Shown: positions 1-35,656 of the stretch, piece by piece
How positions within the stretch are numbered: position 1 is the stretch's first letter
How the letters are laid out: each line of letters begins with the position of its first letter
Origin: a virus
Taxonomy: Duplodnaviria; Caudoviricetes
DNA: 35,656 bases
IMG/VR virus record: IMGVR_UViG_3300036783_000146
Coordinates: 1-35,656 of that record
Strand: one strand, 5' to 3'
Notes under the pieces: generated by a model
What the model was told of the DNA's origin: nothing
Database searches by the model: none
Seen by the model: the letters and a program-made list of their open reading frames with translations, nothing else
Position numbers and translations under genes: made by a program

Positions 1-758
1 CCAAAAGTCTGAGTTTTTGCATTTATGATATTTGCTACGCGAAAACGGCAGAGGAGCGTGATGGCTACATCGCCTATATTGACGAACTCTATAACGCCAA
101 CCGCCTGACCGAAATTTTATCAGAGACTTGTTCAATTATCGGCGCCAATATTCTGAATATCGCACGCCAGGATTATGAACCGCAGGGCGCCAGCGTGACG
201 ATACTGGTCAGCGAAGAGCCTGTCGATCCGCAACTTATCGATCAGACAGAGCATCCGGGCCCACTACCGGAAACCGTGGTAGCGCATCTCGATAAAAGCC
301 ATATCTGCGTTCACACCTACCCGGAAAGCCATCCTGAAGGCGGGTTGTGCACTTTCCGCGCCGATATTGAAGTCTCAACCTGCGGGGTCATTTCACCACT
401 GAAGGCCCTGAACTATCTAATTCACCAGCTTGAATCCGATATCGTCACCATCGATTACCGCGTTCGCGGTTTTACTCGCGATGTAAACGGCATGAAGCAC
501 TTCATTGACCATGAAATCAACTCCATTCAGAATTTCATGTCTGAGGATATGAAATCCCTGTATGACATGGTGGACGTGAACGTCTATCAGGAAAATATCT
601 TCCACACCAAGATGTTACTTAAGGAATTCGACCTTAAGCACTATATGTTCCACACGAAAGCGGAAGATTTGAGCGAAGAAGAGCGTAAGGTTATTACCGA
701 CCTGCTCTGGAAAGAGATGCGCGAAATCTACTACGGACGTAATATCCCGAACGTGTAA
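1..758 (+). CDS. speD: S-adenosylmethionine decarboxylase proenzyme (5' end outside window)
   Basis: Frame is open from base 3 ([19 protein letters not shown]...). Contains the [15 protein letters not shown] self-cleavage motif and STCG typical of enterobacterial SpeD. Stop at 756-758. Confidence 0.96.
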
Positions 759-775
759 CAACATATCGGATGGCG

Positions 776-779
776 GTAT
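776..779 (+). repeat. Left copy of target-site duplication GTAT (right copy 34902-34905)
   Basis: GGCG-GTAT|TGT at the left junction and ACA|GTAT-CC at the right junction. Confidence 0.7.
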
Positions 780-930
780 TGTGGGGTGGTGATCAATTCT
801 GGACAGTTGGAGGGAACGAAAAATTCGCGAAAAATTCTTTTGTGGCGGGTGGTTACGCGAGATACATTGATTCTGGACTGATTTTCAAAAATGCAAAAAA
901 TTAACGTTTTTTGCGTTTTTTTTTGGACAT
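780..930 (+). repeat. attL: transposase-binding sites L1/L2/L3
   Basis: TTCTGGACAG (797-806), TTCTGGACTG (871-880) and TTTTGGACAT (921-930) match the right-end motif TTCCGGACTG. L1 is separated from L2 by a spacer, as in Mu attL. Confidence 0.75.
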
Positions 931-1032
931 TTTTAGTAGGAGTTTAATGGCCTTTAAACGGTATTTGTAAGGCTTTTAAAAACACCCCCATTTAGCTCTC
1001 TATTTGCGCATGGATGAGGCGTTCACTTCGTC

Positions 1033-1593
1033 TCACCCGGCCTTATGCGTTGGGCGGCTCAACTCATTGTCTTGATTATCTTCAAATGCCCCCTTTTTAG
1101 CTTCATGCAGCGCCATCAAGCGTTCTTTCTCTTCTGTAGGCAATTGCATGAGCATCTCTTCAAGTTCCATCTCGTGCTGCATTGAGTTGATAATCCCCTT
1201 GGCTCCTGACTTATGTATGATGCGTAAAAGGGCTTTTACCTCTTCTTTGTCCAAATACTCAAATACTGTCATCCATGCTGATTTTAGAGGCTCACTTTCT
1301 GCTGGGAGTTCTACTCGCTTCTGAGCTTCGAATGCTCTTTGGGGACTAACAGCGCCGCTTCCTAGAACAAGCCATTCAATAGACACGTGTTCTATCTCTG
1401 ACACCTTTATTACTACATCAAGACCAGGCGTTGCTCCTTTGGAGAAATAATTGTTAAGGGTTGAGTATGGTAATCCCCAGTCTTGAGCTACACGCCTAAG
1501 ATTACGCCCCTTAAAAAGGGCTTTAAACCTATCCTGGATACTTTCTTTTCCATCATCAGGAAAAGCAAAATCACTTTCTTTTGCATTATTCAT
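1033..1593 (-). CDS. Prophage repressor (CI-like HTH)
   Basis: N-terminal HTH (LRRVAQDWGLPYSTLNNYFSKGATP...VSIEWLVLG). Divergent from ner at the left end, as in Mu-like phages. Confidence 0.85.
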   Translation of the reverse strand: MNNAKESDFAFPDDGKESIQDRFKALFKGRNLRRVAQDWGLPYSTLNNYFSKGATPGLDVVIKVSEIEHVSIEWLVLGSGAVSPQRAFEAQKRVELPAESEPLKSAWMTVFEYLDKEEVKALLRIIHKSGAKGIINSMQHEMELEEMLMQLPTEEKERLMALHEAKKGAFEDNQDNELSRPTHKAG

Positions 1594-1735
1594 TTTCTTT
1601 TCCGCTTAACTATATGAATAAAAACGACTTATCTTTATGTGAGCATTGTTTTCTACAAATAGACAAAAGAAAGCTTGAGATTTTCTTTTAGTAGATCAAT
1701 ACTTATTCCAACGGATAAGCCCACGGGTTATCTGT
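1542..1735. promoter_or_regulatory. Repressor/ner divergent control region: candidate early promoter and operators
   Basis: TTTCTTTT at 1542, 1575, 1594 and 1682, inverted (AAAAGAAA) at 1665. TTGAGA(1675-1680)-N17-AATACT(1698-1703) promoter-like. Imperfect palindrome GGATAAGCCC-AC-GGGTTATCTG near 1713-1734. Confidence 0.55.
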
Positions 1736-1760
1736 CCGGTTAACTTTTTAGGGTAATCGA

Positions 1761-1997
1761 ATGATGAATGGAAAAGAAGTAATTAGTGCCGATTGGCACA
1801 GAATCGACATCGTGGCTGCGCTGCACAAGCGCCACCTCACCTTACGTGAGTTGTCCGAAAGAGCAGGCTTGAGTCCTGATACGCTCAAGAATGCCCTGCA
1901 CCGTTCCTACCCAAAAGGCGAGCGCATTATTGCTGACGCTCTCAATCTAGACCCGGCCTGCATCTGGCCAAGCCGTTATTTGCGTAAGGCGTCGTAA
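1761..1997 (+). CDS. ner: Ner-like DNA-binding protein (Ner/SfsB family)
   Basis: DWHRIDIVAALHKR...TLKNALHRSYPKGERIIADAL...IWPSRY signature. Confidence 0.93.
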   Translation: MMNGKEVISADWHRIDIVAALHKRHLTLRELSERAGLSPDTLKNALHRSYPKGERIIADALNLDPACIWPSRYLRKAS

Positions 1998-1999
1998 TT

Positions 2000-4045
2000 A
2001 TGTTTATAACCGTGAATGAGTTGGCGGGGCTGCCTGGGCTACCAGGTACGCCGCAGGGTATTCGTTATGCCATGAACAAGCTGGCAGCTAATTCACCGGA
2101 GCTAATGCGTCGCCGCCAAGGCTCAAAAGCTATCGAATATCATATCGATTGCCTGCCCGCCGAGGCTCGCGAGGTCGTTCGCCAGCGCCATTACACCTCC
2201 GTTCTGGAGCAGTCCGGCTGTAAATCGGTTGACGTCCCCGTTAAACGCAGCAAGGCGATCAAGCCCAGCAACGAGCTGGAAATCATGCGCCAGTGCCCTG
2301 CGCTGGTAACGCGTGAAGTCAGTGCCCTGAATGCCAAGCAGAAAAGCGTGGCTGATGCCCGCGCCCTGTTGGCCCTTGAGGTTCTGCGCTTGCGTGATGC
2401 AGGTATGTCTCGCCTTGCCGCAGTGCAGTTTATTGTTGATGGCTCCCGCGATGGCACATTGCCCGATCACATCATGGATGCAGCCTTGATCGCCAATGCC
2501 CGCAAGGGTTCCAGCCGCAAGGGCGTAGGCAAAAGCAGCCTGCAGGAGTGGGTCACGATTTACCAGGAAACCGAGAACAGCGTGGAGCGGTTGATCATGC
2601 TGGCCCCTGGCTACCACAAGGCCAAAAAACCGGAAGAGATCTTCTGGATGATGGATTTCCTGCAGCATTATCGGATTTGGAAAAGGCCCACGGTAGCAGA
2701 GGCTTACGAAAAATTCGAGGCCGAATGGGCGCGGGTTTATGCCGGGAATAGCGCAATGCTGGCGGCGCTACCGTCCATTCATGCCGTGCGGCGTGAGTTG
2801 AAGAAACTGCCGGTGATCCACCGTGAGCGCTTCCGCAGAACGGGATCGGCCTGGCGTTCGCTCAATCCCTTTGTGCGGCGTGACTGGTCACAAATGCCCG
2901 TTAACGCGGTGTGGGTCGGTGATGGCCATGGGATGAAAATGCGAGCCTTTAACCCGGAAACCGGCAACACCTTCAAGCCAGAAGTGACGTTTGTCATGGA
3001 TGCAGGCCAGCGCTTTATTGTGGGCTGGAGCCTGGCGCTGTCCGAGAACGTGGTGGCGGTGACGGATGCCTTGCGCCATGGCATATCACAGCACGGTATT
3101 CCGTTGATCTACTACTCCGATAACGGCGGCGGGGAAAAAAATAAGGTATTAGACGCTGAAATCACCGGTATTTTGCCCCGTCTGGGCATTGAGCACCACA
3201 CGGGTATACCAGGCAACCCGCAGGGCCGTGGTGTGATTGAGCGCCCCAACAAGGACATACCCCGCAAAATAGCCCGAGGTTTTGAGAGTTATTGCGGTAA
3301 AGATGCCGATGGGGAAACGGTACGCCTGCAAGATCGCATTATCCAGTCAGCGGTCAAGGCATTCCATACCGGGAAAGACCTGACCAAGCGCCAGGTCAGC
3401 ATGATGGAGAAGGTGCCCACCTGGGAACAGTTGCTGTCTGCCATTGAGAGCGAGGTGGAGCGCTACAATAACAGGCCCCATAGCGAACTCCCACGGATGG
3501 CCAACGGCGAGCACTACAGCCCGGCAGCGTACCGCAGCAAGCTGCTGAAAGAACAAGGTGAAGATATGGTGATCGATTATCTTTCCCAGGAAGAATTGCA
3601 CGAAATGTTCAGGCCGGAAATCATTCGAACGGTAGACCGTGGCGAGGTTCGGCTTTTCAACAACCTGTATTTTGCCAATGAATTGAAATTCGAACACGGT
3701 AATGAAGTGCGGGTGTGTTACGACATTCATGACCCCAATAGCGTTATTGTCCGCCGTATGGATGGCAGCTTTATTTGTGATGCGCTGTGGGATGGCAACA
3801 AAGTTGATGCATTTGCGAAACCGGTTATTCAGAAGCTTACCGAAGAACGCGTTAAGGGCCGTATCGCTCGCGCTCAAGAGAAAATCCTGGATGCCCAGCG
3901 TGAGCTGCAGCCGGTGCTGGAGCATAAGCCAGAGAATAGCATTCATGAATTGTTGAGAGAGGCACAAAAAGAGGCCGAAGGGATTTATTTATATGAAACC
4001 GAACGTGCCGACAGTAATAAAAAGAATGGCACTCATCACAATTAA
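2000..4045 (+). CDS. MuA: Mu-type DDE transposase (MuA)
   Basis: N-terminal Mu DNA-binding domain (ELAGLPGLP...EYHIDCLP). DDE motifs WVGDGH, YYSDNGGG and GNPQGRGVIER. YNNRPHSEL. Mu-transposase C-terminal VCYDIHD. Confidence 0.95.
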   Translation: MFITVNELAGLPGLPGTPQGIRYAMNKLAANSPELMRRRQGSKAIEYHIDCLPAEAREVVRQRHYTSVLEQSGCKSVDVPVKRSKAIKPSNELEIMRQCPALVTREVSALNAKQKSVADARALLALEVLRLRDAGMSRLAAVQFIVDGSRDGTLPDHIMDAALIANARKGSSRKGVGKSSLQEWVTIYQETENSVERLIMLAPGYHKAKKPEEIFWMMDFLQHYRIWKRPTVAEAYEKFEAEWARVYAGNSAMLAALPSIHAVRRELKKLPVIHRERFRRTGSAWRSLNPFVRRDWSQMPVNAVWVGDGHGMKMRAFNPETGNTFKPEVTFVMDAGQRFIVGWSLALSENVVAVTDALRHGISQHGIPLIYYSDNGGGEKNKVLDAEITGILPRLGIEHHTGIPGNPQGRGVIERPNKDIPRKIARGFESYCGKDADGETVRLQDRIIQSAVKAFHTGKDLTKRQVSMMEKVPTWEQLLSAIESEVERYNNRPHSELPRMANGEHYSPAAYRSKLLKEQGEDMVIDYLSQEELHEMFRPEIIRTVDRGEVRLFNNLYFANELKFEHGNEVRVCYDIHDPNSVIVRRMDGSFICDALWDGNKVDAFAKPVIQKLTEERVKGRIARAQEKILDAQRELQPVLEHKPENSIHELLREAQKEAEGIYLYETERADSNKKNGTHHN

Positions 4046-4058
4046 CTGAGGTGAAATA

Positions 4059-4988
4059 ATGGAAAACTTAATTACACAGCTAAAAACTGTGATGGAACGT
4101 TGCGGCTATACCCAGACCTATGTGGCTAAAACCATTGACCGCAGCAGCGCCACGGTTAACCAGTTTTTACAGAATAAATATAAAGGGGATGAGGCTGATA
4201 TCAGTTCCCGTATTAAGGAATTTATTGCGACTGAAAACGACCGCTTAGAAGCTCGTTTCCAGAAGCCGCCGTTTGTTGAAACCATGACAAGCCGGGACGT
4301 CAACAGGCTGATTGATTATGCGAAAAAGTATTGTGCCATTTGTGTTTTAACCGCCGATTCCGGCATGGGTAAATCCGCGATGCTGGAGAACTACGCCAAC
4401 AGCCACCCCGGCACGGTGCTGGTTGAGGTCTGTGCAGGTTATACCCCTCGCGCCTTTATCAATACCCTGCTGCGAGCGGTAGACCCAGGCGCGGGCCGCA
4501 ACGGCACCACCGTTGAGCTGATGGGGAAATGCATTGATAAGCTGCGCGGTTCGCGGCGGCTTGTCCTGGTCGATGAGGCGGAGCTGTTGCCGCACCAGAC
4601 CCTTGAGGCGTTACGGCGCTTGTACGATATGACCAATATCGGCGTGGTGCTGGTCGGTATGCCCAGGCTGAGCGATAACCTGATTGGTGCCGAGGGGGAA
4701 CATGCGCAGCTTTATAGCCGGATAGCGCGGCGCATGGAAATAACCAACCCGCTCCCCCGTGAAGATTTTAACGCGATTGCGGCGCAGATGATGCCGGAAT
4801 CCGTAGACCACAAGATTAGTGAATTACTGTTTTATTATTCTTCCGGGAATGCTCGTCAATTATTGAATATTGTTCGTGGTGTTTATGACTTGTGTGATGT
4901 GAATCAACAGCCGGTAAACATAGGCATGATTCAGAAATATACCGGCGCATTACTCAAGGCGGGAAGTCAAGGTAGGGGGCGGCGTTAA
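4059..4988 (+). CDS. MuB: Transposition AAA+ ATPase (MuB-like)
   Basis: N-terminal HTH, Walker A ADSGMGKS, Walker B LVLVDEAE, QLYSRI arginine finger. Follows the transposase. GAGGTG RBS. Confidence 0.93.
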   Translation: MENLITQLKTVMERCGYTQTYVAKTIDRSSATVNQFLQNKYKGDEADISSRIKEFIATENDRLEARFQKPPFVETMTSRDVNRLIDYAKKYCAICVLTADSGMGKSAMLENYANSHPGTVLVEVCAGYTPRAFINTLLRAVDPGAGRNGTTVELMGKCIDKLRGSRRLVLVDEAELLPHQTLEALRRLYDMTNIGVVLVGMPRLSDNLIGAEGEHAQLYSRIARRMEITNPLPREDFNAIAAQMMPESVDHKISELLFYYSSGNARQLLNIVRGVYDLCDVNQQPVNIGMIQKYTGALLKAGSQGRGRR

Positions 4989-5028
4989 ACAATACCTTTG
5001 TGTAATCAATGTTTTTTTGGAGAACAAT

Positions 5029-5262
5029 ATGAACACATTACCTATTAACAACCCTCAGCTAATGAGGCCGATTAACCGTCTATTACAGGCAGGAATCAAG
5101 GTTATTGAGTTAAAGACCAATTTCCGCCGCCCGGTCATTGTTGTTGACCGTCCATTTAAAGCCTGGGAGGCCAAGGCAGTTGAAATAACAGAAACCTGTA
5201 ACGGTGTGCATCGCCAGGTACATATGACCATTTGGCGCGGGGCACATGTTATCTGGCGTTGA
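5029..5262 (+). CDS. Small early hypothetical protein
   Basis: GGAG RBS before ATG 5029. Position directly after MuB, typical of Mu-like early operons. Confidence 0.75.
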   Translation: MNTLPINNPQLMRPINRLLQAGIKVIELKTNFRRPVIVVDRPFKAWEAKAVEITETCNGVHRQVHMTIWRGAHVIWR

Positions 5263-5306
5263 TTGCAGTAACTATCTTGAACTCAAAACGAATAGAGGAA
5301 ATACAA

Positions 5307-5936
5307 GTGAATAAACAATATACAGTGCAACAAGCCCCAGAAGGATATTGGGCCGATGCTAAAGGGGTATTAACTCCTGTTGATATTATCAGGCCAATCG
5401 ACAAAGAGCGTGATGCTCTTGTGGGTGAACTTGTCGAGTTAGCAATTCACCTTAACTCGGCGCTGGCTGAGTTCAAGTTGAAATCATTTGCCGATATTCA
5501 GGCATTTGTTGATTTATCGGGTGAGCAGTACGGCGTTAAGCGCGGTGGGAAGAAAGGGAATGTGACGCTGCATAGCTATGATGGGCAGTTTAAAATCCAG
5601 CGTGGGGTGCAGGAAAATATCGTTTTTGATGAACGTTTGCAGGCAGCGAAAAGCCTTATTGATGAATGTCTCTCTGATTGGACAGAGGGCGCACGGCCAG
5701 AGATTCACGCAATTATTAGCCAAGCGTTTTCTGTCGATAAAGAAGGAAATATTAATACAGCCCGTGTATTAGCACTGCGGCGTCTTGAAATCGCAGACGA
5801 ACGATGGAATAAGGCGATGGACGCTATCAGCGAATCGACCCAGGTAGTCGGCAGTAAAGCTTATATCCGGGTTTATGAGCGCGTTGGGGATAGTGACGAA
5901 TACAAGCCTATTTCATTGGATATTGCGTCAGTTTAA
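5307..5936 (+). CDS. DUF3164-family early protein of Mu-like phages
   Basis: GAGG RBS then GTG 5307. PEGYWADAKG...IDKERD, GGKKGNVTLHSYDG and FDERLQAAK motifs. Confidence 0.8.
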   Translation: MNKQYTVQQAPEGYWADAKGVLTPVDIIRPIDKERDALVGELVELAIHLNSALAEFKLKSFADIQAFVDLSGEQYGVKRGGKKGNVTLHSYDGQFKIQRGVQENIVFDERLQAAKSLIDECLSDWTEGARPEIHAIISQAFSVDKEGNINTARVLALRRLEIADERWNKAMDAISESTQVVGSKAYIRVYERVGDSDEYKPISLDIASV

Positions 5937-5975
5937 ATAATCCCCCGCGAATTAAAAGGGAAGTTTGTTAACTAT

Positions 5976-6005
5976 GGCGTAAACCCGCAGGGGCGCGCTT
6001 ACGCC
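5976..6005 (+). promoter_or_regulatory. Intergenic stem-loop in the early operon
   Basis: GGCGTAA(5976-5982)...TTACGCC(5999-6005) with an inner CCC-GCA-GGG. No U-tract. Confidence 0.45.
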
Positions 6006-6027
6006 TAAATCATGAAGTGAGGTGAAA

Positions 6028-6135
6028 ATGAAATCATTTTATGTTTCTCGCCGGTCAGTATGGATTGGCACTTTCATTATCTGCGGTGTGTGGGTCAGCA
6101 CACTTGCCTATCTCGCATCAATTATCTGGGGGTGA
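6028..6135 (+). CDS. 35-aa single-pass membrane peptide (not in the ORF track)
   Basis: GAGGTG RBS, MKSFYVSRRSVWIGTFIICGVWVSTLAYLASIIWG*. Stop lies 2 nt before the next ATG (6138). Confidence 0.7.
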   Translation: MKSFYVSRRSVWIGTFIICGVWVSTLAYLASIIWG

Positions 6136-6137
6136 TT

Positions 6138-6665
6138 ATGGGCTATTTCAAAATTGAAAGTGAAGCTGCTATTCAGGCATGGGACAGAGAAGAATTAAAG
6201 CGCAAGAAAATGCATGATATAGCTACGGCTTTCGCGAAAAAATTCGGGGCTAGACCAGTATTTAAAAGCGATACTTCCAGCAGCTATTTCTACGGAATCG
6301 CTTTCCCTGATGGTATACCCACGTATGGCGACCCCGCTTTATGGACGGCTGCAACTGCGGCCAATAAATTCACCACGACACCTAAAAGAAAAGCGCCCAA
6401 AGGGTTAACCAAAGAACATAAGGAGCTTTGGCGGTTATGGGGTGAAGACTATCCCATGGAGCCGCTAAATAGAGAGCCTTTATGGGCATCTCTCGGTTTA
6501 GATTGGGGAATGCTTTTCATATGTGGCATTTCAATATTTAGACTAGAGAATGTTATTTATTTCAACACTAATGCAAAACCAAGTAAGGAATCAGGAACCA
6601 TTGAAATATTAGGTTCTGAATATGATAAAGCCCGCGTGACTGTTGAATTTGGCGGGGGGAGTTAA
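6138..6665 (+). CDS. Hypothetical early accessory protein
   Basis: GGGGGTG RBS then ATG 6138 (MGYFKIES...). AT-richer than its neighbours. Confidence 0.75.
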   Translation: MGYFKIESEAAIQAWDREELKRKKMHDIATAFAKKFGARPVFKSDTSSSYFYGIAFPDGIPTYGDPALWTAATAANKFTTTPKRKAPKGLTKEHKELWRLWGEDYPMEPLNREPLWASLGLDWGMLFICGISIFRLENVIYFNTNAKPSKESGTIEILGSEYDKARVTVEFGGGS

Positions 6666-6667
6666 TC

Positions 6668-6922
6668 ATGAAACGCTTTAATCCCGATTGCTCAATCCAT
6701 ATGTCTCATGAAATGGCATTTATGCGCGAAACCCCAACGGGTGATTACGTTAAATGCTCTGATGCCAATCAGATGTTAATTGAACTCCGCGAACGCCTGG
6801 AGGCTTTGCCCACCCGAGAGGAACGGTATTACCGTGGCCAACGTGCCAAATACATCAACCGTGACCAGGTTCTTGCCGAATTTGGCGTGGCTATTGAGCA
6901 AATCTTGGCAGGGAGGGATTGA
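6668..6922 (+). CDS. Hypothetical early protein
   Basis: Tightly packed in the operon with a GGGGGAG RBS. Confidence 0.7.
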   Translation: MKRFNPDCSIHMSHEMAFMRETPTGDYVKCSDANQMLIELRERLEALPTREERYYRGQRAKYINRDQVLAEFGVAIEQILAGRD

Positions 6923-6924
6923 GC

Positions 6925-7149
6925 ATGGCGACATTCCTGACCGTCACCGGCTGCGAGCATCTGCAGAACGGCGCGAAGCGGGTTTATCACTTTAGCAATA
7001 AAACAACGGTGATCGAGCATCCGCAGTTACCGGGTAAGTCCCGTTTCCAGTTCTATGACCCACGCGGCAACCAGATCCACACCAATGCCGCCCGCGTTGA
7101 AATGAAACAAGCGATCGAGCGCCATAAAAAGCTCTGGAGGTATCAATGA
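6925..7149 (+). CDS. Hypothetical early protein
   Basis: GGAGGG RBS. ATGA overlap with the next gene. Confidence 0.65.
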   Translation: MATFLTVTGCEHLQNGAKRVYHFSNKTTVIEHPQLPGKSRFQFYDPRGNQIHTNAARVEMKQAIERHKKLWRYQ

Positions 7150-7706
7150 ACACTCAAAAGCCTGGTGAATATCATTACATCCGTACTCATAGCGGACGCC
7201 ATTTCTGCTACGAGGGCATCAGCCCAGATATGATTGTTATCGACGATATCGGGCAGGCGCTATCCAATATTTGTCGCTTTGGTGGTCACCTGGATAACTT
7301 CTACAGCGTGGCGCAGCATTCCGTTCTTGTCAGCAGGCTGGTGCCTAAAGCGCTGGCGCTTGAGGCATTGTTGCATGATGCCAGCGAGGCGTATTGCCAG
7401 GACATTCCCGCACCGCTCAAAGCACTGCTGCCTGATTATCGTGAGATTGAGCGCCTGGTTGATATCGCCATACGTTGCAAGTTTGAGCTGCCCCTGGAGC
7501 ACAGCACACTGGTTAAGCATTGTGACCTAGTCATGCTGGCCACAGAACGGCGGGATCTTGATATCGATGATGGCGATCAGTGGGCCATTCTCGAAGGGAT
7601 CAAGCCTACTAACTTGTTTGAGGTTCACCCGCTCAATCCATGCCAGGCCCATAGTCTTTTCATGGCCCGGTTCAATGAGCTGCACAACCCACAGGGGGCA
7701 TTATGA
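7146..7706 (+). CDS. HD-domain phosphohydrolase (YfdR/YfbR-like 5'-deoxynucleotidase family)
   Basis: DDIGQALSNICRFGGH...YSVAQHS...ALLHDASEAYCQDIPAPLK...DLVMLATERRDL motifs. Confidence 0.88.
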   Translation: MNTQKPGEYHYIRTHSGRHFCYEGISPDMIVIDDIGQALSNICRFGGHLDNFYSVAQHSVLVSRLVPKALALEALLHDASEAYCQDIPAPLKALLPDYREIERLVDIAIRCKFELPLEHSTLVKHCDLVMLATERRDLDIDDGDQWAILEGIKPTNLFEVHPLNPCQAHSLFMARFNELHNPQGAL

Positions 7707-7927
7707 AAAACATTCTGCGTAGAATCAGCGCCAGCGAGTTCAACCGCCGTTATCCTGTGGGTTCCCGGTTTAGTTACTACCCGGTTGTGGGCGTTCCTGA
7801 CAGCGAAGAGGTAGTGACGTGTTCGGAAGCCTGGCAACTGTTTAACGGCAAGGCTGTGGTGCGTGTCGAGGGCAAAATCGGCGGCGTATCTCTCCACCGC
7901 TTGGAGCCGCTGGGGGTGCAGTCATGA
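7703..7927 (+). CDS. Hypothetical protein
   Basis: ATGA-coupled to both neighbours. FNRRYPVG motif. Confidence 0.7.
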   Translation: MKNILRRISASEFNRRYPVGSRFSYYPVVGVPDSEEVVTCSEAWQLFNGKAVVRVEGKIGGVSLHRLEPLGVQS

Positions 7928-8343
7928 CACCCAACGCGAAAGGCATAATAGGGGCAATCAAAGCAGGCCAGGCGTTTCTGGGGTTGGATGATGCGACCTA
8001 TCGCCAGATGCTGTCCAGCCTGACCGGCGGTAAAACCTCCTGTACAGCGTGCTCACTAGATGAGTTGAAGCGCATCCGCGAGTACATGCACAAGCAGGGT
8101 TTCCCCCGTTCGTCAGCCAGGCATGGCCGCCGCCCCAAAGTGGCTCTGAACAAAAAGACGATCTTGTCCAAAATTGAGGCGCTTCTGGCAGAAGCCAAAC
8201 GCCCCTGGGCTTATGCGGAAGGACTGGCGGCGCATATGTACAAACAGCATGTGCTTGAATGGCTGACAGAGGAGCAGTTGGCATCCGTGATGAAAGCTTT
8301 GATCATCGATGCCAAGCGCCGGGCCAAGAGGGGCAAACAATGA
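7924..8343 (+). CDS. gemA: GemA-like regulatory protein (Mu gp16/DUF1018)
   Basis: LGLDDATYRQMLSSLTGGKTSC...KIEALL...WLTEEQL. Immediately upstream of mor. Confidence 0.85.
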   Translation: MTPNAKGIIGAIKAGQAFLGLDDATYRQMLSSLTGGKTSCTACSLDELKRIREYMHKQGFPRSSARHGRRPKVALNKKTILSKIEALLAEAKRPWAYAEGLAAHMYKQHVLEWLTEEQLASVMKALIIDAKRRAKRGKQ

Positions 8344-8795
8344 AATATCACGAGGTCAACCCCGACCTTGAGCAGGTGGCGGCGCTGCTGCCACCTGTTG
8401 TTCAGGAGTTGATCCGGTTGATCGGTTATATCAACACACAGACCTTGATCTGCAAGGTCGGCGGCGTTACCTTTCCCGTGGGTAAAGGCGTTCGCAAAGG
8501 TGGCAATCGTCGCCGCGCTGTCTTGACCGAGTTGTTAGGTAAGGATGTGGCTGACAAAATAGAGAAGCATTTTGCCAGCGAAGCGCTGTATATTCCTCGC
8601 TGTGATGCCGCCTTGCGGGAGTGGCGCAACCGGCAGTTTATTGCCGAGTACGAGGAAATGCTCCAGGGTGGGGAAAGTGCCCGTTTCACGCTGATGGCCC
8701 TATGTCCTCGTTATGGTGTAACAGACCGCTGGGCGCAGAAGCTGCTGGCCAGCAAGCGGGATGATGCCCCCTCAAGCCAACTGGATCTCTTATGA
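8340..8795 (+). CDS. mor: Mor/C-family transcription activator
   Basis: ATG 8340 overlaps the gemA stop. GGVTFPV, EALYIPRCDAALREWRNRQF and a C-terminal HTH (LCPRYGVTDRWAQKLL). Confidence 0.85.
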   Translation: MKYHEVNPDLEQVAALLPPVVQELIRLIGYINTQTLICKVGGVTFPVGKGVRKGGNRRRAVLTELLGKDVADKIEKHFASEALYIPRCDAALREWRNRQFIAEYEEMLQGGESARFTLMALCPRYGVTDRWAQKLLASKRDDAPSSQLDLL

Positions 8796-9046
8796 TTGAT
8801 GCTATAGCACTGTTGAAGAAACTACAGACGGTAAACCCGGATGCGGAAATGAGCGTTTCAGTTCGCGAAGTTGATAAGTTAATGGTGGCTTGGCACTGGA
8901 GGGCTGGCGGTGAGTTACTTGGTTTAGCCGAGTTGTTTGACGACCACATTATCAGCGATCAAGCTTGGCTCGATAAGGCTGTCGAGCACCTGCACCAGAA
9001 GGCTTTAGACCTTACTCAGGCTGTATTATCCGATTCGCTTAGATAA
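8792..9046 (+). CDS. Hypothetical protein
   Basis: ATGA overlap with mor. 84 aa. Confidence 0.65.
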   Translation: MIDAIALLKKLQTVNPDAEMSVSVREVDKLMVAWHWRAGGELLGLAELFDDHIISDQAWLDKAVEHLHQKALDLTQAVLSDSLR

Positions 9047-9048
9047 TT

Positions 9049-9102
9049 TGACGAACACCATCACCTCCAACCCTCCCGCACACTTTGCAACACTGGCACC
9101 AT
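9049..9102 (+). promoter_or_regulatory. Activator-dependent late promoter (Plys-like)
   Basis: TGACGAACACCATCACCT-N22-AACACTGGCACCAT, same motif and spacing as 17908-17961. Confidence 0.7.
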
Positions 9103-9123
9103 CCACAACAACAGGATGGTGCC

Positions 9124-9648
9124 ATGTCTACCCCAAACATCAAACTTATCGTAATCCACTGCGCCGCCAGCAAAAACGGACGCCCTCTCAAGAATGATCG
9201 CGAGTCTGCCGCCCAGGTTATTGACCGTTGGCACCGTGACCGTGGTTTTCAGCGCACTGCTGTGGCTCTGGCCCAGCAGAACCGGCATTTAAAACACATC
9301 GGTTATCACTATGTGATCGACACCGACGGCACGGTTGAAACCGGGCGGGCCATCGGTGAAGTCGGTGCGCACGTCGCTGGCCACAATACCGGCTCCATTG
9401 GGATTTGTATGGTCGGTACGGATGCTTTCACCCCCGTGCAGTGGGAAAAGCTGACCGTGCTCGTCGGTTCCCTGCGTGCCGCTTATCCCGATGCAAAAAT
9501 CTGTGGTCATCGCGATCTTTCGCCCGACCTGAACGGTGACGGCATCATTCAGCCCAACGAATGGATCAAGACCTGCCCAGGCTTCACTGTGGCGGATTGG
9601 CTGGATGCTGATGGTGTTCCACCAGAAGGTCACGTATGGCGCGGCTAA
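9124..9648 (+). CDS. Endolysin, N-acetylmuramoyl-L-alanine amidase (T7-lysozyme-like)
   Basis: IVIHCAA, IGYHYVI...GR...GAHVAGHN..SIGICMVG, GHRDLSPD and KTCPGF zinc-amidase motifs. AGGA RBS. Confidence 0.93.
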   Translation: MSTPNIKLIVIHCAASKNGRPLKNDRESAAQVIDRWHRDRGFQRTAVALAQQNRHLKHIGYHYVIDTDGTVETGRAIGEVGAHVAGHNTGSIGICMVGTDAFTPVQWEKLTVLVGSLRAAYPDAKICGHRDLSPDLNGDGIIQPNEWIKTCPGFTVADWLDADGVPPEGHVWRG

Positions 9649-9902
9649 TTCCACGCCTGGCCGAGTTGATCACCAACCCGGCCTCGGGTCGCCTGTCTAC
9701 GTCTGACACGCTGGTTGTGGGTGCTTTTGTGGCCACCACGCTGGCGTTGGTTTGGTACACCCTGACCAGCCAGCTCACCGAGTGGCTGTTTATCGGCTAC
9801 CTGGCAGCCTGGGTTACCCAGAGCCAGGCATCAAAATGGTCATCAATCAAACGAGACCGGGAGGCACCTAATGACCCTAAAAGCGCTGTTGAGCCTGGTT
9901 AA
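9636..9902 (+). CDS. Putative holin (DUF2644-like)
   Basis: Two hydrophobic segments, ELITNP.SGRLS motif, charged C-terminus. Lies between endolysin and spanin. Confidence 0.7.
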   Translation: MARLIPRLAELITNPASGRLSTSDTLVVGAFVATTLALVWYTLTSQLTEWLFIGYLAAWVTQSQASKWSSIKRDREAPNDPKSAVEPG

Positions 9903-10494
9903 AGCCAACTGGCTCTCTTGCCTGTTGCTGATTATCGCCGCCGGGCTGGCCTACAAGTTGGGTTTCAGCAACGGCCTGGCAGAGCACCAGGACAAGCTGG
10001 CATCTGCCAATACCACTATCGAAGCCCAAGGCAAGAGCTTGCTGCAGTATGAGTCCGAGAAGCGCGAGACGGCAGAACGCCAGTCCGTAGCGTTGGCCGG
10101 GATAGTGGCCAGGCAACAGCAGGAACAGGCCCGCGCAGATAAGTTGGAGCGTGACCTGCTAACCACACAAGAGCAACTTTCCAATGCCAATAAACAGCTT
10201 AAAAAAGGGATTTCACATGCACTTAAAAATGATGGGGCCACTACTTGCGGCCTTGGCCCTGACAGCCTGCGGCTCTACCGTTCCGGCCTTGGCTACCCCC
10301 CAGACCCAGGTGATCGAGACACCTTGCCCAGCACCACCGGCAACGCTGTTGCACATTCCGGCACGGCCTCCGGCCCCGGAGAAGGGTTACCACCTGGGGA
10401 TCTTCTCGCCCACGCTGCCGACTACGGCCAATGGTGCCAGCAACTAGAAAAGCAGCTAATCGGCCTCAACAAGTGGAACGCCGAGAGGCCGTAA
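9871..10494 (+). CDS. Inner-membrane spanin (Rz-like)
   Basis: N-terminal TM followed by a coiled coil. C-terminal LLAHAADYGQWCQQLEKQL. Has an embedded lipoprotein gene. Confidence 0.8.
   Translation: MTLKALLSLVKANWLSCLLLIIAAGLAYKLGFSNGLAEHQDKLASANTTIEAQGKSLLQYESEKRETAERQSVALAGIVARQQQEQARADKLERDLLTTQEQLSNANKQLKKGISHALKNDGATTCGLGPDSLRLYRSGLGYPPDPGDRDTLPSTTGNAVAHSGTASGPGEGLPPGDLLAHAADYGQWCQQLEKQLIGLNKWNAERP
10217..10447 (+). CDS. Outer-membrane spanin lipoprotein (Rz1-like), embedded in the +1 frame
   Basis: AAGGGA RBS. MHLKMMGPLLAALALTAC lipobox followed by a Pro-rich PCPAPPATLL..PARPPAP segment. Confidence 0.8.
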   Translation: MHLKMMGPLLAALALTACGSTVPALATPQTQVIETPCPAPPATLLHIPARPPAPEKGYHLGIFSPTLPTTANGASN

Positions 10495-10499
10495 CCAAC

Positions 10500-10769
10500 A
10501 TGGATACCGTCAGCATCATGACACTTGAGTTAGCGTTTCAGATTAGCCTGGGGCTGGTCGCTGCCCTGGGTGGGATGTGGTTGCGGCATCTGCAGTCGGA
10601 AATCAAAGAACAGCGCAAGAGGCTGGAAGATGTACGCCAGGAATACCAGCGGCGTGAGGATGCTCAGCGTGACACCGACCAGGTGATGGAGTTGCTGCGT
10701 GATCTCAAGCGCAGCATTGAGCGGATCGATGGCAAGCTCGACCGCAAAGCAGACAAGAAGGAGTCCTGA
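10500..10769 (+). CDS. Small membrane-anchored coiled-coil protein (post-lysis cluster)
   Basis: N-terminal TM followed by a coiled coil ending IERIDGKLDRKADK. Position matches Mu gp25-like genes. Confidence 0.7.
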   Translation: MDTVSIMTLELAFQISLGLVAALGGMWLRHLQSEIKEQRKRLEDVRQEYQRREDAQRDTDQVMELLRDLKRSIERIDGKLDRKADKKES

Positions 10770-10988
10770 ATGACAAGGCGCAGAACACATCACCGCCGCG
10801 AATCGCCGGAACTGGTCATGCTGGCAGAAATCAATCAGCGCCTGGTGCGCATTGAGTCCAACATTGACCAGGTCAAGGAAATTGCCACCCGTAATGGGGC
10901 GATCTCCGGTGCGGTAGCGGGCACGGTATCTGGTGGCCTGGTAGCAACAGGCATTTACCTCATCAAAGCACGTCTGGGGCTGGGCTGA
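10770..10988 (+). CDS. Small hypothetical membrane protein
   Basis: AGGAG RBS. C-terminal GAISGAVAGTVSGGLV hydrophobic segment. Coupled to terS. Confidence 0.75.
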   Translation: MTRRRTHHRRESPELVMLAEINQRLVRIESNIDQVKEIATRNGAISGAVAGTVSGGLVATGIYLIKARLGLG

Positions 10989-11491
10989 TGGCATACGGGC
11001 CGGAGGTTCGTGACCGGTTACGCCGGGCCTATGTGTTCGATGGTCTCTCGCTTGAGGTGGCCTCGGCACAGCTTGGTATTTCCTACGGCACCGCCCAGCG
11101 CTGGAAGAACGAAGCCAAGGGGGCCGGGGATGATTGGGAAAAGGTAAAAGCGGCCAGGCTAATGGCAGGCGGCGGCCTGGAAGAACTTTCCCGCGCCATG
11201 CTGGCCGGGTTGGTTACACAGTTTCAGAGCACGATGGACGCCCTGGCCTACGGCAAGGTCGAATTGCCCCCCGAGGAACGGGTGAAACTGCTGGGGAGCT
11301 TGTCGGATGCCTACAACAAGGCGATCAGCGCCAGTAAAAAGGTACTTCCGGAGACCAGCCAGTTAGCCACCGCCCTGGAGGTTATGCAGCAGTTTGCCGC
11401 ATTCATCAAAGAGCACTATCCGCAACATATGCAGGCGTTTGCGGACATTCTAGAGCCGTTTGGGCATGAGATAGAGAGGATTTATGGGTAA
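10988..11491 (+). CDS. terS: Terminase small subunit (DUF1804-like)
   Basis: HTH (YVFDGLSLEVASAQLGISYGTAQRWK) and GDDWEK motif. Upstream of terL. Confidence 0.85.
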   Translation: MAYGPEVRDRLRRAYVFDGLSLEVASAQLGISYGTAQRWKNEAKGAGDDWEKVKAARLMAGGGLEELSRAMLAGLVTQFQSTMDALAYGKVELPPEERVKLLGSLSDAYNKAISASKKVLPETSQLATALEVMQQFAAFIKEHYPQHMQAFADILEPFGHEIERIYG

Positions 11492-11807
11492 GTTAATTTG
11501 TATTGATATCGATTACTACATTGCCGCCTCGCAGATTGCCAGGGTGCGCATGGATCATGATGGTGTGGCGCAGGCCGTTATCGTCACCACGCTGCAGGGG
11601 TCGGAACATCTGGCTATCCCGCAAGGGGATGAGACCGCCACTGATACGCTTAACCGGATTGTGGCCGAGGTCAATTATCCCCCGTCTTTCGAAATGGCTT
11701 ATCCCCCGCCGATTTCTCTTTCCGTAAGCAGCAACGGGGTAGAAGTCATGCAGGAATGGATCAAGGCTAACAAAGCTGAAATCAGGGCAATCCTGGGTCG
11801 GAAATAA
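11484..11807 (+). CDS. 107-aa protein with a tape-measure-like C-terminal helix
   Basis: GAGAGGA RBS. Overlaps the terS end. Last 26 aa share 11 identities with the last 26 aa of the TMP. Confidence 0.75.
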   Translation: MGKLICIDIDYYIAASQIARVRMDHDGVAQAVIVTTLQGSEHLAIPQGDETATDTLNRIVAEVNYPPSFEMAYPPPISLSVSSNGVEVMQEWIKANKAEIRAILGRK

Positions 11808-11825
11808 CATCTTGGTAGAGCAAGG

Positions 11826-11850
11826 CAGGTAGCCAAACGTTGGCTACCTG
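11826..11850. terminator. Perfect hairpin between convergent genes (probable moron terminator)
   Basis: CAGGTAGCCAA-ACG-TTGGCTACCTG, 11-bp stem. Weak U-tract. Confidence 0.55.
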
Positions 11851-11890
11851 GTAACACATCATCGATGGAAGACGCAGCATGACAGCTCAA

Positions 11891-12352
11891 TCACTCAGGA
11901 ATACCGCCCCCCAGGCAAGCCGCGAGCTTTTCCCGGCTCGTGAGCGTGGCATCTTTCTTGAATCCCAACGCGATGCAGGCCCGCAGACGTGCCGGGTTGC
12001 ACAACAGCGTATTAATCTGGCTGTCGTTCTCTTCAATTTTGTGCAGTTGAGCCTGGGCCTCATCGTGATCGAGTTTATCCAGGGTGTCACACAGCATTTT
12101 GTAACGGTGGGCCTGCAGCTTGGCATGGCCTGCCGCCGCACCTGGCTTATACGCCAGTTGAGCCGCCGAAATAGCGGCGATCAGAAAGCCGATAAGCCAT
12201 CCGTAGGCACTATCAGCAAAAACGGACGCCCCCAGCAGGAACTGACAAAAGCAAAGAAAGCGATCAATTCTCTGGTTCAACGTACCGGTCATCACTTCCA
12301 GGTAATAGCTGTAATGGGCGGTCAACTTCAGTGTATCGGATGGCTTGGACAT
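11891..12352 (-). CDS. Antisense moron: 2-TM membrane protein, SLATT-like architecture
   Basis: AGGAG RBS. Helix (YSYYLE..RIDR), two adjacent TMs (FLCFCQFLLGASVFA / WLIGFLIAAISAAQLAY), then PG..A..AK..A.RYK.L and a helical tail. Confidence 0.75.
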   Translation of the reverse strand: MSKPSDTLKLTAHYSYYLEVMTGTLNQRIDRFLCFCQFLLGASVFADSAYGWLIGFLIAAISAAQLAYKPGAAAGHAKLQAHRYKMLCDTLDKLDHDEAQAQLHKIEENDSQINTLLCNPARLRACIALGFKKDATLTSREKLAACLGGGIPE

Positions 12353-12359
12353 GACTTAC

Positions 12360-12500
12360 TTACTCCTGTTTGCCGTCGTCTGGCTCCTCCTCCTTTCCAG
12401 GATTGTAGGGCCGATGAATGGCATGTAGTGGAACGGCATCTTCTGGCATTCGTTGCTTGCCGTCAGCAATACCGTAATCATTTTCGTTGTCACCAGACAT
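12360..12500 (-). CDS. 46-aa acidic peptide, first gene of the antisense moron
   Basis: AAAGGAG RBS then ATG 12500: MSGDNENDYGIADGKQRMPEDAVPLHAIHRPYNPGKEEEPDDGKQE*. Stop lies 7 nt before the next ATG. Confidence 0.6.
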   Translation of the reverse strand: MSGDNENDYGIADGKQRMPEDAVPLHAIHRPYNPGKEEEPDDGKQE

Positions 12501-12527
12501 GGTGGCATCTCCTTTGTGTGGGTGGGT

Positions 12528-12581
12528 TTTTCTGTCCGTTTCCCCTGCGACGGTTTGCCGGACAGAAAATAAGCTATCACA
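12528..12581 (-). promoter_or_regulatory. Candidate extended -10 promoter and 5'-UTR hairpin of the moron
   Basis: Minus strand TGTGATAGCTT (12581-12571; TGn-TAGCTT). Inverted repeat TTTTCTGTCCG (12528-12538) / CGGACAGAAAA (12559-12569). Confidence 0.5.
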
Positions 12582-12647
12582 AAACCATGCGCCGGACATG
12601 GGTAAAAACCGGCAAACTTTTCTCCCCTCTAGCGAGTGCATGTTGAT

Positions 12648-14444
12648 ATGACCAAGTTTACCGGGCGCGAATTCCTCAAAGAGCTAGCGGAACTCAAACG
12701 CGCACTGCGCAAAGATATCCAGGCGCACGGCACCGGTCTTGATCCATCGCCGGAGGCCGTCAGAGAACGTCGCTGCCGCGTGCTGGGCGGTGATTTTACC
12801 TTTTTTGCCTATACCTATTTCCCGCACCATATCCGAGGTGAGCAGTCGCTGTTTCACGCGCACTTCTGCCAGCGCTTTCCGCAGCTCCTGCAGCGCCCTG
12901 GCGGCGCGGCTGAGTGGTGGATAGCGCCACGCGGGGAGGCGAAATCCTCGCTGTTGACCAAAATTGGCCCGGTATGGTGTGCCGTTCAGGGGCTGCATCA
13001 ACGCGCCGACGTCCGCGCCGAACTCGGGCTAACCCATGAGCCACTCCCCGCGTTTATTGATTACATCATCTTGCTGGGCGCAGAAACCAAACTGCCTACC
13101 AAGCTGCTGGAAGTGGTCAAAACCGAGCTGACGGTGAATGCAGCCCTGGCGTTAGATTTCCCCGAAGCCTGCGGCAGAACGGGGCAATGGAAAATCGGCG
13201 AATTCACCACCCGCACCGGCGTAAAAGTGGAATCCTTTGGTGCAGAGCAGGCGATTCGAGGCACGTTTCACGGGGCAAGTCGCCCCAAATTGCTGCTGGG
13301 CGATGACCTGATCACTGACGCCGAAGCCAAATCCCCAACAGAGCGACAAAACCGCTGGGATTGGGTCTCCAAGGCTATCGAATACCTTGGCCCGCCTGAT
13401 GGTTCGGTGAAATACCTGGGCGTAGGCACGGTATTAAACAAAGATGACCCTATCAGCCGCGCCAAACGCACCATTGGCCATGTGGTGCATCACTTCCGCG
13501 CCATTGTGACCTTGCCCACTCATATGGACTTGTGGGAGCAGTGCCAGGAACTGATGCTGAATGACGACAAGCGGGCCGAAGAAGCCGCCGCAGAGCAAAA
13601 GTTAGACTTGGATCAGCTCTTTTTACCGTCTTACCAGTTTTATCTGGCCAACCGCGCCATGATGGATGAAGGGGCGGTGACCTCCTGGCCTGTCGTTCGT
13701 CCGCTCTATTGGCTGATGCGCCAACGGGCGAAGAACGGCAAAGCCTTTGCCACGGAAATGCAGGGTGACCCCAGAACGGATGAGGATCGCACCTTCATCA
13801 ATATCCAGTTCTGGCAGCAACGCTCCCGTGACTGGTTGAATTTCGGCGCGTGTGACCCGTCCATGGGCAGAGGGGAAACCTCTGACCCCTCGGCTATCCT
13901 GGTCGGTGGTTGGGACAGAGAACGCAGCCGCTTGCATGTGATATACGCCGAAATCAAGCGCCGCCTGATTTCCAAGCTGGAAGCGGATTTAATCGCCGTT
14001 CAACGGCAGTTTAATTGTCAGGCAATCGGCTTTGAAAACAATAACGCGTATGAACATTCCCGCTCAACCTTTGTGAAAGCGGGGTTGCGTAAAGGAGTGG
14101 CATTGCCTTTGGTGGGGGTGACGGCCAGCGTGCCGCTTGAGGTGCGTGTTGACTCAATGGAGCCGTTCATCAATGACCAGCTCAACCCCAGCATTCTCTT
14201 TCATCCGGCCTTAATACTGTTGCTTTCCGAGTTGGACACCTGGCCAGAACCTCAGACCGGTCATCACTATGATGGCCTGTCAGCATTACACATTCTCTGG
14301 ATGATTGCGGTATCGCGTGGCGGTGGCCGCTTTGCCTGGGAGCCGATGCCGCGACCGGGTGAACGTGTCAGGCGCGGAGAGTATGAGGACGATTTTGACG
14401 ATGATAACGCCGAGGATAGCAGCGGCTTTGGATTAAGGTGGTAA
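12648..14444 (+). CDS. terL: Terminase large subunit
   Basis: Walker A-like APRGEAKS, Walker B LLLGDDL, VGTVL coupling motif, nuclease ACDPS and HYDGLSAL. Confidence 0.92.
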   Translation: MTKFTGREFLKELAELKRALRKDIQAHGTGLDPSPEAVRERRCRVLGGDFTFFAYTYFPHHIRGEQSLFHAHFCQRFPQLLQRPGGAAEWWIAPRGEAKSSLLTKIGPVWCAVQGLHQRADVRAELGLTHEPLPAFIDYIILLGAETKLPTKLLEVVKTELTVNAALALDFPEACGRTGQWKIGEFTTRTGVKVESFGAEQAIRGTFHGASRPKLLLGDDLITDAEAKSPTERQNRWDWVSKAIEYLGPPDGSVKYLGVGTVLNKDDPISRAKRTIGHVVHHFRAIVTLPTHMDLWEQCQELMLNDDKRAEEAAAEQKLDLDQLFLPSYQFYLANRAMMDEGAVTSWPVVRPLYWLMRQRAKNGKAFATEMQGDPRTDEDRTFINIQFWQQRSRDWLNFGACDPSMGRGETSDPSAILVGGWDRERSRLHVIYAEIKRRLISKLEADLIAVQRQFNCQAIGFENNNAYEHSRSTFVKAGLRKGVALPLVGVTASVPLEVRVDSMEPFINDQLNPSILFHPALILLLSELDTWPEPQTGHHYDGLSALHILWMIAVSRGGGRFAWEPMPRPGERVRRGEYEDDFDDDNAEDSSGFGLRW

Positions 14445-15931
14445 TGATGGGCCGTATAGTCGATATCAATGGGGTGCCGATTGAGCGCAGTATTCTGCGC
14501 GAGCCGCAGACCTCACAAATCAGCTCTTTGTATAACACGTTTGCCGAGCACCCCAGCCAGCGGCTGACCCCGCAGCGGCTTGAGCGCATTCTCAACGAGG
14601 CCGAGACTGGCAACATGAGCGCCCAGGCTGACCTGTTCACGGACATGGAAGAACGGGACTCTCACCTGTTCGCCGAAATGCAGAAGCGCAAACGGGCCTT
14701 GCTGACCATTGGGCACCAGGTTGTCCCACCCCCGAACGCCACGCCTGCCGAGCAGGCAGACGCCGCCTGGCTGGCGGAGTTCATCACCGAGCTGGACGGC
14801 TGGGAGGACTTCATTATTGATTGCCTGGACGCGATTGGTCAGGGCTTTTCGAATATTGAAATCCAGTGGAAACTGATGGGCCGTGAGTGGTATCCAGCCA
14901 AGTTTGAGTTTCGGCCTCAGTCCTGGTTTACGCTGGATAAAAATGACCAGAACAAGATTGTGCTGCGTACCGATGACGGTCTCGGTGCGCCCCTGCAGCC
15001 GTTCGGCTGGATTTGCCACCGGCATAAATCCCGCAGCGGGTATGTGGCCCGTGCGGGTCTGCTACGCACCTTGTCGTGGCCTTACATCTTCCGTAATTTC
15101 GGGGTGCAGTCCCTGGCAGAACTGTTGGAGATCTACGGCATTCCCTTGCGTATCGGGAAATACCCGGAAGGGATCGGCAAGCCAGAGAAAAACGAGCTGA
15201 TGCGGGCCGTGACCGAGCTAGGCCGCTATGCGGGGGGCATTATTCCCAAGGAAATGGAAATCACCCTGCACCAGGCCGCGAACGGATCGCATGATCCGTT
15301 TATGTCCCTGGCAGAATGGGCGGAAAAATCCATGTCCAAAGCTATCCTGGGGGGCACATTGACCACCCAGGCGGACGGCAAGACCTCCACTAACGCCCTG
15401 GGCGTGATCCACAACGAAGTGCGCGAGGATTTGTTGATCTCCGATGGCAGGCAGTTAGCCGCCACGATACGCAGTGACCTGTTCTGGCCTTTGCTGGTGC
15501 TGAACCGTAACGCAAACGCCGATCCACGTCGCACCCCGCGCTTGATCTTCAACAAACCGACGCCCGCCCAAGCTCAGGCAAGCGGGCAGACCTTCAATCT
15601 GCGGCTTGAGCCTACTGCAGCCACCCGGCAATCACCGGTTGCTGCGTTGGTGGCCGCACTGACTCGCCAGGCCAATGATCCGACCCAGGACGGGATAGAC
15701 GCCGCGCTAACGGCTCTTTTGCAGGAGGGGCAGACCGCCGATCAGCTCATTGCCATGTTGGTGCCTGCCTTGTCAGCCGCTGCCCAGGCGAATGATGAGA
15801 CACAATTGTTGGGTGTGTTGGCCGAAGCCTTCCCGCAGATGGACGCTACCGCGTTGCGCAGCTCCCTGGGGGATACGCTGGCGATTGCGCGTCTGGTCGG
15901 GTTGTACTCGGCACAGCGGGAGCGCCGTTAA
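14444..15931 (+). CDS. Portal protein (Mu gp29/DUF935)
   Basis: DLFTDMEERDSHL...KRK, EIYGIPLRIGKYP, SKAILGGTLT..ADGKTSTNALG.IHNEVR. Confidence 0.93.
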   Translation: MMGRIVDINGVPIERSILREPQTSQISSLYNTFAEHPSQRLTPQRLERILNEAETGNMSAQADLFTDMEERDSHLFAEMQKRKRALLTIGHQVVPPPNATPAEQADAAWLAEFITELDGWEDFIIDCLDAIGQGFSNIEIQWKLMGREWYPAKFEFRPQSWFTLDKNDQNKIVLRTDDGLGAPLQPFGWICHRHKSRSGYVARAGLLRTLSWPYIFRNFGVQSLAELLEIYGIPLRIGKYPEGIGKPEKNELMRAVTELGRYAGGIIPKEMEITLHQAANGSHDPFMSLAEWAEKSMSKAILGGTLTTQADGKTSTNALGVIHNEVREDLLISDGRQLAATIRSDLFWPLLVLNRNANADPRRTPRLIFNKPTPAQAQASGQTFNLRLEPTAATRQSPVAALVAALTRQANDPTQDGIDAALTALLQEGQTADQLIAMLVPALSAAAQANDETQLLGVLAEAFPQMDATALRSSLGDTLAIARLVGLYSAQRERR

Positions 15932-17163
15932 TGCCCTTGTCCCAGGCGCAGATCACAGCACTGTTCTCGATGACCCCGGAGGGCGCACTGCGTTACCTCG
16001 ATAACAAGGGGTTGCGCATCCGGCTCGATGCCAAGAACATGAGCGCCGCTGACCACGCGCACGCGTTCGGCTTTGCCAATCTTGCCCGGCTTGATATTGC
16101 CCAAGACCTGGTCAACGGGATGCGTGAAGGGCTGGCGAACGGCCAGACACCCCGTTGGTTTATCGACAACATGACCCCCACTCTGCGCAAAAAGGGATGG
16201 TGGGGCACCGAGGAAAACATTGACCTCGACACCGGCGAAATCACCCGCAAACAGTTAGGGAATCCGGCCCGCCTGGCGACAATCTACCGCACCACCACCC
16301 AGAGCGCTTTTATGGCTGGACGCTATGAATCGATGCTGGCCAACGTCCAGGCCCGTCCGTACTGGCGCTATGTGGCGGTGCTGGATGCCCGCACCCGGCC
16401 CAGCCATGCCAAGCTGCATAATCGGGTTTTCCATTACAGCGATCCGATTTGGCAGTTTATCTTTCCACCGAACGGGTTTAACTGCCGATGCCGCGTGGAG
16501 GCGTTGACCGAAGCCGAAGTGAAAGCGCTGGGGCTGGTTATCTCCCGCACGGATGCCGTAGTGACCCAGGATGCGGTCACCGGCGAGGATGAGAACGGCA
16601 ACGCCATCATGACCCCGGTCAGCGGTGTGCGCTTCACGGCTCCCGATGGTAAAGAGGTGACGTTCTTCCCGGATGTGGGCTTTGATATCAATCCGGGTCG
16701 CCAGGTCTGGAAAGCCAATCTGGATCGTTATGACGTTGAGCTGGCGCGGCCTTATGTTGCTGCCGGACTGTCCGGGCCGGAGTTAACCCAGATGCTGAAA
16801 ACCGCCAGTCAGCCAGAGCGTAGCGGCGAAATGCTGGCCGCTGCCGTTCTGGCCCCGGAGGATATGGCCGCGCTGGGCGTAAAATTCCGCACAGCCTGGT
16901 TGGCTGAGCATCGCCTGGCGCAGCAGGCCAGCGCGGGCACCTTACCCGCCAGAACGGACTGGCCACAGGTACAGGCCACCATTGAGTCAGCTACCGTGGT
17001 GGTTAAAGTCAATACCACGCTGTTGTGCTATTCGCAGGTTGCAGGGCAATGGTTCCAGGCCGCACTCGATCAGTCGATGACGGTACTGTCTTTTATGGCC
17101 ATCGATGACACTACCCTGGCCATCGCCTTACAACGCGGTGAAACACTGAGGGATTTACGCTAA
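15931..17163 (+). CDS. Head morphogenesis protein (Mu gpF)
   Basis: LRKKGWWG, RLATIYRT, PYWRYVAVLDARTRPSH, FPPNGFNCRCRV. Confidence 0.92.
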   Translation: MPLSQAQITALFSMTPEGALRYLDNKGLRIRLDAKNMSAADHAHAFGFANLARLDIAQDLVNGMREGLANGQTPRWFIDNMTPTLRKKGWWGTEENIDLDTGEITRKQLGNPARLATIYRTTTQSAFMAGRYESMLANVQARPYWRYVAVLDARTRPSHAKLHNRVFHYSDPIWQFIFPPNGFNCRCRVEALTEAEVKALGLVISRTDAVVTQDAVTGEDENGNAIMTPVSGVRFTAPDGKEVTFFPDVGFDINPGRQVWKANLDRYDVELARPYVAAGLSGPELTQMLKTASQPERSGEMLAAAVLAPEDMAALGVKFRTAWLAEHRLAQQASAGTLPARTDWPQVQATIESATVVVKVNTTLLCYSQVAGQWFQAALDQSMTVLSFMAIDDTTLAIALQRGETLRDLR

Positions 17164-17753
17164 TGGCCACAATCAAAGTCACGCTGGATGACAGCGCTAT
17201 CAACAAACGCCTGCAGCAGCTCGTTGGCGTGATGGATAAACCGCGCCCCTTGATGCTGCAGATTGCTGAAACCCTGCATTTCCACAGTATGCAGATGTTT
17301 GAGCAACAGGGGTTTCCCGCCAGTTCCTGGCCAGCCTTACGGCCCAGCACTATCCGGGCCAGGACAAAGCAAGGCCATTGGCCGGGTAAAATTCTGCAGG
17401 TCACAGGACAGTTGGCCAGCTCGATACAAACGGCTGCCGGTGATGATTACGCGCAGATCGGAACTAACATGGTCTATGCTCCCATTCAGCACCTGGGCGG
17501 CACCATTAAGCGCACGGGCCACGTCAGGCTGCGTACTGACCGCAAAGGAAACCTGCTCAAGAATAGCGACCATAGCAATCTGGCAATCTTTGCCAAGCGT
17601 TCGCACAAGCAGGCCGTGGCCCGAGCGGTCAATTACAGCATCGTGATCAAGCCGCGTCCCTTCCTGCCTATGACCTCAACCGGTCAGTTGATCCCACCTG
17701 CGTTTGAAGCAGTCATGGCCATCCTGAATAACGCATTTATGAATACCCGCTAG
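17163..17753 (+). CDS. Virion morphogenesis protein (Mu gpG)
   Basis: WPALRPST...ILQVTGQLASSI...IGTNMVYAPIQHLGG...RPFL. Confidence 0.9.
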   Translation: MATIKVTLDDSAINKRLQQLVGVMDKPRPLMLQIAETLHFHSMQMFEQQGFPASSWPALRPSTIRARTKQGHWPGKILQVTGQLASSIQTAAGDDYAQIGTNMVYAPIQHLGGTIKRTGHVRLRTDRKGNLLKNSDHSNLAIFAKRSHKQAVARAVNYSIVIKPRPFLPMTSTGQLIPPAFEAVMAILNNAFMNTR

Positions 17754-17907
17754 AAGCGCCTCACGCCGCTTTTGCGGGCCGTTAACCAAGAGTGATGCAA
17801 CGGCTCACAAAAAAATCCTTAAAAGCGCCTGACGGTTTTTAAAAGGGGTTTAAAACGGGATGTGTTGACGTATGATGCCAAGACTGCTTTTCTCCTCCGC
17901 ATTACCG

Positions 17908-17961
17908 TGACGAACGTCATCGCCTGAATCTGTTTTAGACATCCCGCTACAGTGGCAGCAT
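17908..17961 (+). promoter_or_regulatory. Activator-dependent late promoter (PI-like)
   Basis: TGACGAACGTCATCGCCT-N22-TACAGTGGCAGCAT, matches 9049-9102. Confidence 0.7.
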
Positions 17962-19099
17962 GAAAAGATCTATTGCTGTTGCTGCCCTGGCCTTTGAGCT
18001 GACCCCGACTGGAAACATCATCCAACTGTTTCCTGCAGGTGAGTTTCGCGCTACCGATGGTCGCCCGTCTGAGTGTGCCCACTGGCTGTTAAATGCCGAG
18101 TTGGCGCAGCAAGTCATTGCGCACCTATCTGCCCGCAAAAACAAAATCGTTATTGATTACGAACATCAGACCTTGTTGACCGAGCAGAACGGCCAACCCG
18201 CCCCCGCTGCCGGGTGGTGGCTTGGGTCGGATACCGTCTGGACGGAAACCGGCATGTTTGCCCAGAACGTCGAATGGACGGAAAGCGCCAAGAAGATGAT
18301 CGCCGCTGGAGAATACCGCTATATCAGCCCGGTATTTGCCTACGACAAGAAAACCGGTGCGGTGCTGCAGGTACTCAACGCTGCACTCACCAACAACCCC
18401 GCACTGGATGGCATGAACCATGTTGCCCTGGCGGCTGCCTCTCGTCTCATCGTGCAGGCATCAACTCAAAACCCCACGGAGAAGAAAATGAACGAAGAGC
18501 TGCTAAAGCTGCTGCGTAAGATGCTGGGCCTTGCCGACGATGCCAGTGAAGCCGATGTGTTGGCGGCACTGCAACAGGCGGCCAGTGCCATGCCGAAAGA
18601 AAAAGAAGGTGATGCGAACAGCGCCAGCCTGAGCAAGCTGTTGGAAATGTTCACTACCCAGGCCGCACTGGTGAAAAACCAGGACGATCAAATCACCGCC
18701 CTGAAAACGGCGGCAGTAGCCGCAGCAAGCAAAAACACCCCAGACCCGACGCAGTTTGTCCCGATTGCGGTCGTTACCGACCTTAATCAGCGCCTGGCCG
18801 CACTGACCTCCCGTGTCGATGGCAGCGACCTGGACACATTGGTCACAGCGGCGCTGTCGTCCGGCAAGTTGCTGCCGACTATGGAGCAATGGGCGCGAGA
18901 CATGGGCAAAAAGGACATGGCGGCGTTGCGGGCCTACCTGGACGCAGCGGCCCCCATTGCGGCATTGACACAATCACAAACGGGCGGCACTCCGCCAACT
19001 GGCGATACACAGGGGCTGACAGCCGTCGAGCTGCAAGCTGCTGCGTTGACGGGCTTAACTCCGGCAGAGTATGCCGCCGCTAAGAAGGAAGTGAAGTAA
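17960..19099 (+). CDS. Prohead protease (Mu gpI)
   Basis: IQLFPAGEF..DGRP, IDYEHQT, PAAGW, VEWT, YRYISPVF, ALTNNPALDGM. Confidence 0.93.
   Translation: MKRSIAVAALAFELTPTGNIIQLFPAGEFRATDGRPSECAHWLLNAELAQQVIAHLSARKNKIVIDYEHQTLLTEQNGQPAPAAGWWLGSDTVWTETGMFAQNVEWTESAKKMIAAGEYRYISPVFAYDKKTGAVLQVLNAALTNNPALDGMNHVALAAASRLIVQASTQNPTEKKMNEELLKLLRKMLGLADDASEADVLAALQQAASAMPKEKEGDANSASLSKLLEMFTTQAALVKNQDDQITALKTAAVAAASKNTPDPTQFVPIAVVTDLNQRLAALTSRVDGSDLDTLVTAALSSGKLLPTMEQWARDMGKKDMAALRAYLDAAAPIAALTQSQTGGTPPTGDTQGLTAVELQAAALTGLTPAEYAAAKKEVK
18488..19099 (+). CDS. Scaffold protein (Mu gpZ), in-frame internal start in I
   Basis: GGAGAAG RBS before in-frame ATG 18488 (MNEELLKLLRKMLGL). Nested I/Z arrangement is known from Mu. 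Confidence 0.7.
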   Translation: MNEELLKLLRKMLGLADDASEADVLAALQQAASAMPKEKEGDANSASLSKLLEMFTTQAALVKNQDDQITALKTAAVAAASKNTPDPTQFVPIAVVTDLNQRLAALTSRVDGSDLDTLVTAALSSGKLLPTMEQWARDMGKKDMAALRAYLDAAAPIAALTQSQTGGTPPTGDTQGLTAVELQAAALTGLTPAEYAAAKKEVK

Positions 19100-20028
19100 T
19101 GGCCATTATTACCCCTGAGTTGGTTAAATCACTGTTTGTCAGCTTTAACAAGTCATTCCAGGATGGGTTACAGAATGCCCCGTCCGAGTACACGAAGATT
19201 GCGACGGTCATCAAATCCACTACGGCGTCGAATATCTACGCCTGGCTGGGGCAGTTCCCGCAGCTTCGTGAATGGGTTGGTAAACGTATTATTCAGGACA
19301 TGAAAACGGATGGTTACGCTATCCGTAACAAACTGTATGAGGCCACCGTAGGTGTCGCCCGTACCGCTATCGAAGATGATAGCGTCAGCGTCTATGCCCC
19401 GATCATGACCGAGGCGGGCCGTGCTGCCGGTGTTTATCCTGATGAGCATATTTTTGCCCTGCTCAGTGATGGTCATAACCAGATTTGTTATGACGGCCAG
19501 AATTTCTTCGATACCGAACATCCGGTGGCCGAGAATGTGGATGGTACGGGCGCTATCACCCTGGTCAGCAACATTCTCACCCCAGAAGCGGGCGACCCGG
19601 TCAGCCCATACCCCTGGTATTTGCTGGATACCACCCGCGCCTTGAAACCACTGATTTTTCAGGAGCGTATCAAGCCAGATTTAAAACCCAAAACCAACGA
19701 CGATACCAGCGATCATGTCTTTATGAATGATGAGTACCTCTACGGTATTCGTGCGCGATCTAACGTGGGCTTTGGCTTCTGGCAGATGGCGGTACGGTCT
19801 ACCAAGCCGTTGAATGCGGCCAGTTTCCAGGAAGCCTATACCTTGCTGCGTAACATGACGGCAGACGGCGGGCGACCTATCAACATTCGCGGCAACCTGC
19901 TGGTTGTACCGCCATCGCTGGCGGAAGCTGCCCGCAAGGTGGTTGGGGTGGCCACGATCAACGGGGGTGAAGATAACCCTAACTACAAGCTGGCGGAAAT
20001 CCTCGATACCCCTTGGCTAAACCAGTAA
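19099..20028 (+). CDS. Major capsid protein (Mu gpT)
   Basis: YAWLGQFPQLREWVG, IEDD, CYDGQNFFDTEHPV, KPLIFQER, GFGFWQMA, LVVPPSL. Confidence 0.95.
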   Translation: MAIITPELVKSLFVSFNKSFQDGLQNAPSEYTKIATVIKSTTASNIYAWLGQFPQLREWVGKRIIQDMKTDGYAIRNKLYEATVGVARTAIEDDSVSVYAPIMTEAGRAAGVYPDEHIFALLSDGHNQICYDGQNFFDTEHPVAENVDGTGAITLVSNILTPEAGDPVSPYPWYLLDTTRALKPLIFQERIKPDLKPKTNDDTSDHVFMNDEYLYGIRARSNVGFGFWQMAVRSTKPLNAASFQEAYTLLRNMTADGGRPINIRGNLLVVPPSLAEAARKVVGVATINGGEDNPNYKLAEILDTPWLNQ

Positions 20029-20077
20029 CTCAGTCTGACCAATAACGTTGCGCCTCCGGGCGCAACTGGAGCACGTA

Positions 20078-20695
20078 ATGAAAAAACCAAAAACAGTGAC
20101 TGATGCCGTTGATCAAAGCGAGAACACCGCACCCGTTGTGGTTGTCGATGGTGTTGATCTAGCGAAGATCATTGCGCCGGTGACCGATGGTGTTGACCAG
20201 GTGCAGACCATCGCGCCAGTGACCGATGGCGTTGACCAGGTGCAGACCATCGCGCCGGTGACCGATGGCGTTGACCAGGTACAGACCATCGCGCCAGTGA
20301 CCGATGGCGTTGACCAGGTGCAGACCATCACGCCAGTGACCGAGGGCGTTGACCAGGTGCAGACCATCGCGCCGGTGACCGATGGCGTTGACCAGGTACA
20401 GACCATCGCGCCGGTGACCGATGGCGTTGACCAGGTACAGACCATCGCGCCGGTGACCGATGGCGTTGACCAGGTGCAGGGCACCACGTCGGTCATCGGG
20501 GGCGTTGACCAGGATAAACCTGGATCATGGTTTACCGTGCAGGTGGTGAAGTCTCCGGCAGGCAAACGAACTCGTGCCGGGATGAGCTTCACCTCATCGG
20601 TTTCTGATCCAATTGATTTCAGCACATTGACTGACGCACAGATTGAGGCGCTGGCCAGTGATCCGTACCTGCGTATCAAGCCGTTCAAGGGGTAA
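20078..20695 (+). CDS. Mu gp35/HI1506-like protein with a 13-aa tandem repeat
   Basis: GGAG RBS, ATG 20078. C-terminal RAGMSF...LTDAQIEALASDPYL. Confidence 0.75.
   Translation: MKKPKTVTDAVDQSENTAPVVVVDGVDLAKIIAPVTDGVDQVQTIAPVTDGVDQVQTIAPVTDGVDQVQTIAPVTDGVDQVQTITPVTEGVDQVQTIAPVTDGVDQVQTIAPVTDGVDQVQTIAPVTDGVDQVQGTTSVIGGVDQDKPGSWFTVQVVKSPAGKRTRAGMSFTSSVSDPIDFSTLTDAQIEALASDPYLRIKPFKG
20171..20482 (+). repeat. Coding VNTR, 8 x 39 bp (IAPVTDGVDQVQT)
   Basis: Near-identical head-to-tail units ATCGCGCCRGTGACCGATGGCGTTGACCAGGTRCAGACC, with degenerate units on both sides. Confidence 0.95.
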
Positions 20696-20698
20696 ACC

Positions 20699-21118
20699 GT
20701 GGACTACTGCACGCTGGATGATCTGATTAAAGCCTTTGGTGAGCCTGAAATCATCCGTATCTCTGACCGTGGGCAGCGTAACGGGCAAGTGAATGAGGAG
20801 GTTGTGACCCGAGCGATCAGCGATGCAGAGGCTGAGATCAACATGTATCTCGAGGGGCGCGGGTTATTGCCGCTCCCCTCACTGCCAGAAGTGATCCGGC
20901 GTATCGCGGTGGATATCTCGCGGTTTTACCTCTACCAGAACCCGAAGGATGACGGGCCGGTGCAGAACGCCTACAAGCAGCGCGTGAAACAGTTGGAAGG
21001 TATCGCCTCCGGCAAGTTGTCGCTGGGCCTGGACGGTGCGGGCAAAGTGATGGAACCCGAGGACTCGGTGATATTCACGCCAGGGCGCAACATGTTTCGG
21101 AGGAATGGCCTGTGGTAA
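20699..21118 (+). CDS. Head-tail adaptor (Mu gp36/DUF1320)
   Basis: YCTLDDLIKAFGE.EI, AISDAEAEINMYL, DISRFYL, IASGKLSLG. Confidence 0.88.
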   Translation: MDYCTLDDLIKAFGEPEIIRISDRGQRNGQVNEEVVTRAISDAEAEINMYLEGRGLLPLPSLPEVIRRIAVDISRFYLYQNPKDDGPVQNAYKQRVKQLEGIASGKLSLGLDGAGKVMEPEDSVIFTPGRNMFRRNGLW

Positions 21119-21582
21119 CTGATTACCTGTTTTGTGAACGGCTGATCATGGAGCGCCTCCGGGCTGAAATCCCAGAGTTTAGCGAGGTGAACAGCGCGGC
21201 GGGCCTGGCGCAGATGCAGGATGAGGAATATGCACCTAACCCGTCCGCTTACGTTATTTACCAGGGCGACGTCATCAACAACAGCGTTGCGGCTACGGGA
21301 GGAGCATTGGCCCGCGCGCAATTTGTGACCCAGCTCTGGGCTGTAGTGATTTGCGTCTATCTGGCGGATGGCCGTGGCCTGGGCGAGGACATTAACAGCG
21401 CAGCGGGGCCATTAATCAAACAGGTGATCGACACTCTGGCTGGTTGGCCACCTGATGCGAAGGTCTGCCGCCCGATGGCTCGCTCTGGCCAGCAGCTCCC
21501 AGCGCAGTATGAAAATGGCTATGGCTATTACCCCCTGGTTTTCCAGGTACAAATACCGGCGGCAATCGGAGGTTATCGATGA
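21112..21582 (+). CDS. Putative tail terminator / head-tail joining protein
   Basis: Position after the adaptor. TQLWAVVI, TLAGWPP and YYPLVF beta-rich pattern. Confidence 0.7.
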   Translation: MVTDYLFCERLIMERLRAEIPEFSEVNSAAGLAQMQDEEYAPNPSAYVIYQGDVINNSVAATGGALARAQFVTQLWAVVICVYLADGRGLGEDINSAAGPLIKQVIDTLAGWPPDAKVCRPMARSGQQLPAQYENGYGYYPLVFQVQIPAAIGGYR

Positions 21583-21773
21583 CCCAACGTGTAGAAATCC
21601 CCGGCCCGCATCGTCACCTGGGCAAGCGCCTGGAACCCGGTGCGGTGATTGAGGTGGACGATGGCACAGCCAACTGGCTGATAAAACACGCCGGGGCAAA
21701 AAAAGTGGCTACTCCGCGTAAAAAACCCGAGACCGGCGCAGTCGCCGACTCACCGACAGAGGAACAGGAATAA
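21579..21773 (+). CDS. Small hypothetical tail-region protein
   Basis: GGAGG RBS. H.H.G...PGAVIEVDDGTANWL. Coupled to both neighbours. Confidence 0.7.
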   Translation: MTQRVEIPGPHRHLGKRLEPGAVIEVDDGTANWLIKHAGAKKVATPRKKPETGAVADSPTEEQE

Positions 21774-22525
21774 TGTCTACAACACCAGAGACGTATTACT
21801 ACGGCCAGGGCAAAGTCTACCTGGCGTTGCGTGATGCTTACGGTCGTCCCCTGGCTCGCCGTTGGGTGGGTGACGTCAGCGATCTGGCCGTTGCGTTATC
21901 GTCCGAAAGCTTTACTCACAAAGAGAGCTATAGCACGTTCCGTGCCCCCGTTCGACGCATTAACACCGGTAATGAGGCAACGGTAACAGCAACCTGGTAC
22001 GAGCATTCACCTGAAAACTTGGCGATCTTGTTGTATGGCGAACAGGTTGTGACGCCAGCGGGAACCGTTACCGGGGAGGCATTGCCAACCGGTATCAAAG
22101 CTGGGGAGCGATACACGTTAGAGCATCAGAACGTCACCGACGTCGAGATTGGTGCATTAGTCCCGGATACGGATTTCACTGTCGATCCTGTCTTTGGAGC
22201 CATTGAGTTTATCACCACCCCAACGGGGTCACCGACTGTCAGTTATAGCCATGCCAGCAGTATCGATACCAGTATGTTTACCCAGAGTCCGGTAGAGCTG
22301 GCATTGCGCTATGAAGGCATCAATATGGCGGAGAACGGTGCGCCGGTGATTGTCGAACTGTACAAAGTGGTCTTTGATCCTGCGTCTGCGCTAAACCTCA
22401 TCAATACGGACACCTCATTGCCAGGACTGGAGACCACGGCGGGCATCTTGCTGGATACGGCGCGGCCTTCTGATGCCAAGTTAGGGCGCTATGGCCGGAT
22501 CACTCATGTCGGGAGCATTACCTAA
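21773..22525 (+). CDS. Major tail tube protein (siphophage type)
   Basis: YYYGQGKVYL...RWVGDVS...HKES...ENLAILLYG...LRYEGIN...VELYK. Precedes the chaperones and TMP, with no sheath gene. Confidence 0.8.
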   Translation: MSTTPETYYYGQGKVYLALRDAYGRPLARRWVGDVSDLAVALSSESFTHKESYSTFRAPVRRINTGNEATVTATWYEHSPENLAILLYGEQVVTPAGTVTGEALPTGIKAGERYTLEHQNVTDVEIGALVPDTDFTVDPVFGAIEFITTPTGSPTVSYSHASSIDTSMFTQSPVELALRYEGINMAENGAPVIVELYKVVFDPASALNLINTDTSLPGLETTAGILLDTARPSDAKLGRYGRITHVGSIT

Positions 22526-22998
22526 TGGCGGATGAGCTGGACATTCTGATGCCGGAGCGGACGCTGCCAGTGAACGGCGTCCAGCTCACGGTGCATGAGT
22601 ACACCCTGGCGGAGCAATTACAGCACCGCCGCCCACTCAAGGCCATCAGTGAGGGCTTGGCGGAGGCGATGAATGCCAATCCCGATGCCGAGGTGTCGAT
22701 TGAGGAATTGTTTGACGTCCTGGGTGAGCGTTGGGATGCGGTCGTGCAGGCGGTAGCCATCGCCTGCAATCAAACGCCTGAATGGGTTGCCGACTTGACC
22801 GGTGCGGACGGCGAGAGCCTGTTGCTGACCTGGTGGGGGGTGAATGCCGATTTTTTTACCCGGAACGCCATTCGGCCCGCCCTGGCAAGGCTGGTGCATC
22901 AACTGCAAAGCCCGCCGAGTGGGGAGACATCTTCTGTTGTCTCATCGACCACGGGCACCGGTTCGGCGACCTCAAGCACTATACCGCCCGCCAGTTGA
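22525..22998 (+). CDS. Tail assembly chaperone (gpG-like)
   Basis: Lies between tail tube and TMP. LLLTWWGVNADFF. Confidence 0.75.
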   Translation: MADELDILMPERTLPVNGVQLTVHEYTLAEQLQHRRPLKAISEGLAEAMNANPDAEVSIEELFDVLGERWDAVVQAVAIACNQTPEWVADLTGADGESLLLTWWGVNADFFTRNAIRPALARLVHQLQSPPSGETSSVVSSTTGTGSATSSTIPPAS

Positions 22999-23138
22999 AG
23001 TTGTTCTATGACCAGGCGCAGCAACGAGAACTCACGGCCCGGATGAACCAGACCCTTGACGGTTACACCAGCTTTGCGGGAGGGAAAACGTTGAAGGGCT
23101 ATATCGACAAGTTTAAACAGGCTTTAAAGCTGCGTTAA
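22851..23138 (+). CDS. Tail assembly chaperone extension (gpT-like), probably reached by -1 frameshift; start approximate
   Basis: The -1 frame encodes WGDIFCCLIDHGHRFGDLKHYTARQLKLF. In-frame slippery candidate T TTT TTT at 22851-22857. Confidence 0.6.
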   Translation, partial: FFYPERHSARPGKAGASTAKPAEWGDIFCCLIDHGHRFGDLKHYTARQLKLFYDQAQQRELTARMNQTLDGYTSFAGGKTLKGYIDKFKQALKLR

Positions 23139-23152
23139 TCCCTCCTTTATAT

Positions 23153-23175
23153 ACCCGCCAGTCTGGCGGGTTTCT
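23153..23175 (+). terminator. Terminator-like hairpin before the tape measure gene
   Basis: ACCCGCCA-GTC-TGGCGGGT followed by TTCT. Confidence 0.55.
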
Positions 23176-23200
23176 ATCAACATTCTGACGGTGATTTACC

Positions 23201-26200
23201 ATGGCAAGCGGCAACGGCAATCTGGAACTGCGCCTGCGTATCCAGGCTGACTTAAAGAATGCGCAAAACTCACTCAAACAGTTTGAGGACGCGTTGAGCG
23301 GGGCTAGCCAGAGCGGTGCCAAGCTTGCCCAATCCGGTCATGCAGCGTCTGGCGGTCTCGATCAGGTTGGCCGTTCTGCAGACAGTGCCAACCAGAAGTT
23401 GAACAAGACCGAGTCCAATATTGATGCGGTGGGCAGCCAATTGGCCCGCCTGAAAACCCTGGCGGGGGCCGTCACCGGCCTGGCCCTGGGTGGGGGGATA
23501 TTATCGAACCTGGCCAGCACGGCGGACGAGTACACCAACCTGGCAGCCCGTATTCGCCTGGTGTCTACCTCAAACGAGCAAGCCGGTACATCATTCAAGT
23601 CAGTGATTAACCTGGCCAGTGCGACCGGGCAAACCATTTCTGCCACTGCCGAACTGTATACTCGCATGGCGCGATCACTGAAAGGCAGCGCCAGCCAGAC
23701 CGAGTTACTGCAGGTGACCAGCGTGATCAACAAGGCCGCTGTTGTCTCCGGGGCCACTGCGCAAGAATCCAGTAATGCCATTATCCAGTTAAGCCAGGGG
23801 TTGGCCTCCGGCACGTTGCGCGGTGAAGAGTTTAACTCTGTCGCTGAACAGATGCCGCGCATTATGGAAATGCTGGAAAAATCCCTGGGTAAAACGCGTG
23901 GCGAACTCCGCGCTATGGCAGAAAAGGGGCTGTTAACGACACAGGTCGTGTTTAAGGCGTTGAAAGACGGGGCCAGTGATGTGGATCAGGAATTTGCCCA
24001 GATGCCCCTCACCATTGCCCGTGCATCTACCGAGATGGCCAACGCCTGGGTGGAGTTCGTCGGCGGCACCAATGATGCCCTGGGGGCATCAAAAGCCATT
24101 GCTGCCGTTATCTCTGGTCTGGCAGGTAACCTTTCCACCCTGACTACAGCGGCAATTGCCCTCGCAGTTGTCATGGGGGGCCGTAAGGTAGCCGCAATGG
24201 TGAGCGCAACCCAGGCGACACGCAGCAACCGGGTAGAGACCCTGCAGTTAGCTGAGGCGGAATATGCGGAAGCTAAAGCCGCCGTGGCAGCAGCGCAAGC
24301 CGAAAGTGCGCGGGCTAAGACCTCCGGCATCACGACGCCTGGGGCCAGAGCCAAAGCCGAGGATGCGTTGACGGCTTCCCTGGTACGTCAGACCGCAGCA
24401 GAAAAAGCGTTGGGGGTAGCGCGGGCGTCAGCGTCTACGTTCGGACGCCTTGGCACAGGGTTGATGGGGCTATTAGGTGGCCCAATGGGGTTGGCCATTA
24501 CAGGGGTTACTCTGGCCGTTGGCGGTCTCAGTGCCGCTTATGCTTCGAACAAAGAGCATGAGGCTGCGCTGGTGCAGCAGCATCAACAGACCATCCAGAC
24601 CCTGGACGATCAACGCCAGAAAACAGAATCGCTGATTGATGCCCAGGGCCGTCTTAAAGGCACGGTAAGCACCGGCGATGCCCTCACCCAGCAGCGCACC
24701 AATACGGACGTGCTTACCGAGGACAGTAAAAAGTTAAGCGATCTGCAGAGCCAGGCGGCAACGCTGAAAATGCAACTAGATGCCCTGGAGAGCAGCCCGA
24801 ACGAGAGCGGGCTGGGGATCATGAGGTTTGCTAAACGTCTGGAAGCCGTACAAAAACAGATTGAGGAACTGACGCCCAAATTCGACAACCTGACGGATGC
24901 CCAGGGAAAACTCTCTGACGAGTTGGATAATCGTTTAACCCGCGCCTTTGATGCAACCCAAGCTAGCGGTAAAACCTTACGCCAGGTGTTTACTGAGTTG
25001 CAGAACGCCGGGCCAGTCGATTGGGCAAATGAGATTGTTCCCCGCCTTACCGCGAGTGAGCAGTCTTTTGCCTCGTTGAGCGCTGAAGCCGATAAGCTAA
25101 AACCCAAGCTTGAGAAAGAACTGGCCGATGCCACCTATACCGCTGTACAGCAATTGGAGCAACTGCGTGATAAAACCATCGCCGCTGCCCTTGCAGCAGG
25201 CCAGGCTCCGGCAGATATCGACAAACTGCGTGAAAGCCTAGAAAAACTGATTAATCTGCAAAAACAGACCGATCAGGCAAAAGAGAACAAGCGCCAGGCC
25301 ACGGCGGCGGCCAGTGCGGCGAAGTCAGCGGCCAAAGCCAGTGAGACCTATGTGCAAGGGTTGGAAAAACAAGCCTTTGCCGTAGGGAAAACCAAGGCCC
25401 AGGTCACGGCCTACGAATTGGCGGAAAAAGGCTTGACGGGTGCGCTTAAAGCCCGTGCCGAAGCGGCGATGGCGGTGATTGCAGCGGGTGAACAAAAAGA
25501 GAAAGCGGACGCCAACGCCATCAAAAATACCCAACTGCAGGCGCAATACCTCAAGGCCACCGGGGATGTGCTGGGCGGTGGCCTGGCAGACGTCCGCGCC
25601 AATATCGCAGAGATGCGCAAAGAGTTTACCAAAACAGGCAACACAGAGGGATTGGCCTGGCTGGATAAGTTGTTGCCGGTGCAGGAAGCCAAGGTGAGAG
25701 CCGATGCGCTGAAAAAGAGCCTGGATGACCTGCAGACCTACCGCAGCCAGAAAGAAAGCAGTATCCAGGCGCAGGTGCAGGCCGGGCTGATTTCCGAGCT
25801 GCAGGGCCGTCGCCAGTTGGTTGCCCTGCACCAGGAAGTTGGCAACAAAATCACCGGGTACTTACCGCAGTTACGCCAGATGGCCACGCTGCCCGGAGAG
25901 GCGGGCGAGCAGATGCGCGAACTGCTGGCCAGCCTCGAAACCGAGTTGATCACCCTCAAATCCACCACCGATGACCTGACAGCCGCGTTTAAAGATGGCC
26001 TGCAGGACGGTATGGAAAGCACTCTTAACGGTATTGCTAACGGTACTTTAAACCTCAGTGATGCGGTGATGAACCTGGCCAAGTCCGTGGTCAATGCCAT
26101 GGCACAGGTCGCCTCACGTAATTTGGCCGGGGTGGCCATGGAGGGATTGGGCAGCGTGACCGATAGCCTCAAGGGGCTGTTTGGTATGGGAGCCAGTGCG

Positions 26201-26944
26201 GCCACCAGTGCGACAGGATCGGCTGTCAGTACAGCGGCCAATACTGCTGTCAATACGGCAACCACCACCGCCGCAGATGCTACAGGGGCGACCACCTATG
26301 CCACGGCCATCACCACCGCCTCGACCGCTGGGGCCACAGCGATGGGGACGTCAATCACAACCGGCAGTGCCGCCTTAACCACCGGGTTTACCACCGCCTT
26401 TACCACGGGAGTGACAGCACTCACCACCGCCTTGACGGCGGCGTTCACTACGGGTGCGGCTACGTTGGCCTCGGCGATAGCGTCCGCCAGTGCAGCCGGG
26501 GGCGCGAGTTCAGGTCTCGGCGCTGCGGCCAGTGTGGCGGCGGCGACCGGTGGCCAGGTTATTGGGCCAGGCACCGGCACGTCAGACAGCATCACCGCCC
26601 GTCTCTCTAACGGTGAGTTTGTCATGCAAACGGCAGCAGTGAATCACTACGGTGCGGACTTTATGCACTCACTGAACCAGCGCAAGTTGGGCACGTTCGC
26701 CAGCGGTGGCTTGGTCTCCGATCCAGGGTTTACCCGTGCGCCAGACGTGAACCAATCGGTCAATCAAAGTGATGCTGGGCGGGATGCAGGAAATGCTACC
26801 GCGCCAACGCTGCAGCAGTATTTAGTCCTCGATCCTAATGACGTGCTGGATAAAGCCGTGAAAAGTGCGCCTGGCAACCGCGTGATGATGACCTGGGTCA
26901 AATCGAATACAGCCACCCTCAAACAGATGCTGGGGGTGAAGTAA
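23201..26944 (+). CDS. Tape measure protein
   Basis: 1247 aa, Ala-rich. Tape-measure N-terminal domain (QLSQGLASGTLRGEEFNSVAEQMP). C-terminal ATGGQVIGPGTGTSDSITARLSNGEFV. Confidence 0.95.
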   Translation: MASGNGNLELRLRIQADLKNAQNSLKQFEDALSGASQSGAKLAQSGHAASGGLDQVGRSADSANQKLNKTESNIDAVGSQLARLKTLAGAVTGLALGGGILSNLASTADEYTNLAARIRLVSTSNEQAGTSFKSVINLASATGQTISATAELYTRMARSLKGSASQTELLQVTSVINKAAVVSGATAQESSNAIIQLSQGLASGTLRGEEFNSVAEQMPRIMEMLEKSLGKTRGELRAMAEKGLLTTQVVFKALKDGASDVDQEFAQMPLTIARASTEMANAWVEFVGGTNDALGASKAIAAVISGLAGNLSTLTTAAIALAVVMGGRKVAAMVSATQATRSNRVETLQLAEAEYAEAKAAVAAAQAESARAKTSGITTPGARAKAEDALTASLVRQTAAEKALGVARASASTFGRLGTGLMGLLGGPMGLAITGVTLAVGGLSAAYASNKEHEAALVQQHQQTIQTLDDQRQKTESLIDAQGRLKGTVSTGDALTQQRTNTDVLTEDSKKLSDLQSQAATLKMQLDALESSPNESGLGIMRFAKRLEAVQKQIEELTPKFDNLTDAQGKLSDELDNRLTRAFDATQASGKTLRQVFTELQNAGPVDWANEIVPRLTASEQSFASLSAEADKLKPKLEKELADATYTAVQQLEQLRDKTIAAALAAGQAPADIDKLRESLEKLINLQKQTDQAKENKRQATAAASAAKSAAKASETYVQGLEKQAFAVGKTKAQVTAYELAEKGLTGALKARAEAAMAVIAAGEQKEKADANAIKNTQLQAQYLKATGDVLGGGLADVRANIAEMRKEFTKTGNTEGLAWLDKLLPVQEAKVRADALKKSLDDLQTYRSQKESSIQAQVQAGLISELQGRRQLVALHQEVGNKITGYLPQLRQMATLPGEAGEQMRELLASLETELITLKSTTDDLTAAFKDGLQDGMESTLNGIANGTLNLSDAVMNLAKSVVNAMAQVASRNLAGVAMEGLGSVTDSLKGLFGMGASAATSATGSAVSTAANTAVNTATTTAADATGATTYATAITTASTAGATAMGTSITTGSAALTTGFTTAFTTGVTALTTALTAAFTTGAATLASAIASASAAGGASSGLGAAASVAAATGGQVIGPGTGTSDSITARLSNGEFVMQTAAVNHYGADFMHSLNQRKLGTFASGGLVSDPGFTRAPDVNQSVNQSDAGRDAGNATAPTLQQYLVLDPNDVLDKAVKSAPGNRVMMTWVKSNTATLKQMLGVK

Positions 26945-28113
26945 TGGCCCGTTTACCGTGGCTGATGGAGCCGGATTGGACTGACGGAGTGACAGAAACC
27001 CTGTCATGGAAAACAGACGTATTGATCTCCCCAACCGGAGCCGAACAACGTATTGCACGCCGTCTATCCCCGCGCCGGGTGTACGAGTTTACCGTCCAGG
27101 CAGCAGAGGCTGACGCTCGCGCCTTGGAGACTCAATTGTTTCATGCTGGGGCGACAGAATGGGATTTGCCGGTATTTCCCGATGTGGCCGTGTTAGCCTC
27201 GCCTATCGCAGCAGGGAGCTACCAGGTCAACGTCCCCACGTTAGGTCGGGATTTTGTGGCAGGTGACAACCTGCTGCTTAAAGTGGGTTTTGGCATGATG
27301 GCCACGATGGCCACCGCGCAAATCCAGGCCATCAACAGTAACAGCGTAACGGTAACCGCACCACTATCAGCCTGGCCCCAGGGCACATTGGTTTACCCTC
27401 TGCGTCCCGCCGTTTTCACAGATACCCCGGCCATTACCCGGCACAGCGATAGCTTGAACCGTGTCCAGGTACGTTTTCGCCTGGCTGCGCATAACCCGTT
27501 CTCGCCTGAGGCAGGAAACGTTATCTATCGCGGCCATCCGGTACTGGAACAGGATGCGGACTGGATCGACGACCTGACCGCCGAATATCAGCGCCTGTTG
27601 CTGGAACTGGACAATGAAACCGGCATCCCATACCGCACCGACACGGCGGGCCGTGCTTTTGTGATGCAACAACATGTCTGGTCTCAAATTGGCCGCCAGG
27701 CACAGGCGAACCTCCGGGGACTGCTGTACGCGCTTCGGGGGCGACAGCGGGCTATCTGGGTATCGAGCCAGGCGCGTGACTTTGTGCCGGTTGGGGCCAG
27801 TGGTAACACGCTGGCTGTCGCCTTGGTGGGGTTTAGTGAGTTTGGCCTTGTGCCTGGACGTCGTGATCTGCGTCTGCAGTTAACGAATGGCACCCGACTG
27901 TATCGCCGCATTCTCACCGCAACGCTGCAAGGAAACTATGAGCTGCTGGCATTGGACGGCTCGGTGCCAGACGCCAGCACAATCAGCCAGGTTTCGCTGC
28001 TGACCTTATGCCGCCAAAACACCGATGACATTACCTGGGAACATGCCACGGATGCAGATGGCTTTGCTCAGATATCCACCACGTTTAGAGGGCTACGCGA
28101 TGAGCTGGAATGA
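26944..28113 (+). CDS. Tail tip/distal tail protein
   Basis: PDWTDGVTETLSWKTDV..S.TGAEQR..RR..PRR and LRGRQRAIWV. Directly follows the TMP. Confidence 0.75.
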   Translation: MARLPWLMEPDWTDGVTETLSWKTDVLISPTGAEQRIARRLSPRRVYEFTVQAAEADARALETQLFHAGATEWDLPVFPDVAVLASPIAAGSYQVNVPTLGRDFVAGDNLLLKVGFGMMATMATAQIQAINSNSVTVTAPLSAWPQGTLVYPLRPAVFTDTPAITRHSDSLNRVQVRFRLAAHNPFSPEAGNVIYRGHPVLEQDADWIDDLTAEYQRLLLELDNETGIPYRTDTAGRAFVMQQHVWSQIGRQAQANLRGLLYALRGRQRAIWVSSQARDFVPVGASGNTLAVALVGFSEFGLVPGRRDLRLQLTNGTRLYRRILTATLQGNYELLALDGSVPDASTISQVSLLTLCRQNTDDITWEHATDADGFAQISTTFRGLRDELE

Positions 28114-28912
28114 ATTCGAATACTCCACAGCCGATGGCCAGCCGGTCACGCTGTACGAATTTTCGCGGGATGATACCCAATTTTACCGCTACACCAACGC
28201 CGACCAGAATATTGATCTCGGTGGCCAGGTTTGGCTGCACCAGGCCATCAGTGACAGCGGGTTAAGTATCGGAGCCGGTGACAGTATGGATGTAACCCTG
28301 CCTGCGTCCAATCCGGTGGCCCTGTTGTTCCGGGGCATTCCCCCGTCCAGTCCAGTACGCATCCGTATTCACCGCTGGCATGTGGGGGACACTCAAGGTG
28401 ACTTCCGCACCGTGTGGGTCGGCACTGTTCGCGAGGTCAAACGTGAGGCGCTCGACCGTACCCGCCTGGTCACCGCCAGCCTGGCCAGTACCTTTACGCG
28501 CACCGGCCTACGGCTGACGTGGGGCCGCGCCTGCCCTTACTCTCTCTATGACCACAACTGCACGGTTTCCGCGCAACGCGTTGGCGTGGCTGCGGTGGTG
28601 ACGGCGTTGGACGGGGCCAGCATCACTGCCACGTACCCAGGCGAACTGCCTGCCGATTGGTTTTCAGGTGGTTATGTCGAGTGGGTGATTGATGGCGTGA
28701 CAGAACGGCGCGGCCTACGTGCGCAAGAGGGCTACAAAATCGGCCTGTTTGGTGGCTCCCAGGGTTTCAGCGTCGGCCAGGCTATCACGCTTTTCCCTGG
28801 CTGTGATCGCACTATTGCCACCTGTAATAACAAGTTTAACAACGTCCTTAACTACGGGGGCCAGCCGCATATGCCGGGTAAGTCCCCGTTTGAAATTATC
28901 AAACTGTTCTGA
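28100..28912 (+). CDS. Tail hub protein (DUF2163/BR0599, lambda gpL-like Cys motif)
   Basis: PVTLYEF, CPYSLYDHNC and PGCDRTIATC..KFNN..NYGG.P. Confidence 0.85.
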   Translation: MSWNEFEYSTADGQPVTLYEFSRDDTQFYRYTNADQNIDLGGQVWLHQAISDSGLSIGAGDSMDVTLPASNPVALLFRGIPPSSPVRIRIHRWHVGDTQGDFRTVWVGTVREVKREALDRTRLVTASLASTFTRTGLRLTWGRACPYSLYDHNCTVSAQRVGVAAVVTALDGASITATYPGELPADWFSGGYVEWVIDGVTERRGLRAQEGYKIGLFGGSQGFSVGQAITLFPGCDRTIATCNNKFNNVLNYGGQPHMPGKSPFEIIKLF

Positions 28913-28921
28913 GGTCATGCC

Positions 28922-29155
28922 ATGTGGTTAGTCATTGCAAAATACGTCGCCGTGATCGTCGCCTCTTACATCCTGAATGCGGCATTGGCTCCGAGGCAAA
29001 AGAGCAGCACGCCAGAGGCAGCAACAGAGGATGACTGGAACATGCCCCAGCCCACAGAGGGGACGCCACAGTGCATCTTTTTTGGCGACTGTTGGACAGA
29101 GGACTGGTTCATCCTTTCTTACGGTAACTACCGCTATGAAGCCATCAGGAAATAA
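28922..29155 (+). CDS. Small tail assembly protein
   Basis: N-terminal hydrophobic helix. PQPTEGTPQCIFFGDCW. Confidence 0.75.
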   Translation: MWLVIAKYVAVIVASYILNAALAPRQKSSTPEAATEDDWNMPQPTEGTPQCIFFGDCWTEDWFILSYGNYRYEAIRK

Positions 29156-29164
29156 GGGGCTTCT

Positions 29165-29374
29165 ATGTTGATCACAATGGAAGACATTCGCGCCGGTGGC
29201 GGTTGTGCGCCGGGTTTACGCGCTTTCTTTGCCCGGTATGGGCTGGATATCAAAGCCTTCATCCGTGACGGGGGTATTGATGCTGACGTGCTCGCTGCGA
29301 CAGGCGATGCGCTGGCCATTCAAATAGTGCGCCTGGCGCGAGCCAAGCAGAACGGAGGCACTGATGGGCGGTAA
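29165..29374 (+). CDS. Small tail assembly protein
   Basis: C..G.RAFFARYGLD...F.RDG.I....L.ATGDALA motif. Confidence 0.75.
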   Translation: MLITMEDIRAGGGCAPGLRAFFARYGLDIKAFIRDGGIDADVLAATGDALAIQIVRLARAKQNGGTDGR

Positions 29375-31661
29375 AGGGGGATCATCTAAAACAACTGTGG
29401 GGTATCGGTACTTCTGGGATATTCAGTCCGGGTTAGGCCGTGGCCCGGTCAATGAGATTGTGGCCATCAGCGCTGACAAGAAAACCGTCTTTGCGGGGAC
29501 ACCTGGCGAAGTGACCGGCAACACAACAATCACTATCGACAAGCCCGACCTGTTTGGCGGCGAGGACACCGGAGGCGAAGGCGGCATTCAAGGCAGTTTG
29601 GACATTATGATGGGTGGCCCTGATCAAGTACCTACACCTAAGTTGCTAACGTTGCTCACTGGGCTGGTGCCAGGCTTTCGCGGCCTGGTCACCACGTTTT
29701 TCAGCGGCCTGGTCAGTTGCTACAGCGCCTCACCTAAGCCCTGGTCATATCGCGTTCGCCGTACAACCAAAGGCTGGAACAACAACGCGCCATGGTATCC
29801 AGAGAAAGCCCTCATACTCCTGGAGAACGCCGAGGGGCAGCTCGACGACGAAGCGAAACTGACGCCTGAGCAAGTGGCCAACCTGCGGGCGATCCACGCC
29901 ATGAACCCTGCGCATATCCTTGTTCAGTGTGCCATAGACAAGGATTGGGGGCGTCAACTGACACTGGCAGACCTGGACATAGACAGCTATCGAGCGGCGG
30001 CTGATCAGCTGTATGCAGAGGGGTTTGGTTTGTGCTTTCGCTACAACCGCCAGGACGACTTAGACACGTTCATACAGCAAATCCTTGACCATATCGGTGC
30101 GGCGCAATATGGAAACCTGAGCACGGGCAAGTTAACGCTCAAGTTGTTACGCGACGATTATGACCCAGACGCCTTGCCAGTGTTCACTTACGACAACGGC
30201 ATTATTGGCGTGCAGGATGATGACAGCACCAGCGCCGATGCAGCCCCCAATGAAATGGTGGTCACCTTCCATGACCCGGTCACCAATAGTGACGGGGAGG
30301 TACGCGCTCAAAACCTGGGGGCGATCCAGTCTGTTGGGTTGATATCCAGCAACGTGGAATACAAAGCCATCCCCACCCATGCATTAGCCGCCAGGGTCGC
30401 CCAGCGTGACCTGGAGACCAGTGCCGCCGGACTCACTCGCCTGGTGATCGAATTCGACCGGCGCGGTGGCGTTCTGGCACCTGCCAGCGTCTTTCGTATC
30501 AGTCTCCCCGACCGCAACATTACCAATATGGTGCTACGCGTGGGGAAGATTGAGGAACAGGAATCGGGCGGCCTGAAGGTCACAGCGGTGCAGGATGTGT
30601 TCGGCTTGCCTGCCACGTCTTACAGCAGCGGTGACCAGGGTAGCGCCTGGACGCCACCAGACAAAACGGCCCGCCCTGTCACGGATAGCCAACTGATCGA
30701 GCTGCCTTACATTGTCCTGGCGGCCAACTTGACTGCTATGGAATTGGCAGCGGTTCCTGATGAAGCGGGTTACCTGGGCGTGATGGCGACAGCCCCCACC
30801 AGTACCACCATGAATTATCAAATACAGACCCGCTCTGATGGGGTTCATTGGCTTGGTACAAGTAATGGTGACTGGACACCAACCGTGATGTTAACCGAGG
30901 CGGTAGGACGTTTTAATAACGTCTTTAAAGCAGCATTAACGACGCTTCCCACCATCGGTACAGGAGCCATTATTGATAATGAATTAGTGCGGATTGACGG
31001 GGTGAACTTGGTCAACGGGACGCTCACTGTAGGGCGTGCCTGTGGGGATACATTGCCCGCCGAACATGCAGTCGGAGCGAGAGTAAGGTTTATCCAAAAC
31101 GCTATAGAGGGCGATAACCGAGAATATCTTGCAGGGGAAAGCATAGACGTAAGGTTAATTACGCGAACGTCACAACAGACGCTAAATCCTGCTCTGGCAC
31201 CTATCAAGCATTTAACGTTTTTAGCTCGCCAGGCAAGACCTTATTTACCCGGAAACATTCGTTTAAATGACGAACTCTATCCCCTCGTTGCCGAACCTGC
31301 AGCGGATTATATTTTAACCTGGTCACACCGTGACAGACAATTGCAAGCTGACCGGTTAATTGATTTTCTCGAAAGCAGCATTGGCCCAGAGTTGGGGGTG
31401 GATTATGTGATTACTCTCATGAATGCCTCTACCCAGCAAATTGTATGGACAGAGACCACCATAGAGGATGCGGTGATACTGCCTTATTCAACAGCGGATA
31501 GCCCCGATAATGTGAAACATACAGTCACAATTAATGCTGTAAGAGGCGATCTCGAATCACTGAATGAATGGGTTGTTACGTTACCGGCTGGCCATTATGT
31601 CCCTACTATCCCACCGGAGCCAGAGCTGTCACCGGCAGAGCCAGAAGGCGGTAGCGCATGA
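29364..31661 (+). CDS. Central tail tip / baseplate hub protein (gpJ-like)
   Basis: MGGKGG..TVGYRY, MNPAHIL, AADQLYAEGFGLC, LKLLRDDYD, VAQRDL, AVQDVFGLP. Confidence 0.85.
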   Translation: MGGKGGSSKTTVGYRYFWDIQSGLGRGPVNEIVAISADKKTVFAGTPGEVTGNTTITIDKPDLFGGEDTGGEGGIQGSLDIMMGGPDQVPTPKLLTLLTGLVPGFRGLVTTFFSGLVSCYSASPKPWSYRVRRTTKGWNNNAPWYPEKALILLENAEGQLDDEAKLTPEQVANLRAIHAMNPAHILVQCAIDKDWGRQLTLADLDIDSYRAAADQLYAEGFGLCFRYNRQDDLDTFIQQILDHIGAAQYGNLSTGKLTLKLLRDDYDPDALPVFTYDNGIIGVQDDDSTSADAAPNEMVVTFHDPVTNSDGEVRAQNLGAIQSVGLISSNVEYKAIPTHALAARVAQRDLETSAAGLTRLVIEFDRRGGVLAPASVFRISLPDRNITNMVLRVGKIEEQESGGLKVTAVQDVFGLPATSYSSGDQGSAWTPPDKTARPVTDSQLIELPYIVLAANLTAMELAAVPDEAGYLGVMATAPTSTTMNYQIQTRSDGVHWLGTSNGDWTPTVMLTEAVGRFNNVFKAALTTLPTIGTGAIIDNELVRIDGVNLVNGTLTVGRACGDTLPAEHAVGARVRFIQNAIEGDNREYLAGESIDVRLITRTSQQTLNPALAPIKHLTFLARQARPYLPGNIRLNDELYPLVAEPAADYILTWSHRDRQLQADRLIDFLESSIGPELGVDYVITLMNASTQQIVWTETTIEDAVILPYSTADSPDNVKHTVTINAVRGDLESLNEWVVTLPAGHYVPTIPPEPELSPAEPEGGSA

Positions 31662-32458
31662 GTCACTATTATTATGGACAAGGGAAAGTATTTCTGGCTC
31701 GTCGCAATGCGGCGGGCCAGCCTTTGTCCTGGCGTTGGGTAGGTGATGTATCCTCTCTGACGCTAGAGTTGGAGTTTGAAGATAAAAATACCAAGGCATC
31801 AGTGGGGGGGCAATTAGTCTCGACACAACGTTATATTACAGCCGTAGGTGGGAAAGTAACATCAACCTGGCATGAGTTGTTGGTAAGTAATCTCGAGCTG
31901 GTGCTAAATTCTGCGTCTGTAGTTGAACCATTTTCAATCCATGCAACACATCAATTGCCAGTAGATATCGTTGAAGGTGATGTTTTCTCGTTGCCCCATA
32001 CAACCGTTTTTAATGTGGATATTGCTGGACTGGAAAATAACATTGACTATAAAGTTGATCTACAGTGGGGAATGATTGAATTTATTACTACACCTGCTAA
32101 TACCGTTTATCAGGTTAGTTATGAACACCTTCAAAACCAAAGCCTGCCGCTATTTACGTCTCAACCAGTAGAGCTATCCCTCCGCTATCAGGGGGTGAAT
32201 ATGGCGGAGGGCAACACTCCCGTATTGGTTGAACTTTATAGACTGGTTTTAGACCCGCTCGCAACCTTTGAGTTGATTAATACTGGTGATAGTTTGGCTG
32301 AACTGGAAACTACAGCACAAATGCTGGCGGACTTTGCACAAAATAAATCTGCTGAGTTTGGCTATTTTGGTCGAGTTCAGTTAGTTAAGCGTCAGTCGGC
32401 GCTAACGTATAATGGCAAGGCCAAATATAATGGCCGCCATAAATTCAGGGGATTTTAA
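31658..32458 (+). CDS. Second, diverged paralogue of the tail tube protein
   Basis: YYYGQGKVFL...RWVGDVS...MIEFITTP...VSY.H...FT.QPVEL.LRY.G.NMAE...PV.VELY, collinear with 21773-22525. Has an extra C-terminal LTYNGKAKYNGRHKFRGF. Confidence 0.85.
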   Translation: MSHYYYGQGKVFLARRNAAGQPLSWRWVGDVSSLTLELEFEDKNTKASVGGQLVSTQRYITAVGGKVTSTWHELLVSNLELVLNSASVVEPFSIHATHQLPVDIVEGDVFSLPHTTVFNVDIAGLENNIDYKVDLQWGMIEFITTPANTVYQVSYEHLQNQSLPLFTSQPVELSLRYQGVNMAEGNTPVLVELYRLVLDPLATFELINTGDSLAELETTAQMLADFAQNKSAEFGYFGRVQLVKRQSALTYNGKAKYNGRHKFRGF

Positions 32459-32459
32459 G

Positions 32460-33926
32460 ATGGCAAAAATTAATGAAACACCAGAGTGGGTGCCGGAAAT
32501 TTATAGGTTAACCACTGAGGCTGATGTCTTAGGTTACAACGCTGAGGATAAATCGGATGGCCCTGCAAATGTCCAAGCGGAACAGCTAGCAAATAGAACG
32601 GCATATTTAAAAGAACAACTGGAAATTTATCAAGGGCTGTTTAATGCGCTTATTGCAGCATCTGTTGCTGAAGGATTAGCAAAAACGAAATCAGGTGAGT
32701 TTTTTGGGGTTCCCCAGGGCATGGAGTCTCCTATTTCGTTTATCTTTTATCTCAATGATAATGGTGTTGCAGTTCAAAAGGCTGCGCTTGTAGGGGCCGC
32801 TGAAGTAGAGGAAATCAGCCAGCGTTTTATTCGTAAAAATCGTTCAGGCTTTCTCAATGGGTTCGTTGGCCCAAATGACGAAGGGTTACTGGCGTTTAGT
32901 GATGCTGATGGCAGGCCATTCTTTTGGCATGGCGGTGATATCGTGGCGAGGATTGAAGCATTAGAGCGTGGTAGTGAACCAATCACACTTGGCTCAGATG
33001 CTTTTGGTGATAGCCATGTAGCAGGTACAGGCGGCACTCCTTTTATACAACAGTTAGCAACGATGATCGGTAATGGTTTTATTGCAAATAATTACGGTAT
33101 TGGCGGTCAAAAGAGTGGCCAGGTTGCGATGAGATTAGGTGCAAAGCTTATCAATTTATCTGTTGAAGGTGATGTAATCCCAATAAGTGGTCAGTCAGTC
33201 AGCATCACTCAAATTAATGGTGTTAGCTCAACAGCTTCTCCACCTTACCCATTTATGGATGTTCGCTTTTTAAGTACAAATTCAAACAATACTACCTATA
33301 TACTGGATGGTTTTATTAGTGGTATTAAATGCCGTGTAACACGGACTGCATCGGGGCCAAATTCCAGTGCAAAGATTGAAGTTTATACCCTTACAGCACT
33401 TGAAGGCTCAGGCGGTCGTTGTTTACCTGGCTCCTTGTTTATACCGGAGTACACTCTACAAAATAATACAGATCGTGAGTTGTGGCTCTGCGTAGGCATT
33501 AATGACTTTAGAGAAGGTGCTCAGTCATCATCAGACTATAATGATGACATTAACGCCGTTAAAGAGAATATAGATTTGATGGTTAATTTTGCCGAAAGAA
33601 CTCGCCGAAAAACGTTAATCTTTGGTTTGACAAATGGCAATTACGCTAATGAGTTCAAAGGCGGCATAAGATACCCTAAAATTCTTGAGCTTAATGCTTA
33701 CTTGTCTCAAAAGTATCCAGCCTCTTATATTCGTGGGGATAATTTATTAGATGTAAGGGAAGCTCTGGTTTCTTCATATGATAGTTCTAGCTCACAGGAT
33801 GTTATCGATTTTGATAGGGACATTATACCGTCCAGTTTACGCGCCGATAATCGACATCCCAATACAGCGGGCTACCACATTTATGCTGAGTTAGGTTTTC
33901 AATTTCGCAATAGGTTGGAGCGTTAA
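32460..33926 (+). CDS. Tail fibre/spike with SGNH (GDSL) hydrolase domain
   Basis: Fibre N-terminus (INETPEW.PEIYRL...DVLG...ANVQAEQLANRTAYLK). SGNH blocks FGDSH, YGIGGQ, VGIND and DNRHPN..GY. Confidence 0.8.
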   Translation: MAKINETPEWVPEIYRLTTEADVLGYNAEDKSDGPANVQAEQLANRTAYLKEQLEIYQGLFNALIAASVAEGLAKTKSGEFFGVPQGMESPISFIFYLNDNGVAVQKAALVGAAEVEEISQRFIRKNRSGFLNGFVGPNDEGLLAFSDADGRPFFWHGGDIVARIEALERGSEPITLGSDAFGDSHVAGTGGTPFIQQLATMIGNGFIANNYGIGGQKSGQVAMRLGAKLINLSVEGDVIPISGQSVSITQINGVSSTASPPYPFMDVRFLSTNSNNTTYILDGFISGIKCRVTRTASGPNSSAKIEVYTLTALEGSGGRCLPGSLFIPEYTLQNNTDRELWLCVGINDFREGAQSSSDYNDDINAVKENIDLMVNFAERTRRKTLIFGLTNGNYANEFKGGIRYPKILELNAYLSQKYPASYIRGDNLLDVREALVSSYDSSSSQDVIDFDRDIIPSSLRADNRHPNTAGYHIYAELGFQFRNRLER

Positions 33927-33929
33927 AAT

Positions 33930-34781
33930 ATGTCTATATCACATTTTATCAAAGGTGAGTCGGCTCCTGTCTCTGCGGGGGATACCGCATTTTATGTGGA
34001 GAATGACCCGGCTATTCGACGTCCTGCAACGTTGGGATTGCTGGATTTTAGCAATGAACTTTGTTATGCCGGAACTACACCCGCCCCAGCTTATACTCCG
34101 TTCCTTAACTTGGTTAAGGGGGGAACAGCCGCGACTAACGGCCCTGTACCTCGCGCTATTAATGGTGGGATGTTGTTTTTTAGTGATACAGCACCGAATA
34201 CCAGCGCCTATGTTTTGCTGCCTACGGCTGAATTTTCACTACCTCCTACATGTAAACGCGCACTCGCAAGCGTGGCTGTTGTATTACCTGCAGCGGGCTA
34301 TGGCACACTGCCTGCCAATCGATACCCGATGTTTTTTGGCCGCCTCAACAATACGGCAGCAGTTAATATAAATTTTGGCTTATGGGGGATCGTCAATACG
34401 TCAGGTACGCTGACATCAGTACAAGGTGCTGCATTGGGAAGTAACGCGTTATCAGCAACCGCAGCATTAAGTACACTCACTGATGGTGGCATACATGTTG
34501 TATCAATCTATTCTGATGGCGAATCAATGCCTGGCAAGCTGGTTTCATCAATTTACGTTGATAAAGTACTGGTAGCTCAAGCAACAAATGCGGCATGGGA
34601 TGGGGTTGTACCTCAACCTACGAATCTACCCAGGCTGGGGAGTTACCCTGCGACGATGCATAGTCCCTGGGGAGGAATGAAAGTAGGTCGGCCATTAATA
34701 TTTGATTTAACGGGTTCTGCACTAACCGCAGATTACGTTATTGCTCAGCAGGTGAGTAGCACAGCGGCTTTTCTTGGTTAA
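33930..34781 (+). CDS. Hypothetical beta-rich protein, likely spike partner (lectin/ConA-like by inference)
   Basis: Starts 3 nt after the spike. Beta-rich with HVVSIY...SIYVDKVLV pattern. Last phage gene. Confidence 0.65.
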   Translation: MSISHFIKGESAPVSAGDTAFYVENDPAIRRPATLGLLDFSNELCYAGTTPAPAYTPFLNLVKGGTAATNGPVPRAINGGMLFFSDTAPNTSAYVLLPTAEFSLPPTCKRALASVAVVLPAAGYGTLPANRYPMFFGRLNNTAAVNINFGLWGIVNTSGTLTSVQGAALGSNALSATAALSTLTDGGIHVVSIYSDGESMPGKLVSSIYVDKVLVAQATNAAWDGVVPQPTNLPRLGSYPATMHSPWGGMKVGRPLIFDLTGSALTADYVIAQQVSSTAAFLG

Positions 34782-34810
34782 GGCTTTACTTGGGATAACG
34801 TGTTGCAAAA

Positions 34811-34901
34811 TATTCCGGACTGTCTGAAATCGTGGTTCATTCACCTACTATTCAGTCCGGAACATTTCGCTATTCAGTCCGGAACATTTCGCCGCGCTAC
34901 A
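34811..34901. repeat. attR: transposase-binding sites R3 (inverted), R2, R1
   Basis: Perfect 22-bp tandem TATTCAGTCCGGAACATTTCGC at 34849-34870 and 34871-34892. Inverted TTCCGGACTG at 34813-34822. Terminal ACA at 34901. Confidence 0.85.
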
Positions 34902-34907
34902 GTATCC

Positions 34908-35656
34908 TTAAAATTCAGGCTGTACCAACGTAAGGGCAACGGATTGCGCTTTCAGCTCAGCCTGAACGGGAAGAGGCAAACTCACATCAGTAATAATGTC
35001 AGTGAAGCGACTCAACGGAGCAACGTTGAACAGCGAGTGGGCACCATATTTGCTGCTGTCGGCCAGTAAGATCTTGCGCTGGGCGTTGGCAATAATCTCC
35101 TGTTTCAGCCCTGCCTTTTCTTCAGTCGGAGTCGTCACGCCCTTTTCCACGCTCCAGCTGTTACAGCTCATAAAAGCAATATCGGGATAGACGCTACGTA
35201 ACATCTTGCGACCAAACTCGCCGATGCAGGACTGGCTACTGTCATCAATGCGGCCACCCACTATGGTCACTTCTATCTGGCGGAACTCGGATAAAAACAG
35301 AGCAATATGCAGATCGACAGTGATCACCCTGAGCGGAAGATGGGTCAGGCATTTTGCCAGCTCCAGCATGGTGGTGCCGGCGTCCAGTACCACCGCGTCA
35401 CCTGCCTGCACCATCGAGGCGGCAAAACGTGCAATCGCCCGCTTTTCCGCAGGTGATCGTAACTGCTTTTCATTGGTTGTAGGCTGAAAAGGCTCAAAGC
35501 GCCGCAAGGCAACACCGCCGTGGCTACGGCTGATCACGCCCTGCTCATCCAGCTTGATCAGATCGCGTCGTATCGTCGCAGGTGATGCTTCTACCGCATC
35601 CACTAGCTGTTCCACGGTCACCAGCGTATGATTTTTCAAATACGCCACTATCTTAT
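34908..35656 (-). CDS. DeoR/GlpR-family transcriptional regulator (host; 5' end outside window)
   Basis: [11 protein letters not shown]...G...[28 protein letters not shown]. Frame stays open to the window edge. Confidence 0.93.

Follow-up and report, generated by a model that had tools for sequence, protein, structure and literature searches.

A candidate decoy between the terminase genes of a Mu-like siphophage: a small protein whose C-terminus resembles that of the tape-measure protein

Introduction

Why does a small protein encoded next to the terminase genes of a Mu-like phage end in a helix that resembles the end of this same phage's tape-measure protein (TMP)? The question is raised by the ORF 11484-11807 of the virus record IMGVR_UViG_3300036783_000146 (Duplodnaviria, Caudoviricetes), whose whole stretch of 35,656 nucleotides was analysed and is referred to here as the window. 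A preliminary description of this DNA had reported a match of 26 residues between the C-termini of the ORF and the TMP, had read the protein as a small beta-rich domain joined to a helix by a Pro-rich linker, and had considered the gene as coupled to the small terminase gene terS. It had also related the locus to the tail assembly blocker (Tab) systems and proposed that the helix titrates the product of the neighbouring antisense moron.

Results

The window and its terS-terL slot

The window is a complete-looking record of a Mu-like transposable siphophage, with genes for a transposase, a small terminase of the DUF1804 family, a Mu portal, a protease, a gpT capsid protein, a TMP_3 tape measure and a BR0599 hub. 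Judged by terS, the annotated phages nearest to it are VW-6B (69%) and Kp4852-3 (68%). The hub protein matches the PDB entries 8VJH and 8RK3, which we take to be the hub proteins of phages Chi and JBD30. In the right flank, a DeoR gene shares 83.6% identity with one copy in E. coli, and the host is therefore likely enterobacterial. Elsewhere in the window, the major-tail-protein family is represented a second time, in the tail-tip region (31658-32458, plus strand; phrog_807, E 1.8e-53), as in VW-6B; an ORF of the head region (20048-20695, plus strand) contains an internal repeat-rich stretch with a weak match to the Lysostaphin_N repeat; and the tail assembly chaperone is followed by an overlapping frame (22525-23138, plus strand; phrog_8022) in the usual frameshift arrangement.

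Table 1. Position, strand and supporting evidence of the features discussed in the text.
Feature	Position	Strand	Evidence
Small terminase terS (DUF1804)	10988..11491	+	PF08822, E 3.5e-55; 60.5% identity with the gene upstream of atab in JBD24
ORF, N-terminal domain (residues 1-64)	11484..11675	+	phrog_19649 family, PHROG E 1.9e-7 over residues 1-65
ORF, Pro-rich linker (residues 65-81)	11676..11726	+	Sequence; varies between alleles
ORF, helix mimicking the TMP C-terminus (residues 82-107), with the stop codon	11727..11807	+	Alignment, BLASTP, profiles
Perfect 11-bp inverted repeat between the convergent genes	11826..11850	.	Intergenic RNA fold; possible terminator or processing hairpin (putative)
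Antisense moron, 153 aa, all-helical, two hydrophobic helices	11891..12352	-	phrog_6315, PHROG E 1.9e-35; AF2
Acidic leader ORF, 46 aa, travelling with the moron	12360..12500	-	Small counterparts precede the moron in other loci
Conserved upstream element of the cassette	12498..12620	-	GCCGG..CCGGC inverted repeat and extended -10-like motif; putative promoter
Large terminase terL, closing the variable slot	12636..14444	+	phmmer to the annotated terL of VW-6B and JBD24
TMP C-terminal helix, the mimicked element	26864..26944 (TMP 23201-26944)	+	PF20155, phrog_2335

The start of the ORF overlaps terS by 8 nt, in agreement with the coupling claimed earlier, and no sigma-70-like site was detected in 11400-12800. 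In phage JBD26 the interval between terS and terL contains atab, on the plus strand and overlapping terS, and tab, on the minus strand (PMC10884400). The ORF thus occupies the slot that holds tab/atab in JBD26, and the relation drawn earlier to this type of locus stands. The slot also holds tab/atab in JBD24; in relatives it contains homologues of Rip1, another convergent pair of small genes, methylase-like genes, or nothing. The terS-terL interval is a variable defence hot spot.

The other convergent pair is found in L021 (3089-3513), in L099 (9207-9500 and the facing gene) and in part in L033 (3087-3308). It is composed of a plus-strand gene of 73 aa and an antisense gene of 60-62 aa with overlapping 3' ends, a layout like that of atab/tab, which its sequences resemble only faintly, and represents a candidate new defence/counter-defence pair. 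A reading of the L021/L099 antisense gene as a second Tab-like protein was considered and is weak, with an hhalign probability of 0.6% against Tab and 7% against anti-Tab. In L098 and L099 the cassettes are stacked: between terS and terL, the short domain is present a second time, in tandem with several morons. In Mu-like myophages (L040, L042, L046, L089 and L093), the slot is occupied by a recurring family of antisense morons of 170-210 aa.

The C-terminus of the ORF and the end of the tape measure

The C-termini of the ORF and the TMP align without gaps over their last 26 residues, 11 of which are identical, and the coordinates, sequences and identity count reported earlier were all correct (the paired segments of Table 1 include the stop codons). 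The replacements include I/V, A/S, I/L, R/K and I/M, and both proteins terminate in LGxK-stop. BLASTP of the ORF against the TMP gave 17 positives out of 26 with an E value of 3e-4, a pairwise value that emerged after looking over many gene pairs. When the ORF was shuffled 2,000 times and compared with the whole TMP, the ungapped score of 58 was reached once; it was reached by none of 200,000 shuffles preserving the hydrophobic/polar pattern, the latter in a fixed register picked after the match was seen; the match survives both of these controls, of the kind that the preliminary description had named. Among the 459 six-frame segments of the window listed, the runner-up scored 44. The DNA of the two segments is identical at just 40 of 81 bases and at 9 of 27 third positions, and therefore the ORF helix is not a recent duplication of the TMP end; its origin probably lies in an old duplication or in convergence.

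Nineteen TMP ends of the window's tail type were gathered, and profiles were built with and without the five that belong to the window's clade. The profile restricted to the 14 outside TMP ends serves as a guard against an after-the-fact test. With the HMM of these 14 sequences, the ORF helix outranked all other non-TMP sequences in a set of 20,118 distinct ORFs and proteins (E 0.009), so that a comparison with TMP C-termini suggested at the outset places the helix above every non-TMP. With an ungapped PSSM of 25 columns, the ORF scored 25.1 bits and the allele P0002 22.6 bits, the best background score being 16.3 bits; the allele P0004 obtained 9.5 bits (rank 109), inside the background. Judged by four tests on the sequences, the mimicry is real, statistically solid and beyond chance.

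The element that is copied has a known position in a related tail. In JBD30, the last 33 residues of the TMP form a trimeric coiled coil in the core of the baseplate, where their hydrophobic residues are buried, and the residues K1149, R1151 and Q1152 contact the upper baseplate protein (PMC11445458). On this TMP, the ORF helix corresponds to approximately residues 1136-1158 and lacks the preceding Met-bearing turn; the mapping used the L027 TMP, of 1,158 residues, whose numbering fits the cited JBD30 residues. The positions kept in the mimic helix are the hydrophobic ones, together with G, N and LG.

Architecture, family and alleles of the ORF

The AF2 model of the ORF (mean pLDDT 78) contains five strands and a helix over residues 4-64, then a linker without structure, and helices at the C-terminus (residues 83-103), which agrees with the earlier reading of the domains. 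Structure comparisons with the ORF yielded only weak PH-like and FlbD-like rows, none of them at E<=0.001, and a PDB profile search with the alignment A3 recovered DARPin and ankyrin proteins that were taken as noise.

By profile match and by its position after terS, the ORF belongs to phrog_19649, a widespread post-terminase domain of 65 residues for which the profile search recovered 84 members. Since 79 of the 84 members are at most 78 aa long and, apart from P0001 and P0002, none scores on the TMP-end PSSM, the helix and linker represent an add-on to a common domain. In the 11 other phages or prophages whose loci were inspected, the short form, without helix, is present in the terS-terL interval (best score 10.1 bits), and 13 further loci of the family, one of them a duplicate, reached at most 11.5 bits. 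Four relatives (L007, L008, L018 and L020) have only the short form and yet possess TMP ends nearly identical to that of the window, which suggests that the helix is dispensable for building this tail.

The three long alleles (P0001, P0002 and P0004) share 61-63 of the 64 residues of the domain (95-98%), 4-9 of the 17 residues of the linker and 10-13 of the 26 residues of the helix; P0002, which scores in the TMP range, shares 13 of 26. The helix of each best matches the TMP ends of the window's clade, the window's own TMP ranking 2, 1 and 1 among the 19 TMP ends for P0001, P0002 and P0004, respectively. Rapid change of a helix that retains its target is the pattern expected in conflict. P0003, on a contig of 979 bases, is a shorter form of P0004. 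The known helix-bearing sequences number only three, of common ancestry, with genome context for one. Searches of genome contigs and viral contigs, and of phages at both the DNA and the protein level, detected no further helix-bearing locus, nor did a search of 401 genomes with the alignment A1. Metagenomes gave no such locus and one unrelated locus, E. coli genomes gave only a terS match, and the 1.8-billion search added only P0006, which lacks the helix, and four repeat proteins.

The neighbouring antisense moron

The moron that faces the ORF is preceded by its leader ORF, and similar small ORFs lie upstream of the moron in L098, L099, L100, L112, L114, L115 and L116. With nhmmer, the upstream element was found before the moron in L098-L115 and before a second antisense gene in L099. 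It is common to different antisense morons of Mu-like and P2-like phages and may represent a portable moron promoter and recombination site; the element and the cassette leader have no Rfam match and no canonical sigma-70 site. For the protein itself, a lead to SLATT is weak: the Atlas SLATT_4 cluster score was 0.89 and the family is annotated on 12% of the members, no Pfam hit was obtained at E 10 for six homologues, and PADLOC gave no hit for the moron. The fold search gave nothing at E<=0.001.

The proposal that this moron is the titrated factor is not supported. Its helix/moron co-occurrence was found in the window only among 26 moron loci: within up to 1.5 kb per side, none of the 25 others contains a TMP-end-like stretch, the best score being 12.0 bits against 25.1 for the ORF. 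This count includes 14 near-duplicate P2-like copies (L101-L113 and L115) and excludes the six genome loci L202-L207. In L098, a 7.5-kb fragment that ends short of its TMP, a moron 85% identical to that of the window faces a version of the ORF without helix. L099 is a 93%-complete provirus in which a moron 74% identical occupies the same slot and the TMP end is identical to that of the window at 14 of 26 positions; no mimic was detected in the 19.6 of 33 kb scanned. Three annotated homologues of the moron were inspected, all of them early-region genes of P2-like myophages or of a lambdoid phage. The moron is thus common without the mimic, L098 and L099 included, and does not need the helix.

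The sequencing runs X2 and X5, from close relatives of the window, contain fragments of the helix region as well as of the moron. No contig bridges ORF and moron among the contigs of eight of the 12 listed runs, of which the coverage is partial. In X12 the sequence diverges just after terS, and the leader and the start of the moron are on a separate, unbridged contig.

Comparison with known systems

The locus resembles Tab/anti-Tab in its layout: in a Mu-like siphophage, the terS-terL interval has a plus-strand gene coupled to terS and, facing it, an antisense moron. In addition, the tail tips of the window and of JBD26, the Tab/anti-Tab phage, are related. The link made earlier between Tab and the TMP agrees with the literature, where Tab acts through the TMP's C-terminal region and sensitivity in JBD26 maps beyond residue 856; the same paper proposes recognition of the TMP by Tab and counter-defence by binding, and gives no interface (PMC10884400). 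The proteins themselves differ. The ORF overlaps terS by 8 nt versus 1 nt for anti-Tab (JBD26 gp30), with which it has no phmmer hit at E 1e-3 and no BLASTP hit at E 1, and in the lack of a sequence match to gp30 it was ruled out as an anti-Tab homologue. A phmmer search with Tab matched L006 and L017 only and nothing in the window, and the moron matches neither Tab nor anti-Tab by BLASTP or phmmer. Unlike tab/atab, the convergent genes of the window do not overlap at their 3' ends and, unlike Tab, the moron is a protein of 153 aa with two transmembrane segments that is present elsewhere without a partner. In a convergent defence/counter-defence pair the defence gene always comes with its counter-defence gene; here the moron had such a companion in none of the 25 other loci, as seen in L099.

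Tab and anti-Tab were themselves considered as mimics of a TMP end, and neither is supported, anti-Tab scoring 0.2 bits on the TMP-end profile. Near its C-terminus, anti-Tab (L017:1378-1629) has a stretch of 10 residues similar to the end of the JBD24 TMP, a likeness that 35 of 1,000 shuffles attain; its likeness to the JBD26 TMP end is attained by 573 of 1,000. The words "mimic" and "decoy" do not occur in the available text of PMC10884400.

Mimicry of a tail protein is represented by DSAD1, a small phage protein that inhibits DSR2 by occupying its binding pocket (PMC10973363). The ORF shares with DSAD1-type decoys the resemblance to a putative recognised element, here the TMP end. Unlike the ORF, in which this mimicry is visible in the sequence, DSAD1 mimics the tail tube protein, and by structure (PMC10973363). 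Tai/Ati, which combines an antisense defence gene in the late operon with a late-made counter-defence gene, is similar to the present locus as proposed earlier, and differs from it in the target of Tai, which is the central tail fibre or needle (PMC11364771).

Rip1 (PDB 9OOX) occupies the same terS-terL slot, beside the short form of the ORF, in L007, L020 and L098, and is absent from the window. It senses rings of portal or small terminase and not the TMP (PMC13434031). The L020 homologue matches 9OOX with E 8.6e-18, and related genes were found in L007, L098, L024-L027 and L092. These homologues (L007:11742-12248, L020:2955-3461 and L098:89-829), in VW-6B-like phages, often come directly after a short phrog_19649 gene, a candidate counter-defence.

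Finally, SNIPE and Avs18 are host defences that recognise TMPs, of a type that a decoy could absorb. Avs18 binds a central segment of 130 residues, and escapes from SNIPE map to TMP residues 100-150 (10.1101/2025.11.03.685801; PMC13581612); these contact regions are N-terminal or central, unlike the terminal helix copied by the ORF.

Discussion

The locus combines a modular protein, a terS overlap, a divergence of alleles confined to linker and helix, and a slot used by Tab and by Rip1 homologues. We tentatively propose, at somewhat less than an even chance, that the helix is a late-made decoy against a TMP-tip-binding defence encoded in the host or in a rival prophage. The ORF would be made with the late operon through its coupling to terS, and its helix would occupy a candidate defence protein that binds unassembled TMP ends. 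This factor is predicted to be encoded in trans, by the host or a rival prophage and not by the neighbouring moron, and the decoy would let tails form, protecting their assembly. This reading is plausible because TMP-directed defences exist (Tab, SNIPE and Avs18) and has a precedent in DSAD1, which mimics a tail protein and neutralises a defence. By analogy, the ORF would likely work as a DSAD1-type decoy in a Tab-type locus, outside the anti-Tab family. A literature search, in which subscription journals were thinly covered, recovered no paper describing a TMP-end decoy.

Several points count against the decoy. The known TMP-directed defences map elsewhere than the terminal helix. For Tab, the last 53 residues of the TMP are identical in the sensitive JBD26 (L017:13388-16948) and the insensitive JBD16C (L011:12835-16533), which places the specificity determinant upstream of the terminal helix. 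In addition, a trimer-forming helix present as a free copy could harm the phage's own tail assembly, and the background score of P0004 would likewise speak against a maintained mimic.

An action of the helix on tail assembly appears rather unlikely to us. It would form bundles with TMP ends as these are made, or take a place in the lumen of the baseplate, as a pacing placeholder or as a poison for the tails of competing related phages. The conservation in the mimic of hydrophobic positions buried in the JBD30 trimer, its extension over the stretch that touches the upper baseplate protein, and the tracking of the TMP of the window's clade by every allele all fit such a role, but close relatives make the same tail without the helix. 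The coupling to terS and the lack of a sigma-70-like site in 11400-12800 furthermore point to a lytic-only product, and a poison would then hit the phage itself.

About as unlikely is a helix without any mimicry role: a piece left by an old duplication, or an amphipathic tail that arose by convergence, serving some unrelated purpose (oligomerisation, contact with a membrane or a protease). The match is short (26 aa), it emerged from many gene pairs, its third-position DNA identity is near background and one allele has decayed to a background score. Against this, the match holds up when shuffles preserve the pattern and when an independent profile is used, it lies at the very C-terminal end of each protein, and another allele, with just 13 of 26 residues identical, still scores in the TMP range.

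The preliminary proposal, in which the adjacent two-transmembrane moron senses the TMP tip and kills or blocks, and the helix titrates it for self-immunity on induction, is the least probable: the convergent layout like tab/atab and tai/ati and the joint presence of helix and moron pieces in X2 and X5 speak for it, and allele-specific sensing, or antisense silencing as proposed for Tai (PMC11364771), could account for L098 and L099, but the moron loci without mimic and the early-region homologues stand against it.

With the decoy as the tentatively preferred reading, a wider proposal can be formulated, which we regard as possible with the chances rather against it: Mu-like siphophages would use, as fast-evolving decoys, small late proteins onto which copies of their own TMP tip have been grafted, and an undescribed class of defences would grab the terminal helix of the TMP before it docks in the baseplate. 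A natural copy of this helix in a defence hot spot points to the helix as a contested surface. If the decoy is true, the ORF is a ready-made bait for finding a defence factor that binds the TMP tip, and a general screen is suggested for small phage genes that copy the structural termini of the same phage.
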